Assembly: GCA_965228475.1 (NCBI GenBank)
Contig: OZ245817.1
Location: forward strand, 3,136,001 to 3,200,000
DNA length: 64,000 nucleotides
Direction of reading: 5' to 3'
Origin: Myxococcota bacterium
GTDB lineage: Bacteria > Myxococcota_A > UBA9160 > JAFDDA01
The notes beneath the pieces were generated by a model. It saw nothing but the letters and a program-made list of their open reading frames with translations, had not been told where the DNA came from and ran no database searches. How positions within the stretch are numbered: the first letter of the stretch is position 1; each line of letters opens with the position of its first letter. Made by a program: the position numbers and the translations under genes. Below, one piece after another: positions 1 to 64,000 of this stretch.

Positions 1-930
1 ACTGGCTACGCGGGAGGAGGTCGTGCAGGCGAAGACGCGCCCGAGCCCCTGGCGCGCGGCCTGCTCGAGGGCGTACTCGACGATGTGGGCGCCGACGCCC
101 TCTCCGAGGAAACGGGTCAGCGTATAGAGGGAGGCGATCTCTCCGGACTTTCCGTCGGCGTAGGGCAGGAGCGCGCCGATCCCGGCCAGGTGGCTCGCGT
201 CGACGAAGGCGCCGAACCCCGAGGCGAGGATCCCGTCGAGCTGGGCGGCGGAGCGCGGCGCGAGGTAACCCTCCTCGACGCCGCGCGCGATGAGATCCGC
301 CGCGGCGTCGAAGTCGTCGATGCCGAGGCGCCGCACCGCCACGTAGCGCTCGGGCGTGAAGAGCGTGCCCGAGCCCGAGTAGGTGAAGAGCTCGTCGGCG
401 AGCCCCTCGACCGTGCAGAGGTTCACCGCCGGGAAGTGCGCGGCCAGGAGCCGCTCGATCTCCGCGAGCAGCCCGGTGCGCGGGTCGGCAACCCCCTCCC
501 GGAGCTCGGCCAGATCGACGAAGGAGACGCGCTCGCCGTCCGGGCGAACGAAGCCCCCGACCCGGTCGAGGTAGACGAGCTTCGTCAGGCCGAGCGCGAG
601 CGCGGCGTCCGCGGCGCGGGTCGAGCCCTCGGGGCGGGTCGCGACCGCGGCCCGGGGCTCCTTCGCGAGCCGCCGCCAGACCCGGCCCGGCAGGCCCGGC
701 GCATCGGCTTCGAGCGGCGGCGCGCCCGTGAGCTTCTCGAGGGCCGCCCGATCTTCCGAGAGCAGGACCACCGGAGTCCGGTTCGCCGCGAGCTCGGCGA
801 GCACCGCTTCCAGCGGCTCCGTCTCGCCGAGCACCTCCCCGGGCAGCGCGAAGGCGAGCGTCCGCCCGCGGAACTCCTGGAGGTAGAAGTCCTTCTCCGA
901 AAAATTGGCGGGCAGGGCTCGGCGCGGCAT
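1..930 (-). CDS. argA: ArgA-like amino-acid N-acetyltransferase (degenerate amino-acid-kinase-like domain + C-terminal GNAT); 3' end runs off the window
   Basis: Not in the ORF track because there is no stop in the window. Manual translation from ATG at 930: MPRRALPANFSEKDFYLQEFRGRTLAFAL...LADELFTYSGSGTLF...GEIASLYTLTRFLGEGVG...RVFACTT. ELFT..GSGT and the GNAT acetyl-CoA motif are typical of ArgA. Confidence 0.7.
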   Translation of the reverse strand, partial: MPRRALPANFSEKDFYLQEFRGRTLAFALPGEVLGETEPLEAVLAELAANRTPVVLLSEDRAALEKLTGAPPLEADAPGLPGRVWRRLAKEPRAAVATRPEGSTRAADAALALGLTKLVYLDRVGGFVRPDGERVSFVDLAELREGVADPRTGLLAEIERLLAAHFPAVNLCTVEGLADELFTYSGSGTLFTPERYVAVRRLGIDDFDAAADLIARGVEEGYLAPRSAAQLDGILASGFGAFVDASHLAGIGALLPYADGKSGEIASLYTLTRFLGEGVGAHIVEYALEQAARQGLGRVFACTTSSRVAS

Positions 931-1049
931 AGCCACTGAGTTTCGCCGATTTCCCACGGCTCGCCCGCCCCGGCCCCCGCGCCGCGCCCGGGCGCCGCGC
1001 CGGCCATCATGATGGCGGCCATGCACGGCCAGCCGTTATCGTGCGCGCC

Positions 1050-2828
1050 GTGGAATCGCTCGATTGGCAGGGCTGGCTCACCCTGGGCGTGATCGTCCTG
1101 GTGCTCGCCGCCATGGTCCGCGGCATCGGCGCCCCGGATCTCGTCCTCATGGGGGGCCTCTTCCTGTTGGCACTCTGCGGGGTCCTGACGCCCGAGGAGA
1201 CGTTCAGCGGCTTCGCGAACCCGGCGATGGCCACGGTCGGGGCGCTCTTCATCCTCTCTGCCGCCATGCGGGAGACCGGCGCCCTCGAGCTCACGCTGGG
1301 CAGGCTCTTCGGCCGCGCCCGCGACGAGCGGGGAGCCCTGATCCGCACCCTCCCTCCCCTCGCCTTCCTCTCCGCCTTCCTGAACAACGCGCCGATCGTG
1401 GCCATGATGACGCCGCTGGCCGTGGACTGGGGCCGCCGCCGCGGCGTCCCGGCCAGCCGCCTGCTGATCCCGCTCTCCTACTCGACCATCCTCGGCAGCA
1501 TCGTCACGATCATCGGGACGAGCGTGATCCTGATGGTCTCGGGGCTCGTGACGGATGCCGGCATGCCGGCCCTCGGCTTCTTCGAGCTGGCGCCGATCGG
1601 ACTCCCCCTGTGCGCCGTGGGCCTCGTCTACCTGATCTTCGTCGCGCCGAACCTGCTGCCCACGCGCTCGGACCCCGCGACCCAGGTCGGCGAGCGCCGG
1701 CGCGAGTACACGGTCACGATGATCGTCGAAGACCACTGCCCGCTCGTCGGCCAGAGCATCGAGGACGCCGGCCTCCGCTCGCTGCCCGGCCTCTTCCTCT
1801 TCGAGATCGAGCGCGCCGACCACCGCGTGAGCCCCGTCGGCCCGGACGACGTGATCGAATCCGGCGACCGGCTGGTCTTCGCGGGCGTCGTCTCGACGAT
1901 CGTCGATCTCCAGCGCATCCGCGGCCTCGTCCCCGCCGCCGAAGACGATGCGCCCGCGCCCGCCACCCACGACGACGGCTGGATCGAGGCGGTGGTCTCG
2001 CGCTCGTCGCCGCTGATCGGCCAGAGCATTCGCGATGCCAACTTCCGCAGCACCTACGACGCAGCGGTCATCGCCGTCCACCGGAACGGCGAGCGCATCC
2101 CGGGCCGCATCGGTGACATCGTGCTGCGCGCGGGCGACACCCTGGTCTTCCGCGCCGCGCCGCGCTTCCTCGAGACCCACCGCCACAGCCCGGACTTCTA
2201 CCTCGTGAGCGAGGTCCCCGAATCCCGCACCCCCCGCCACGACCGCGCCTGGTTCGCGATCTCGATCTTCGTGCTGATGGTCGTGTTGGCCGCGACGGGC
2301 GTCCTCCCCATCGCGATCGGCTCCTTCGTCGCCGGCGGCATCCTGATCGCCACGCGCTGCATCTCGGGCAACCTCGCTCGCCAGAGCATCCAGATGCACG
2401 TGCTGGTGGTGATCGCCGCCGGCCTCGGCATCGCGCGCGCGATGGAGAAAACGGGCGCGGCCGGGCTCCTCGCGAGCTACGTCGTCGACGCCGCCCTGCT
2501 ACTCGGCCCCCTCGCGATCCTCGCCACGGTCTACCTGGTGACGATGGCGCTCTCGGAGCTCCTCCACCACGCCGCCTCGGCGGCCTTGATGTTCCCGGTG
2601 GCGATCGCGGCGGCCGAGCGCGCGGACCTCGACCCGCGCGCCTTCGTGGTGACCGTGGCGATCGCCGCGAGCTGCGCCTTCGCCTCACCGATCACCTACC
2701 AGACGCACCTGCTGGTCTACGGGCCGGGCGGCTACCGCTTCACGGACTTCGTGCGCGTCGGCCTGCCGCTCGACTTCCTCTGCGCGGCCGTCGCCCTCGT
2801 CCTCATTCCGATGATCTGGCCTCTCTGA
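1050..2828 (+). CDS. SLC13 family permease with TrkA-C (RCK_C) domains (sodium:sulfate/dicarboxylate symporter-like)
   Basis: Hydrophobic N- and C-terminal halves, SAFLNNAPIV, TIIGTS and SPITYQTHLLVYGPGGYRFTDF motifs, two central RCK_C repeats. Start placed at GTG 1050 (track start 1041). Confidence 0.9.
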   Translation: MESLDWQGWLTLGVIVLVLAAMVRGIGAPDLVLMGGLFLLALCGVLTPEETFSGFANPAMATVGALFILSAAMRETGALELTLGRLFGRARDERGALIRTLPPLAFLSAFLNNAPIVAMMTPLAVDWGRRRGVPASRLLIPLSYSTILGSIVTIIGTSVILMVSGLVTDAGMPALGFFELAPIGLPLCAVGLVYLIFVAPNLLPTRSDPATQVGERRREYTVTMIVEDHCPLVGQSIEDAGLRSLPGLFLFEIERADHRVSPVGPDDVIESGDRLVFAGVVSTIVDLQRIRGLVPAAEDDAPAPATHDDGWIEAVVSRSSPLIGQSIRDANFRSTYDAAVIAVHRNGERIPGRIGDIVLRAGDTLVFRAAPRFLETHRHSPDFYLVSEVPESRTPRHDRAWFAISIFVLMVVLAATGVLPIAIGSFVAGGILIATRCISGNLARQSIQMHVLVVIAAGLGIARAMEKTGAAGLLASYVVDAALLLGPLAILATVYLVTMALSELLHHAASAALMFPVAIAAAERADLDPRAFVVTVAIAASCAFASPITYQTHLLVYGPGGYRFTDFVRVGLPLDFLCAAVALVLIPMIWPL

Positions 2829-5800
2829 GGCCCGTCGCCGCCCGGGCCGCGGCGGCCGGGGGCAGCGCGGCATCGCTGCGCTCGGCGCGCGAGAGCCGCT
2901 CCCGGAATCGGCCGAAGCCGCCCTGGACGTCGTCGAGGATCAGGTAGAGGACGGGCACCACGAAGAGCGTCAACCCGCTCGCCGCCGCGAGACCGAACAC
3001 GATCGCGGTGGCGAAGGGGCCGAACACCGGCGAGTAGCCCGTGAGCCCCATGGCCATGGGCAGCAGGCCCGCCACGGTGGTCACCGTCGTCAGCAGGATC
3101 GGACGGAAGCGCTTCGAGCTCGCGATGTGGACCGCCTCGCGGGCCTCGGTCCCCCGCGACCGCTCCTGGTTGACGAAGTCGATCAGCACGAGCGAGTCGT
3201 TCACCACGATGCCCGCCAGGCCCACCAGGGCGTAGAAGACGTACATCGAGATCGGGTAGTGCCCGACGAAGGTGTTCATCGCCCACATGCCGACCGTCAC
3301 GCCGATGAAGGAGAAGGTGATGACGCTCATCACGATGAACGGTTGGAAGTACGAGCGGAACTGGGCCGCGAGGATGGCGTAGATCGCCAGCACGGCGATC
3401 AGGAGGGCAGCGCCGAGGTCCGCCATCGCCTGGTCCGTCGCCTGGAACTCGCCGCCGAAGACCACGTTGGTGCCCGGGAAACGTTCCGGGATGTCGGCGA
3501 AGGCGGCGGCCATGGCTTCGTTCGCCGAGGTGGAGGTGGCCTGGACGCCGTCGACGTTCGCGTAGACGACCACCGCCCGGCGGGCGCCGAAGTGGTAGAG
3601 CCGCTGGAAGCCGCGCTCGAGGTCGATCGAGGCGACGTCGCCGAGCTTCACGCGGTAGCCGGCGGGCGTGCGGATCTCGACGTCGAGGAGATCCGCGACC
3701 GAGGCGCGCTGCTCCTCGTCGAGCAGGACGCGGATGTCGACGTCCTCGTCCGAGGTCGGATCCTTGAAGGTCGAGGGCACGACGCCCTCGTTCGCGGCCA
3801 TGAGCGCGAAGCCGACGTCGTCGAAGGTGAGTCCGTGCAGCGAGGCGCGGTGCTCGTCGAGCTTCACGCGCAGCTCGCGCGGGCCGAGCGGCGTGTTGTC
3901 CGAGATGCTGTGGACGCCGGCCAGCGTCCGGAGTTCGGCCTTCATCTCCGCGGCGATCTGCTTCCCGACCGAGTAGTCGTCGCTCTGGATGCGGATCGCG
4001 ACGGGCTTGCCGATCGGCGGGCCGTTGCGCGGCAGCATCACGCGCAGCGTCTCGAGCCCTTCCCGGTGGGCCGGCCAGTACTCCCCTTCGAGGCGCTCAC
4101 GGACCAGCCGGAAGACCCGATCCGGGTCCGCGATGTTCTCGCGCGTGTTCGGGAACTCGAGGAAGAGGATGCCGTAGTTCGGCCCGGTCATCGGGACCTC
4201 GTCGGCGTCCATGCTGAAGCCCGTGTAGCTGAGGACGTCGGTCAGCTCGTGCCGGACCGGCTCGAGGGCCTGCTCGACGCCCTGCACGATCTCTTCCGTC
4301 TGGTCGATGCCGTAGTCCCGCGGCGCTTCGATGGCCACCATGAACTGGTTGAAGTCGCTCGGAAAGAGATCGACCGGGACGTGCTGCCAGAGTCCGAGCG
4401 CGAAGACGAACGCGCCGATGCTCGCTCCGAGGAAGGCGTAGCGGTGCTCGAGCGCCGCGGACTGCGCGCGCAGGTATCGGCTCCGGGCTCCGGCGATCGC
4501 GCTGTCGACGGCGAAGCGCACGCGGTAGCTCGCCCGCTGCCAGCCGGGCTTGTCGCCCTCTTCCTCGACCGAGGCGCGGGCGCTCCGCCGGCTTCCCCAA
4601 TCGACGTAGTGCGCCGGCAGGATCACCAGCGCCTCGAGCAGCGAGCCGAGCAGGCAGACGATCACGGCCTTCGGCAGGATCGACATGAACTCGCCGCTCG
4701 TGCCGGTGATCGTGAGCATCGGCAGGAACGCCGCGATCGTGGTGCAGATGGCCGCGGTGACCGGCCACATCACCTCCTCGGTGCCGTTCACGACGGCCTG
4801 CTCGAAGGGCTCTCCGGACTCGACGCGTCTGTAGATGTTCTCGAGGATGATGATCGCGTCGTCGACGATCATGCCCGAGACCATGATGAAACCGATCAGC
4901 GACAGGCTGTTGATGGTGATGTCGAAGACGGGGAAGAGCGCGAGAGCCACGAGGAACGAGAACGGCACGCCGATGATCGCGAGCAGCGCGTTCCGGAAAC
5001 CGACCGAGAGCCACAGGATGAAGACCACGAGCACGACGCCGAGCACGAGGTTCGAGCGCATGATCTCCATGCGCGAGTCGACGTACTCGGAGGAGTCCCA
5101 GGACACCGCGAGCTCGATGCCGGGCGGCAACTGGCTCTGGGCCTCGGCGACGAGCGTCTCCACCCGCTCGACGAGTTCGATCACGTCGTAGTCGGCGTCT
5201 TTCGAGATGCCGAGCACCATCGCGGGGTCGCCGTTGTGGCGCCCTGCGAGCCTCCGCTTCGCGAAGCCCGGCTCGACGCTCGCCACGTCGGAGAGCCGCA
5301 CGTGGTTTCCCGCCGGATCCTTGCGGACCACCGTGTTCGCGAGCTCCTCCGCCGAGAGGAAGTTGCCGAGGCCGCGGACCGTGATCTCCTGGTCGCCCGC
5401 GTCGGTGAAGGATCCGCCCGCGAAGTTCTGATTGTTGCTGCCGATCACGCGCGAGAGCTCGCGCAGGGTGAGGTCGTATTGCAGAAGCCGATGCTTGTCG
5501 ACGAGCACCCGCAGCTCGCGGTCGCGGTCCCCGCGCAGCTGGGCCTTGCGCAGGCCGGGGATGCGCTCGAGACGTTTCTTGAGGTCGCGCGACACTTCGC
5601 GGACGGCGTGCTCGCCGACGCCGCCCTTGTCGACCACCGCGACCATGCAGATGTTGTAGACCTCGGAGACCGAGAGCTCGGTGAGGATCGGCGCTTCGGC
5701 GTCTTCGGGCAGGTCGTCCACGCGGTCGATGGCCGCGCGCAGGTCGTTCAGCGCTGCCTCGTAGTCGATCTCGGAGAGGGTCTCGTCCCACTCGACGTTG

Positions 5801-6072
5801 ATCTCCGAGAATCCCTGGCTCGAGAAGCTGAACATCTCCTTCATGCCGGAGATGCCGTCGATCTCCTCCTCGAGCTTGGTCGTGACGAGGCGCTCCACCT
5901 CGTCCGGCGAAGCGCCGGTCCAGACCGTGGTGACGACGGCCGTGTTGAAAGAGATGTCCGGGAAGACGTCGACCGGGATGCGCTTCGCCGTCATGGCGCC
6001 GACGAGCATCAACACCACGAAGAGCAGGTTGACCAGGACGACCTGGCGGACGGAGAACGCGGGAAGGCTCAT
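2803..6072 (-). CDS. RND efflux transporter permease (AcrB/AcrD/AcrF family)
   Basis: 1089 aa; GMIVDDAIIILENIYR, GIVVNDSLVLID and RFRPILLTT motifs; GASPDEVERLVT. Confidence 0.95.
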   Translation of the reverse strand: MSLPAFSVRQVVLVNLLFVVLMLVGAMTAKRIPVDVFPDISFNTAVVTTVWTGASPDEVERLVTTKLEEEIDGISGMKEMFSFSSQGFSEINVEWDETLSEIDYEAALNDLRAAIDRVDDLPEDAEAPILTELSVSEVYNICMVAVVDKGGVGEHAVREVSRDLKKRLERIPGLRKAQLRGDRDRELRVLVDKHRLLQYDLTLRELSRVIGSNNQNFAGGSFTDAGDQEITVRGLGNFLSAEELANTVVRKDPAGNHVRLSDVASVEPGFAKRRLAGRHNGDPAMVLGISKDADYDVIELVERVETLVAEAQSQLPPGIELAVSWDSSEYVDSRMEIMRSNLVLGVVLVVFILWLSVGFRNALLAIIGVPFSFLVALALFPVFDITINSLSLIGFIMVSGMIVDDAIIILENIYRRVESGEPFEQAVVNGTEEVMWPVTAAICTTIAAFLPMLTITGTSGEFMSILPKAVIVCLLGSLLEALVILPAHYVDWGSRRSARASVEEEGDKPGWQRASYRVRFAVDSAIAGARSRYLRAQSAALEHRYAFLGASIGAFVFALGLWQHVPVDLFPSDFNQFMVAIEAPRDYGIDQTEEIVQGVEQALEPVRHELTDVLSYTGFSMDADEVPMTGPNYGILFLEFPNTRENIADPDRVFRLVRERLEGEYWPAHREGLETLRVMLPRNGPPIGKPVAIRIQSDDYSVGKQIAAEMKAELRTLAGVHSISDNTPLGPRELRVKLDEHRASLHGLTFDDVGFALMAANEGVVPSTFKDPTSDEDVDIRVLLDEEQRASVADLLDVEIRTPAGYRVKLGDVASIDLERGFQRLYHFGARRAVVVYANVDGVQATSTSANEAMAAAFADIPERFPGTNVVFGGEFQATDQAMADLGAALLIAVLAIYAILAAQFRSYFQPFIVMSVITFSFIGVTVGMWAMNTFVGHYPISMYVFYALVGLAGIVVNDSLVLIDFVNQERSRGTEAREAVHIASSKRFRPILLTTVTTVAGLLPMAMGLTGYSPVFGPFATAIVFGLAAASGLTLFVVPVLYLILDDVQGGFGRFRERLSRAERSDAALPPAAAARAATGLREARSSE

Positions 6073-7241
6073 GCCGGGCCCTCCTCGCCCCGGTTCGCCT
6101 GGACCGGCGCCTTGCGCTTCACCCCTTCGCCGTCGCGTAGCTCACGGACGCCGGTGATCGCGATCTCTTCCCCGGCGGTCAGGCCCTCGACGACCTCGAA
6201 CGCCTCCGGATGGAACGCGACGGCCCGCGCGACGACCCGGCGCTGCTTCGCGACGAGCCCGGCCGCCCCTTCCTCGACGACCCAGACGAAGCGCAGGCCG
6301 AACTCCTCGAGCGTCGCTTCCCGGGGCACCAGCGTGCGCGCGACGGGCGCCCCGAGTGCGACCTCGACCTCACCCACCATTCCCGGCAGCAGACGACCCG
6401 ATGCATTGTCGACCTCGATCTCCACCGGGAAACGCCGCGTCTCGGGGTCCGCGGAGGAGCCGACCCGCAGGACGGTGCCCGCGAAGACCTCGTCGTCGAA
6501 GGCCTCCACGCGGAGCGAGACGGCCTGGCCCGGCGCGAGAACGACGATCTCCCGGTCGGCGACGCCGATCTTCATGCGCGCCGTCGCGAGATCGACCAGC
6601 TCGGCCAGGACCTGGCCCTCGCGGACGTACTCGCCGGCCTCCACGGGGAGGCTCCGCAGCTCGCCGGCGAAGGGCGCGCGCACGGTCTTGTTGTCGAGGT
6701 CCTCGCGCGCGCGCCGGACCATCGCCCGGGCTTCCCGGACGGAGGCCGCGGCGACGCGCTCGCGATTCTCCGCGTCGTCGAGCACGGAGTCCGAGAGGAC
6801 GTTGCGGGCGGCGAGCTCGCTGCGCCGCTCGAGGTTCGACGTGGCGAGAGCCAGCTCGCTCTCGGCCCGGGCCAACGTTGCCCGCGCGCGCTCGAGCTCG
6901 ACGCGGGCGAGCACGGGGTCGATCGCGACCAGGGCCGCCCCGGACTCGACGCGGTCGAGCTCCTCGGCGCCGAGCGAAAGCACCGGCCCGTTCGTCTCGG
7001 CGAAGAGCTTCACGGTCCGCCGCGCCTCGAGCACGCCCGAGAATACGGCCCGGGCCTGCACCTCGCGTTCGACCACGCGCTGGGTCGCGACCTCGCGCAG
7101 GGCCGCATCGGTCGCGACCTCCGTGGTCCGCTCCTGCTCGGGCGCCGCCGCAAACAGCAGCATCCCGGCCGCGAACAGGCCACCTCCGACGACGAGCAGG
7201 ATCAGGCGAACGCCCCAACGGGAACGGGACGGTTCGGTCAT
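6069..7241 (-). CDS. RND periplasmic adaptor (membrane fusion protein)
   Basis: N-terminal TM segment, coiled-coil hairpin, VRAPFAG and LLPGM motifs; 4-nt overlap with the RND permease gene. Confidence 0.93.
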   Translation of the reverse strand: MTEPSRSRWGVRLILLVVGGGLFAAGMLLFAAAPEQERTTEVATDAALREVATQRVVEREVQARAVFSGVLEARRTVKLFAETNGPVLSLGAEELDRVESGAALVAIDPVLARVELERARATLARAESELALATSNLERRSELAARNVLSDSVLDDAENRERVAAASVREARAMVRRAREDLDNKTVRAPFAGELRSLPVEAGEYVREGQVLAELVDLATARMKIGVADREIVVLAPGQAVSLRVEAFDDEVFAGTVLRVGSSADPETRRFPVEIEVDNASGRLLPGMVGEVEVALGAPVARTLVPREATLEEFGLRFVWVVEEGAAGLVAKQRRVVARAVAFHPEAFEVVEGLTAGEEIAITGVRELRDGEGVKRKAPVQANRGEEGPA

Positions 7242-7918
7242 TGCGGGTCTCCTTGCTCGCGGGCGGCCGGGAGGACGCTTCCCCGGACCAGCCCTTCGAG
7301 GGCGTGCTTCAGCGTCTGGCGGAGCGATTCGGCGTGGGCGCGCTCGGCGTCGAACACCGAGCGGTAGACGTAGCCGTCGTAGAGCGCGACGAGGCCCTGG
7401 GCGACGGCCTCGGGCTCGAAACCCCTGCGGAAGACGCCCTTCTCCTGCCCCGCCCGCAGGGTGGCCACGAGCTCGGCGTCGATGCGCGCGTAGCGCTCGC
7501 GCAGGTCCGCGAAGAGGCGCTCCTGGCTCGGACCGCCGCGTGCGACCACCGCCCAGACCTGGAGGTTCACCATCATCCCCGCGGTGACGTCCTCGAAGCT
7601 CTCGACCAGCCCTCGGATCCAGCCGTGGAGGCGCCCCTCGGGGTCGTCGGGCGAGCCGACGTAGAGATCCGTCCGCCGCTCCGCCTCGTCGTAGGCCTGC
7701 AGGACGGTTGCGAGGAAGAGGTCTTCCTTGCTCTCGAAGAAGTTGTAGAGCGTGCCCTTGGAGACCCGGGCCTCGGCGGCAACCGCTTCCATCGTCGCCG
7801 CCTCGTACCCCATCCGGGCGCAGACGGTCCGGGCGGCCACGAGGATTCGGGCTTGCTTGTCATCTGCCGATCCCCGGGTGGAGGCCGGCTTCGCCCGGGT
7901 GGGCGTCGAGATGGACAC
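7238..7918 (-). CDS. TetR/AcrR family transcriptional regulator
   Basis: ILVAARTVCARMGYEAATMEAVAAEARVSKGTLYNFFESKEDLF helix-turn-helix; heads the RND operon. Confidence 0.95.
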   Translation of the reverse strand: MSISTPTRAKPASTRGSADDKQARILVAARTVCARMGYEAATMEAVAAEARVSKGTLYNFFESKEDLFLATVLQAYDEAERRTDLYVGSPDDPEGRLHGWIRGLVESFEDVTAGMMVNLQVWAVVARGGPSQERLFADLRERYARIDAELVATLRAGQEKGVFRRGFEPEAVAQGLVALYDGYVYRSVFDAERAHAESLRQTLKHALEGLVRGSVLPAAREQGDPQ

Positions 7919-7941
7919 GGCGATCTCCTGGGCGCAGGAGA

Positions 7942-7959
7942 GTACTGACTAGTCAGTAC
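7942..7959. promoter_or_regulatory. Perfect 18-bp palindrome GTACTGACTAGTCAGTAC, probable TetR operator
   Basis: Self-complementary, relatively AT-rich, 23 nt upstream of the tetR start codon. Confidence 0.8.
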
Positions 7960-8452
7960 CGCTAGTCCACGACCTTAGCGCGGAAGCGCCCCGGGTCAAG
8001 CGCGCGCGTCACCCGGGGCCCCCTGGGCGGCACTCCCCAGGCTGGGCGCAACCAAGGCCGAGCCAGAAACCCGTTGGGCCCGACCCAGCGGGGACCGATA
8101 GAACCGTAGGCTTTTAGCACCGGTTTCTGCCGACTGACGACCTCGGCGACCCGCGGGCGACCCGCAGAAAGGGCTACAAAATTCTGGCACTTCCGAGGAG
8201 AATGGCTCATTATCGTGGGCTACTCAGCGCCCACACGATAGGCAGACCCGCCGCGGCGAGACTGACCGGAAAACTTGCACATCCCGCCCAGCCCAACGGA
8301 CGCTCCCATTGCGCGTACCACACCCAGGGGCCTCGGATGCAGGGAAGCAAGCTTCGTGATGCTGCGGTTGGAACGTCTATGAAACCGAAGACCCCCGGGC
8401 GGTATCCGAACTCGGTATCGGGAGTGCACCGTGGGGTTGGAGAGGGAATTTC

Positions 8453-9829
8453 GTGAAGCTCGAGGAACGCCAAACCATGAGTGGTGGTGAAGGAACCGTG
8501 CGTCGATCCAGTGCAGCCGTGCCGGCTTCGGCGGCGGAGGACCTGGATCCCGGCCGCGAGCGGCGGCCGCTCGAATCGTATTTCCAGGAGATCGGCGGAA
8601 CCCGCACGCTCAAGCGTGAGGAAGAAGTCATCCTGGCCAAGGAGCTCGAGGCCGCGACGGCCCAGCTGCGGGACGCGCTCTACGCGATCCCCGTCTGCGC
8701 CAAGCACGTCGTCGAGCGCTGGGACCAGCTGCGCGCGCTCTCCCACACCGGCGCCAAGCTCTCGGAGTCGGCCGGCGACGAGGAGACGGGCGAGATCGCG
8801 GCCCGCGTGGAGCGCGCCGTGAAGCGGCTGCGCAGCCAGCTCGCCGAGCGCGAGCGTCTCCAGAAGCGCGGCGGCACCGTCTCCGTGCAGAAGGTCGACG
8901 TGCGCATCGCGCGCGAGATGCACAACGCCCAGCTCTCGCTGGCCGTGCTCTCGGAGCTGCGCGAGCGCGTCGTGAAGCTCGAGATCGACATCCGCAAGAT
9001 GCGCCGCGGCACGAAGAAGCTCGAGGGGCTCGAGGCCGAGGCCGGCGTCGACAAGGAGCGGATGATCGAGCTCACGGACGGCGTGCTCGATGCCCACGAC
9101 CGCATGACCCGGGTGAAGAACGAGTTCATCGAGCACAACCTGAAGCTCGTGGTCGCCATCGCCAAGGACTACCGGAACCTCGGCCTCTCCTTCCCGGACC
9201 TGATCCAGGAAGGCAACCTGGGCCTGATCCGCGCGGTCGAGAAGTTCGACCACCGGCGCGGGTTCAAGTTCTCGACCTACGCGGTCTGGTGGATCCGCCA
9301 GGCGCTCGTGCGGGCGATCCAGAACCACTCGCGGACGATCCGCCTGCCCTCCCACGTCCACGACCGGCTGCAGCGCAGCCAGCGCGTGCGTGCGGAGCTG
9401 ACGGGCAAGCTCGGCCGGGAGCCCACGGCGCAGGAGCTCGCTCCCGCCCTCGGCACGGACTCGGACTCCCTCGAGGCCCTCGACCGGCTCTCCCGCGAGG
9501 CCATCTCGCTCGAGTCGACGGTCGCCGGCACCGAGAAGCGGCTCGAGGACTTCGTGGCCGATGCGGGCTCGAGCCGGCCGGACGGCGGCATCGACGGCGA
9601 TCGCATGCGGACGGGCGTCGGCGCCCTGGTCGGCTGCCTCTCGCCGCGCGAGCAGCTGATCCTGCGCATGCGCTACGGCCTCTCGGGCGAAGAGGAGCAC
9701 ACGCTCGAGCAGATCGGGCAGTCGCTCGGCCTCTCGCGCGAACGCGTGCGGCAGCTCGAGGCCCGGGCCCTGAAGAAGCTGCGGGAAGCCGCACCGGCCC
9801 AGCGCCTGCACCCGATCCTCAAGCCCTAG
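8453..9829 (+). CDS. Sigma-70 family RNA polymerase sigma factor (RpoD-like/group 2, no obvious region 1.1)
   Basis: Region 1.2 (LESYFQEIG...EEEVILAK), region 2 ([42 protein letters not shown]), region 4 ([20 protein letters not shown]). Alternative start ATG 8477. Confidence 0.93.
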
Positions 9830-9857
9830 GGCCCGAATCGACGGGACCGAAGGCAAG

Positions 9858-9901
9858 AACGAAAACGCCCCCGAGCGACTCCGCTCGGGGGCGTTTTCGT
9901 T
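9858..9901. terminator. Bidirectional intrinsic terminator between the sigma factor and the ABC ATPase
   Basis: 20-bp perfect stem aacgaaaacgcccccgagcg / cgctcgggggcgttttcgtt with 4-nt loop and A/T tracts on both sides, between convergent genes. Confidence 0.9.
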
Positions 9902-9913
9902 TCGGGGCTGGCG

Positions 9914-10702
9914 CTAGACCGCGGCCTGCTGAAGTGCGAACCGGTCGTCCCCGCCGAGCTCCTCGGGAAGCTCCCGGGAGTGCGGACGCGTGAGGTCGAG
10001 GTCGTAGGTGATGCCGGCGCCGTAGCGCTCCGGCGCGTGCGGGTCACGCCGCAGGTGATCGAAGACGAGCAGCCGCGTCCCGAGCTTGAAGCCCTCGGAC
10101 AGGTCGTGGGTCACCATGAAGATCGTCATGCCGGACTCCTCGAAGAGCCGGAGGACGAGGTCGTGGATGGCATCCTTCGTGCCCGGGTCGAGGGCCCCGA
10201 ACGCCTCGTCGAGCAGCAGGACCTTGGGCTCGCGGATCAACGCCTGGGCGATGGAGAGCCGCTGCCGCATCCCGCCGGACAGGGAGTGGGGATGGGTCGC
10301 GCGCTCGCTCGCCAGCCCGACGCCCTCGAGGTACCGCTCGGCCTTCTCGATGGCCGCGCGCCGCGCGCTCCCGAACATGCGCCCGAGGAGCGGGGAAGCC
10401 TCGAACTCGAGGCCGAGCAGCACGTTCTCGAGCACCGTGAGGTGCGGGAAGACCGAGTAGCGCTGGAAGACCACGCCGCGGTCCGGCCCGGGCTCCTTCG
10501 CGAGCGGGCTGCCGTCGATCAGGATCTCCCCGCGAGTGGGCGTCTCCTGCGCCAGGAGCAGGCGGAGGAAGGTCGACTTCCCGCAGCCCGAGGGCCCGGC
10601 GACGGCGCAGAAGGTGTGCGGCGCGACCTCGAGGTCGATGTTCTCGAGGACGACCTTCTCGCCGTACTCGTGCCACAGGCCGCGAACGGAGATGGTGCTC
10701 AT
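9914..10702 (-). CDS. ABC transporter ATP-binding protein (NitT/TauT type, urea-carboxylase-associated)
   Basis: Start MSTISVRGLWHEYG at 10702; Walker A GPSGCGKST, LSGGMRQR, LLLDEAFGALD; C-terminal PERYGAGITYDL typical of this cluster. Confidence 0.92.
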   Translation of the reverse strand: MSTISVRGLWHEYGEKVVLENIDLEVAPHTFCAVAGPSGCGKSTFLRLLLAQETPTRGEILIDGSPLAKEPGPDRGVVFQRYSVFPHLTVLENVLLGLEFEASPLLGRMFGSARRAAIEKAERYLEGVGLASERATHPHSLSGGMRQRLSIAQALIREPKVLLLDEAFGALDPGTKDAIHDLVLRLFEESGMTIFMVTHDLSEGFKLGTRLLVFDHLRRDPHAPERYGAGITYDLDLTRPHSRELPEELGGDDRFALQQAAV

Positions 10703-11508
10703 GCGGCTTCTGCCTCCAGCCATCCGTATCGCCACCGGCGAAGCGCGCGGAGGCCGAAGTCGAGCAGGAACGCCAGGAGCGTGATCCACAGCACGTAGGG
10801 AAGGATCACGTTCATCGCGAGGTAGCGGCGCACCAGGAAGATCCGATAGCCGAGCCCGCTCGTGGCGGAGATGGCCTCCGCCGAGATCAAGAAGAGCCAG
10901 GCCGGCCCGAGCGAGAGCCGGAGCGAATCGATCAGGCGCGGCAGGGTCTGGGGCAGGATCACGCGAAACGCGAGCTGGGCGCTCGACGCTCCGAGCGTCT
11001 GCGCCTTGATCCACTGCTCTTCGGGGATCTCGGCCACGCGCTGGGAGAGATCGCGGATCATGAACGGCAGCACGCCGATCACGATCAGGGCGACCTTCGC
11101 GACCTCCCCCACCCCGAGCAGGATGAAGAGGATCGGCAGGATCGCGAGGGCCGGGATCATCGAGAGGACGGTGACGAGCGGCTCGAGACCCGCGCGCACC
11201 CAGGGCAGCATCCCGATCCCGAGCGCGAAGACGAGGGCGACCGGCGTCGCGATGCCGAGGCCGAGCGCCATGCGCTTGAGACTCTCCGCCGTGTCGAGCC
11301 AGAACAGCCGGCTTCCGGTGCGCGTGTCTTCCTCGAAGGCCATCTCGTGCCACGTCTCACCCACGCGGGCCGGGCTCGGCATCAGCTTGTCGTCGGGGTT
11401 CTCGGCGAGGCGGACCTGCGAACCGACGAGGTAGGCCAGGAGCAGGAGCAGGAACGGCACCGCCGCGATCCACCCCCCGTTGCGGGGTCTTCGATTGATC
11501 CAACGCAC
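10699..11508 (-). CDS. ABC transporter permease (urea-carboxylase-associated)
   Basis: GTG start (MRWINRRP...), RLAENPDDKLMP, EAA-like loop KAQTLGAS, LISAEAISATSGLGYRIFLVRRYLAM. Confidence 0.9.
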   Translation of the reverse strand: MRWINRRPRNGGWIAAVPFLLLLLAYLVGSQVRLAENPDDKLMPSPARVGETWHEMAFEEDTRTGSRLFWLDTAESLKRMALGLGIATPVALVFALGIGMLPWVRAGLEPLVTVLSMIPALAILPILFILLGVGEVAKVALIVIGVLPFMIRDLSQRVAEIPEEQWIKAQTLGASSAQLAFRVILPQTLPRLIDSLRLSLGPAWLFLISAEAISATSGLGYRIFLVRRYLAMNVILPYVLWITLLAFLLDFGLRALRRWRYGWLEAEAA

Positions 11509-11520
11509 GCCTGCTGCAAA

Positions 11521-11537
11521 AGCAAGCACGGTGCCAA
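11521..11537 (-). promoter_or_regulatory. Sigma-54 -24/-12 promoter for the ABC permease/ATPase
   Basis: Minus strand TTGGCACCGTGCTTGCT matches TGGCAC-N5-TTGC. Confidence 0.8.
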
Positions 11538-11585
11538 CGCGGATGGGCTGCTTCGCGCCGCCTTCCGCCACTCGAAGCCCACGCG

Positions 11586-11636
11586 TGTGCATGCACTGCT
11601 CCCGCGTTGTGCACGGGCGTGACACTTCGGTGTGCA
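11586..11636. promoter_or_regulatory. Candidate NtrC-like enhancer sites between the divergent sigma-54 promoters
   Basis: TGTGCA at 11586, 11608 and 11631 (22-23 bp period). TGCTCC-N5-TGTGCA (11597-11613) resembles the NtrC box TGCACC-N5-GGTGCA. Confidence 0.55.
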
Positions 11637-11708
11637 TCGGTCGGACCCGTTTCGGAACACATGGGCTTTCGATGACCCCGAACCGAACCGCCCGGCCCGC
11701 GATCCGCA

Positions 11709-11725
11709 CTGGCACGAGAGTTGCG
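11709..11725 (+). promoter_or_regulatory. Sigma-54 -24/-12 promoter for the porin/substrate-binding protein/carboxylase operon
   Basis: CTGGCACGAGAGTTGCG matches TGGCAC-N5-TTGC, about 110 nt upstream of ATG 11836. Confidence 0.8.
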
Positions 11726-11835
11726 ATGGGCCCGTCGCAGATGAACTGCATGTCGCCCCAGTCGGATCGCACGTGGGAATCGTTCCGATCTCTCCTCACG
11801 CCGGCTGGGGCGACCGAACCCTTCAAGGAGAAGAA

Positions 11836-12561
11836 ATGACTGTTCGACGAGTGCTCTTGCTGCTTTGCGCAGTGACTTTGAGCGTGCCCGCAGCCGCCGA
11901 AGAGGAGCCCGCCCCCGACGATTGGTTTCCGGGAGAGTTCTCCGGGAACGTGACCCTCATCAGCGACTACGTCTTCCGCGGCGTCTCGCAGACCCGCGAA
12001 TCCTTCGCTCTCCAGGCCGGAATCGACTGGAACCACGACAGCGGCCTGTACGCCGGCGTCTGGGGTTCGAGCATCTCCTTCGGTGGAGACGACTCCTTCC
12101 TCGAGCAGGACGTGTACATCGGATACGCGAACAACATCGGGGACTTCTCCTACGACGTGTCGGCGATCTTCTTCTACTACCCGAAGGAGAACGACTTCAA
12201 CTACTGGGAGTTCGCGGTCAACACCGGCTACGACCTCGACTTCGCCCAGCTGAGCTTCGGCTTCCTGTGGTCGCCGGACTACTTCGGCACGCTCGACTCC
12301 GGCTGGTACGTCTCGACCGGCCTGAGCGTTCCGATCCCGGTCGAGATTCCGTACGGCTTCGACCTCGGGCTCGACTTCACCTTCGGCTACACGGCGACGG
12401 ACGAGGACATCTTCGACGACGATGACTACCTCGACTGGAGCGTGGGTCTCGTGGTGGGTCTGCCCAAGGGCTTCTCCCTCGACCTCCGGTACCACGACAC
12501 CAGCGAGAACCTGGACATCGCGGACGCTCGATTCGTCGGCGGCCTGACGTTCAGCTTCTAG
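11836..12561 (+). CDS. TorF-family putative outer-membrane porin
   Basis: AAGGAG RBS; signal peptide; SGNVTLISDYVFRGVSQT, ALQAGIDWNHDSGLYAGVWGSSI; C-terminal Phe (LTFSF). Confidence 0.88.
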   Translation: MTVRRVLLLLCAVTLSVPAAAEEEPAPDDWFPGEFSGNVTLISDYVFRGVSQTRESFALQAGIDWNHDSGLYAGVWGSSISFGGDDSFLEQDVYIGYANNIGDFSYDVSAIFFYYPKENDFNYWEFAVNTGYDLDFAQLSFGFLWSPDYFGTLDSGWYVSTGLSVPIPVEIPYGFDLGLDFTFGYTATDEDIFDDDDYLDWSVGLVVGLPKGFSLDLRYHDTSENLDIADARFVGGLTFSF

Positions 12562-12577
12562 GAAGCCGGGGAACCCA

Positions 12578-13648
12578 ATGACGAAGCGTCTCTTCGCCTC
12601 GATCGCCTTCGGCCTGTGCGTGGCGATCCTCACCGCGAGCCCGTCCGCGACGGCCGAGTCCAAGGACTCGTTCAAGATCGCCTGGTCGATCTACGTGGGC
12701 TGGATGCCCTGGGGGTACATGGAGGACTCCGGGATCATCGACCGGTGGGCGGACAAGTACGACATCGACATCGAGATCGTCCAGATCAACGACTACATCG
12801 AATCCATCAACCTCTTCACCGCGGGGGAGTTCGACGGGTGCTCCATGACCAACATGGACGCCCTGACGATTCCCGCCGCGGGAAGCGTGGACTCGACGGC
12901 GCTGATCGTGGGCGACTTCTCGAACGGCAACGACGGCGTCGTGCTCAAGGGCACGAAGGATCTCGCGGCAGTGAAGGGACGGAAGGTCCACCTCGTGGAG
13001 CTCTCGGTCTCGCACTACCTGCTGGCCCGAGCGCTCGACTCCGTGGGGCTCGCGGAGAAGGACGTCACCGTCGTGAACATCTCCGACGCGGACATCGTGG
13101 CGGCCTTCGCCACGAAGGACGTGACGGCGGGCACCCTGTGGAACCCCCAGCTCTCGGAAGTCACCCGGATGCCGGGGAACCACAAGGTCTTCGACTCGAG
13201 CCAGATCCCCGGCGAGATCATCGACATGATGGTCGTGAAGACCGAGACCCTGAAGGCCAACCCGAAGCTCGGGAAGGCGCTGGTCGGGGCCTGGTACGAG
13301 ACCATGAAGCTGCTCGCCGACCCGGGCGAGGCCGGCCAGAAGGCGCGGACGGCCATGGCCAAGGCCGCAGGCACGGACCTCGCGGGCTACGAGGCCCAGC
13401 TGGCCACGACGCAGATGTTCTTCGAACCGGCCGCAGCGGTGGACTTCGTGAAGAGCGAAGCCCTCCCGAAGACCATGGACCACGTCCGGCAGTTCTCCTT
13501 CTCGCACGGCCTGCTCGGCCCGGGCGCGAAGTCGCCGGACGCCATCGGCATCGCCTTCCCGGGCGGAAAGGTCCTGGGAGACGAGACCAAGGTGAAGCTC
13601 CGCTTCGACGCCGCCTACCAGGGGATGGCTGCAGCCGGAGGGCTCTAG
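12578..13648 (+). CDS. Putative urea/guanidine ABC transporter substrate-binding protein
   Basis: Signal peptide; AWSIYVGWMPW, NDYIESINLFTAGEFDG, MTNMDAL, DFSNGNDG, FDSSQIPGEIID motifs characteristic of urea-carboxylase-region binding proteins. Confidence 0.92.
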   Translation: MTKRLFASIAFGLCVAILTASPSATAESKDSFKIAWSIYVGWMPWGYMEDSGIIDRWADKYDIDIEIVQINDYIESINLFTAGEFDGCSMTNMDALTIPAAGSVDSTALIVGDFSNGNDGVVLKGTKDLAAVKGRKVHLVELSVSHYLLARALDSVGLAEKDVTVVNISDADIVAAFATKDVTAGTLWNPQLSEVTRMPGNHKVFDSSQIPGEIIDMMVVKTETLKANPKLGKALVGAWYETMKLLADPGEAGQKARTAMAKAAGTDLAGYEAQLATTQMFFEPAAAVDFVKSEALPKTMDHVRQFSFSHGLLGPGAKSPDAIGIAFPGGKVLGDETKVKLRFDAAYQGMAAAGGL

Positions 13649-13652
13649 GCAC

Positions 13653-13686
13653 GAACGGGGAGCGCCCTCGGCTCCCCGTTCTCTTT
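13653..13686 (+). terminator. Intra-operon stem-loop/terminator after the substrate-binding protein gene
   Basis: gaacggggagc-7 nt loop-gctccccgttc followed by tcttt. Confidence 0.65.
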
Positions 13687-13697
13687 GACCCGCAGGA

Positions 13698-14195
13698 GTG
13701 TTACGAACCCCCGTGAACGTCATCGGCCTGTCCAAGCGCGAGAACGTCGTCCGCTTCAGCGTGTCGCTGCCGCGGGCACTGGCCTCCCAGCTCGACGCCA
13801 TGGTCGAGGACCGCCAGCTCCCGAGCCGATCCCGCGCCGTGGCCGAGATGGTGCGCCGCCAGCTCGCACGCCACCGCCTGGCCCTCGGAACCGACGTCGT
13901 GGCGGGCACCATCACCCTCGTCTACGGCGGCGATCGGGCCAGCCTCCGCGGCGAGCTCTTCCGCATCCAGCGTCGCTACCTCCGCGAGACGCTCACCTCG
14001 CAACACGCCTTCCTCGAGGGCAGCCACAGCCTCGAAGTGCTGCTCGTGCAGGGTCCGGGCAGCCGCCTGCAGTCCCTGTGCGACGAACTGCTCGCCTGCC
14101 GCGGTGTGGAGCAGGCCGAGCTGACGGTCACCAGCGCACTCTTGCCCCCGCTCCATCCCGTCGGAGCTTCGACCGAGGAGGACGCCTCTCGATGA
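13698..14195 (+). CDS. NikR/CopG family ribbon-helix-helix regulator with ACT-like C-terminal domain, nickel ligands not conserved
   Basis: VVRFSVSLPRALASQLDAMV...SRSRAVAEMVR (RHH) and VAGTITLVY...SLEVLLVQG...RGVEQAEL (NikR_C). Exact start uncertain. Confidence 0.85.
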   Translation: MLRTPVNVIGLSKRENVVRFSVSLPRALASQLDAMVEDRQLPSRSRAVAEMVRRQLARHRLALGTDVVAGTITLVYGGDRASLRGELFRIQRRYLRETLTSQHAFLEGSHSLEVLLVQGPGSRLQSLCDELLACRGVEQAELTVTSALLPPLHPVGASTEEDASR

Positions 14196-14986
14196 GCGAC
14201 ACCGCGACCCCGGAATCCGCGCGCGCGCACGCGCGGGCCCAGGCCGACTCCGAAGCCGCCCGCGTCGCCGCCCGCCCCACCCTGCCCGCCCGCGAGTTCG
14301 CCGACGTTCCTCCGGGCGTGCCGCGCGAGGCGCTTTTCTGGGCCGAGACGCTCGGACCCGGCGGCTACGCATCGCGCCGCCTCCCTCGCGGCTCGCGGCT
14401 GCGGATCGACGACCTCGAGGGCGAGGCCTCGGCCGGGCTGATGCTCTACAACGCGGCGGAGACCTGGGAGCGGTTGAACGTCGCGGACACGGTGAAGGTC
14501 CAGTGGCAGGCCTACCTCGGCGAAGGCTCCCTGCTGCTCTCGGACATGGGGCGCGTGCTCGCGAGCCTCCTCGAGGACGAATCCCGCGGTCACGACACGA
14601 TCTGTGGGGTCTCGGCCGGAAGCCCGAAGGGCCGCGATCGTTTCACCCTCGCGCTGGCGAAGCACGGCCTCACCAAGCGCGACCTGCCCATCAACCTGAA
14701 CCTGTTCAAGCCCGTGCGCGTCGGCCCCGAGGGCGGACTCACGCTCGACGTCGCCGAGGCTTCCCCCGGCCACGTCACGCTGCGGGCGGAGATGGACGTC
14801 CTGGCCGTCGTCGTGAACGTCGCCCACGTGCTGGACGATCGGGTGGGCCCGCCCCTCACCCCCCTGCGCCTGCTGGCCTGGCACGGTGAGGTCGCTCCCC
14901 TCGAAGACGCGATACGCAACGCGACTCCCGAACGGCGCCGCGCCTTCGAGAACGTCGAGGCCTACTACGGGGAGGTCGATCGATGA
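14192..14986 (+). CDS. cgdA: DUF1989 urea-carboxylase-associated protein (carboxyguanidine deiminase subunit A)
   Basis: ERLNVADTVKVQWQAYLGEGSLLLSDMGRVLAS, HDTICG, FTLALAKHGL, LRAEMDVL; ATGA overlap with the regulator gene. Confidence 0.85.
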   Translation: MSDTATPESARAHARAQADSEAARVAARPTLPAREFADVPPGVPREALFWAETLGPGGYASRRLPRGSRLRIDDLEGEASAGLMLYNAAETWERLNVADTVKVQWQAYLGEGSLLLSDMGRVLASLLEDESRGHDTICGVSAGSPKGRDRFTLALAKHGLTKRDLPINLNLFKPVRVGPEGGLTLDVAEASPGHVTLRAEMDVLAVVVNVAHVLDDRVGPPLTPLRLLAWHGEVAPLEDAIRNATPERRRAFENVEAYYGEVDR

Positions 14987-15606
14987 GCGACGTCCCCGCG
15001 GATCGCACCGTGCACGACGAGATCGTGGCGGCGTGTGCGCCCTGGTCGCGCTGCATTGCGGCCGGCGAGACGCTGCGGATCGTCGACCTCGAGGGGAACC
15101 AGGCCGTGGACTGCCTGCTCTACGACCCCCACGACCCCGACGAACGCTACAGCGCGGCCGAAACGATCGTTCGCCAGCGAAACATCTTCCTCACCACGGG
15201 CACCGAGCTGGTCTCGAACGAAGGCCGGACGATGATGACCGTGGTCGAAGACCAGGTCGGCCATCACGACACCCTCGGCGGAGCCTGCAGCTGCGAATCG
15301 AACACGCTCCGCTACGGCCACCACACGAAGCATCAACACGCCTGCGTCGAGAACTTCCTGATCGACCACGCCGCCCGGGGCCGTGGAAAACGCGACGTCG
15401 TGAGCAACATCAACTGGTTCATGAACGTCCCCGTCGAGGCCGACGGCTCCCTCGGCATCGTCGACGGCCGCTCCGCACCGGGCAAGTACCTCGAGCTGCG
15501 CGCGGAGCGCGACACCCTGGTCGTGGTGAGCAACTGCCCCCAGATCAACAACCCGTGCAACGCCTTCCATCCGACCCCCGTACGGATGATCGTGTACCGC
15601 GGATGA
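14983..15606 (+). CDS. cgdB: DUF1989 urea-carboxylase-associated protein (carboxyguanidine deiminase subunit B)
   Basis: DLEGNQAVD, HDTLGGACSCESN, NINWFMNVPV, SNCPQINNPCN. Confidence 0.9.
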   Translation: MSDVPADRTVHDEIVAACAPWSRCIAAGETLRIVDLEGNQAVDCLLYDPHDPDERYSAAETIVRQRNIFLTTGTELVSNEGRTMMTVVEDQVGHHDTLGGACSCESNTLRYGHHTKHQHACVENFLIDHAARGRGKRDVVSNINWFMNVPVEADGSLGIVDGRSAPGKYLELRAERDTLVVVSNCPQINNPCNAFHPTPVRMIVYRG

Positions 15607-18600
15607 GTCACGGGCGGCCCTTCGACCGCGTCCTCGTCGCGAACCGTGGCGAGATCGCCTGCCGCGTTCTCGCGACGCTCTCTCGCATGGGGATCGCCTC
15701 GGTCGCCGTCTACTCCGAAGCGGATGCCGGGGCGCTGCACGTCCGGCGAGCGGACGAGGCGCACGCGATCGGCCCCGCTCCGGTGGCCGAGAGCTACCTC
15801 GATGGCGACCGCATCCTGGCCGCGGCCCGGGCCAGCGGAGCGCAGGCCATCCACCCGGGCTACGGCCTGCTCTCGGAGAGCGCAGACTTCGCGGCCGCCT
15901 GCGAGGCCGAGGGCCTGGTCTTCCTCGGCCCCACCCCGGAACAGATCGCCGACTTCGGGCGCAAGGACCGCGCTCGGGCGCTCGCCGAGGCCGCGGGGGT
16001 CCCGACCTGCCCGGGCACGGGGACGCTCACCTCACTCGCAGAGGCCTCCGCCGCGGCCGCTGCGATCGGCTATCCGCTGCTCCTCAAGGCAACGGCCGGC
16101 GGCGGCGGCATCGGCATGGCGCTGTGCCGGGACGAAGCCGAGCTCGCCGAGGCCTTCGAACGCGTCTCGCGCCTCGGCGCGTCGCACTTCGGAAGCAGCG
16201 AGACCTTCCTCGAACGCTTCGTCGCGCGGGCGCGACACGTCGAAGTCCAGATCTTCGGGGACGGTGCCGGTGGCGTGCACACGCTCTCGGAACGTGACTG
16301 TTCCCTGCAGCGGCGGCGCCAGAAGGTGGTCGAGGAGGCCCCGGCGCCGGGCGTTTCGGGAGCGATGCGCACCGCCCTCGCCGCGGCGGCCGAACGCCTG
16401 GCCTCCGCCGTCGGCTACCGCTCCGCCGGAACGATCGAGTTCCTGGTCGACCCCGAACGCGAGGCCTTCTACTTCCTCGAGGTCAACACCCGCCTGCAGG
16501 TCGAACACGGCGTGACCGAGGCGATCTTCGGCATCGATCTCGTCGAATGGATGCTGCGCGTCGGCGCGGGGGAGCCGCTGCCGAAGGTTCCCTCGCCCTG
16601 CGGGCACGCCGTGGAGGTGCGTCTCTACGCCGAGGATCCGGGCCGCGACTTTCAACCGTGCAGCGGGACCCTCTCGGAGGTGCGCTTTCCCGAAGACCTG
16701 CGGGTGGACACGGGGGTCGAGCCCGGCACCGAGGTCTCCCCCTTCTACGACCCGCTGCTCGCGAAGCTCGTCACCCACGCACCGACCCGTGAGTTGGCCA
16801 TCGCGCAGATGCGGGAGGGCCTCGAGGGGACGCGGCTCGACGGCATCACCACCAACCGGGCGTACCTCGCCGCGATCCTCGGCTGGAGCCCCTTCCGCAC
16901 GGGCGTCCACCACACCCGCTCCCTCGAAGAGTTCGCCTTCGAGCCGCGAGCGCTGCGGGTGGAGCGGCCGGGAGCGGCGACCACCGTCCAGGACTTCCCC
17001 GGCCGGCTCGGTTCCTGGGGCGTCGGCATCCCGCCCTCGGGCCCGATGGATTCCCTGGCCTTCCGGATCGCCAACCGGATCGTCGGCAACCCGGACGGCG
17101 CGGCCGGCCTCGAGCTGACGCTCTCTGGACCCGCCCTTCGATTCGACCATCCGGCCTGGATCGCCCTGACCGGCGCCGTGGCCGAAGCGACCTGCGGTGG
17201 CGAGCCCGTCCCGCCCTGGACGCCCGTCCGGGTCGCTGCGGGGCAGACGCTCGACGTCGGCCGCATCGGTGACGGCGGAACGGGACCGCTCGGCGGGCTC
17301 CGCGCGTACCTCGCCGTGCGTGGGGGGCTCGACGTCCCCGACTACCTCGGCGCCAAGGCCACCTTCACCCTCGGACGGCTCGGCGGCCACGCGGGCCGGG
17401 CCCTCGTCGCGGGCGACACCCTCGAGTTCGGCGCCGAAGACGGGGAGGCACCCCTCGCGCCCGCCCTCTCCGCCGAGGCCGCGCACGCCCTGGCCCGGCT
17501 CCACCCCTTGCACGGTGAGAGCGCCCGGGCAGAGGCCTGGGAGCTTCGGGTGCTCGACGGCCCCCACGGCCAGGGCTTCTTCACGGAGGACGACCTGCGG
17601 GAGTTCTACGGCGCGACCTTCGAGGTCCACCATCAGTCCGCGCGCACCGGCGTCCGACTGATCGGACCGACGCCCCACTTCGCACGGCCCGACGGCGGCG
17701 ACGCCGGGCTCCATCCTTCGAACGTCCACGACAACGCCTACGCCGTGGGCGCCGTCGACTTCACCGGGGACATGCCTGTGATCCTCGGGCCGGACGGGCC
17801 GAGCCTCGGCGGCTTCGTCTGCCCGGCGGTCGTCATCGAGGCGGACCGCTGGAAGCTTGGGCAGCTGCGCGCGGGCGATCCGGTCCGCTTCCTGCCGACG
17901 TCGGAGGCCGAAGCCTCGGAGGCCCGGGCCGGGGTCGAGCGTGCCGTCGCCTCCCGCGAGGCCGCGAAACCGCCGCACCCCGTGCGCCGCGCGCCCGCGC
18001 CCCTCGACGACGGAATCCTGCTCGACCGCGCCGGGTCGGGCGACGGCCCTCGCTTCGTCGTCCGGCGCAGCGGCGACCGCTATCTGCTGATCGAGTTCGG
18101 TCCGTTCCACTTCGACCTCGCGCTGCGCATCCGGGTCCAGCTCCTCCACGCAGCGCTCGAGCAGGCCGTCTCGGCGGGCACGCTCCCCGGCATCGTCGAC
18201 CTGACCCCGGGCGTCCGCTCGCTCCAGGTCCACTTCGATCCACGCCGCCTTTCGCGCGACGCGCTGCTCGAACGCCTCGACGAACTCGAAGGCGATCTGC
18301 CGGCCGGTGAAGGGCTCCGCCTCCCGAGCCGGGTCGTCCACCTGCCGCTCTCCTGGGAGGACCCCGGCGCCGTCGAGGCCATGCGCCGCTACGAGGCCAC
18401 GGTCCGTGACGATGCCCCCTGGACGCCGAGCAACGTCGAGTTCATCCGGCGCATCAACGGCCTCGACTCCGCCGAAGACGTCCGGCGCATCGTCTTCGAC
18501 GCGCACTACCTGGTGCTCGGGCTCGGCGACGTCTACCTCGGCGCGCCCGTCGCGACCCCGCTCGATCCGCGGCATCGCCTCGTCACCACCAAGTACAACC

Positions 18601-19289
18601 CCGCGCGCACCTGGACGCCGGAGAACGCGGTGGGGATCGGCGGCGCCTACCTGTGCATCTACGGGATGGAAGGCCCCGGCGGCTACCAGCTCGTCGGCCG
18701 CACGATCCCGGTCTGGCGGACCCACGGCGGCTGGCCGGGATCGCCCGAGGGCCCGCCCTGGCTTCTGCGCTGCTTCGACCAGCTCCGCTTCTTTCCCGTC
18801 TCGGCCGAGGAGTTGATGGATCGGCGCCGGGACGTCGCCAACGGATGCGGCGACATCGCGATCGAGGAGACGGTCTTCGAGCCGGCCGCACATGCCCGCT
18901 TCCTCGACTCGATCGCGGAGGACACCGAGCGCTTCCGGAAGCGGCAACGGCGGGCCTTCCGCGAGGAGCGGGAGCGGTGGCGGGCGAGCGGGGAGCTCGA
19001 GGCCGCCGCCCGCGCCGAGCGCCGCGCCTCCCCGGAGCCCGCGCCGATGGACGCGCTCGAGGAAGGCGTCGCCTGGGTGACGGCACCGATGGGTGCCCAG
19101 ATCGTGACGGTCCCCGTCTCGGTGGGCGAAGCCGTCGCCGCGGGCGACACGCTCGCGACGCTGTCCGCCATGAAGACCGAGTCCGCCGTCCCGGCGCCCG
19201 CCGCCGGCACCGTCGAGCGCATCGCGTGCCAACCGGGCCAGGTCGTCGCACCGGGCGCGCCCCTGGTCGCGCTGCGGGAGGCATCGTGA
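15603..19289 (+). CDS. uca: Urea carboxylase family biotin-dependent carboxylase (probable guanidine carboxylase)
   Basis: Biotin carboxylase domain (VLVANRGEIACR, GGGGIGM, FLEVNTRLQVEH), carboxyltransferase (HPSNVHDNAY, LVTTKYNPARTWTPENAVGIGG), biotinyl domain AMKT. Confidence 0.95.
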   Translation: MSHGRPFDRVLVANRGEIACRVLATLSRMGIASVAVYSEADAGALHVRRADEAHAIGPAPVAESYLDGDRILAAARASGAQAIHPGYGLLSESADFAAACEAEGLVFLGPTPEQIADFGRKDRARALAEAAGVPTCPGTGTLTSLAEASAAAAAIGYPLLLKATAGGGGIGMALCRDEAELAEAFERVSRLGASHFGSSETFLERFVARARHVEVQIFGDGAGGVHTLSERDCSLQRRRQKVVEEAPAPGVSGAMRTALAAAAERLASAVGYRSAGTIEFLVDPEREAFYFLEVNTRLQVEHGVTEAIFGIDLVEWMLRVGAGEPLPKVPSPCGHAVEVRLYAEDPGRDFQPCSGTLSEVRFPEDLRVDTGVEPGTEVSPFYDPLLAKLVTHAPTRELAIAQMREGLEGTRLDGITTNRAYLAAILGWSPFRTGVHHTRSLEEFAFEPRALRVERPGAATTVQDFPGRLGSWGVGIPPSGPMDSLAFRIANRIVGNPDGAAGLELTLSGPALRFDHPAWIALTGAVAEATCGGEPVPPWTPVRVAAGQTLDVGRIGDGGTGPLGGLRAYLAVRGGLDVPDYLGAKATFTLGRLGGHAGRALVAGDTLEFGAEDGEAPLAPALSAEAAHALARLHPLHGESARAEAWELRVLDGPHGQGFFTEDDLREFYGATFEVHHQSARTGVRLIGPTPHFARPDGGDAGLHPSNVHDNAYAVGAVDFTGDMPVILGPDGPSLGGFVCPAVVIEADRWKLGQLRAGDPVRFLPTSEAEASEARAGVERAVASREAAKPPHPVRRAPAPLDDGILLDRAGSGDGPRFVVRRSGDRYLLIEFGPFHFDLALRIRVQLLHAALEQAVSAGTLPGIVDLTPGVRSLQVHFDPRRLSRDALLERLDELEGDLPAGEGLRLPSRVVHLPLSWEDPGAVEAMRRYEATVRDDAPWTPSNVEFIRRINGLDSAEDVRRIVFDAHYLVLGLGDVYLGAPVATPLDPRHRLVTTKYNPARTWTPENAVGIGGAYLCIYGMEGPGGYQLVGRTIPVWRTHGGWPGSPEGPPWLLRCFDQLRFFPVSAEELMDRRRDVANGCGDIAIEETVFEPAAHARFLDSIAEDTERFRKRQRRAFREERERWRASGELEAAARAERRASPEPAPMDALEEGVAWVTAPMGAQIVTVPVSVGEAVAAGDTLATLSAMKTESAVPAPAAGTVERIACQPGQVVAPGAPLVALREAS

Positions 19290-21043
19290 GCCGCGCGGAG
19301 CTTGCCACCGAGCGGGTCGAGCGCTTCCTCGACGCGCGCGAACGGGAGCCGCGGCCCGAGGCCTGGCTCTACGTGCCTCCCGCCGAGACCCTGCTCGAGA
19401 GCGCGCGCGCCGCCGACGCCGAGGCGGGCGATCGCCTCCGGCGCCCCCTGCTCGGCACCGTCTTCGCGGTGAAGGACAACCTCGACGTCGCGGGCTGGCC
19501 CACGACCGCCGGCTGCCCGGCCTTCTCCTACGTCCCCGACGTGAGCGCGCGCGTCGTGAGCCGCCTCCAGGCGGCGGGCGCCCTCCCCGTCGGCAAGACC
19601 CACATGGACCAGTTCGCGACGGGCCTCGTCGGGACGCGTTCTCCCCACGGGCCGTGCCGCAACGCCCACGACCCCTCGGTGATCTCGGGCGGATCGAGCA
19701 GCGGCTCCGCCGTCGCCGTCGCTACGGGCTGCGTCGACTTCGCGCTCGGCACCGACACGGCCGGCTCCGGGCGCGTGCCCGCCGCGCTGAACGGCGTCTT
19801 CGGCCTCAAGCCCACGCGGGGCATGCTCTCGACGCGCGGCGTAGTACCCGCGTGTCCGAGCCTCGATTGCGTCTCGGTCTTCGCCCCGGACGGGGCGAAC
19901 GCCGCCGACGTCTTCGCCGCGGCCCGCGCACCGGACCCGACGGATCCCTACTCGCGCCCGGGCACCGCGCGGCGGAACTTCGGGGAGTCCTTTCGATTCG
20001 CCCTTCCGCCCGACGACGTTCTCGGGCAGGTCGACGCCGAGCACCGGGCGAGTCTCTCGCGCGCCGCCGAGCTCCTGCACGACTTCGGGGGCCGGCGCGT
20101 GGACGTCGATTGGGAGCCTTTCCGGGCGGCGTCGAGGCTCCTCTACCAGGGCCCGTGGCTCGCGGAACGGGAAGCGGCGTTCGGCCAGTTCGTTTCCGCT
20201 CACCCCGAAGCCGTGGACCCGACGGTCCGGGCGATCCTCGAAGGAGCCCGGGCGATCTCGGGCGCCGACGTCTTCCGCGGCCTCCACCGGCTGCAAGTGC
20301 TCCGGCGCGACGCGGCGCGCAGCTTCGAAGCCTTCGAGGTGCTCGTCGTTCCGCCGGTCACCCGCTCCTACCGGATCCAGGAAGTCCTAGTCGATCCGAT
20401 CGCGACGAACGCTGCCCTCGGCACCTTCAACAACTTCGTGAACCTGCTCGACCTGTGCGCCTGCGTTACACCGATCTCCGCCGCCCCGGGCGAAGTGCCG
20501 AGCGGCGTCACGCTGTGCGCGCCCGCCTTCGCCGACGACGCCCTGCTCGAGGTCGCGCGCCGGCTCGAAGCCGCCCGCGGGCCGATCCCGCTTCGTCCCG
20601 CCGCCGCCGACCGGATCGAGCTCGTCGTGGTCGGCGCCCACCTCTCGGGAATGCCTCTCCACCACGAACTCGAGGCGCTCGGCGCTCGCTTCGCCCGAGC
20701 CCTTCGGACCGAGCCCCGCTACCGGCTGCACGCCCTGCCCGGCACGGATCCCCCGAAGCCGGGCCTCGTGCAGACGGCCCGCGACGGTGTGGCGATCGAG
20801 GTCGAGGTGTACCGCCTCACGCCGGAGGCCTTCGGGCGCTTCGTCGAGGCCATCCCGGCTCCGCTCGGCATCGGGCGAATCGCCCTCGAAGACGGAACGC
20901 GGCCGGCGGGGTTCCTGTGCGAGGCCGTCGGACTCGAATCCGCACGGGACGTCTCGCAGTACGGCGGCTGGCGGGCCTTCCGCGCCGCCGAATCGGATGG
21001 AAAGGCCCCGGCTCACGGGGCGCAAAACGAGGAGATGAAGTGA
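19286..21043 (+). CDS. atzF: Allophanate hydrolase
   Basis: Amidase signature (FAVKDN, GGSSSGSA, GTDTAGSGRVPA) plus C-terminal domain (VVVGAHLSGMPL, DVSQYGGWRAF). Confidence 0.93.
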   Translation: MSRAELATERVERFLDAREREPRPEAWLYVPPAETLLESARAADAEAGDRLRRPLLGTVFAVKDNLDVAGWPTTAGCPAFSYVPDVSARVVSRLQAAGALPVGKTHMDQFATGLVGTRSPHGPCRNAHDPSVISGGSSSGSAVAVATGCVDFALGTDTAGSGRVPAALNGVFGLKPTRGMLSTRGVVPACPSLDCVSVFAPDGANAADVFAAARAPDPTDPYSRPGTARRNFGESFRFALPPDDVLGQVDAEHRASLSRAAELLHDFGGRRVDVDWEPFRAASRLLYQGPWLAEREAAFGQFVSAHPEAVDPTVRAILEGARAISGADVFRGLHRLQVLRRDAARSFEAFEVLVVPPVTRSYRIQEVLVDPIATNAALGTFNNFVNLLDLCACVTPISAAPGEVPSGVTLCAPAFADDALLEVARRLEAARGPIPLRPAAADRIELVVVGAHLSGMPLHHELEALGARFARALRTEPRYRLHALPGTDPPKPGLVQTARDGVAIEVEVYRLTPEAFGRFVEAIPAPLGIGRIALEDGTRPAGFLCEAVGLESARDVSQYGGWRAFRAAESDGKAPAHGAQNEEMK

Positions 21044-21483
21044 TGCGATGGACGACCCTATCAGCGCTGGTCTCGGCGCTGGCCTGCCTCGTCGCCCTGC
21101 CCGCGACGGCCGATGACCACGACCCGTGCTTCGACCACGCCCAGGCGGTCGTGGCGGCGCTCGAAGCCGGCCCGGCCGGCGATCTCTCGGATCGGGAGCG
21201 CGGCCTCGCGCTCGCCGCCGCGGTCCGCGGCTGCCAGGCGGAGCGGGCTCGCATCGTCGGTGCCGCGGCCGTCGCCCCCGCGGATGCGGAGCCGGCGAAG
21301 CCCGAGGCCCTGGCGTCCGAAACCCCGAGTGCGACTGAGCCGAACGCGGACCCGTCGAGCACCGGCTCGGCGACGCCGGGGAAGATCGGCTTCTTCGAGG
21401 GTTTGCAGCGCTGGCTCGCCGAGCCCGTCGAATGCGAACGGTTCCGGCGCGCCAACGGCCGGATGGTCTCGCGCTGCAACTGA
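21043..21483 (+). CDS. Hypothetical secreted protein with a Pro/Ala/Ser/Thr-rich linker and four Cys in the mature part
   Basis: TGATG coupling to atzF, GAGGAG RBS, signal peptide ending ATA-DD. Confidence 0.65.
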   Translation: MRWTTLSALVSALACLVALPATADDHDPCFDHAQAVVAALEAGPAGDLSDRERGLALAAAVRGCQAERARIVGAAAVAPADAEPAKPEALASETPSATEPNADPSSTGSATPGKIGFFEGLQRWLAEPVECERFRRANGRMVSRCN

Positions 21484-21542
21484 GGGGCTGGCGTCACGAC
21501 GCACCGCAACGCAAGGGGTTCGGCGTGGGCTAGTGTCGCCGC

Positions 21543-22250
21543 ATGCAGACCCTCACGATCCCCCACCGCTTTCGCGGGCCGGCCGACTCGGGCAACGGCG
21601 GCTGGGTCGCCGGCCAGCTCGCCCGCGCCTTCGAAGGCGCGGCCACGGTCCGGCTGCACGCGCCGCCGCCGCTCGAGACAGCGCTCGCGATTCGGGAGAC
21701 GGACGACGCGGTCGAATTCCTCGACGGGGAGACGCTCCTGGCGCGAGCGCGGCCCGCCGCACTCGAACTCGAGATTCCCGAGCCGCCGGGCTTCGACGAA
21801 GCCCTCGCGTGTGAGCCCGGCTTCCAGGGCTTTGCGGTCCACCCGATCCCCGGCTGCTTCGTCTGCGGGACCGAGCGGGAGGTGAACGACGGCCTGCGCA
21901 TCTTCGCCGCGCCGTGGAAGGACGAAGCGGGCACGCCGCGCGTCGCGGCCGGCTGGCAACCGGACGCCTCGCTCGCCGACGCCTCCGGCACCGTCCGTCC
22001 GGAGATCCTCTGGGCCGCCCTCGACTGCCCGGGCGCCTTCTCCTTCACGAACCCGCCCGGGCGCCACTGCCTGCTCGGCGAACTCACGGCAAAGCTCGAG
22101 GGCGAGGTCCACGCCGGCGAGCGCTGCGTCGTGGTCGGATGGTCGCTCGGCCAGGAGGGCCGCAAGCGCTTCACGGCCACGGCCGTCTTCGGAGAGGACG
22201 GCGCCCTGCGCGGGGCCAGCCGGGCCACGTGGATCGAGCTTGCCGGCTGA
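21543..22250 (+). CDS. Double hotdog-fold/thioesterase-like protein
   Basis: RFRGPADSGNGGWVAG, PPPLE, HPIPGCFVCG, WAALDCPG motifs. Confidence 0.75.
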   Translation: MQTLTIPHRFRGPADSGNGGWVAGQLARAFEGAATVRLHAPPPLETALAIRETDDAVEFLDGETLLARARPAALELEIPEPPGFDEALACEPGFQGFAVHPIPGCFVCGTEREVNDGLRIFAAPWKDEAGTPRVAAGWQPDASLADASGTVRPEILWAALDCPGAFSFTNPPGRHCLLGELTAKLEGEVHAGERCVVVGWSLGQEGRKRFTATAVFGEDGALRGASRATWIELAG

Positions 22251-22277
22251 AGGCAAGTTCAGGGTATCGTTCGTTGC

Positions 22278-22727
22278 GTGGTGAAGATCACCAACAAGCT
22301 CAGGGCTTGGGTCCGCAAGATCGCCGTCATGCCGGTAGGTCGCATCTGGTGGGCGGATGCCGCCGATGCGCGCCGGCGCGGTGATTGGGAGACTGTGGTG
22401 CGCCGAGTAGAGGCTCTGCACCGATCGCACTGGCAGAACGACAACAGTAGGTTTCTGCTCGCGGAAGCGTACGGTCGACTGGACCGGCATGGCGAAGCGA
22501 TCGCGCAGATCGAGCAGATCGGTGGCGTACTGACCTCGCCACTCCGCCAACAGGAGCGGCTGCTCCAGACCGCTCACAGCTTGAACCACCTCGATAGGAT
22601 TCCAGAGGCGCTGGAAGTCCTCCCGACCCCCGACTGCATCGAGCAGGTGTTCCCTGACTATCTCGAGGAGGCACGGGAGCTCTATCAGAACCTAGTTGAT
22701 CGCTCGGATCCCCTAACTCGTGACTAG
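22278..22727 (+). CDS. Hypothetical TPR-like helical-repeat protein, lower GC than its neighbours
   Basis: LLAEAYGRLDRHGEAIAQ and AHSLNHLDRIPEALEVL resemble TPR helices; many A/T-ending codons. Confidence 0.6.
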   Translation: MVKITNKLRAWVRKIAVMPVGRIWWADAADARRRGDWETVVRRVEALHRSHWQNDNSRFLLAEAYGRLDRHGEAIAQIEQIGGVLTSPLRQQERLLQTAHSLNHLDRIPEALEVLPTPDCIEQVFPDYLEEARELYQNLVDRSDPLTRD

Positions 22728-22739
22728 GCCCCGGCCGAT

Positions 22740-23522
22740 CTAGCTCCGCAGCCCCCAGAAGATCACCAGGGCGCCGAGCGGCCACACGTACCAGGCGAAG
22801 TGGTGGAAGGCGTGGTTGCGCAGCAGCCGCACGAACAGGGCGAGCGCCGCGAGGCCCGAGACCAGGGCCAGCGCCGCGCCGACCGCGATCGCCGAGAAGC
22901 CGTCCGGAGTCACGCCCGAGAGTTCCGGGATCTGCAGCACCACGGCGCCGGTGATCGCGATGATCGACATCAGGAAGGAGAACTCCGCGGCCGCGGCCGG
23001 CGCGACACCGAAGGCGAGCGCCGCGGCCACCGTGGAGCCGCTGCGAGAGACGCCGGGGATGATCGCCACGGCCTGGGCGATGCCGATCCCCACCACCGCC
23101 CCCCAGCCGGGCTCCGGGGTCTCGGCCCGGGGCAGCGTGTAGCGGGTGCTGTAGACGGCCGCGCCGGTCAGCCAGAGCGCGAGCCCGACCGGAGCGATGC
23201 TCTCGTAGAGGCCTTCGAAGAAATCGCGGGCGACCAGGACGGCGGCCACGGCGGGGAGGGTCCCCACCGCGAGCTTCATCCCGTAGCGCCAGGCGTCGGC
23301 GTCACCGCGGAGCGCCCCGGCGAGGAGTTCGCCGACGCGCCGTCGGTAGAACACGACCACCGCGATCAAGGTCGCCGCGTGCAGGGCGACCTCGAAGACG
23401 ATGCCTTCCTGCTCGGCGCCGAGCGCCCGGCCGAACAGCACCAGGTGCCCCGAACTCGAGACGGGGAGGAATTCGGTCAGGCCCTGGACGAGGCCCAACA
23501 GTGCCGCATGCAGGAGGTCCAG
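22740..23522 (-). CDS. uppP: Undecaprenyl-diphosphate phosphatase (BacA family)
   Basis: LGLVQGLTEFLPVSSSGH, AIIPGVSRSGST, AAEFSFLMSI motifs. Start inferred at CTG 23522. Confidence 0.92.
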   Translation of the reverse strand: MDLLHAALLGLVQGLTEFLPVSSSGHLVLFGRALGAEQEGIVFEVALHAATLIAVVVFYRRRVGELLAGALRGDADAWRYGMKLAVGTLPAVAAVLVARDFFEGLYESIAPVGLALWLTGAAVYSTRYTLPRAETPEPGWGAVVGIGIAQAVAIIPGVSRSGSTVAAALAFGVAPAAAAEFSFLMSIIAITGAVVLQIPELSGVTPDGFSAIAVGAALALVSGLAALALFVRLLRNHAFHHFAWYVWPLGALVIFWGLRS

Positions 23523-23524
23523 CG

Positions 23525-26500
23525 CTAACGCCCCCCGGCCACGCCGACGGGTTCGGCGGCTGCGCTTCCGCCGCGCAGGCGCTCCCGTGTGCGCTCCACC
23601 TGGAGGTAGACCGCGGGCACGACGAAGAACGAGAGGAACGTCGCGAAGAACACGCCGCCGACCACGGCAACGCCGAGCGGCTGGCGCGATTCGCCGCCCG
23701 CACCGAGCCCCGCGGCGATCGGGACGAGGCCCGCGATCGTGGCGAGGGCGGTCATCAGGATCGGGCGGAAGCGGATGCGGCAGGCCTCGAGCGTGGCTTC
23801 CCGCACCTCCATGCCGCGCTCCCGGAGCTGGTTCGCGAACTCGACGATCAGGATCGAGTTCTTCGTCACGAGCCCGACGAGCATCACGAGGCCGATCTTG
23901 CTGTAGATGTTCAGCGTCATCGGGTTCTTCACGCCGAGGACGATCTCGCGCCACCACGTCACCATCTGGAGCGCCAGGAGCGCGCCGGTGAAGGAGAGCG
24001 CGACCGCCACGAGGATCGTGACCGGATGGATGAAGCTCTCGAACTGCGCCGAGAGCACGAGGTACACGACGAGGATGGCGAGGATGTAGGCGAAGGCCAG
24101 GGCGTTGCCGGACTCGAAGAACTTCTCGGCGTCGCCGGTCCAGGTGAAGTTGTAGCCGCTGCCGACGGGAACGACCTCGGAGGCGACCCGCGCCGCCGCG
24201 TCGAGCGCCTCCTTCTGGGAGAAGCCCCCTTCGAGGCGCGCGTTCACGGTGACGGCGCGGAAGCGGTCGTAGTGCGGCAGCGCGCGCGGCGCGATCGTCT
24301 CCCGGGCGTCGACGACCGAGCGCAGCGGGATCAGCAGGCCGTTGTGCCCGCGCGCGTAGAGGTCCATCAGCTGACGCGCGCGCTCGCGGGATTCGCGCTC
24401 GAGCTGGACCACGACGTCGTAGGTCTCCCCGTCGAGCTTGAAGGTCGAGAGGTCCTGGCCGCCGAGCAGGATCTGGAGCGTGCGCGCGACGTCGCGCACC
24501 GAGACGCCGAGGTCGCTCGCGCGGTCCCGGTCGATGTGGACGTCGAGCTGAGGTTTGTTCAGGAAGAGATCCGTCTCGACCCGCGAGAAGCCGGGCTCGG
24601 CCTCGAGGCGCTGCTTCACCTCTTCGGCGAGGCGCGCGAGCTCCTGGACGTCCTGGCCCTGGATCACGAGGGAGACCGGCGCGGCCGAGAAGCGGCCGAG
24701 GGGGCGCGGCTCGAAGGCGAAGGCCTGGACGCCCGGCACCTTGCGCAGCTCCTGGTTGATCGAGGCGACGACGTCGCGCTGGTGCCGGTCGCGCTGGTCC
24801 TTGGGCTTCATCATCGTGAACATGAACCCTTCGTTCACGAGCCCCGGCGTCCCGATGCCGAGGGAGACCACCGAGAAGATGCGCTCGATCTCCGGCGTAT
24901 CGAGGAAGACCTGTTCCGCTTCCTTCTGATAGCGGTCCGTGTACTCGATGGTCGCGCCCTCGGGCGCCGTCATCTTGGCGATCACCGAGCCGCGGTCCGA
25001 CGTCGGGATGAGCTCCTGGTCGATGCCCTGGAGCAGCACCGCACCGAGCAGGACCCACGCCGCGCCGACGGCGATCCAGAGCATGGGCCGCCGGAGCGCG
25101 GGGTCGACGATGGCGGCGTAGGCACGCGCCGGCGCGTCGAAGGTGCGTGCGAGCGTGCGCTTGAGCGCGGAGGGGGTCTCGTCCCGGCGGATCACGAGGG
25201 CACACAGGGCCGGGGAGAGCGTCAGCGCCACGAAGCCCGAGACGGCCACCGCGGCGGCGACGGTGACGGCGAACTCGCGGAAGAGCCGGCCGGTGGTGTC
25301 CGTCAGGAAGGTGAGCGGCAGGAAGACGGCCACCGCGGAGACCGTCGCCGAGACGACCGCGAAGGAGATCTCCTCCATGCCCCGGCGCGCGGCCTCGACC
25401 GGCCCCGCGCCCTCTTCCATCCAACGCGTGATGTTCTCGACCACCACGATGGCATCGTCCACGACCAGGCCGATGGCGAGCGTGATCCCCATCAGGGTGA
25501 GCGTGTTGATGGTGAAGCCGAATGCGTAGAGCACCATGAAGGCGCCGATCACCGAGACCGGAATCGCGGCGGCCGGGATCAAGGTGGCGCGGGCGCTGCG
25601 CAGGAAGCAGAAGATCACCAGCACGACGAGCGCGACGGCTTCGTAGATCGTGCGCTGGACGCTGTCGATGGACTGGCGGATGAAGATCGAGGAGTCGTAG
25701 GCCGGCTGGATGTTGACGCCGTCGGGCAGGATCGGCCGGATCACGTCGAGCTCGGCCCGCACGCGCGTCGCCACGTCCAGCGTGTTGGCCTTGGACTGCT
25801 TCACGATGCCGAGGCCGAGGCCCGGCACGCCGTTGAAGCGCACGATCTTGCGTTCGTCCTCGGGCCCGGCCTCGACGCGGGCGACGTCCCCGAGCCGTAC
25901 GGGCTCGGAGCCGGTACGCGGAGAGACGACGAGCCGCCGATAGGCTTCGACGGTCTTCAGCTCTCCGAGGCTGCGCACGGTGAACTCGCGGTCGGAACTC
26001 TCGATCCGGCCCGACGGGATGTCGACGTTCTGGACCTCGAGGGCGCTGGCGACGTCGGCGACCGTCAGGTTGTGGGAGGTCAGCCGGCTGTTGTCGATCC
26101 AGACGCGCATCGAGTAGCGGCGCTCGCCGGCGACGATCACCGTCGAGACGCCGGGGAGCTTCCCGATCCGGTCCTTGATGTAGAGCTCGGCGATGCGCGT
26201 GAGCTCGACCTGGTCGTAGCGGTCGCTCGAGAGGCCGGCCCACATGACGGGCCAGGCATCCGAGTCCTGCTTCGCGACGACCGGGTCGTCGATCTCCTCG
26301 GGGAGCTGACGCCGCGAGCGCGCGACGCGGTCGCGCACGTCGTTGGCCGCCACCTCGACGTCGCGGTCGAGGGTGAACTCCACCGAGATCTGCGAGACCT
26401 GCTCGCGGCTGGTGGAGGTGATGTGCTTGACGCCGTCGATGCCGACGAGCAGATCCTCGAGAGGCTGGGTGACGGAGGTCTCGACCACCTCGGGCGCCGC

Positions 26501-26659
26501 ACCGGGGAACACGGTGGTGACGGAGACGACGGGCGGGTCGACGTCCGGCAGCTCGCGGTTCTGGAGCCGGCTCGCGCCGATCCAGCCGAAGAGCACGATC
26601 ACGAGCGACATCACCGTCGCGAGGACGGGGCGATCGATCGATGTCTGCGAGAGCTTCAC
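23525..26659 (-). CDS. RND efflux transporter permease (AcrB family)
   Basis: 1044 aa; IDRPVLATV, GLVVDDAIVVVEN, GLVTKNSILIVEFAN, RFRPILMT. Confidence 0.95.
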   Translation of the reverse strand: MKLSQTSIDRPVLATVMSLVIVLFGWIGASRLQNRELPDVDPPVVSVTTVFPGAAPEVVETSVTQPLEDLLVGIDGVKHITSTSREQVSQISVEFTLDRDVEVAANDVRDRVARSRRQLPEEIDDPVVAKQDSDAWPVMWAGLSSDRYDQVELTRIAELYIKDRIGKLPGVSTVIVAGERRYSMRVWIDNSRLTSHNLTVADVASALEVQNVDIPSGRIESSDREFTVRSLGELKTVEAYRRLVVSPRTGSEPVRLGDVARVEAGPEDERKIVRFNGVPGLGLGIVKQSKANTLDVATRVRAELDVIRPILPDGVNIQPAYDSSIFIRQSIDSVQRTIYEAVALVVLVIFCFLRSARATLIPAAAIPVSVIGAFMVLYAFGFTINTLTLMGITLAIGLVVDDAIVVVENITRWMEEGAGPVEAARRGMEEISFAVVSATVSAVAVFLPLTFLTDTTGRLFREFAVTVAAAVAVSGFVALTLSPALCALVIRRDETPSALKRTLARTFDAPARAYAAIVDPALRRPMLWIAVGAAWVLLGAVLLQGIDQELIPTSDRGSVIAKMTAPEGATIEYTDRYQKEAEQVFLDTPEIERIFSVVSLGIGTPGLVNEGFMFTMMKPKDQRDRHQRDVVASINQELRKVPGVQAFAFEPRPLGRFSAAPVSLVIQGQDVQELARLAEEVKQRLEAEPGFSRVETDLFLNKPQLDVHIDRDRASDLGVSVRDVARTLQILLGGQDLSTFKLDGETYDVVVQLERESRERARQLMDLYARGHNGLLIPLRSVVDARETIAPRALPHYDRFRAVTVNARLEGGFSQKEALDAAARVASEVVPVGSGYNFTWTGDAEKFFESGNALAFAYILAILVVYLVLSAQFESFIHPVTILVAVALSFTGALLALQMVTWWREIVLGVKNPMTLNIYSKIGLVMLVGLVTKNSILIVEFANQLRERGMEVREATLEACRIRFRPILMTALATIAGLVPIAAGLGAGGESRQPLGVAVVGGVFFATFLSFFVVPAVYLQVERTRERLRGGSAAAEPVGVAGGR

Positions 26660-26705
26660 GGGAGGGCCCCGGGCCTCGCGTCCGGGCCCGTTCTGCTCGC
26701 GCCCC

Positions 26706-27902
26706 TCACGTGCCGCTCGAGCCGGCTTCGGCGCGCGGGGCGCCTTCGGGCGTGGGCGCTGCCGGGTCGACCGTTTCGGTGGGCCGGTCGGCCGTGCGCT
26801 CGGCGGCGGTCACGCGCGCGCCGTCGAAGACCTTGTTCGTTCCGGCGGCCACGACCCGATCGCCGGGGGTGATGCCCTCGGTGATCTCGACGCGGCCGTT
26901 CAATCGCAGGCCGATCTCGACCGGCGCGCGGGAGGCCTCGTTCTCCGCATCGAGCCGCCAGACGAAGGCGCCGGCGCGGTCGTAGACGATGGCGGCCTCG
27001 GGCACGAGCAGCGATTCCGGGCGCTCGTCGATCACCGCCTCGACCTGGGCGAACAGGCCCGGCCGGAGCTTCTGCTCCGGGTTCGGGATCCAGGCCTTCA
27101 CGGCGATCCGGCGCGTCGCCTGCTCGAGGTAGGGCGAGACGAAGAAGACCTCGCCGTCGAAGAACTCCCCGGGATAGGGCGCGACCGAGATCCGCAGGGG
27201 CACGCCGGGCCGGGCCAGCGGCAGCGCCTGCTCGGGCAGCGAGAAGAAGAGCACGACGCGGTCGATGGCGTCGAGGCGGACGAGCTCCGTGCGGTCGTCC
27301 ACGCGGTCCCCGACCCAGACCTTCCGCTGGCCGGTGTAGCCGGTGAAGGGCGCCCGGACGTAGGTCTTCTCGAGCTGGACCTGGGCCAGGGAAACCGCCG
27401 CCCGTGCGATCTCGCGCTCGGCGGCCTGGCGCTCGAGCGCCGCGTCGGAGGCCGCGTTGCGGTCGGCCAGGCGCTTGGTGCGGTCGTACTCCGCCTGGAC
27501 CTTCGCGAGCTCGGCCTGGGCCAGCCGCAGCCGGGCCTTCTGCTCGTCGTTGCGCAGGGCGAACATCACGTCGCCCTTCTCGACGACGGCGCCCTCCTCG
27601 AACTCGATGCGGTCGATCACGCCGTCGTCTTCGGCCCGGAGGACGACGCTGGCTTCGGCCTCGAGCTGGCCGACGAAGGCGACTTCGTCCCGGAGGAGCT
27701 CCGGGGCCACCGTCACGACCTCGACGGTGATGGCGCGCGGGCCGCGCGGCTCGGTCGGGGCGGCGTCGCCCTGGCCGCAGCCCGCACCGGCCAGGAGCAG
27801 GCTCGCGGAGAGCGTCAGGAACCGCCCGCCCGGCGCCGCAGGCGAAGCCCCCCGAGAAGCGAGGAAACCCATGCGAAGCAAGCGCTTAGCTGCCCTGACC
27901 AT
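26706..27902 (-). CDS. RND periplasmic adaptor, probable lipoprotein
   Basis: LAGAGC lipobox-like motif, VRAPFTG, LRPGLF. Alternative start ATG 27872. Confidence 0.92.
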   Translation of the reverse strand: MVRAAKRLLRMGFLASRGASPAAPGGRFLTLSASLLLAGAGCGQGDAAPTEPRGPRAITVEVVTVAPELLRDEVAFVGQLEAEASVVLRAEDDGVIDRIEFEEGAVVEKGDVMFALRNDEQKARLRLAQAELAKVQAEYDRTKRLADRNAASDAALERQAAEREIARAAVSLAQVQLEKTYVRAPFTGYTGQRKVWVGDRVDDRTELVRLDAIDRVVLFFSLPEQALPLARPGVPLRISVAPYPGEFFDGEVFFVSPYLEQATRRIAVKAWIPNPEQKLRPGLFAQVEAVIDERPESLLVPEAAIVYDRAGAFVWRLDAENEASRAPVEIGLRLNGRVEITEGITPGDRVVAAGTNKVFDGARVTAAERTADRPTETVDPAAPTPEGAPRAEAGSSGT

Positions 27903-27932
27903 GGCCGGAGACTAGCGCGTTATGTTGTGGCC

Positions 27933-28559
27933 ATGCGAAAGCCCGAGCCGATCATCGCCTGCCTCGATCTCGAGGGGGTCCTCGTCCCCGAAATCTGGAT
28001 CCACTTCGCCGAACACACCGGAATCGAGGCCCTGAAGGCCACCACGCGCGACATCCCGGACTACGACGTGCTGATGAAGCAGCGCCTGCGCATCTTGGAG
28101 GAGAACGGCCTCGGGATCGCGGACATCCAGGAGGTCATCGCCGGGATGGGGCCGATGCCGGGGGCCAAGGACTTCCTGGACGGCCTCCGGGCCCGCGTCC
28201 AGGTCGTGATCCTCTCGGACACCTTCTACGAGTTCGCCGAGCCGCTGATGGCGCAGCTCGGCCGCCCGACGCTCTTCTGCCACCAGCTCGAGATCCAGGA
28301 CGGGCGGGTCGCGGACTACCACCTGCGGCTGCCCGACCCGAAGCGCAAGGCCGTGCTCGCCTTCCGGGAGCTGGCCTTCCGGACGATCGCCGCCGGCGAC
28401 TCGTACAACGACACCACGATGCTCGGGGAGGCCGATGCCGGCATCCTCTTCCGGCCGCCGGACAACGTCGTGGCGGAGTTCCCGCAGTTCCCGGTGGCGC
28501 GGGAGTACGACGCCCTGCGCGAGGAGTTCGAGCAGGCCATCGCGCGGCTCAACGGCTAG
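27933..28559 (+). CDS. thrH: Bifunctional phosphoserine phosphatase/homoserine phosphotransferase
   Basis: CLDLEGVLVPEIW, TTRDIPDYDVLM, ILSDTFYEF, AAGDSYNDTTML. Confidence 0.95.
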   Translation: MRKPEPIIACLDLEGVLVPEIWIHFAEHTGIEALKATTRDIPDYDVLMKQRLRILEENGLGIADIQEVIAGMGPMPGAKDFLDGLRARVQVVILSDTFYEFAEPLMAQLGRPTLFCHQLEIQDGRVADYHLRLPDPKRKAVLAFRELAFRTIAAGDSYNDTTMLGEADAGILFRPPDNVVAEFPQFPVAREYDALREEFEQAIARLNG

Positions 28560-28586
28560 CATCCCTCCGCATTCAAGGAGGGAATC

Positions 28587-29093
28587 ATGGCCACCCGGAA
28601 TCTGCGAGAACGCTTCGCACTCGTCGCCGTCTGCTTCGGTCTCGGCCTCGCGCCGCTCGCCTGCGGCGGTGGATCCGAGGAACCGGCGCCCGCGAAACCG
28701 GCCCCCACCGAGCCCGCACCCGCCGAACCCACGACGCCGGCGCCGACCCCGACGCCGGAACCCGAGCCGGCCGCACCCGTCGCCGGCGGCGGCGACGTCG
28801 CTGCGGGGCAGGCCCTCTACGCGACGTACTGCGGAAGCTGCCACGGGGCGACCGGCAACGGCGACGGCCCCGTCTCGGCGAGCCTGAACCCGAAGCCCGC
28901 CAAGCACAGCGACGGCGCCTACATGAACGCCCTCGACGACGAGCACCTGACGAAGGTGATCAAGCTCGGCGGCACAGCGGTGGGCAAGTCGGCGATGATG
29001 GCGCCCTGGGGCGGCACCCTGAACGACGCCCAGATCGCCGACGTGATCGCCTACATTCGCTCGCTGGCGAACCCGCCCTACCCTGGAAGCTGA
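28587..29093 (+). CDS. Monoheme cytochrome c lipoprotein
   Basis: AGGAGG RBS, lipobox LACG, Pro-rich linker, CGSCH heme motif, distal MAPWG. Confidence 0.9.
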   Translation: MATRNLRERFALVAVCFGLGLAPLACGGGSEEPAPAKPAPTEPAPAEPTTPAPTPTPEPEPAAPVAGGGDVAAGQALYATYCGSCHGATGNGDGPVSASLNPKPAKHSDGAYMNALDDEHLTKVIKLGGTAVGKSAMMAPWGGTLNDAQIADVIAYIRSLANPPYPGS

Positions 29094-29118
29094 GGCGGGC
29101 CGGAAGTTGAGGCGGGCC
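29085..29118. repeat. 17-bp tandem duplication ggaag(c/t)tgaggcgggcc including the cytochrome c stop codon
   Basis: Copies at 29085-29101 and 29102-29118, one mismatch. Confidence 0.8.
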
Positions 29119-29918
29119 TAGGAAGCGACGTCGACTTCCCGCTCGCCGGGCCGCTTGAACATCGGGTGGCCGGCGGGCTGGTAGGTGATGACGAAGGCGC
29201 GCCGCGGCCGATCGGAACGGTTCGGCTGCGAGCCGTGCACCGTGTGCGCGCTGAAGAAGACCAGTGATCCCGCCGGCGCCACGATGGGAACCTGCGCGTC
29301 TTCGTCGAAGTAGCGCGGGTCCGTGAACAGGGCGCCGAGCTCGCCCTCGCCCGTGAGCCCCGGCAGGCAGCCCTCGCGATGGCTCCCGCGCACCACCCGG
29401 AAGCAGCCGTTCTCCTCGTCGGCGTCGTCGAGGGTCACCATCACGTTCGGCAGGAGGTCGAGGTGCGCGGCGAAGTGGTGCCAGTACGGCGAGTCCTGGT
29501 GCCAGCGGAAGCCCGAGCCCTCGCGCGGCCGCTTCAGGTTCAGCTTGTCGGTGAAGAGCGAGACGCGCTCCGAGCGGACGAGGCCCCGCATCGGCTCGAC
29601 CAGGCGCGGGTCGTCCATGAGCGCGTCGAGGACGTCGTCGAGGTGGTGGAACGGCTCGATCACTCGCAGGGTGCGCGTCGCCTCCGCGTGCTCGAGCTGG
29701 ATGGTCGAGCCCTCCCCCTCCAGGTAGACGTTCCCGTCGATGGCGTAGCGTTCCGCCGGCGCATCCACGTGGCTCGCGGCGAGCGCGGCGACCCGCTCGG
29801 CGGCGGCGCGCAGGGCTTCGAGCTCGGCGGGGCCGAAGACGGCCTCGCGCACGAAGAAGCCGTCCTTCTCGTAGGCGTCGCGCTCGAGGGCCGAGAGCTT
29901 GAGAGAGTTTCGATCCAT
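29118..29918 (-). CDS. Phytanoyl-CoA dioxygenase (PhyH) family Fe(II)/2-oxoglutarate dioxygenase
   Basis: WHQDSPYW, LDDADEENGCFRVVRGSH, VHGSQPNRSDRPRR. Confidence 0.9.
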   Translation of the reverse strand: MDRNSLKLSALERDAYEKDGFFVREAVFGPAELEALRAAAERVAALAASHVDAPAERYAIDGNVYLEGEGSTIQLEHAEATRTLRVIEPFHHLDDVLDALMDDPRLVEPMRGLVRSERVSLFTDKLNLKRPREGSGFRWHQDSPYWHHFAAHLDLLPNVMVTLDDADEENGCFRVVRGSHREGCLPGLTGEGELGALFTDPRYFDEDAQVPIVAPAGSLVFFSAHTVHGSQPNRSDRPRRAFVITYQPAGHPMFKRPGEREVDVAS

Positions 29919-29935
29919 GGCGGCGGGAGGTTAGC

Positions 29936-31201
29936 TCAGACCCATGCCCGGGAGAGGAACCAGTAGAGCCCCGCGGCGAGGACCGGCGCGCTTCCCCACT
30001 GGATCGTCGCGAGCCGGCGCGGAGCGGGGCCGAGCAGCAGCGGACGCAGCAGCACCCAGCCCACGACGACGACCACGAGCTGCCCGACCTCGACGCCGAG
30101 GTTGAAGCCGAGCAGCGCGGGCAGGACGTTCTCGGGCGGAAGCCCCGTTTCCGCGAGCACCCCGGCAAAGCCGAAACCGTGGATCAGCCCGAACGCCAGC
30201 GCCGCGAGCCAGCGCAGCCGCTCCACCCGGGCGACACGCTCGGAGAGGCCGAGGTAGCAGAGCGAGAAAAGGCCGACGCCCGCGAGCGCCGGCAGCGGCA
30301 GGCCGACCTGGCCGAAGGCCGCGCCGAGGCAGGCGAAGGCGACCAGCCCCGCCAACACCAGCGTGAGACGGCGCCGGGAGCGCCGCCCGAACGTCATGCC
30401 GAAGTTCTCGAGCGCGACGACCACGATCGAGAACCCGATCAGCGCCTCGACGGCCGCGGGGAGCGGCGTCACCCAGCCGAGCACGCCGAGGGCCAGGGTC
30501 AGGCTGTGGGCCACGGTGAACCCGGTGACCACCGTCGCGAGCTGGGCGATCCCCGTCCCGGTGAGCAGCAGCGCGAGGACGAAGACCAGATGATCGATTC
30601 CCCCCGCGATGTGTTCGACGCCGAGCTTCAGATAGTCGAGGACCGACGACGCCCCCTCCCCTTCGTGGCCCTCGCCGCCCGGAATCCACTCGGTCTGAGA
30701 GAGCACGATCACGCGGTCGAGCTCGAGCCCATCCGGGGTGCGCACGCGTGCGAGGTGAAGGTGGCTCGGGTCCGCTTCGAGGAAGAGGTCGACCTCGATC
30801 ACGGGGCGGCCGGGGTCGCAGGCGAGGCGGAAGCGGCGGCCGAAGTGCGTCGGGTCGGCAGAGGAAACCGGCGCCACGGCGCCGCGCACGACGCAGGGCC
30901 CGGCCTCGGTCCGCATGCGGACGTGCTCGATCAGGTAGTCGTCGACCACGGCGAGCACGTCCGTCCGGAAGCCGAGCGCTTCCGGGACGACGCCGGCGAC
31001 CTCCGGAAGCACCTTCTGGAGCGCCGCCCAGGGGACGCGCACCGTCACGCGCGCCTCGGGGCCCGCGTCGGTTTCGGGCGCGAAGTGCCAGGCACTGAGC
31101 GACGTCGCACGCGGGTGCGCGCCGGCCTGCAGCGCGGGCAGGAGCAACGCCACGGCGAGGAGCCACCCGAACGAAGCCCGCTTCGAGGAAGGCGGCGTCA
31201 C
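29936..31201 (-). CDS. HupE/UreJ family membrane protein
   Basis: Signal peptide followed by H; LGVEHIAGGIDHLVFVLAL, TGFTVAHSLTL, FGLIHGFGFA, FNLGVEVGQ. Confidence 0.9.
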   Translation of the reverse strand: MTPPSSKRASFGWLLAVALLLPALQAGAHPRATSLSAWHFAPETDAGPEARVTVRVPWAALQKVLPEVAGVVPEALGFRTDVLAVVDDYLIEHVRMRTEAGPCVVRGAVAPVSSADPTHFGRRFRLACDPGRPVIEVDLFLEADPSHLHLARVRTPDGLELDRVIVLSQTEWIPGGEGHEGEGASSVLDYLKLGVEHIAGGIDHLVFVLALLLTGTGIAQLATVVTGFTVAHSLTLALGVLGWVTPLPAAVEALIGFSIVVVALENFGMTFGRRSRRRLTLVLAGLVAFACLGAAFGQVGLPLPALAGVGLFSLCYLGLSERVARVERLRWLAALAFGLIHGFGFAGVLAETGLPPENVLPALLGFNLGVEVGQLVVVVVGWVLLRPLLLGPAPRRLATIQWGSAPVLAAGLYWFLSRAWV

Positions 31202-32160
31202 GAACCCTCCGCTTCCGACGCCGCACCGTCGACGGGCTCCGCCTGGACGTCGGCGCTCGCGCGCAGGTCGTCGAGGAAGCCGCGCAGGGCCTGCTCGCCC
31301 TGGCTGCGGGTCCACTCGGCGCGGACCTGGTCCGCGACCTCCTCGAAGGGCGGGACGCGGTCGGGCTGACGCTCGAGCATGCGCAGGACGACGTAGCCGG
31401 CGCTCGCGCGGAACGGCTCGGCCACCGCGCCGGCCTCGAGATCCCGCGCGCGCAGGGCCGCGGTGGGACCGAGATAGCGGCGGACGGTCTCGAGCGGCAC
31501 GGGCCCGCCGGGCATCGGCGGAGCTGAGAGCGCCGGCCAGCGAGCCTGGGCGTCTTCGAGGGTTCGGCCCTCCCCTTCCCCATCCTCTTGCAAGAAAGCC
31601 GCGACCTCCGTGGCCAGCGCGCGTGCGGCGCCGTCCTGCTCGCGGTCCGCGACCGGGGAGACCAGCGCTTCGACCGAGACCCGCCCCGGGCGCGAGAACC
31701 GGCCGGGGTTCTCGGCGTGGTACGCGCGGAGCTCCGCCTCCTCGGGCTCCCGGCCTTCGGCGGCCCCCGTCACCGCCGCGATCACGGATTGCACGATCAC
31801 CCGGCGCGCGGTCGGCTCGTGGCGCGCGAGACCCATCCCGATGCCGTGCTGGAGCAGGAGCTCCTCTTCGATCAGGCGGTCGAGCAGACGCTGCCGCTCT
31901 TCGACGGGCAAGGCGGCGGTCTTGCGTTCCTGGGCGACCGCCGCCGCGAACCGCTCGTAGCTGTCGCGCGAGAGCGGCTGCCCGTTCACCACGGCGATCG
32001 CCCCCTCGACCTCGGGCGCCGCCGAGCCGCGGTCCACGATGCCGACGGCCGCCAGCACGACGCCGGCCGCCGCCCCGAGTCCGAGCAGCCAGCGTCCGCG
32101 GCGCTCGCCCGCCGCCACTTCGCTCTGACCAACCGCCGCGTTCGAATCTTCCGAGCTCAC
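31198..32160 (-). CDS. PpiC/parvulin-type peptidyl-prolyl isomerase (SurA-like N-domain)
   Basis: TM anchor, AVVNGQPL, LDRLIEEELL, LRAYHAENPGRF, PPFEEVADQV; commonly paired with HupE/UreJ. Confidence 0.8.
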   Translation of the reverse strand: MSSEDSNAAVGQSEVAAGERRGRWLLGLGAAAGVVLAAVGIVDRGSAAPEVEGAIAVVNGQPLSRDSYERFAAAVAQERKTAALPVEERQRLLDRLIEEELLLQHGIGMGLARHEPTARRVIVQSVIAAVTGAAEGREPEEAELRAYHAENPGRFSRPGRVSVEALVSPVADREQDGAARALATEVAAFLQEDGEGEGRTLEDAQARWPALSAPPMPGGPVPLETVRRYLGPTAALRARDLEAGAVAEPFRASAGYVVLRMLERQPDRVPPFEEVADQVRAEWTRSQGEQALRGFLDDLRASADVQAEPVDGAASEAEGS

Positions 32161-33473
32161 GCGTCCCTCTCCCCGGCGGACCGCTCGCACGCGGCGCGCC
32201 ACTCGTCCAGTTCGATCGTTTCCCCGTCGAGCCGGGCCTCCTCGGCCGCGAAGCCGAGCAGGTGACCCTCGAGCGCCGAACGCCCCGATGCGCGCAGGTC
32301 GCCACCCTCGGCGACCACGCGCGTGAAGTGCTCGATCAACCCGTCGTCGCCGCCGTAGTGACCCATCATCGAGCCCCGCGAACCCGGGTCGATCCGTTCG
32401 CTGCCGAGCACGCCCGGGCGTGAGATTTCGATCTCGCCCGCATGGAGCGCGCCGCGCAGCTCGCCGGTCGTCCCGGTCAGCCGGATCGTCCGCTCCTCCT
32501 GGCTCGCGAGGCCCTGCACCGTGAAGCTCCCCGTCACGCCGCTCGGAAACTCGACGGCCACGTGCTGGTGGTCGGGCTGATCGTTGTCGGTGCGGTAGAC
32601 GCACCTGCCGTAGCGGCCGGTCTCGAGCGCCCTGCGCCGCGCGGCCCGAGCCGGGTCCGGGGAGACGTCGCGGAACGGGAAGGCCCGGGCGAGCGCGTCG
32701 TCGGGGCCGAGGTAGAAGCGCTCTGCATCGTAGGGGCAGCTCTCCTGGACGGGGCAGCCCTCGGTGCAGCGCTCGGGAGCCCCTTCGGGCGCGTGCTCCT
32801 CGCGAAAGGCGTCGCGCCCGCCGAAAGACGCGACCCGCGCCGGGCTCTCCCCCGCGAGCCAGACCATCAGATCGAGATCGTGACAGGACTTCGCGAGCAA
32901 CACCGGCGCGGCCATGGCCCGGTTGCGGAACTTCCCGCGCACGTAGGAGTGGGTGAAGTGCCAGGCGGCGACGTGCTCCTTCAGCTCGAGGTGGAGCAGC
33001 CGGCCGATGGCCCCCTCGGAGACGAGCGCATGGATGCGTTCGTAGAAAGGCGTGTAGCGCAGCACGTGACCGATCTGGAGGCGCCGTCCCGCCCGCTCCG
33101 CGGCGGTGACCACGCGCACGCAGTCGACGGGATCGGGCGCGATCGGCTTTTCGAGGAGCACGTCGTAGCCGCAGGCGATGGCGCGCAGGGCCGGTTCGAC
33201 GTGCTCCGTGTCGCCCGTCGCGATGATGGCGACGTCCGCCCGGGGCGCCGCTTCGAAGAGCGGCTGCCAATCCGCGTGGACCTCGTTCGCCGAAAGGCCG
33301 TGCGCCTCGGCCATGGCCTTCGCGCGCACCGCGTCGGGTTCGGCGAGGGCCACGACCTTCAGGCGCTCCGGATGCGCGAGGGCGAAGCGGCCGAACACTT
33401 CCGCGCCCCGCAGCCCGGCGCCCACCACCACGGCCGTTACCGCCAACCCGCGAACCTCCGTTCCCTCTTTCAC
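32157..33473 (-). CDS. Gfo/Idh/MocA family oxidoreductase
   Basis: VVGAGLRG, VLLEKPIA, IGHVLRYTPFY, HSYVRG, LLAKSCHDLD, HYGGD. Confidence 0.92.
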   Translation of the reverse strand: MKEGTEVRGLAVTAVVVGAGLRGAEVFGRFALAHPERLKVVALAEPDAVRAKAMAEAHGLSANEVHADWQPLFEAAPRADVAIIATGDTEHVEPALRAIACGYDVLLEKPIAPDPVDCVRVVTAAERAGRRLQIGHVLRYTPFYERIHALVSEGAIGRLLHLELKEHVAAWHFTHSYVRGKFRNRAMAAPVLLAKSCHDLDLMVWLAGESPARVASFGGRDAFREEHAPEGAPERCTEGCPVQESCPYDAERFYLGPDDALARAFPFRDVSPDPARAARRRALETGRYGRCVYRTDNDQPDHQHVAVEFPSGVTGSFTVQGLASQEERTIRLTGTTGELRGALHAGEIEISRPGVLGSERIDPGSRGSMMGHYGGDDGLIEHFTRVVAEGGDLRASGRSALEGHLLGFAAEEARLDGETIELDEWRAACERSAGERDA

Positions 33474-33505
33474 CCGCCCGGGGGCGGGTATACTACGCCG
33501 CCTCG

Positions 33506-33895
33506 ATGGAAGACGCAGACCGACGCGACCTGGCCGACCTCACCCGCGCACTCAAGATCGGTGGCTACACCCGCCACGTGCTGCTCTGCACCCACGGCGA
33601 CTGCGCCGGGAGCGAGACCGCCGCGGCTTCGTGGAAGTTCCTGAAGAAGCGGATCCGCCAGCTCGGGCTCGACGCCGTCGAAGGCGGCGTCTACCGCTCG
33701 AAGGTCGACTGTCTGCGGATCTGCCGCCAGGGGCCGATCTGCGTCGTCTACCCGGACGGCGTCTGGTACCGGGAGGCCACGCCCGAGAACCTCGAGCGCA
33801 TTCTCACGGAGCACGTCGTCGGGGGACGGCCCGTCGAGGAGCTGGCCTTCGCGCGCAACCCGATCGGCGCCGGGGCGGACGACGCCGACGCCTAG
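33506..33895 (+). CDS. Thioredoxin-like (2Fe-2S) ferredoxin
   Basis: RHVLLC...C, CLRICRQGPICVVYPDGVWY. Confidence 0.9.
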   Translation: MEDADRRDLADLTRALKIGGYTRHVLLCTHGDCAGSETAAASWKFLKKRIRQLGLDAVEGGVYRSKVDCLRICRQGPICVVYPDGVWYREATPENLERILTEHVVGGRPVEELAFARNPIGAGADDADA

Positions 33896-35004
33896 AGCAG
33901 CCCCACCGCCTCTTCGGCCAGCGCGGCCGCGGCGGTGAGCCCCGGCGACTCGATCCCGAGCAGGTTCACGAACCCCGGCAGCCCGCGTTCGGACTCTTCG
34001 CGGACCACGAAGTCCCGGAAGGGTTCGCCGGGCGCCGCGAGGCGCGGGCGGATGCCGACGAAGTCCGGCGTCAGGTCCGCCGCCTCGACGCCGGGCAGAT
34101 AGCGCGCGATCACCTCCGCGAAGGCGCCCGCCTTGCCGGCGTCGACGGTCAGCGCGTCGAGCCCCTTGCCGTAGTAGGCGTCGGGCCCGAACCGGATGCG
34201 GCCGCCGAGGTCGAGGGTCGCGTGGACGCCGAGCCCGGGGCCGGCGGGCACCGGGTAGACCAGGCGCGAGAGTTCGAGCCCGTGGCCCGGTGCGAGGGCG
34301 AAGTAGTCCCCGTGGCACGGGTGGATGCGATAGCCCGCGGCGTCGACGTCGATGCCGGCCAGCGCGGCCACGTGGTCCGCGGCCAGGCCCGCCGCGTTCA
34401 CCACCGCCGCGGCCCGGATCGCCTGGCGCTCGCCGTCGCAGTCCGCATCGAGGCGGTAGCTCGCGCCGTCCGGGGCGACGCCCTCGACCCTCGCCCGCCG
34501 GACGAGGACCGCCCCGTCGCGCTCGGCCTCGGCCAGGAAGGAGCTCGCGTAGGCGTGGGCATCCACGATGCCGGTCTCCGGGGAGAACAAGGCGCCCGAA
34601 GCCTTCACCGCGGGTTCGAGCTTTCGCACGGCGTCCGCGTCGATCAGCTCGATTGCACCCGCGCCGTTCGCGGTCCCGAGGGCGAAGTAGCGCTCGAGCG
34701 CCGGCAGCTCCTCGGCCGTACTTGCCACGACGATCTTCCCGAGCCGGCGGTGCGGAATCCGCCAGGTCTCGCAGCGGGCGTAGAGCGCCGCACGCCCGGC
34801 AGCGCAGGTCCGCGCTTTCCACGTCCCTTCCGGGTAGTAGAGCCCGGCGTGGACGACCTCGCTGTTGCGGCTCGAGGTCTCGCGCGCGATCTCGTCGTTG
34901 CGTTCGAGGAGGACGACGGAGCGGCCGCGGCGTGCGAAGGCCGCGGCCGTCGCCAGACCGACGACGCCCGCGCCGACGACCGCGACGTCGACGTCGGCCT
35001 TCAC
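33892..35004 (-). CDS. FAD-dependent oxidoreductase, L-2-hydroxyglutarate oxidase-like
   Basis: VVGAGVVGLA, ETSSRNSEVVHAGLYY, LGVHATLDLGG, GIESPGLTAA; GTG start overlapping the antiporter stop. Confidence 0.88.
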   Translation of the reverse strand: MKADVDVAVVGAGVVGLATAAAFARRGRSVVLLERNDEIARETSSRNSEVVHAGLYYPEGTWKARTCAAGRAALYARCETWRIPHRRLGKIVVASTAEELPALERYFALGTANGAGAIELIDADAVRKLEPAVKASGALFSPETGIVDAHAYASSFLAEAERDGAVLVRRARVEGVAPDGASYRLDADCDGERQAIRAAAVVNAAGLAADHVAALAGIDVDAAGYRIHPCHGDYFALAPGHGLELSRLVYPVPAGPGLGVHATLDLGGRIRFGPDAYYGKGLDALTVDAGKAGAFAEVIARYLPGVEAADLTPDFVGIRPRLAAPGEPFRDFVVREESERGLPGFVNLLGIESPGLTAAAALAEEAVGLL

Positions 35005-36227
35005 GAGTCCTTCGGCGGGCCGAGGGCGAGCGTCCGGAGCCCCTCGCGCCGGTTCCCCGCGCTGACGGCGACGATGCCGACGGCCAGGAGCACGTAGACG
35101 ACGGCGAAGGCGCGGCGGACCTCCTCGCTCGGGAAGACCAGCTGCGCCAGGAAGAGCACGGCGAGCGCGAGGGCCTCGAGCCGCGTGAAGCTCAGGTCCG
35201 CGATGATCACCACCGCGAGCAGGGATTGCGCCGAGGTCAGCAGGAGTTCCTCGGTCTGCCGCGCGTCGAGCGGCATGCCGATGAAGGCGCCCGAGGAGAT
35301 CGCGAAGGCGACGGGGATCGCGCCCACGAGCAGGGTCCACTGGTTGACCTTGGACGAGAGCAGCGCCCCGAGCCCGATCGAGCCGCGCATGCGCAGGGCG
35401 AACAGGATCGCGACCAGGAACTCGGGCGACTCGGACGCCAGTGGCGCCACCCATTGGACGAGCAGGAACTCGCTGATGTCCCGCGTGCGGCCGATCTGGA
35501 CGAGCCCGTCGGCGAAGGGCTCCGCCGCCGCGAAGATGGCGAAGGCCGCGAAGACGAACAGCGATCCGGCGAAGAGCCGCCGCCCGAGGTCGTCGAACTC
35601 GCGGTCGATCAGGGCCGCCGGGCCGATCAGCTCGACCTCGTGGCGCGCACCGCGCATGGCCGCGACGAGGTACGCGGCGAAGATCGCGAAGAGCACGGCC
35701 GCGTCGAACAGCGAGATCTCGCCGCCGAGCGGGATGAAGAAGGAGTAGATCGTGGCGCCGAGCAGGAAGCGCATCTCGAGGCGCTGGTTCGGCTCGATGG
35801 CGAGCTCGTTCGTGCCCTGCTTCCAGCAGGCGATCAGCACGACGGCCGCCCAGCCGAGGCCGATCAGCAGCCGGTTGGCGCCGGTCATGTTGGCGACGGC
35901 GTAGTGGGTGTAGGTGGGGTCCTTCCCGGCGGTCCACGCGAAGTGGAGGTCGACGGCGTACTCGGGCAGGACGCTGATCAGCGCCAGCACCAGCAGCGCC
36001 AGCGACTGCGGGATGTCGCGCTCGGCGAGCTCCGTGGCCCAGGAGAGCAGGAAGGCGCCGCCGAGAATGGCGCAGCCTGCCATGGGGGCGACGGCTTCGG
36101 GCGGAAGCGAGAGCCCCCCGAAGCCATCGACGAGGAGCCAGGGGAGCGGCAGCAGCCCCGAGAAGAGGAACAGCGCGAGGTCCCGCTTGCGAGCGACCGG
36201 CTCCGCGCCCTCGCTCATGCGACGCAT
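35001..36227 (-). CDS. Sodium:calcium (CaCA) antiporter family protein
   Basis: VLPEYAVD, ANMTGANRLL, PLASESPEF, SSKVNQWTLL alpha-repeat motifs. Confidence 0.9.
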   Translation of the reverse strand: MRRMSEGAEPVARKRDLALFLFSGLLPLPWLLVDGFGGLSLPPEAVAPMAGCAILGGAFLLSWATELAERDIPQSLALLVLALISVLPEYAVDLHFAWTAGKDPTYTHYAVANMTGANRLLIGLGWAAVVLIACWKQGTNELAIEPNQRLEMRFLLGATIYSFFIPLGGEISLFDAAVLFAIFAAYLVAAMRGARHEVELIGPAALIDREFDDLGRRLFAGSLFVFAAFAIFAAAEPFADGLVQIGRTRDISEFLLVQWVAPLASESPEFLVAILFALRMRGSIGLGALLSSKVNQWTLLVGAIPVAFAISSGAFIGMPLDARQTEELLLTSAQSLLAVVIIADLSFTRLEALALAVLFLAQLVFPSEEVRRAFAVVYVLLAVGIVAVSAGNRREGLRTLALGPPKDS

Positions 36228-36255
36228 CGCCTCCGGGCCTTCGCAGCGCGCGCGC

Positions 36256-36313
36256 TCATTCGAAGCTTCGCCTCTGGTTCCGTGCGGAGCGCGCGTTCAT
36301 TCGAAGCTTCGCC
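36256..36313. repeat. Direct repeat tcattcgaagcttcgcc duplicating the pfkB 3' end
   Basis: Identical 17-mers at 36256-36272 and 36297-36313, each preceded by gcgcgcg(c/t) and containing the palindrome cgaagcttcg. Confidence 0.8.
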
Positions 36314-37235
36314 CGTAGGCCTTCTCGTAGCGCTCGCGGACGGCGTCGAGGTTCGTCGCGAGCCCCTGGGGCCCTTCGCACTCGACCTTCATCGCGCCGA
36401 GCACGCTGCCCACGCGGGCCGCGTCTTCGAGGTCCATGCCGCGCTCGCAGGCGAACAGCAGCCCGGCCCGGAAGGCATCGCCGGCGCCGGTGGGATCGAT
36501 GGCCTTCGAGGCCGCCACGGGATCGATGGCGACCTCGCCGTCCGCCCGCAGCACGGTCGCACCCTTCTCGCCGCGCGTGACGATCACCGCGCCGACGCGG
36601 TCGGTCACGTCGGCCGGCTCGAGGCCGGTCTTCGAGAGCACCAGGGACCACTCGTAGTCGTTCACGATGAAGATCTCCGCGCCCTCGATGAACTCCTTCA
36701 TCTCGTCGGCCTCGAAGATCGGAATGCCCTGGCCCGGATCGATCACCGCCTTGGCGCCGCCCGCCTTGAGAGCCCGGGCGTTGCGGATCATGCCTTCCTT
36801 TCCGTTGGGCGAGACGATGCCCCAGCCGTAGTCCCCCGAGACGTCCTCGATGCGCGCCTCGTGGCAGCGGTCCATCGCACCCGGGTGGAAGGCCGTGATC
36901 TGGTTGTCGTCGAGATCGGTGGTGATGAAGCAGGAGGCGGTGAAGGTATCGCCGAGTTCGAGCACGTGGTCGCGCGCGAGACCGTGCTGGTCCATCCACT
37001 CGGCGTACTCCTCGAAGCCGCCGCCGACGGCACCGAGCAGGATCGGCTCCGCCCCGAGCTGGTTCAGGTGGAAGGCGATGTTCGCCCCGCACCCGCCCCA
37101 GGACTTGCGCATCTGCGGGACGTGGAAGGCCACGTTCAGGACGTGGATCTTGTCCGGCTGGATGTGGTTTCGGAAGCGGTCGCGGAAGACCATGATGTGG
37201 TCGATCGCGATCGAGCCGGAAACCAGGATCCCCAT
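36297..37235 (-). CDS. PfkB family carbohydrate kinase (adenosine kinase-like)
   Basis: SGSIAIDHIM, GGCGANIA, NQITAFHPGAM, DPGQ, DPTGAGDAFRAG. Confidence 0.9.
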   Translation of the reverse strand: MGILVSGSIAIDHIMVFRDRFRNHIQPDKIHVLNVAFHVPQMRKSWGGCGANIAFHLNQLGAEPILLGAVGGGFEEYAEWMDQHGLARDHVLELGDTFTASCFITTDLDDNQITAFHPGAMDRCHEARIEDVSGDYGWGIVSPNGKEGMIRNARALKAGGAKAVIDPGQGIPIFEADEMKEFIEGAEIFIVNDYEWSLVLSKTGLEPADVTDRVGAVIVTRGEKGATVLRADGEVAIDPVAASKAIDPTGAGDAFRAGLLFACERGMDLEDAARVGSVLGAMKVECEGPQGLATNLDAVRERYEKAYGRSFE

Positions 37236-37364
37236 CTCGGCACCTCCTCGGCGTACGCGGCGCTCTCCGCGCCGGCGTCGCCCGCCGCGTGCCGGACGGC
37301 ACGGGCGGCAGTCTGCGGGGCCGGGACTCGGGCGTCAATGGCCCGCCGGAGATAGACTGGGCCC

Positions 37365-38234
37365 ATGCGCATTCCGGATTGCTTCCAGGGCAGCGAGCCC
37401 GTCTTCTCCTTCGAATTCTTCCCGCCGAAGACGGACAAGGGTTTCGAATCCCTCTACCGCACGGTCCGCGAGCTCAAGCGGCTCGAGCCCTCCTACGTCT
37501 CCGTCACCTACGGCGCCGGCGGCTCCACGCGCCGCAAGACCGTGGACATCGTGAGCCGCATCCAGCGCGAGATCGGCATCACGGCCATGGCCCACCTGAC
37601 CTGCGTCTGCGCCAGCGAAGACGAGCTCACCGCGGTGCTCGACCGCCTCGAAGCCGAGGGCATCGAGAACGTGCTCACGCTCTCCGGGGACCCGCCGGCG
37701 GATCAGCCCGAGCACGACCGCGCCGACGACGCCTTCCGCTACGCGAGCGAGCTCGCCGCCTTCGTGCGCTCGCGCTGGGGCTTCGCCCTGGCCGGCGGCT
37801 GCTACCCCGAAGTCCACCCCGATGCGCCCGACGCGGAGACCGACCTGCGCAACCTGAAGCGCAAGGTCGACGCCGGCGTCGACGTGCTCGTGAGCCAGCT
37901 CTTCTTCGACAACGCCGACTACTTCGGCTTCGTCGAGCGCGCGAAGGCCGCGGGCATCGCGGTGCCGATCGTCGCGGGCATCATGCCCGTGGTGAGCAGC
38001 AACAACATCCGGCGCATCGCGAAGCTCTCCCAGGCCCGCATCCCCGAGGAGCTCGATCGCGAGCTCGCGAAGGTCGAGGGCGACGACGAACGCACCCTCG
38101 AGGTCGGCATCGAGTGGGCGACGCTCCAGTGCCGCGAGCTGCTCTCGGGCGGCGCACCGGGCATCCACTTCTACACGCTGAACCGCTCGCCGGCGACGCG
38201 GCGCATTCACCAGAACCTGTTCGGCGCCTCGTAG
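37365..38234 (+). CDS. metF: 5,10-methylenetetrahydrofolate reductase
   Basis: SFEFFPPKT, SVTYGAGGST, AHLTC, CYPEVHP, GIHFYTLN. Confidence 0.95.
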   Translation: MRIPDCFQGSEPVFSFEFFPPKTDKGFESLYRTVRELKRLEPSYVSVTYGAGGSTRRKTVDIVSRIQREIGITAMAHLTCVCASEDELTAVLDRLEAEGIENVLTLSGDPPADQPEHDRADDAFRYASELAAFVRSRWGFALAGGCYPEVHPDAPDAETDLRNLKRKVDAGVDVLVSQLFFDNADYFGFVERAKAAGIAVPIVAGIMPVVSSNNIRRIAKLSQARIPEELDRELAKVEGDDERTLEVGIEWATLQCRELLSGGAPGIHFYTLNRSPATRRIHQNLFGAS

Positions 38235-38238
38235 CGAC

Positions 38239-38871
38239 GTGACCCACTGGGAGCCGAAGCCCCTGCGCGTAGCCGTCCTGCTCTCCGGCGGCGGGACCAG
38301 CCTCGAGAACCTCTTCGAACACATCGAACGCGGCACGCTCGACGCGCGCATCGTGGCCGTCGTGGCCTCGAAGCCCGGCGCGGGCGGGCTCGAGCGCGCG
38401 CGTCGCCGCGGTGTCCCCGCCATCGCCGTGCCGCGCAAGGGCGCCCCGAGCGTCCGGGAGTTCAACGACCGCCTCCACGAGGCCCTCGCGGACTACGAGA
38501 TCGACGTGGTGGCGCTGCTCGGCTTCCTCTCCCCCTTCGAGCCCCGCGAGCGCTTTCGCCGCTGCACGCTGAACGTGCACCCGGCCCTGATCCCGAAGTA
38601 CTCGGGCAAGGGCTTCTACGGGCACCACGTCCACGAGGCCGTGCTCGCGGCGGGCGAGCGCGAGAGCGGTGCCACGGTGCACTTCGTCGACGACGAGTAC
38701 GACCACGGGCCGATCCTGCTCCAGGAGCGCGTCCCGGTCCGTCCGGGCGACACCCCCGACACCCTCGCGGCCCGCGTCCAGGAGCTCGAGCGCCGCCTCG
38801 TCCCGGAGGCCCTGCGCATGATCCAGCGGGGCGATGCCCGGGCCACCTCGATCCAGGAATCCCTCGGCTGA
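38239..38871 (+). CDS. purN: Phosphoribosylglycinamide formyltransferase
   Basis: AVLLSGGGTSL, LNVHPALIP, GATVHFVDDEYDHGPI. Confidence 0.95.
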   Translation: MTHWEPKPLRVAVLLSGGGTSLENLFEHIERGTLDARIVAVVASKPGAGGLERARRRGVPAIAVPRKGAPSVREFNDRLHEALADYEIDVVALLGFLSPFEPRERFRRCTLNVHPALIPKYSGKGFYGHHVHEAVLAAGERESGATVHFVDDEYDHGPILLQERVPVRPGDTPDTLAARVQELERRLVPEALRMIQRGDARATSIQESLG

Positions 38872-38890
38872 GGCCACCCACGGCACCCGA

Positions 38891-38920
38891 TTGACGGGAA
38901 GCGAAAATTAAGCGAAAGTC
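38891..38920 (+). promoter_or_regulatory. imuA promoter with direct-repeat operator GCGAAAATTAAGCGAAA
   Basis: TTGACG-17 nt-GAAAGT; 24/30 identical to the motif upstream of dnaE2. Confidence 0.75.
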
Positions 38921-38947
38921 TTCCGGGTCAGGAGGTCTGCGCCCCCC

Positions 38948-39697
38948 ATGCGCATTCGACGTCCCGGCATCGCCTCCGGCGCGGCTGCCCCCGTGGCCGC
39001 GGCCGGAGGGGATGCCGGGGCCGTTGCAGCCCTGCTCCGAGATCTCGGCCCCCAGCTCCGCCGCGGGGAGAAGCTCGACGACTCCCTCGCCCAGGCCCGG
39101 GAATCCCTCCCCCGCGACGCCACGGGAATCCCCGGCGTCGATGCCCTGCTCGGGGGAGGCCTCCCCCGCGGCCGCATCCTCGAGATCAGCGGGCCCCGCT
39201 CCTCGGGCCGGACCTCCCTCGCCCTCGGCTGCCTGGCGCGCCTGACCCGCGCCGGCGAGGTGGCCGCCTGGGTGGACGTCGCCGACGCCCTGGATCCGCC
39301 CTCCGCCGAGGCCGCCGGCGTAGTGCTGCAGCGCCTGCTCTGGGTGCGCAGCCCGGGCCTCGCCGAAGCCCTGCGCGCGACGGAGCGCCTGCTCGCCACG
39401 AGCGGGTTCGCCCTGGTCGTGCTCGACCTCGACGCCCCGGCGGCGGTGCCCCGCGCGGGGGACACGGCCTGGCTGCGGCTCGCGCGCCAGGCCTCGGGCT
39501 CGCGGACCTCCCTCGCCCTGCTCTCGCAGGAGCGTCAGGCCGGCGCGTTCTCGGACCTCGCCCTCGAGCTCGAACCCGCGGGCGCGCGCTTCTCGCCGAC
39601 GCCGGCCCTGCTCGAAGGTCTCGCCGCGCGGGCGGTGCTCGTGCGGGATCGGCTCGGCCCCTCGGGCCGGAGCTGCGATCTCGAGCTCACGGCATGA
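38948..39697 (+). CDS. imuA: ImuA/RecA-like mutasome protein
   Basis: TGIPGVDALLGGGLPRGRILEISGPRSSGRTS (Walker A with K to R), AAWVDVADALDPPSA, LLWVR; directly upstream of imuB. Confidence 0.85.
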   Translation: MRIRRPGIASGAAAPVAAAGGDAGAVAALLRDLGPQLRRGEKLDDSLAQARESLPRDATGIPGVDALLGGGLPRGRILEISGPRSSGRTSLALGCLARLTRAGEVAAWVDVADALDPPSAEAAGVVLQRLLWVRSPGLAEALRATERLLATSGFALVVLDLDAPAAVPRAGDTAWLRLARQASGSRTSLALLSQERQAGAFSDLALELEPAGARFSPTPALLEGLAARAVLVRDRLGPSGRSCDLELTA

Positions 39698-41370
39698 ACC
39701 AGCGAGCTCATGGCACGAGCCGGCCCGCGCGCCGCGTGGCGTGCCTGCTCGTCCCGAACCTCCCCCTGGCCGCCGAGCTGCGCGCGCTCCCCGAGCACGA
39801 GCGGGAGGACGGGCGACGCCCCTGGATCGTCGTCTCCGCTCCGGGCTCGCGCGGCTTCGTCGTTGCCGCTTCCCCGGAAGCCAGGCGCCAGGGAATCCAC
39901 GTCGGCGCGCCCGTCGTCCATGCCCGGGCGATCTGCTCGGAGCTCGGCGTGAAGGTCGCCTCCCCGGCGCTGCAGCGCGCGGCACGCGATGCGCTGCTCG
40001 ACGTCGCGCTCTCCTTCTCGCCTCGCGTCGCGGCCGACCCTCCGAGCGCCGGCGCCTTCGCCGGAGAGGCCGCCGTCTTCCTCGACGCCTCGGGCATCGG
40101 AAAGCTCTTCCGCAGCGAGGAGTCCTTCGCTTCGGCGCTGGTCGAACGCGCGGCCTCCCTCGGCCTCCCCGCCCTGGCCTGCGTGGCCGCTTCGCGCAGC
40201 CTCTCGCGCCTGGCCGCACGCCGCCTCACCCTCGAAAGCGAGACCGCCCGCGTCCAGACCGTGCCTCCCGGGCACGAGCCGGACTTCCTCGCCCCCCTGC
40301 CCGTCGACCTGCTCGACCCTTCGGATGCCCTGGCCGCCTCCCTCACGCGCTTCGGCATCCGCACCGTCGGCGCCCTGCTCGCCCTGCCGGCGGCCGGGCT
40401 CACCACGCGGCTCGGCCCCGAAGCCGCCCACCTGCTCGCGCGCATGCGCGGCGAAGCCGCCGAACCGCCGCTCCCGCGCCCGCGCGAGACGCGCTGCGAA
40501 GAGGCCCTCGACCTCGAGCACCCGATCGAGCGCCTCGAGCCCCTCGGCTTCGTGCTGCGCGGCATGCTCTCGCGCCTGGTCGAACGCCTCGAAGTCCGCG
40601 GCCTGGCCGCCGGCCCGCTCGAGCTGCGCATGGAGCTCCTCGGCGGGCGCAGCGACGCCCGGCGCATCGGCGTGGCCGCGCCCACCAACGAAGTCCGTAC
40701 CCTGCTCCGGCTCGTGAACCTCGCCCTCGAGCAACGCTCGCCCGAGGCGCCCGTCGCCGCCCTCGCCCTCGCCACGCGCGGCCGCCCGGCCCGGCGCGAC
40801 CAGCTCGACCTCTTCCGCCCCACCGGCCCGGCGCCCGCCGAGCTTTCCCGCACGCTCGCGGAGCTCGAAGCCCTGTGCGGCGAAGGCCGTGTCGGTGCCC
40901 CCGCCGTGCGCGACGAGCACCGGCCGGACGCCTACGCCCTCACCCCCTTCACGCTCCAGGGCGAAACCGCCCTCGCCGAGCGAACCCGAACGCGCGCCGT
41001 CCGTAGCGGAACAGATCACGAGCGAACCCGAACGCGCGCCGTCCGTACGGGGGCGGAGGCCGTGCGCGAAGGCCCGGGCGTCGCGTACGAAACGGCGGCC
41101 CCGCCCCGGCTCGGCCTGCGTGCGCTGCGCCCCCCGGAGCCCGTCGAGGTGACGGCGCCGGGGGGAACGCCCCAATGGCTGAACGGCCGCATCGCCAGCG
41201 GGCGCATCGTGGCCCGCTCGGGCCCCTGGCGGACCACCGGCGGCTGGTGGTCACCCGAACGCCACCACGCCTTCGACCACTGGGACGTCGCCACGAAGGA
41301 GGGCACGGTCGTGCGTCTGCGTCACGACCGGAAGACCCACCGCTGGGAGATCGACGGCGTGTACGACTGA
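39694..41370 (+). CDS. imuB: ImuB, catalytically inactive Y-family polymerase
   Basis: RVACLLVPNLPL, no catalytic Asp motifs, QLDLF clamp-binding motif, GPWRTTGGWW and C-terminal GVYD. Confidence 0.9.
   Translation: MNQRAHGTSRPARRVACLLVPNLPLAAELRALPEHEREDGRRPWIVVSAPGSRGFVVAASPEARRQGIHVGAPVVHARAICSELGVKVASPALQRAARDALLDVALSFSPRVAADPPSAGAFAGEAAVFLDASGIGKLFRSEESFASALVERAASLGLPALACVAASRSLSRLAARRLTLESETARVQTVPPGHEPDFLAPLPVDLLDPSDALAASLTRFGIRTVGALLALPAAGLTTRLGPEAAHLLARMRGEAAEPPLPRPRETRCEEALDLEHPIERLEPLGFVLRGMLSRLVERLEVRGLAAGPLELRMELLGGRSDARRIGVAAPTNEVRTLLRLVNLALEQRSPEAPVAALALATRGRPARRDQLDLFRPTGPAPAELSRTLAELEALCGEGRVGAPAVRDEHRPDAYALTPFTLQGETALAERTRTRAVRSGTDHERTRTRAVRTGAEAVREGPGVAYETAAPPRLGLRALRPPEPVEVTAPGGTPQWLNGRIASGRIVARSGPWRTTGGWWSPERHHAFDHWDVATKEGTVVRLRHDRKTHRWEIDGVYD
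40977..41047 (+). repeat. In-frame 29-bp direct repeat (42-bp period) in the imuB linker
   Basis: cgagcgaacccgaacgcgcgccgtccgta at 40977-41005 and 41019-41047; encodes ERTRTRAVR twice. Confidence 0.85.
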
Positions 41371-41473
41371 GGGGAACCGGGAGTCCAGCTCCCTGGCTAC
41401 ACGTGAAGCCACCTGGCTACACGCGCGAACGAAAGATGAGCTAAGCCTTGCGCCTCACCCACACGAGGAACCC

Positions 41474-42076
41474 ATGACGGCCGCACTGCGCAAGCGCAAG
41501 AACGAAGCCACGGATTCACCCGACGACCGGCTCGAGTTCCTGCGAGGTTTCTTGAAGCGGCCGAAGGAAGTCGGCTCGATCATCCCGAGTTCGCGCTTCC
41601 TCGAGCGGCGCATCCTCCGCTGCGCGCGGGTCGAAGAGGCCAGGACCGTGGTCGAGCTCGGCCCCGGGACCGGCGGCACCACCCGCGCCCTCCTGCGCGC
41701 CATGCCGAGCGATGCCCGCTTGATCTCGATCGAGATCAACCCGAGCTTCGTCGAGCACATGAAGCGCAACCTCCGCGACCAGCGGCTCACCGTCCTCGAG
41801 GGCAGCGCCACGGACGTGGGCGCCCTGCTCGCCGCCGAGGGCCTCGACGGCGCCGACGTGATTCTTTCGGGGATTCCCTTCTCGACGATGCCCCGCGCCC
41901 TCGGGATCGAGATTCTCGAGAACGTGCGCAACGCCCTGCACCCGGACGGCCGCTTCGTCGCCTACCAGTTCCGCGACCGCGTCGAACACCTCGGCCGCGA
42001 GGTCTTCGGCCGCCCGCGCATCCAGACCGAGATCCGCAACGTCCCGCCGATGCGGGTCTACGTCTTCGACCGCTGA
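41474..42076 (+). CDS. Phospholipid N-methyltransferase (PmtA-like SAM-dependent methyltransferase)
   Basis: FLKRPKEVGSIIPSSRFL, VVELGPGTG, ILSGIPF, FVAYQF, RNVPP. Confidence 0.85.
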   Translation: MTAALRKRKNEATDSPDDRLEFLRGFLKRPKEVGSIIPSSRFLERRILRCARVEEARTVVELGPGTGGTTRALLRAMPSDARLISIEINPSFVEHMKRNLRDQRLTVLEGSATDVGALLAAEGLDGADVILSGIPFSTMPRALGIEILENVRNALHPDGRFVAYQFRDRVEHLGREVFGRPRIQTEIRNVPPMRVYVFDR

Positions 42077-42104
42077 CGGCGCGCCGGCCCGGGCCCGCCG
42101 CCCC

Positions 42105-43070
42105 TCACGGGCAGATGAGGTCGCTCGTGCCGCACAGGTTCTGCCCGAGTTCGATCCCGCCGCGGATCTGATCGTCGTTCTCCGGGTCGCCGTCGTTCTG
42201 GCGAGCGACGTTGTCGATGAGCCCCCAAGTCCGGAGCGGGGCCGGGAACTGCGGCGCCAGGATGCCGTTGTCGAAGCCGTAGCCGTCGTTGAACGTCGCC
42301 ACGTTCCCCTTGGCGAGCCCGCCGGTCGTGTTGCCGGGCCCTCCGCTCAGCGAGAAGCCGTCGCCCCCGTTCGAGCGGGCGGAGTTCCCGATCACCGTCG
42401 ACCCGGCTCCGGCCGAGAAGCCCGAGCCGCCGTTGGCGAAGGACGCGTTCCCGTGGAACGTCGACCCGCTCGAGGCCACGATGCCCGCCGAACCGTTCCC
42501 GTGCGAGGTGCACTTCGAAACCGAGCTGGCGGCCCCGGCCGTGATGCCGAGGGCCCCGTTGGACCCGGCGATCACGTTCGTGACAACGGAGAAGCTCCCG
42601 ACCCGAACGCCGTCGCTGCCGCTCTCGGTGACGATCACGTCCGTGACGATCGCCTCGCTACTGAGGGCGATGCCATCCGCCGCCACGCCGGTCACGCGGC
42701 CGTTCCGCACGGAGGTCCCTCGCTGGTCCGACGAGATCCCGTTGCCGTCCCCGTTGCACTCGGTGTTGATCTGGAACGCCGAACACGTGAGGCCGAAGCC
42801 CGCGAGGTCGAGGCTCACGTCTTCTTCCCTGATCTCGATGAAGTCGGTGCTCTGCGCCCCACCCCCGCTCGACCGCGAGAGGTTGCTCGTCAGGCGGTAG
42901 CTGCCCGAGCGCGTGATCGTCACCGGGAAGCCCGCCGCGTCGCCGATGAAACAGCCGGTCTGGACGGCGCAGGTCTGGTTGATTTCGAGAACGCCGGAAG
43001 CCGCGGCGGGGAGCGGGAACCCGAGGAGCCACGACGACGACACGAGGAGGAGGGAGCGCTTCATCTTCAT
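42105..43070 (-). CDS. Secreted right-handed beta-helix repeat protein
   Basis: Signal peptide (MKMKRSLLL...AAA), FPVTITRSGSYRLTSNL, repeated N-G-x-x-G-(I/F) units. Confidence 0.75.
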   Translation of the reverse strand: MKMKRSLLLVSSSWLLGFPLPAAASGVLEINQTCAVQTGCFIGDAAGFPVTITRSGSYRLTSNLSRSSGGGAQSTDFIEIREEDVSLDLAGFGLTCSAFQINTECNGDGNGISSDQRGTSVRNGRVTGVAADGIALSSEAIVTDVIVTESGSDGVRVGSFSVVTNVIAGSNGALGITAGAASSVSKCTSHGNGSAGIVASSGSTFHGNASFANGGSGFSAGAGSTVIGNSARSNGGDGFSLSGGPGNTTGGLAKGNVATFNDGYGFDNGILAPQFPAPLRTWGLIDNVARQNDGDPENDDQIRGGIELGQNLCGTSDLICP

Positions 43071-43107
43071 CGCGCCATCGTACACCGCGGCGGATCGGCG
43101 GGGGGTT

Positions 43108-44331
43108 CTAGTCCTCGCCGCGCTTGATCTGGTCCGAGAGGCCCGCGCGCTCGGCGGCGCCCGCCTCGCCACGCACGACCGCCGTGCCGCCGAAGCGGTC
43201 CGCGATCTCGTCGAGGGCCTGGTTCAGGCGGGCGCGCCGGCGGCGCCCCTCGGCGTCGAACAGCGGGAGCTGGGAATCGGCGCTCGCCACGAGGTTCGTC
43301 ACGCCGACGCCGAGCAGACGGATCGGCTCCGGCAGGCCCCACTGGCGCAGGAGCGAAGTGGCGAGCGCGCCGATCGTGCGGCCATCGTCGGTCGGGTCGG
43401 GCAGCGTCGCGCGGCGCGTGACGAGCGAGTAGCCGCGCGGTCCGGGCGCGCGCCGGCGCCCGAGCTTCACCTTCAGCACGACCGTGCGGGCGACGAGGTC
43501 GCTCCTGCGCAAGCGCCGCGCGACCGACTCCGCGTGGCGGACGATCGCCCGCTCGAGCCGCTCGAAGTCGTCGACGTCCGTAGCGAAGGTGTTCTCCTCG
43601 CTCATGCTGACCGCTTCGCGGTAGGCCTCGACCTCGCGCACGTCTTCCCCGCGAGCGAGCCGGGCGAGGGAGGTACCCCAGTCTCCAAGCGCCGCGTGGA
43701 TCCGCTTCGAGTCCGCGCGGGCGAGATCGGCGACGGTGCGGAAGCCCGCCCGCTCGAGCCGCTCCCCCGCCACCGGCCCGACGCCCCAGAGCCGGCGGAC
43801 GGGGAGCGGGTGGAGGAACGCGAGCAGGTTCTCGCGCGTCACCTCGAGCAGCCCGTCGGGCTTGGCGGAACCGCTCGCGAGCTTCGCCACCATCTTGATC
43901 GGCGCGAGCCCGACGGAGATGGCGAGGCCCGTCTCCTCCCGCACGGCCGCGCGAAGCCGCTCCGCGACGCCCCGTGCCGGGCCGAGCAGGCGCTCCGTCC
44001 CCGTGAGATCGAGGAAGGCCTCGTCGAGGGAGAGCCCTTCGACGGCCGGCGTGAAGCGCTCGAAGATCTCGAAGATGCGGCGCGATTCGCGGCGGTAGCG
44101 CCGCATGTCGCCCGAGAGGAACACGGCGTCCGGGCAGCGGCGCTTCGCCTCGTAGCCCGGCATGGCCGAGTGGATCCCGAACTTCCGCGCTTCGTAGCTC
44201 GCTGCGGAGACGACCCCGCGCGGGCCGCCACCGCCGACGACCACCGGCCGCCCTCGCAGCTCCGGCCGGTCCCGCTGCTCGACGGAGGCGTAGAACGCAT
44301 CCATGTCCGCATGGGCGATCACGCGTGCCAT
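43108..44331 (-). CDS. dinB: DNA polymerase IV
   Basis: IAHADMDAFYASVEQRD, SYEARKFGI, SLDEAFLD, KPDG, QLPLF clamp-binding motif. Confidence 0.95.
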   Translation of the reverse strand: MARVIAHADMDAFYASVEQRDRPELRGRPVVVGGGGPRGVVSAASYEARKFGIHSAMPGYEAKRRCPDAVFLSGDMRRYRRESRRIFEIFERFTPAVEGLSLDEAFLDLTGTERLLGPARGVAERLRAAVREETGLAISVGLAPIKMVAKLASGSAKPDGLLEVTRENLLAFLHPLPVRRLWGVGPVAGERLERAGFRTVADLARADSKRIHAALGDWGTSLARLARGEDVREVEAYREAVSMSEENTFATDVDDFERLERAIVRHAESVARRLRRSDLVARTVVLKVKLGRRRAPGPRGYSLVTRRATLPDPTDDGRTIGALATSLLRQWGLPEPIRLLGVGVTNLVASADSQLPLFDAEGRRRRARLNQALDEIADRFGGTAVVRGEAGAAERAGLSDQIKRGED

Positions 44332-44389
44332 GGAACCGGAGTCTAGGCGTGCCCCCGAGCGGCCGCCCGCAACGCCGGACGAGCCGGGA

Positions 44390-45139
44390 CTAGGCGCGCC
44401 GCCGCAGCGCGAGCGCCCCGCCGGCCAGCAGCACGAGCGCCGCCGTCGCGGGCTCCGGCACCGGGTCGTAGTCGTAGGTCAGGGTCACCGTCCCGGCCGT
44501 GGCCGAGACGTCGAGGACCGCCTCGAAGTCGTCGACGTTGTCTCCGACGAACATCACCCCGATCGGGAGCGAGACGTAGAGCCCGATCTCCGTCACGGCG
44601 CCGGTCCCGAGGAAGTCCGCAAGCTCGAACTCGCCGAAGGGGGTATCGAGGGTCTCCACGGTCGTCCAGGCGACGAAGTCCCCGAGCTCGTCGAAGCAGC
44701 CCGGATCGAAGCCCCCGTTTCCGCAGGAGACCGCGGCGTTGCCGAACTCGGTGGCCAAGGTTTCGATCACGGATCCCGTCTCCGTGTACCCGAAGAAGAA
44801 GATCGGCTCGCCCAGGAGATCGATGGATGCGTCGTGGGGAAGGGAGTCGTCGCCGATCGCGGTCACCTCGATCGAGAAGTTCCAGCCGTAGTCGAACTCC
44901 GCCTCGAGGGTGACGCTGTTCAGCGTCCCGAGGCTCGGATCGAACTGCATCAGGCCGGAGATGACCGCCTCGCCCAGGAACCCGCCGGAGCCGGTGCTCG
45001 TGATGTCGTAGAAATTGTTCTCTTCGATCGAGCCGAAGGTCCCGGTGGTCGAGATCGTGTCCGCCTGGGCGGCGGCCGGCAGCAGGACGGCGAACGTGGC
45101 AGCGAGAAGCGTGAGGCGAGAGCGGGAGGGCAGCGGCAT
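44390..45139 (-). CDS. PEP-CTERM sorting domain surface protein
   Basis: Signal peptide, acidic body, C-terminal VPEPATAALVLLAGGALALRRRA. Confidence 0.9.
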   Translation of the reverse strand: MPLPSRSRLTLLAATFAVLLPAAAQADTISTTGTFGSIEENNFYDITSTGSGGFLGEAVISGLMQFDPSLGTLNSVTLEAEFDYGWNFSIEVTAIGDDSLPHDASIDLLGEPIFFFGYTETGSVIETLATEFGNAAVSCGNGGFDPGCFDELGDFVAWTTVETLDTPFGEFELADFLGTGAVTEIGLYVSLPIGVMFVGDNVDDFEAVLDVSATAGTVTLTYDYDPVPEPATAALVLLAGGALALRRRA

Positions 45140-45258
45140 CGACGGAGCTCCGGCGACCCTTCCCAGCGAACGCGCAGCCTAACCGGGGCTGCGGAGCCAC
45201 TCAAGGAAAACTCGCCCAAGTCGCTGTTTCTCCAGGACGACTGGGTATCTTCCGGCCC

Positions 45259-47073
45259 ATGAGCCAAGCCGTTGCCGACAGCTTCGACGCCGGGCCCGCC
45301 GCCGGCGTCCAATGGGATCTCACCGACCTCTACGCGGGCGCCGACGACCCCCGCATCGACGCCGACCTCGACCAGGCGAAGGAGCGCGCCGAGCGCTTTG
45401 CGGATGCGCATCGCGGACGCATCGGGGCCCTCGAACCCGCCGATCTCGCGGTCGCCGTCGACGAGCTCGAAGGCATCTCGGAGCTCGTCGGGCGCGCAGG
45501 CGCCTTCGCCGGCCTCCTGTTCGCCCAGGACACGAGCGACCCGCGCCACGGGGCGCTCCTGCAGCACGTCCAGGAGCGAAGCTCCGCGATCCAGAACGCG
45601 CTCGTCTTCTTCGAGCTCGAATGGGTCGGGCTCGACGACGCGGCCGCAGAGGCGCTCCTCGCGGACCCGGCCCTCGCCGGCCGGCGTCACCACCTCGAGA
45701 GCGCGCGGCGCTACCGCCCCCACGTCCTCGGCGAAGCCGAGGAGCAGATCCTCGAAGACCTCTCGAACACCGGCGAGCGGGCCTGGAGCCGCCTCTTCGA
45801 CGAAGTCCTCGGCAGCGCGCGCTTCTCGCTCGAAGACGGCGGCGAGACCCTCGACCTCTCCGAGGAAGAAGTGCTCTCGCGCCTCTACCACCCGGAGCGG
45901 GAGACCCGCCGCCGCGCGGCCGCCTCCCTCACCCAGGGGCTGCGGGCGAACGAGCGCGTGCTCGGCTTCATCTTCAACGTCCTCACGCAGGACAAGGCCA
46001 CGCGCGACCGCCTGCGCAGCTACCCCCATCCGAAGCGCAGCCGGAACCTCGCCAACGAGATCGACGACGAGACCGTGGACGCCCTGCTCGCGGCCACCGA
46101 GCGCGGCTTCCCGACGGTGGCCCGCTACTACCGGCTGAAGGCGAAGCTCCTCGGCCTCGACCGCCTCGAGGACTACGACCGCTACGCCCCGCTCGGCGAG
46201 GCCCAGGGGGTCCGGAGCTTCGATGACGCCCGCCGCATCGTGCTCGACGCCTACGGCGATTTCTCGCCGCGCATGGCCGAGATCGCGGACCTCTTCTTCG
46301 AGCGCCGCTGGATCGATGCGGAGCTCCGCCCCGGGAAGCGCGGCGGCGCCTTTTCCGCGTCGACGGTGCCGAGCGTGCACCCCTACGTGCTGCTGAACTA
46401 CACGGGCAACCTGCGCGACGTGATGACCGTCGCCCACGAGCTCGGGCACGGGGTTCACCAGTACCTCGCCCGCGACCGCGGCCTCTTCGAGCAGGACACG
46501 CCGCTCACCACCGCCGAGACCGCCAGCGTCTTCGGCGAGATGCTCGTCTTCCGCAGCCTCGTCTCCCAGGAGAGCGACCCGCGCAATCGGCTCGCCCTGC
46601 TCTGCGGGAAGCTCGAAGACGCCTTCGCCACGGTCTCGCGCCAGGTCGTGATGACGCGCTTCGAGGAGAAGCTCCACGCGGCGCGCCGGAGCGAGGGCGA
46701 GCTCGCGACGCCGCGGGTGAACGAACTCTGGCTCGAAGCCAACCGGCCGATGTTCGGCGATTCCGTGAATCTCTCCGAAGACTACGGCTACTGGTGGCTC
46801 TACATCCCGCACTTCGTCCACTCGCCCTTCTACTGCTACGCCTACGCCTTCGGCGAGCTGCTCGTGCTGGCGCTGCTCCGCCGCTTCGACGAAGAGGGCG
46901 CGTCGTTCGTTCCGAAGTACGAGGCACTCCTTGCGGCGGGCGGCTCCCAGGCGCCCCCGGCGCTCCTCGCGAAGCTCGGGCTCGACATCACGGACCCGGC
47001 CTTCTGGGACGGTGGCCTCGCCGTGCTCGACGGCATGGTGAGCGAAGCCGAGGAGATCGCGGCCTCGCTCTAG
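45259..47073 (+). CDS. M3 family oligoendopeptidase (PepF-like)
   Basis: WDLTDLY, GKRGGAF, TVAHELGHGVH, AETASVFGE, HFVHSPFYCYAYAFG. Confidence 0.95.
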   Translation: MSQAVADSFDAGPAAGVQWDLTDLYAGADDPRIDADLDQAKERAERFADAHRGRIGALEPADLAVAVDELEGISELVGRAGAFAGLLFAQDTSDPRHGALLQHVQERSSAIQNALVFFELEWVGLDDAAAEALLADPALAGRRHHLESARRYRPHVLGEAEEQILEDLSNTGERAWSRLFDEVLGSARFSLEDGGETLDLSEEEVLSRLYHPERETRRRAAASLTQGLRANERVLGFIFNVLTQDKATRDRLRSYPHPKRSRNLANEIDDETVDALLAATERGFPTVARYYRLKAKLLGLDRLEDYDRYAPLGEAQGVRSFDDARRIVLDAYGDFSPRMAEIADLFFERRWIDAELRPGKRGGAFSASTVPSVHPYVLLNYTGNLRDVMTVAHELGHGVHQYLARDRGLFEQDTPLTTAETASVFGEMLVFRSLVSQESDPRNRLALLCGKLEDAFATVSRQVVMTRFEEKLHAARRSEGELATPRVNELWLEANRPMFGDSVNLSEDYGYWWLYIPHFVHSPFYCYAYAFGELLVLALLRRFDEEGASFVPKYEALLAAGGSQAPPALLAKLGLDITDPAFWDGGLAVLDGMVSEAEEIAASL

Positions 47074-49166
47074 GGCTTCACGGTGGCTTCGGCCAGGGGC
47101 GCGAGAACCTTCCGCAGCCGCAGCCCGACGATCGAACCGTCGGGGTAGAGGACCGCCGGAAGCCCGGGCGGAGCGGTCAGCCGGAAGCGCCGTGCCGGCC
47201 CCCCGTCGACGCCGTAGGCGTCGCCGCGGAAGAGATCGATCCAGCGCCCGGGCGGCAGCGTCGCCGGGAAGGTCACGGCCTCCGCCGAATCCGGCTGGGG
47301 ATTCGGCACGACGAGCAGTTCGCTTCCGATCAGGAACGATTCGGGCCGTCCGCTCTGGAAGGCCGGCTCCTCCGGGTGGTAGAGCCAGAGCGGCCGGAGA
47401 ATCGGGAGCCCCCGCTCGGCCACCTGCCGCACGAGCTCCGCCCGGTAGCCCGCCCAGGCCGCGTGGATGCGGCCGGCGCGCACGAGGGCCGCGCGGCCCT
47501 CGGGTGCATCGAGAACCCGTGCATCGACTTCGTAGAGCGGCATGAACCCGGCGAGTCCGAGCGCCGCCGCCCCTCCGGCGGAGACCGTGGAGACGGGGAA
47601 CCCCGAGATCCCCGCCGAGAGCACGCGGGCGAGGGTCGCCTCGTCCTCGAGGGCACCCGCCACGAGCACGGCCACGTGCCCGGGGCTTCCGACGTAGGCC
47701 GTCTCGGCGAGCAGGACGCCCTGCTCGCCGTCGAGGAAGGCCCGGCTCGCCGTACTCGTGGCCTGGGCCGCGAAGCGGTTGTGCTCGTCCGCACTCGCGC
47801 CGTCGTCCCCGGCGCGAACGCCGAAGGGCAGACCCTCGCCGCCGCGCAGGCGGAGGCCCCGGGCGCCCGGTTCGACGCGTCGCGCGCGGGTCTCCTGTCT
47901 CAGACGGGCGCGCGCATCGGCACGCGCGAGATCGACGAGGAGGCCGCCCGCCACCGGGACGACGTCCCCCGCGTCGTCGCGCACCGCATGGGGTTCGAGG
48001 ACGGAGTCTTCGGGCAGCAACGGCCCGGCCGGAAGGATCAGGCGGATTCCCGCGCGGTCGAGCTCCACGGCGAGCGCCTGCCAATCGGGATAGGCGGCAC
48101 CGTCGATCGCGGTCTCGACCTCGGCGGGCGCCGCATCCCGAACGAACAGCGCGGCCGGCATCGTTCCGAGCGAGGCGAGCTCGGCGAGGCGCTCGCGAAC
48201 CGCCGCCGCGCCCCCCTCGACGGCGACCAGCGGGCCCGAGTGGATCCAGGCCGGGAGCCGGAGCTCCCCCGTCGCCCGCGAGAGGAGCCGCACGCGGTCC
48301 TCCGGGCTGCGGACCGCCGCGACCCGGAGCGTGAGCTCCCGCGCGTGCACCTCGGTGCGAAGAACGCCCTCCGTCGCGAGGTCGAAGGCGGCGTACTCGG
48401 CATTCTCCAGCCAGAGCACGGGCCCGCGGGAGCTCAGCGCATGAGGAGCCGGCGCCCGGCTGCCGGGGAAGACGGGAGAGAATCGAGCCCGAAGGCGATC
48501 GAGCGTCGTCGGGCTCGCGCCCTCGAGCCCGACGACGAGGTTGGCGAGGCGCCCGTCGGCCTGGGCGAAGGCTTCGCGCGCGCCGAAGCCGAAGAAGCGC
48601 TCGCCCGGCGCGCGCGCCTGAACGAAGGCGATGCGGTTGAAGGAGGGGTCTTCGAGGCGCACGTGCAGGCGGAGCTGGTTGCGCCCTTCGGGAACGACGA
48701 AGAGTTCGTAGGCGCGCTCGAGCACGCGGCACTTCAAGCGGCCGGTGATGCGCAGCACGTAGAGCTCGAGCTCCGCGCTCTCCACCGTCTGCCGGCTGCA
48801 CCGCTCCTGCACGGCATCTTCGACGTGGGCGTTGCGCCCGGTGCCCACGAGGGCGGACCGCCCGCGCGCGATCTCGAGGAAGGCGCGGCCGGCCACGGTC
48901 TCGAGGGCGGGAACCTCGCCGAGCTCGGGATGGCTCGCCCGGAGGCGCGCATCCTCCCAACCCGTCCCCGCGAGCTCCAGCGTGAAGCGTCCGAGCTCGT
49001 GACGAAAGGGCTCGAAGGGCTGCTCGGCATCCCCGAGGCGCCCGCTCCCGGCGGGCTCCCCCGAGCAGGCGGCCAACAGCGCCCCGGCGAGCACGAGGAC
49101 CCCGCGGCTCCGCCGCCCCACACGTTGCCGGGCAGCGTCGGTCTCCTCCGTGAGGCGTACGCTCAC
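47070..49166 (-). CDS. GH31 (sulfoquinovosidase/YihQ-like) lipoprotein with degenerate active site
   Basis: Lipobox LAAC; LPAWIHSG, GLPILRPLWLYHP, FLIGSELLVVP, LPPGRWIDLF, APPGLPAVLY match the GH31 scaffold. Confidence 0.75.
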   Translation of the reverse strand: MSVRLTEETDAARQRVGRRSRGVLVLAGALLAACSGEPAGSGRLGDAEQPFEPFRHELGRFTLELAGTGWEDARLRASHPELGEVPALETVAGRAFLEIARGRSALVGTGRNAHVEDAVQERCSRQTVESAELELYVLRITGRLKCRVLERAYELFVVPEGRNQLRLHVRLEDPSFNRIAFVQARAPGERFFGFGAREAFAQADGRLANLVVGLEGASPTTLDRLRARFSPVFPGSRAPAPHALSSRGPVLWLENAEYAAFDLATEGVLRTEVHARELTLRVAAVRSPEDRVRLLSRATGELRLPAWIHSGPLVAVEGGAAAVRERLAELASLGTMPAALFVRDAAPAEVETAIDGAAYPDWQALAVELDRAGIRLILPAGPLLPEDSVLEPHAVRDDAGDVVPVAGGLLVDLARADARARLRQETRARRVEPGARGLRLRGGEGLPFGVRAGDDGASADEHNRFAAQATSTASRAFLDGEQGVLLAETAYVGSPGHVAVLVAGALEDEATLARVLSAGISGFPVSTVSAGGAAALGLAGFMPLYEVDARVLDAPEGRAALVRAGRIHAAWAGYRAELVRQVAERGLPILRPLWLYHPEEPAFQSGRPESFLIGSELLVVPNPQPDSAEAVTFPATLPPGRWIDLFRGDAYGVDGGPARRFRLTAPPGLPAVLYPDGSIVGLRLRKVLAPLAEATVKP

Positions 49167-50476
49167 AGGGCCGCGAGCATCTCGTCGGCGGCGCGCAGCC
49201 CGCTCGTGCACGCGCCTTCGGTGTAGGCCCCGACGAGGTAGTCCCCGGCGAAGGCCAGGCGCGGCGAGCGGTCCGTGCGCTCGAAGAACCCGGCCAGCGC
49301 GCGGGTGTAGCCGGCACGGAACTGCGGGAGCATCGGGTCCCAGCGGTGGACGACGGTCTCGCGCGGCTCGAGCCGGCCGATCGGCGTCTTCGCGAGGTTC
49401 GCGAGCACGCGCTCGGCGATGGCCGTGTCCTCCGCTTCCCAGAGCTCCGCGGCGACGCTCTCGCGCAAGGCGCAGTTCACGAGACCCGCCCCGGCCGGAG
49501 CCTGGCCCTCCTTCCAGTGGTCGACGGCGAGGCCGTAGAGTTCGAGCCCCTCGGGCCGCGGGAAGGCGACGCCGTACCAGGGCAGCGTTTCCGGGGCGCG
49601 ATCGAAGAGCAGGAAGACGATCATGCCGCGCACGTAGTGCACCTGCTCGAAGAAGCCGCGCTCGGCCGGCGTGAGCTTCGGGCAGACGCCGGGCACGAGC
49701 GGGCCCGGCAGAGCGACGACGGCGGCGTCGGCGAGGACGGCTTCTTCGCCAGCGTGGGAGCGGAACTGAATGCGCGCGCCCCCGTCTTCGGTCTCGACGG
49801 AGAGCACCTCGCAGCCGGTTCGCACGTCGAGACCGGCGGCCAGCGTGCGGGTCAGGGTGCCGACCCCGCCCTCGATCGTCTGGAGCTTGAAGTTCTCGCT
49901 CGTGAAGCGGATGGCCTGGAGCGCGAAGGCCGCCGAGAGGTCTTCCGGCTCGCTGTCGAAGGTCGAGGAGAACGCGGGGGCGAGCAGGTACTCGAAGGCT
50001 TCGGCGCCGACCAGGCGGCGCAGGTACGACGCCATGTCCTCGTGGTCGATCGGCGCCGCGCGCTCGGGGTGCCAGGGGTCGAGCCGCGCGCGCTTTCGCC
50101 AGACGTCGTGAAGCAGGCGCGCCAGCCGGAGCTTCGCGCGGCCCGAGAGCAGCGGCGATCGCAGCACCTGGAAGGGCGAGTCGGCGTCGGCCGAATGGAG
50201 CTCGCCGTCGCGCAGGACGGCGTTGTGGGCCTTGCGGAAGGGCTGCACGCGGCTGGCGAGCCCGGTCGCGTCGATCAGGCCGTGGAGGTTGCGGTACGCG
50301 CTCGAGATGAACTGGGCGCCGCGGTCGAGGGTGAAGCCGCCGTGGCGCTCGCTGCGCATGCGGCCCCCGGGCTCGGACTCCGCCTCGAGGACCTGGACGT
50401 CGTGCCCGGCCTGCTGCAGCCGGAACGCCGCCGAGAGCCCGGCGAGGCCCCCACCCACCACCACCACCGATCCCAT
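49163..50476 (-). CDS. FAD-dependent oxidoreductase (protoporphyrinogen oxidase/amine oxidase family)
   Basis: VVVVGGGLAGLSAA, EAESEPGGRMRS, DRGAQF, AFAGDY, EGACTSG. Confidence 0.88.
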   Translation of the reverse strand: MGSVVVVGGGLAGLSAAFRLQQAGHDVQVLEAESEPGGRMRSERHGGFTLDRGAQFISSAYRNLHGLIDATGLASRVQPFRKAHNAVLRDGELHSADADSPFQVLRSPLLSGRAKLRLARLLHDVWRKRARLDPWHPERAAPIDHEDMASYLRRLVGAEAFEYLLAPAFSSTFDSEPEDLSAAFALQAIRFTSENFKLQTIEGGVGTLTRTLAAGLDVRTGCEVLSVETEDGGARIQFRSHAGEEAVLADAAVVALPGPLVPGVCPKLTPAERGFFEQVHYVRGMIVFLLFDRAPETLPWYGVAFPRPEGLELYGLAVDHWKEGQAPAGAGLVNCALRESVAAELWEAEDTAIAERVLANLAKTPIGRLEPRETVVHRWDPMLPQFRAGYTRALAGFFERTDRSPRLAFAGDYLVGAYTEGACTSGLRAADEMLAAL

Positions 50477-50504
50477 GGCGGGAGTGTAGGCACCGAGTCT
50501 TCCG

Positions 50505-50534
50505 TAGACAGGAGGCAAAAATAAAGCGAAAATC
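50505..50534 (+). promoter_or_regulatory. dnaE2 promoter with direct-repeat operator GCAAAAATAAAGCGAAA
   Basis: TAGACA-17 nt-GAAAAT; 24/30 identical to the imuA upstream motif. Confidence 0.75.
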
Positions 50535-50538
50535 GAGC

Positions 50539-53697
<3,159 letters not shown>

Positions 53698-53744
53698 GAA
53701 CGCGCCCGGCTAGCGGCACTCGTCCGGCGCGGCCACTCGTCCGG

Positions 53745-55784
53745 CTAGCGGCCGAGGTGCGCGACCACCGCCGCCGTGAGCTTCTCCGGCGTGAAGCCGA
53801 AGTACTCCGCCAGGTCCTTGGCCGGCGCCGAGGCGCCGAAGCGCTGGATGCCGTAGACGAGGCCGTCGCGGCCCGCGAGCCCCTGGAACGAACCCCCGCG
53901 CCCGGCCTCGACGGCCACGACGGGCGTGCCGTCGGGGACGACCTCCTTCCGGTAGGCCTCGGGCTGCGCCTCGAAGAGCTCGAGGCTCGGCATGGAAACC
54001 ACGCGCGCGGCGATGCCCTCGCCTTCGAGGGCCTCGGCGCTCTTGCAGGCGAGGCCGACCTCGGAGCCCGTCGCGACGAAGGTGACCCGCGGCGCGGCGC
54101 CGCCGTCGCGCACCACGTAGCCGCCCTTCCACACGTCCTCGGGCGTGAAGGCGTCCGTGCGCGTGAGGGAGGGAACGCCCTGGCGTGTGAGCGCGAGCAT
54201 GGCCGGGCCTTCGGCCTTCTCGGCGATCCAGGCCCAGGCGAGCGCGGTCTCGAGCCCGTCCGCCGGGCGGAAGACCGTGAGGCCCGGGATCGCGCGCAGG
54301 GAATCGAGGTGCTCGATCGGCTGGTGGGTGGGCCCGTCTTCGCCCGCGAAGATCGAATCGTGCGTGAAGACGAAGGTCGAGCGCACACCCATGAGCGCCG
54401 CCAGGCGAACGGCGGGCCGGACGTAGTCGCTGAACACGAGGAACGTGCCGCCGAAGGGCAGGAAGGTCCCGTCGAGGGCGATGCCGTTCAGGATCGCGCC
54501 CATGGCGTGTTCGCGGATGCCGAAGTGGAGGTTGCGGCCGGCGAACGGGTCGCCGTCCGCGATCGGGCCGACGTCGCCGCCGCCCTTGATGGTCGTGACG
54601 TTCGACCCGGCGAGATCCGCCGAGCCGCCGACGACGCAGGGCATGGCCCCGGCCAGGCGCTGGATCGCCTCGCCCGAGTGCTTGCGGGTCGCGGCCTCCT
54701 TGCCGTCCATGCCGTCGGCGATGCGGGTCACGAGGTCTTCGGGCGTGCGGCGGGCCCGGGCGTCTTCGAAGGACTGAGCGCGCTCGGGGTTCGCCGTGCG
54801 CCAGGCGGCATAGGCTTCGTCCCGCACCGCACGCGCGGCGCGCTTGGCGGCGATCCGGCCTGCCAGGTACTCGCGCACGTCGTCCGGAACCAGGAACGTC
54901 GGCTCGAGGGGCCAGCCGAGCGCCTTCTTCGTGAGCTCGACCTCCTCCGCACCGAGCGCGGCGCCGTGGGCCGCGGAGGTATCCGCCTTGTTCGGGCTCC
55001 CGTAGCCGATCGTCGTGCGCGTGATGATGAGGGTCGGCTTCGCCGTCTCGGCACGCCCGGCTTCGAGCGCCGCGCGCAGCGCCGGCAGGTCGAGCCCGTC
55101 CACCGAGGCGACGCTCCAGCCCTGGGCCTCGAAGCGCGCCGTCACGTCCTCGCTGAAGGAGAGGTCCGTGCGGCCGTCGATGGTGATCTGGTTGTCGTCG
55201 TAGAGGAAGATCAGGTTGCCGAGACCGAGGTGCCCGGCCAGGGAACAGGCCTCGGACGAGATGCCTTCCATGAGGTCGCCGTCGCCCGCGATGCCGTAGA
55301 CGAAGTGATCCCCCGGGCCGCCCTCTCCGCCGCCGAACTGACTGCCCGTCATGCGCGCCGCGAGGGCCAGGCCGACGGCGTGGGCGATGCCCTGCCCGAG
55401 CGGGCCCGTCGTCACTTCGACCCCCGGCGTGTGCCCGTACTCCGGGTGCCCCGGCGTCGACGAACCGAGCGCGCGGAATCGGACGAGCTCCTCGTGGGGG
55501 AGGTCGTAGCCGAACAGGTGGAGCAGACCGTACTGCAGCATCGAGGCGTGACCCGCGGAGAGCACGAAGCGGTCGCGCAGCGGCCACTCCGGGTCCGTCG
55601 GGTCGAAGCGCAGATGGTTGTCGAAGATCTCGAGCGCCGGCCCGGCGAGCGCCATCGGCGTCCCGGGGTGGCCGCAGGTCGCGCGCTCGACCGCATCCAC
55701 GGCCAGGAAGCGGATCGTGTTGACGATCCGCTCGTGGAGCTCGCTGCCCGGCTCGGCAATTTCGACGGTGCCCTGCCCGCTCAT
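53745..55784 (-). CDS. tkt: Transketolase
   Basis: [42 protein letters not shown]. Confidence 0.97.
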
Positions 55785-55984
55785 CGTTCCCCCATCTGGT
55801 GTATTCGGGTCCCGCCCAGCATACAGCGTCCCGCCCGCCGCGGGAGCCGCGGGGCGCCGCCGGGCCGGGCTCCGCCCACATTCACACGGCGTTCGCCCTG
55901 CCCTCGACCGGGATGCCGACGGACCGCCGGGATGGGATACCGTGCGAGCCGCCGGCGCGAGACAGGCGTCGGGCGGGAGGCACC

Positions 55985-56779
55985 ATGGCCGGAAGACTCG
56001 AGGGCAAGCGGGCGATCGTGACGGGGGCCGCCAGCGGCATCGGGCGCGCGAGCGCGCTGCGCTTCGCCGCCGAGGGCGCGTCGGTTCTGGCGGCGGACCT
56101 CGCAGAGGCCGGGCTCGCCGAAACCGCCGAGGCAGCGGCCGGAGCCGGGACCGGGATCGTCACCCGCGCGGGCGACGCCGCCGACGAGGCCTTCGTCGCG
56201 AGCCTCGTCGAAACCTGCGTCGGCGAGTTCGGCGGGCTCGACGCGTGCTTCGCCAACGCCGGCATCACGGGCGAGATGGTGAGCGTGCTCGACACGGACG
56301 TCGAAACCTGGGAGCGCGTGCTGCGCGTGAACCTGGTCGGGCCCTTCCTCGCGATCAAGCACGCGGGCGGCCACATGAAGGACCACGGCGGCGGCTCGAT
56401 CGTCTGTACCGCCAGCGTTGCCGGGCTTCGCTCGGGGGCCGGCCCGACGCCCTACAGCGCGAGCAAGGCGGGCGTCGTCAATCTCGTGCAGACCTCGGCC
56501 TACCAGCTCGCGGGCACCGGCGTCCGCGTCAACGCGATCTGTCCCGGCCTGATCGAGACCGGCATGACGAAGCCGATCTTCGACGCCGCCCGCGCCGCCG
56601 GAAAGGGCGACCGCATCGGCCAGCTGAACCCGCTCCGGCGCTACGGCGTGCCCGAGGAGATCGCCGCGACCGCCCTCTTCCTCGCGAGCGACGAGTCCTC
56701 CTACGTGAACGGCCAGGCCATCGCCGTCTGCGGCGGCCTCTCGGCCTCCCACCCGGTGGTGCCGAACCGGCTCCTCTAG
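55985..56779 (+). CDS. Short-chain dehydrogenase/reductase
   Basis: [33 protein letters not shown]. Confidence 0.93.
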
Positions 56780-56879
56780 CGCCCCGGAAGCGGAAAACTT
56801 CCCCGCCCCAGATTTTGAGGTTCGACCCATCGAACCCTGCTAGGGGTGTCCCGATTGCCACGCGGTGCGGGAGATCGAC

Positions 56880-57761
56880 ATGGGCCGGACCTACGACGCG
56901 CTCCGACGAGCGGAAGCCGTGCGGGCCGCGCGGGTCCTGCGGCGCGAGCCCGAGCGCGAGGCACTCCTTCCTGCCGCGGCCGCGCCCCGCCGCTGCCGGA
57001 CGCTCGCCATCGCCAGCCCGAAGGGCGGCGTCGGGAAGACCACGCTCGCGCTGCACCTCGCGGTGTACCTGCGCGCCCTGCGGGAAGACCTTCCCATCCT
57101 CCTGTGGAATCTCGACGAACAGGACACCGTCGATCGCGCGCTGCTCGGCGCGCCGGCCCCGACCAGCGGAGAGCTGGCCCTGGCCGAGGGCCTCGGGGCC
57201 GCCCTGCGCCCGGGCGAGTTCGGCATCGACGTCGTCCCGCTCCCCCGCGACGGCCACGCCTTCGAAGCTGCCCTTCCCGAGGGCGACCCGCTCTCGGCCC
57301 TGCTCGGGGACGCCCGCCGCGAGGGCCTCGTGATCTTCGACACCGGCAGCCGGCTCGACCGGGCGGCCGATGCCGCCCTCGCGGCGGCGGACCTCGTGCT
57401 CGTTCCCGTGCGCGACCCGGTCTCCCTGCGCGTCGCCGAACCGGTCTGGCGGCGCGCGAACGGCACGCCGGTCCGGGCCGTGCTCTACGGGATCGACCTG
57501 CGCGTGAAGCTCGAGGGCGAGCAGCAGGACATCCTCGGACTGCTCCTCGACCTGCTCGGCGGTTCCGGACGCGAGCACTTCACCACCGTGATCTCGCGCT
57601 CGCCCGCGGTCGAGGCGCTGACCTGCGCCCCCGACGGAAGGCCCCGCACGCTGATGCACGCGGCGCCGCGCAGCATCGTGCACGGCCAGCTCGGCGCCCT
57701 GGCCCGCGAGGTGCTCGACTGGATGGAAGCGAGCGAGGCGAGCGCCAAGACGGCCGGATGA
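56880..57761 (+). CDS. ParA/MinD family ATPase (orphan)
   Basis: Deviant Walker A PKGGVGKTT, IFDTG, ALAAADLVLVPV. Confidence 0.8.
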   Translation: MGRTYDALRRAEAVRAARVLRREPEREALLPAAAAPRRCRTLAIASPKGGVGKTTLALHLAVYLRALREDLPILLWNLDEQDTVDRALLGAPAPTSGELALAEGLGAALRPGEFGIDVVPLPRDGHAFEAALPEGDPLSALLGDARREGLVIFDTGSRLDRAADAALAAADLVLVPVRDPVSLRVAEPVWRRANGTPVRAVLYGIDLRVKLEGEQQDILGLLLDLLGGSGREHFTTVISRSPAVEALTCAPDGRPRTLMHAAPRSIVHGQLGALAREVLDWMEASEASAKTAG

Positions 57762-58390
57762 CCGACGCCGTCCGCGTCGCCTACGACGCCCGCGCGAAAG
57801 ACTACGCAGCCGCCAACCTCGGCGAGCTCGAGCGCATCGCCTTCGATCGCGAGCGGCTCGAGACGTTCGCGCAGCGCGTCCCCTCGGCCGGCGGCGTCGT
57901 CGCCGACGTCGGCTGCGGGCCGGGACACGTCGTCCACCACCTGGCCGAACGGGGCGTCGAGGCCGTCGGCTACGACCTTTCTCCAGGGATGATCGCCGAG
58001 GCGCGCCGCACCTTCCCACGCTCGGAGTTCCGGCTCGGGGACCTGACGAGCCTCGCCGTCCCGGATGCTTCGTTCGCGGGGCTCGTCGCCCGCTACTCGC
58101 TCATCCACCTGGAACCGGAGCGGCACGGCGAAGCGTTCCGGGAGTGGTCCCGCGTCCTGCAGCCCGGCGCGCCGGCCCTCGTCTCGTTCTTCGCTTCGGA
58201 CTCGGCCGCCACGCACGGCCAGCCCTTCGACCACGCCGTCCTCACGGCCTACGCGATCGCCCCGAGAACTGCCGCTGCGGCCATGCGCGCTGCGGGCTTC
58301 GAAGACATCGAGGTGTCCACCCGCCCACCGCTCGAAGGCGAGCGCCCGCTCGACCACGCGACGATCCTGGCCCGGCGCGCCCGCGCCTAG
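57758..58390 (+). CDS. Class I SAM-dependent methyltransferase
   Basis: VADVGCGPG, DLSPGM, YSLIH, RVLQPG; ATGA overlap with the ParA-like gene. Confidence 0.9.
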   Translation: MTDAVRVAYDARAKDYAAANLGELERIAFDRERLETFAQRVPSAGGVVADVGCGPGHVVHHLAERGVEAVGYDLSPGMIAEARRTFPRSEFRLGDLTSLAVPDASFAGLVARYSLIHLEPERHGEAFREWSRVLQPGAPALVSFFASDSAATHGQPFDHAVLTAYAIAPRTAAAAMRAAGFEDIEVSTRPPLEGERPLDHATILARRARA

Positions 58391-58441
58391 CGCCCCAGCG
58401 CCTTGCGCGCGAAATCATCGATGGAATGTGACGAGGACTCG

Positions 58442-58517
58442 TGGTCGGGGTGGTGGGATTCGAACCCACGACGCTGACCACCCAAAGATCAGGCTCTGGC
58501 CACTGAGCTACACCCCG
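58442..58517 (-). tRNA. tRNA-Pro (anticodon UGG), atypical sequence, encoded CCA
   Basis: 76-nt cloverleaf CGGGGTG TA GCTC AGTGGCCA GAGC C TGATC TTTGGGT GGTCA GCGTC GTGGG TTCGAAT CCCAC CACCCCG ACCA; C1-G72 and A73 proline identity elements. Confidence 0.9.
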
Positions 58518-58648
58518 ACGCCGCCGAGGCTAACCGAGCCCCGCTCGGCCGGGTAGCCGACACCGCTACGTGCCCCAGGGCGCCCACGTCCGACCCCGCA
58601 AGCGGCAAAGCCGCGCGCAGCGAGGCGCAGCCGAGCGAAGTCAAAAAG

Positions 58649-59314
58649 TTACGCGAGCTGAATCGTCGTCAGGCACTTGTCCTCGAGCCAGACGAGCATG
58701 TCGCGCAGGGCCTCGGGCCGGATCTCGTGGCCCATCTCGTACTCGTGGTAGGCGAGGTTCACCCCGAGCCGCATGAGCGTCTCGCGGGACTCCTGGGCGC
58801 GCGCGACCGGGATCATCTCGTCCTCGGTGCCGTGGAGCACGAGGGTCGGGAAGTTCTCGTGGCCGGGCTGCTTCTCGATCGCGCCGGTGAGCGCCTCGGG
58901 CAGCCAGCTCGACATGGCGATCAGGCCGCAGAAGCGGTCCGGGTCGTTCAACACGAGGTCGTAGGCCATCACGCCGCCCTGGCTGAAGCCCATGGGCACG
59001 ATCTTGCGCCGGTCGACGGGGTACATCTTCTCGGCTTCGTCGAGGAAGGCCTTCACGGCCTCCCGGCCGGCCTGGAACTCGGCCGGGTCCGGCGGGCCGC
59101 CACCGGTGATCGGGAACCATCCGAAGCCGTGCATGCCCTGGGCGATCTCGAAGGCGACGGGGCCCTGGGGCGAGAGCACGAGGGCTTCGCCCCGGTGCAG
59201 GAGCGGCGCGAGGCCGAGCAGGTCGTGGGCGTTCGCGCCCCAGCCGTGCAGGGCGAGGATGGTCGGAAAGGGGCCTTCTCCGGCCGGGACGTGGGCAGCG
59301 TGTAGGAGTTCCAT
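58649..59314 (-). CDS. Phospholipase/carboxylesterase (alpha/beta hydrolase)
   Basis: [27 protein letters not shown] catalytic triad motifs. Confidence 0.92.
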
Positions 59315-59426
59315 GGCGGCGGAGTCTACGGGTTCGCCCGACGGGGCGCCCGCGGCCCGCTCCGCTGGGAGCCGGCCTCCCGGCCCGGGAGCCGCCGCCC
59401 GAACGCCGTGCTATCCCACCCAGGCC

Positions 59427-60830
59427 ATGAGCGAACGAACCCTCCTCGACAAGGTATGGGACGCCCATACCGTCCGTGAACTGCCGAACGGCCAGACCCA
59501 GCTCTTCATCGGGCTCCACCTCATCCACGAAGTGACGAGCCCCCAGGCCTTCGCGGCCCTCGACGAGCGCGGCCTGCCCGTCCGCTTCCCCTCGCGCACC
59601 TTCGCGACGGTCGACCACATCATCCCGACCGAGTCCCAGGCCCGGCCGCTGGCCGACGATCTCGCCGAGACGATGATGCAGGCCCTCGAGCGCAACACGA
59701 AGAAGCACGGCATCCCGTTCTTCGGCCCCGAGAGCGGCGAGCAGGGCATCGTGCACGTGATCGGGCCCGAGAAGGGGCTGACGCTACCGGGCATGACGAT
59801 CGCCTGCGGCGACAGCCACACGAGCACCCACGGCGCCTTCGGCGCGATCGCCTTCGGCATCGGCACGAGCCAGGTGCGCGACGTGCTGGCCACCCAGTGC
59901 CTCGCCATGGACCGCCTGAAGGTCCGCCGCGTTTCGGTGACGGGCAAGCTCGCCCCCGGCGTCTACGCGAAGGACGTGACCCTCGCCGTGATCCACGCCC
60001 TCGGGGTGAAGGGCGGCATCGGCTTCGCCTACGAATACGCGGGCCCGGTGATCGAGGCGATGACCATGGAAGAGCGCCTCACCGTCTGCAACATGGCGAT
60101 CGAGGGCGGCGCGCGCGTCGGCTACATCAACCCGGACGAGACGACCTTCGAGTACCTGCGCGGGCGGCCCTACGCGCCCGAAGGCGAGGCCTTCGACCGC
60201 GCCGTCACGGCCTGGCGCGCCACCGCCAGCGAAGCCGACGCCGTCTACGACGAGACGGTCGAGCTCGACGGCGACGCTCTCGCGCCGGTCGTGACCTGGG
60301 GCATCAACCCGGGCCAGAGCATCCCCGTGGACGGCACCCTGCCCCGGCTGGCGGACACGCCGGATGCCGAGCGCGCCTCGGTCGCCGAGGCCCTCGAGCA
60401 CATGCAGCTCGAGGCCGGCGCGAAGATCGAGGGCACGCCGATCGACGTCGCCTTCGTCGGCTCCTGCACGAACGGGCGCATCTCGGACCTGCGCGAGGCG
60501 GCGCGCGTCGCCAAGACCGGCCAGGTCGCCTCGGGCGTGAAGGCGCTGATCGTGCCCGGCTCCCAGGCGGTCGCCCGCCAGGCCGAAGAAGAAGGGCTGC
60601 CGGAGATCTTCAAGAGCGCGGGCTTCGAGTGGCGGGAAGCCGGCTGCTCCATGTGCCTCGCGATGAACCCGGACAAGCTCGTCGGCAGCCAGATCTCGGC
60701 CAGCTCGAGCAACCGGAACTTCAAGGGCCGCCAGGGCTCGCCGACCGGGCGCACGCTCCTGATGTCGCCGGCCATGGTGGCCGCGGCGGCCCTCCGGGGC
60801 CGCGTCACCGACGTGCGGGAGGTCCTCTAG
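59427..60830 (+). CDS. leuC: 3-isopropylmalate dehydratase large subunit
   Basis: [51 protein letters not shown]. Confidence 0.97.
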
Positions 60831-60832
60831 TC

Positions 60833-61435
60833 ATGGCCGAAGACATGAAGCGCGAACGCGTCGCCGGCACCGCCTGCGCCCTGCGCGGCGACGACATCGA
60901 TACGGACCGCATCATCCCGGCGCGCTACCTGCGCGTGGTCACCTTCGACACGCTCGGACCCCACGCCTTCGAGGACGACCGCGAACAGGCCAAGGGAAAC
61001 CACCCCCTCGACGACGACCGCTTCGCCGGCGCGAAGATCCTGGTCGTGGGCGACAACTTCGGCTGCGGGTCTTCCCGGGAGCACGCGCCCCAGGCGCTCA
61101 TGCGCTTCGGCTTCGAGGCCTTCGTCGGCGTTTCGTTCGCGGAGATCTTCCGCGGCAACTGCACGGCGCTCGGGCTGCCCTGCGTGACCCTCGCACCGAA
61201 CGACGTCGAGGCGCTGCTCGAGAGCATCGAGCTCGACCCGAGCCAGGAGGTCGTGGTCGACCTCGTCGCGCGCACGGTGACCTCGCGGGTCGGCACGGCA
61301 GCGGCGAGCCTGCCGGACGGCGCACGCCAGCAGCTCCTCGAGGGAACGTGGGACGGCACGGCCGTTCTGCTCGAGGCGGGCGACGCCATCGAGCGGACCG
61401 CCGCCGCCCTGCCCTACGTCGACGGCGCCTACTAG
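60833..61435 (+). CDS. leuD: 3-isopropylmalate dehydratase small subunit
   Basis: DIDTDRIIPARYL, NFGCGSSREHAPQAL, SFAEIFRGN. Confidence 0.96.
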   Translation: MAEDMKRERVAGTACALRGDDIDTDRIIPARYLRVVTFDTLGPHAFEDDREQAKGNHPLDDDRFAGAKILVVGDNFGCGSSREHAPQALMRFGFEAFVGVSFAEIFRGNCTALGLPCVTLAPNDVEALLESIELDPSQEVVVDLVARTVTSRVGTAAASLPDGARQQLLEGTWDGTAVLLEAGDAIERTAAALPYVDGAY

Positions 61436-61453
61436 CGCAGCCGCCGGCCGGCC

Positions 61454-62221
61454 CTAGAACTTCGGGTCGCGCTTCTCGAGGAAGGCGGACATGCCCTCGC
61501 GGCTCTCGCCGCCGGCGAACAGCCCGCCGAAGGCCCCCTGCTCGAGCGCGTGGGCGACGCGCACGTCCGCGTCGGCCCCTTCGAGCAGCAGCCGCTTCGC
61601 CACGGCCACGGCCCGCGGGCCCTTGCCCGCCACGTGGTTCGCGCTGTCGAAGGCGGCGTCGAGCAGCTCGTCGGGTTCGCACACCCGGTTCACGAGGCCC
61701 ATCTGGAGCGCCTGCTCCGCGCGGATGGCCTCCCCGCCGAGGACGAGCTCACGCACGGCGCCCGGGCCGACCCGGCGCGCGAGCCGGCTCGTCCCGCCGA
61801 AGCCTGGAATCAGGCCGAGCTTCACTTCGGGCTGCCCGAACCGGGCCTTGCTCGAGGCGTAGATCCAATCGCAGGCGCAGGCGAGTTCGCAGCCGCCGCC
61901 GAGGGCGAAGCCGTTCACCGCGGCGATGACCGGGACCTCGAGGGCTTCGAGGCTCTCCATCACGCGGTGCCCGAGGGCGCTGAAGGCCTGGGCGCCGGCC
62001 GCATCGAGTTCGCTCATCTCCGCGATGTCGGCCCCGGCGACGAAGGCACGGCCGCTACCCGTGAGGATCGCGGCGCGCACGCCGTCGTCGGCCGCGATCT
62101 CGGCGACCCGCTCGTGCAGCGCCTCCAGCGTCTCGCGGTTCAGGGCGTTCAGGACGTCGGGACGGTTCATCGTGACGAGCGCCACGGCGTCGTGGCGCTC
62201 GAGCAGGACCGGATCGCTCAA
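61454..62221 (-). CDS. Enoyl-CoA hydratase/isomerase
   Basis: NRPDVLNAL, AFVAGADI, GFALGGGCEL, FGQPEVKLGLIPGFGG. Confidence 0.95.
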   Translation of the reverse strand: MSDPVLLERHDAVALVTMNRPDVLNALNRETLEALHERVAEIAADDGVRAAILTGSGRAFVAGADIAEMSELDAAGAQAFSALGHRVMESLEALEVPVIAAVNGFALGGGCELACACDWIYASSKARFGQPEVKLGLIPGFGGTSRLARRVGPGAVRELVLGGEAIRAEQALQMGLVNRVCEPDELLDAAFDSANHVAGKGPRAVAVAKRLLLEGADADVRVAHALEQGAFGGLFAGGESREGMSAFLEKRDPKF

Positions 62222-62252
62222 GGGTTCTCCTCGTTCGGGTGAAGGGGTCGCT

Positions 62253-64000
62253 CTACTTCCAGAGCGATTCGTCGGGGAGCGGGAACAGCGACGTTCCCGC
62301 CGGATAGAGCGGCAGCGGATCGACGATGAGGGGCGCGGGCCAGCGCGGGTCGATCGCCGTCTCGAAGAAGATCAGCCGCTGGGCGCGGGACTCGACGGCC
62401 GACTGCGCGCAGAAGTGGCCTTCGTTCGAGCTGCGTTCGGACAGCGGGGGCGACATGCAGCCGGGCGTGATCGGGATGCCGGGCACGCCGTCGGGCACGA
62501 ACTGGTAGAACGCCGCCGTCGTCTCCGGATCGACGTTCCCCGCGACCGAACCCTCGCGCACCTTCAGGAAGGGGACGGCGCGCTGGACCGGCCCGAGGTG
62601 CGGCAGGTCGCCGAGCTGCCAGGCCGAAGACTCCGTCGCGTGGTTCGGCACGAGGGAATCGTCGAGGCCCTCCACCATCAGCACGCTCGCCTTCTTCACG
62701 CTGCAGTTCCCCGGCCCGTCGCACCAGTCCGGGGCGAGGCAGGTCTCGAGATCGTCGCAGACGAGCGGGACGACGGCCGGCTCGCGGTAGACGAAGCGGC
62801 CGTGGTTGTGCTTGTCCTGGCGGTCGAAGTCCGCCTGGAAGACCGACGTCGCCGCCCAGATGTCGGCGGGGGTGAGCGCCGGGAAGAGGATCGGGAGGGA
62901 CTCGAGGAAGGTCGCCGCCTGCTGGTGCAGGAGCGTCTCGAGCAGGCGCGCACCGCCCACCATCAGGGCCGCCGCGTCGACTTCCGGGGCGTAGGCGACG
63001 AAGGCCTGGCCGTTGTTGCCGCCCTCGCTGATCCCCATGTAGAGGAGCTTCGTCGGGTCGAGGTCCGGGACGCCGTCCGGCGCGCCAAGCGGAAGCAGAT
63101 CGAAGTCGCCGAGGCTCTCGATCATGCGCACGAAGGCGAGCTGTTCACCGAGGGTCTGGTGCCAGTGGTCCCCGAGCTGCTGGTTCGAAAGCAGGTCGAG
63201 CACGATCCCGAAGACCTGGTTCGTGATGCGGACCTCGTCGTCGTCGTTCGGGTCCTCGTACTCGATGCACGCGGCACCGGGGCTCGAGTTCGGCGGCGCG
63301 ACCTCGCGGTTCAGGATGTCGGTGAAGCCGATCACCGCGTAGCCGGCCTGGGCGAGGAAGCGCCTCGCGTTGCGCAGCACCTCGGTCTCGGACTCGCCCG
63401 GGTTGCCGTGCTGATACATCACGATCGGGACCGGCCCGTCGAGGGCGGCCTCCGGCAGCGCGAGGCGGAAGCAGGCGGGCCGCGAGCCCGTCACGACGGG
63501 TCGCCCTTCGGCGTCGCGCCGCAGGTACACGCCGTCGCGCCAGTTCGGCGCGTCCCAGGTCCCGCGCACGAGGGCGGCCACGTGGTTCGCGGGCTCCGGC
63601 TCGACGGCGTCGGGGTTCGCCGGGTCGATGTGGAGGGCCGGCGGGGGCGCCGCCAGGATCTGGCGCTTCATCACCTGGACGTCGTCCTGGATCGAATCCG
63701 TCGAGCGCACCGAGACGAGTGCGGCGAAGGCGATGTCGTCGGGCAGGAGCCGCGGGCGCACGACCTTGCGCCCGGCGAAGAGCACCTCCCCGAACCGGGA
63801 GCGATTCTCGGTGACGGCCGGAGGCTCGCCCGCAACGGGCTCTCCCATCACGCCTTCGAGGTAGGCGGAGGGCGCGAGGGGCCGACCCGGGCCGGCGTTC
63901 ACCCGGCGCGTCAGGAAGAAGGCGTACTGCCCCTCCGGCTCGAGGGGGATCGACGGGAAGACGAGCAGCGTGTTCGAGACGCGTCCGAAGGGCGTCACGT
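62253..64000 (-). CDS. Large lipase-like alpha/beta hydrolase, 5' end outside the window
   Basis: PIVMYQHG, nucleophile elbow YMGISEGG, GLDDSLVPN, EGH; ORF is open to the window end. Confidence 0.65.
   Translation of the reverse strand, partial: VTPFGRVSNTLLVFPSIPLEPEGQYAFFLTRRVNAGPGRPLAPSAYLEGVMGEPVAGEPPAVTENRSRFGEVLFAGRKVVRPRLLPDDIAFAALVSVRSTDSIQDDVQVMKRQILAAPPPALHIDPANPDAVEPEPANHVAALVRGTWDAPNWRDGVYLRRDAEGRPVVTGSRPACFRLALPEAALDGPVPIVMYQHGNPGESETEVLRNARRFLAQAGYAVIGFTDILNREVAPPNSSPGAACIEYEDPNDDDEVRITNQVFGIVLDLLSNQQLGDHWHQTLGEQLAFVRMIESLGDFDLLPLGAPDGVPDLDPTKLLYMGISEGGNNGQAFVAYAPEVDAAALMVGGARLLETLLHQQAATFLESLPILFPALTPADIWAATSVFQADFDRQDKHNHGRFVYREPAVVPLVCDDLETCLAPDWCDGPGNCSVKKASVLMVEGLDDSLVPNHATESSAWQLGDLPHLGPVQRAVPFLKVREGSVAGNVDPETTAAFYQFVPDGVPGIPITPGCMSPPLSERSSNEGHFCAQSAVESRAQRLIFFETAIDPRWPAPLIVDPLPLYPAGTSLFPLPDESLWK

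What the first reader, a model, noticed from the sequence alone, without database searches (positions are those of the whole stretch)
13698..14195. NikR paralog that has lost three of four nickel ligands: candidate guanidine-pathway sensor
Seen: RIQRRYLRETLTSQHAFLEGSHSLEVLLVQG. Known: the equivalent E. coli NikR segment carries Ni ligands H76, H87, H89 and C95. By-eye alignment gives R, H, F and S here. The gene overlaps cgdA (ATGA), and the carboxylase route is the nickel-independent alternative to urease. Inference: the ACT-like domain is repurposed to bind an organic effector such as guanidine, carboxyguanidine or allophanate.
Basis: partly seen in the sequence, partly recalled or inferred. 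Interest (0 to 1): 0.7.

Follow-up and report, generated by a model that had tools for sequence, protein, structure and literature searches.

The report
Nickel-blind NikR controlling guanidine breakdown
This gene encodes a DNA-binding protein built like the bacterial nickel sensor NikR but without its nickel site; it and its relatives sit with their own operator in guanidine-breakdown operons, mostly where other bacteria use a guanidine-sensing RNA switch, so it is a candidate protein switch for guanidine use whose signal molecule is still unknown.

Summary
Observation confirmed: against NikR ligands H76/H87/H89/C95 the protein has R92/H103/F105/S111. It belongs to a large conserved subfamily tied to cgdA-cgdB-carboxylase operons: 78 of 80 genome loci, and 26 of 33 randomly drawn Verrucomicrobiota cgdB loci. 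The linked carboxylases carry the guanidine-type Asp (window, 69/69, 26/26). A 28-bp NikR-geometry operator, TATTAC-N14-GTAATA, precedes these genes (90 of 95 promoters, shuffles 0.25) and straddles a -35 box (46 of 49), which points to a repressor. The window's own copy (13698-13725) is degenerate. In 35 randomly drawn Pseudomonadota cgdA loci, 31 of 32 without this regulator have a guanidine-I riboswitch and 0 of 3 with it do. Against simple substitution: two loci carry both, and five Verrucomicrobiota genomes show neither. The former ligand positions vary across the family (only C95 is lost in 129 of 129), so no guanidine pocket is shown. The effector is inferred, not tested. This genome has no urease or NiFe hydrogenase hit. 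The scan noted this family before on other genomes (e1-7792307, e1-5273350). I found no paper on it.

The parts
13698..14195 (+). NikR-fold regulator without the nickel site (longest ORF; likely start GTG 13713, 160 aa)
13752..13871 (+). Ribbon-helix-helix DNA-binding domain (residues 19-58); beta-ribbon R19/S21/S23 as in P. horikoshii and H. pylori NikR; E. coli E30 and R33 positions are R46 and A49
13902..14132 (+). NikR_C (ACT-like) domain, residues 69-145; former Ni ligands R92 (13971), H103 (14004), F105 (14010), S111 (14028); family-fixed E107, E113, Q118
14139..14156 (+). C-terminal LLPPLH extension typical of the ligand-lost subfamily, absent from canonical NikR (tail in 0 of 54 HHHC and 48 of 72 ligand-lost rows)
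13698..13725 (.). Operator-like 28-bp site: good left half GTGTTAC, weak right half inside the probable coding start. Best site in 9-22 kb by PWM (-5.0, next -17.8), rank 12 in the genome; 4 mismatches in the palindrome scheme, which 3 places in the window reach
13653..13681 (+). 11-bp GC-rich hairpin between the binding-protein gene and the operator; possible weak terminator or processing stem (z -1.74; not called a terminator by the consensus scan)
11710..11724 (+). sigma-54-type -24/-12 site facing porin and binding-protein genes; conserved in closest relative L155
   Evidence: consensus recalled; 27 exact sites in the 5-Mb genome
11522..11536 (-). sigma-54-type -24/-12 site facing permease and ATPase genes; conserved in L155
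11597..11613 (.). NtrC-box-like site between the divergent sigma-54 sites (11 of 14 consensus positions; consensus recalled; only 9 of 14 in L155)
11836..12561 (+). TorF/Gcw_chp family putative porin
12578..13648 (+). TIGR03427 ABC substrate-binding protein (guanidine/urea-carboxylase-associated importer)
   Evidence: 549 bits, cut-off 334
10699..11508 (-). ABC permease of the importer
9914..10702 (-). ABC ATPase of the importer
14192..14986 (+). cgdA (UAAP1, TIGR03425), carboxyguanidine deiminase subunit; ATGA overlap with the regulator
14983..15606 (+). cgdB (UAAP2, TIGR03424)
15603..19289 (+). Urea/guanidine carboxylase (TIGR02712) with Asp719 (codon 17757) where the K. lactis urea carboxylase has Asn
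19286..21043 (+). Allophanate hydrolase AtzF

Best explanation
A NikR-derived transcription repressor dedicated to guanidine assimilation. SHOWN (sequence): RHH plus NikR_C fold without the square-planar Ni site; fixed linkage to cgdA-cgdB-guanidine carboxylase; a 28-bp operator of two GTAWTAC-type half-sites 21 bp apart that travels with the gene. INFERRED: it binds the operator as a NikR-like tetramer without nickel and represses its own gene and cgdA-cgdB-carboxylase-atzF (in relatives also the importer). An organic signal of the pathway binds the C-terminal domain and releases it: guanidinium itself (about 0.35) or a derived or related compound such as carboxyguanidine, allophanate or a substituted guanidine (about 0.2). 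That inverts NikR's co-repressor logic. In this genome, nitrogen starvation acts separately through two sigma-54 promoters on the importer, and the regulator gates the catabolic genes at 13698-13725, giving 'nitrogen-starved AND substrate present' logic, the job a guanidine-I riboswitch does elsewhere.
For: Ligand loss. Linkage: 78 of 80 genome loci have a pathway gene in the flank, the other two end just after the regulator; 26 of 33 Verrucomicrobiota loci drawn by cgdB carry a ligand-lost paralog. Carboxylases are Asp-type: window, 69 of 69 readable among 80, 26 of 26 (rule from passages of PMC12186494; column). Operator: 90 of 95 first-gene upstream regions at <=2 mismatches against 0.25 in shuffles; 23 of 26 Verrucomicrobiota loci with the regulator, 0 of 7 without, shuffles 1.5; TTGAC at offset 9 inside the operator in 46 of 49 internal promoters. 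Riboswitch swap: 31 of 32 Pseudomonadota cgdA loci without the regulator have guanidine-I, 0 of 3 with it; 1 of 84 regulator loci, none in the window (6 of 6 positive controls found). In G198 the one locus with only guanidine-II proved to have a regulator and operator at the importer promoter. No urease or NiFe hydrogenase hit in this 96%-complete genome.
Against: No binding or expression data. Residues at the old Ni site are not fixed family-wide (HHHY 7, RHLI 4, RQMN 2 and others among 25 Verrucomicrobiota proteins; F105 is V or H in 19% of 104 others), so a single rebuilt guanidinium pocket is not evident. Two loci have both regulator/operator and a guanidine-I riboswitch: L073 and Acinetobacter NCu2D-2 plasmid L230, where sigma-54 site, operator and riboswitch share the cgdA promoter; a second guanidine sensor would be redundant there. 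Five Verrucomicrobiota genomes show neither, as does L122. The riboswitch contrast is confounded by kinship: the 80 loci are mostly Sphingomonadales and Caulobacterales, and several have short upstream flanks. The window's own site has 4 mismatches and no sigma-70 promoter was found near it. At importer promoters the operator lies 6-8 bp upstream of a -35-like box (offsets 34-36 in 45 of 54 regions), which also fits activation.
Confidence: 0.55

Rival explanations
1. Still a metal sensor, with a rebuilt or lower-affinity site (H103 and E113, with H59, E107 or the tail H153) that couples the operon to Ni, Zn or another ion.
For: H103 is kept in 99% of 104 and 76% of 25 linked proteins, E113 in 100% and 92%; H59 and H153 are common. 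Seven Verrucomicrobiota proteins keep three His (HHHY). One locus (L197) lies beside a urease operon. A gradient of ligand loss is seen among distant members.
Against: C95 is lost in 129 of 129. The YDHH histidines of canonical NikR (98% and 84% in 55) are mostly gone, and so are the E30 and R33 positions. Some linked members (RQMN, RQLV) keep none of the four ligands and no tail His. No urease in 37 of 47 regulator genomes; none and no NiFe hydrogenase in this one. No nickel transporter was recognised in this cluster.
Confidence: 0.15
2. A sensor of general nitrogen status (ammonium, glutamine, 2-oxoglutarate, or a partner protein) acting as co-repressor, keeping NikR's ligand-on, DNA-on logic.
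For: Keeps the ancestral allosteric direction. Explains coexistence with a guanidine riboswitch in L073 and L230 and the tolerance of varied residues at the old site.
Against: Where the operator occurs with sigma-54 sites (L230 three times, L155, L231) nitrogen control is probably already supplied by NtrC/sigma-54 (inference). No wider regulon: the alphaproteobacterial PWM finds no strong site elsewhere in this genome (top score 1.4, training sites >=12.5). It would not predict the scarcity of guanidine-I riboswitches.
Confidence: 0.15
3. An effector-less autorepressor that only caps expression of the ATP-consuming carboxylase operon; the C-terminal domain serves for tetramer formation alone.
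For: Variable residues at the old ligand site; operator over its own promoter; degenerate site in this genome.
Against: Very strong conservation of the beta2-beta3 region in the window's clade (E97, Q102, H103, E113, Q118 at 120-121 of 121) and family-specific E107, Q118 and PP[LVI]H tail across phyla; replacement of an inducible riboswitch.
Confidence: 0.1
4. A urea sensor for genomes that lack urease and use the carboxylase plus AtzF for urea.
For: Urease is rarer in regulator genomes (10 of 47) than in the comparison genomes (25 of 33). A review states that carboxylases not linked to riboswitches are predicted to be urea-specific (PMC12186494 passage).
Against: All readable linked carboxylases are Asp-type, and cgdA/cgdB, needed only for carboxyguanidine, follow the regulator directly in most loci.
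Confidence: 0.05

Closest known systems
NikR, nickel-responsive RHH regulator (P. horikoshii 2bj1/2bj3, H. pylori 2ca9/6mrj, E. coli 1q5v/2hza)
   Same: RHH plus ACT-like NikR_C architecture (C-domain rmsd 1.3-1.6 A to 2y3y/3pht/1q5y); beta-ribbon residues; 28-bp inverted-repeat operator geometry (E. coli GTATGA-N16-TCATAC, PMC7055735 passage; deltaproteobacterial GTGTTAC-N13/14-GTAACAC, PMC545781 passage).
   Different: H76, H89 and C95 replaced; E30, R33 and YDHH positions changed; extra LLPPLH tail; below all five NCBIfam NikR cut-offs; separate branch from HHHC proteins; controls a nitrogen-catabolic operon rather than nickel uptake.
Guanidine-I and -II riboswitch control of guanidine carboxylase operons (Raoultella, Klebsiella, Vreelandella)
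   Same: Same target genes: ABC importer, cgdA/B, Asp-type carboxylase, atzF (PMC12186494 and PMC12508155 passages).
   Different: Control element is a protein and a DNA operator; no Rfam riboswitch in the window or found in the genome (only 150 candidates scored each).
ACT/RAM-domain small-molecule regulators such as Lrp/AsnC (recalled, not tested)
   Same: ACT-like fold used for organic effectors; weak Pfam ACT_6 hit, E 0.017, below cut-off.
   Different: RHH instead of HTH; sequence and fold are clearly NikR-derived.

Membership tests
NikR nickel-responsive regulator | N-terminal ribbon-helix-helix plus C-terminal NikR_C domain | tested here: met
NikR nickel-responsive regulator | High-affinity Ni ligands His76', His87, His89, Cys95 | tested here: not met
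   R92, H103, F105, S111; ligand list from PMC7055735 passage
NikR nickel-responsive regulator | Low-affinity (K+) site Glu30 and Asp34 | tested here: not met
   R46 and E50 here; Gln at the first position in 93% of 104 and 88% of 25 linked proteins; the Glu is only 58% even among 55 canonical proteins
NikR nickel-responsive regulator | Score above curated NCBIfam NikR cut-offs | tested here: not met
   best 90.3 bits against cut-off 105; five models, none passed
NikR nickel-responsive regulator | 27-28-bp inverted-repeat operator | tested here: met
   family level; the window's own site is degenerate
NikR nickel-responsive regulator | Linkage to nickel uptake or nickel enzymes | tested here: not met
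   neighbours are guanidine-pathway genes; no urease or NiFe hydrogenase hit in the genome; one relative (L197) lies beside urease genes
NikR nickel-responsive regulator | Homotetramer | not tested
NikR nickel-responsive regulator | Ni-dependent DNA binding | not testable with these tools
   needs protein
Guanidine carboxylase pathway operon | cgdA, cgdB, carboxylase, atzF and ABC importer | tested here: met
   TIGR03425, 03424, 02712, 02713, 03427 all above cut-off
Guanidine carboxylase pathway operon | Active-site Asp (guanidine type) rather than Asn (urea type) | tested here: met
   Asp719 aligned to Asn of K. lactis 3va7; rule; that this is the column meant (N1330) is recalled
Guanidine carboxylase pathway operon | Guanidine riboswitch in the leader | tested here: not met
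Guanidine-sensing transcription factor (proposed) | Direct guanidinium binding that changes DNA binding | not testable with these tools
   no ligand docking or binding assay available

The most novel reading that the evidence does not exclude
A widespread subfamily of NikR has been converted from a nickel-dependent co-repressor into a guanidinium-released repressor: a protein receptor for free guanidine that has replaced the guanidine-I riboswitch in Sphingomonadales, Caulobacterales, Verrucomicrobiota and scattered other lineages, with the direction of allostery inverted.
Probability: 0.35. Interest if true: 0.85.

Novelty: new variant of a known kind. Interest (0 to 1): 0.7.

Why it matters
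[quoted passage not shown] This family gives a concrete candidate with a defined operator and cultured hosts, so the question becomes directly testable. It would also be a natural case of a riboswitch being swapped for a protein, and of a metal sensor turned into an organic-ligand sensor. Whatever the effector, many proteins labelled 'nickel-responsive regulator' in databases are probably mislabelled, and guanidine use would extend to bacteria that riboswitch-based surveys miss.

Tried and rejected
No RNA holder was listed for the region. Genome-wide riboswitch searches in 50 regulator genomes gave guanidine-I over cut-off in 1 of 50 and guanidine-II in 1 of 50, but only 61 and 95 candidates per genome were scored, so I rely on locus scans. 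The guanidine-III search of the own genome rang in no control and shows nothing. A within-order control in Caulobacterales failed for lack of numbers: 3 of 151 genomes had cgdB; the two besides the centre genome both had the regulator. The Fisher test ignores kinship and predates the reclassification of L152; it is not used. The tree is the quick version, 126 rows by 140 columns, 26 gappy rows dropped; it separates HHHC from ligand-lost proteins with 2 label changes but does not prove one origin. 'Sequencing error or local decay' was rejected. An operator in the divergent 11510-11835 region was not found in this genome. Compensation of lost His ligands by the tail His was considered: HHHY proteins lack it, but RQMN/RQLV proteins lack both, so no clean pattern. 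Dyad hits in riboswitch loci L131 and L136 look like repeats of Tyr-Tyr codons (by eye). Kin of this genome mostly lack the gene: 3 of 100 had a weak match and all three are canonical HHHC NikR. Literature: ten full-text searches showed no paper that, by title or abstract start, describes this family; only listings were seen for most. Read as keyword passages only: PMC2667541, PMC12186494, PMC5343134, PMC12508155, PMC7055735, PMC545781, PMC12623156. Papers I wanted but could not open (ids recalled, or taken from a reference list, and not held): the 2006 comparative NikR regulon study, the Geobacter NikR study and Nelson 2017. Schneider 2020, Sinn 2021, the RegPrecise database and all supplements were not seen and may mention this gene or motif.

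Full report
Observation. The ORF at 13698-14195 encodes a 165-aa protein with an RHH domain (residues 19-58) and a NikR_C domain (69-145). It matches solved NikR chains by sequence (P. horikoshii 2bj1, E 7e-24) and by fold (AlphaFold model, mean pLDDT 87.8; all 30 Foldseek hits displayed are NikR), but stays below all five NCBIfam NikR cut-offs. Against E. coli NikR the nickel ligands H76, H87, H89 and C95 (list from a passage of PMC7055735) read R92, H103, F105 and S111. The ATGA overlap with cgdA is at 14192-14195. The start is probably GTG 13713.

Family. The first search gave 1834 proteins at E<=0.001, canonical NikR included; the best 120 are 51-99% identical. In these plus the window protein, H103 is in 121, F105 in 119 and S111 in 117 of 121, the H76 column is variable, and R84, Q91, E97, Q102, E107, E113, Q118 and a C-terminal LLPPLH are nearly fixed. 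A profile search of 50%-cluster representatives reached a wider set. A quick tree of 126 of 152 rows separates 54 HHHC proteins from 72 ligand-lost ones with two label changes, and places the window in a 15-row clade (support 94). Among 129 proteins taken from operon-linked loci, C95 is lost in all; the other three positions vary, most in Verrucomicrobiota (HHHY 7, RHLI 4, RQMN 2 and others of 25). Features shared by both linked groups and unlike 55 canonical proteins are Q118 (100% and 100% against R/K 86%), E107, Gln for E30, Ala for R33, loss of the YDHH histidines, and the PP[LVI] tail. So the nickel site is gone, but no single replacement pocket can be read off the old ligand positions.

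Gene context. In the window the gene lies between a TIGR03427 binding protein and cgdA-cgdB-carboxylase-atzF, with permease and ATPase divergent. Of the best 80 of 596 genome matches (found with two peptide patterns, so restricted to this clade and mostly Sphingomonadales and Caulobacterales), 76 have cgdB, 74 cgdA and 74 the carboxylase in the flank; 78 have at least one pathway gene and two contigs end after the regulator. To avoid that bias I drew loci by the enzyme: 34 of 351 Verrucomicrobiota genomes have cgdB; dropping the centre genome, 26 of 33 carry a ligand-lost paralog within -8/+4 kb (one cut by the region end), and two of the other seven are truncated by contig ends. The carboxylase has Asp719 where K. 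lactis urea carboxylase has Asn. A review gives Asp for guanidine and Asn for urea carboxylases (PMC12186494 passage; the residue number is my recall). Asp is found in 69 of 69 readable loci among the 80 (11 unreadable) and 26 of 26 Verrucomicrobiota loci, and also in the 7 without regulator. The pathway is thus guanidine-type. This 96%-complete genome has a single NikR_C gene and no urease or NiFe hydrogenase hit; urease is present in 10 of 47 regulator genomes and 25 of 33 comparison genomes (many are incomplete assemblies, and one of the 33, G198, later proved to have the regulator). Only canonical NikR was found in 3 of 100 relatives, so the cluster is patchy in this order.

Operator. Upstream regions show TATTAC-N14-GTAATA: 90 of 95 first-gene regions at <=2 mismatches, 0.25 in base shuffles, 0-3 at other spacings except 11 (14) and 17 (34), and 49 of 56 regions before internal regulator copies. 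The geometry equals that of known NikR operators. It follows the gene in another phylum: 23 of 26 Verrucomicrobiota loci with regulator, 0 of 7 without, 1.5 in shuffles; 2 of 33 Pseudomonadota comparison loci. In 46 of 49 internal promoters a TTGAC box sits at offset 9 inside the operator, the placement of a repressor. In 45 of 54 importer regions a -35-like box starts 6-8 bp after it, which fits repression or activation. In the window the best site of the 9-22 kb cluster is 13698-13725, right at the gene start (PWM -5.0, next -17.8, rank 12 in the genome). Alone it is weak (4 mismatches; three such places in 64 kb), but its left half GTGTTACG recurs 54 and 63 nt before the R19 codon in the two closest relatives, L155 and L156 (69% and 67% identical), with an in-frame start codon inside the spacer. 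The divergent region holds two sigma-54-type sites (11710 +, 11536 -), both conserved in L155, and an NtrC-like box, but no operator here; L155 has one just downstream of its + site (3 mismatches).

Riboswitch contrast. From 401 Pseudomonadota genomes, 36 have cgdA over cut-off; dropping the centre leaves 35 loci. Rfam found guanidine-I in 31 and only guanidine-II in one (L152); L122, L141 and L142 had none. L141 and L142 carry the regulator (L142 is the same locus as L005). A genome-wide search of the other 33 found a family member in one genome only, that of L152, divergent from the importer with an operator and a near-consensus sigma-54 site; six others have canonical HHHC NikR elsewhere. 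So guanidine-I is at 31 of 32 loci without and 0 of 3 with the regulator. A guanidine-I model built from these hits found 6 of 6 positive controls, 1 of 84 regulator loci (L073) and nothing in the window, and 0 of 35 Verrucomicrobiota and Caulobacterales loci. Full Rfam on 34 of the 80 loci agreed. Against a strict swap: L073 and the Acinetobacter NCu2D-2 plasmid cluster have both, the latter with sigma-54 site, operator and riboswitch before cgdA and operators at two more sigma-54 promoters; five Verrucomicrobiota genomes and L122 show neither. Kin are not independent and some flanks are short, so these counts are not a statistical test.

How it most likely works. Shown: fold, loss of the nickel site, linkage to a guanidine-type operon, an operator that travels with the gene and overlaps its promoter. 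Inferred: nickel-free operator binding, repression of regulator-cgdA-cgdB-carboxylase-atzF, and release by a pathway signal (0.55 in all; guanidinium about 0.35, an intermediate or analogue about 0.2), layered on sigma-54 nitrogen control of the importer. Rivals: rebuilt metal site 0.15, nitrogen-status co-repressor 0.15, effector-less autorepressor 0.10, urea sensor 0.05. I put about 0.9 on the family regulating these operons and about 0.7 on the degenerate site being used in this genome.

Known and new. It works like NikR in DNA recognition, but fails the defining nickel-ligand test and should not be filed as a nickel-responsive regulator. Ten full-text searches showed no paper on this family; key subscription papers, RegPrecise and supplements were not seen. 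A 2025 review calls riboswitches the only known guanidine receptors. Earlier agents of this scan reached the same reading on other genomes; I looked them up after finding the operator and the riboswitch contrast, and they are not independent support. Verdict: new variant of a known kind, interest 0.7.

Noticed in passing
window 11799-11830; L155 about 1200-1235: A small GC hairpin (CGCC...GGCG) directly before the porin ribosome-binding site looks conserved between the window and its closest relative; no Rfam match.
   Followed up: no
L004, L006, L013, L015 and other Novosphingobium loci: Two paralogous regulator copies per cluster, one before the importer and one before cgdA, about 50% identical to the window protein, each usually with an operator.
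   Followed up: partly
L230 3430-20787 (Acinetobacter sp. NCu2D-2 plasmid NZ_CP015595.1): Plasmid-borne cluster with a QHQV-type regulator heading atzF, three sigma-54 promoters each with an operator, a guanidine-I riboswitch before cgdA, and a 2OG-Fe(II) oxygenase, a hypothetical protein and an SMR transporter, reminiscent of methylguanidine demethylation genes.
   Followed up: partly
L217, L220-L222, L224, L225: Verrucomicrobiota loci with three DUF1989 genes in a row (cgdA and two cgdB-like) and neither regulator, operator nor riboswitch found.
   Followed up: partly
L199, L202, L208, L209, L213, L216 between ATPase and regulator: About 2.4 kb of extra genes inside the operon; not identified here (an earlier scan note describes a creatininase-like and a glutamine-synthetase-like pair in such operons).
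   Followed up: no
L197 627-3192 (-): A urease operon lies divergent from the importer-regulator-cgdAB-carboxylase cluster in one Verrucomicrobiota genome.
   Followed up: partly
L085 1466-1493: A canonical HHHC NikR in a genome of the same order has a perfect GTGTTAC-N14-GTAACAC site over its own promoter, the same left half as the window's site.
   Followed up: yes
L131 5228-5357; L136 6563-6690: Runs of TATTAC/TACTAC repeats at 21- and 39-nt periods upstream of the guanidine importer, probably a Tyr-rich repeat protein.
   Followed up: no
window 8453-9829 (+): RpoD/RpoS-like sigma factor gene converging on the importer ATPase (by eye).
   Followed up: no
window 58445-58517 (-): A tRNA gene, the only Rfam hit in the window.
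   Followed up: no
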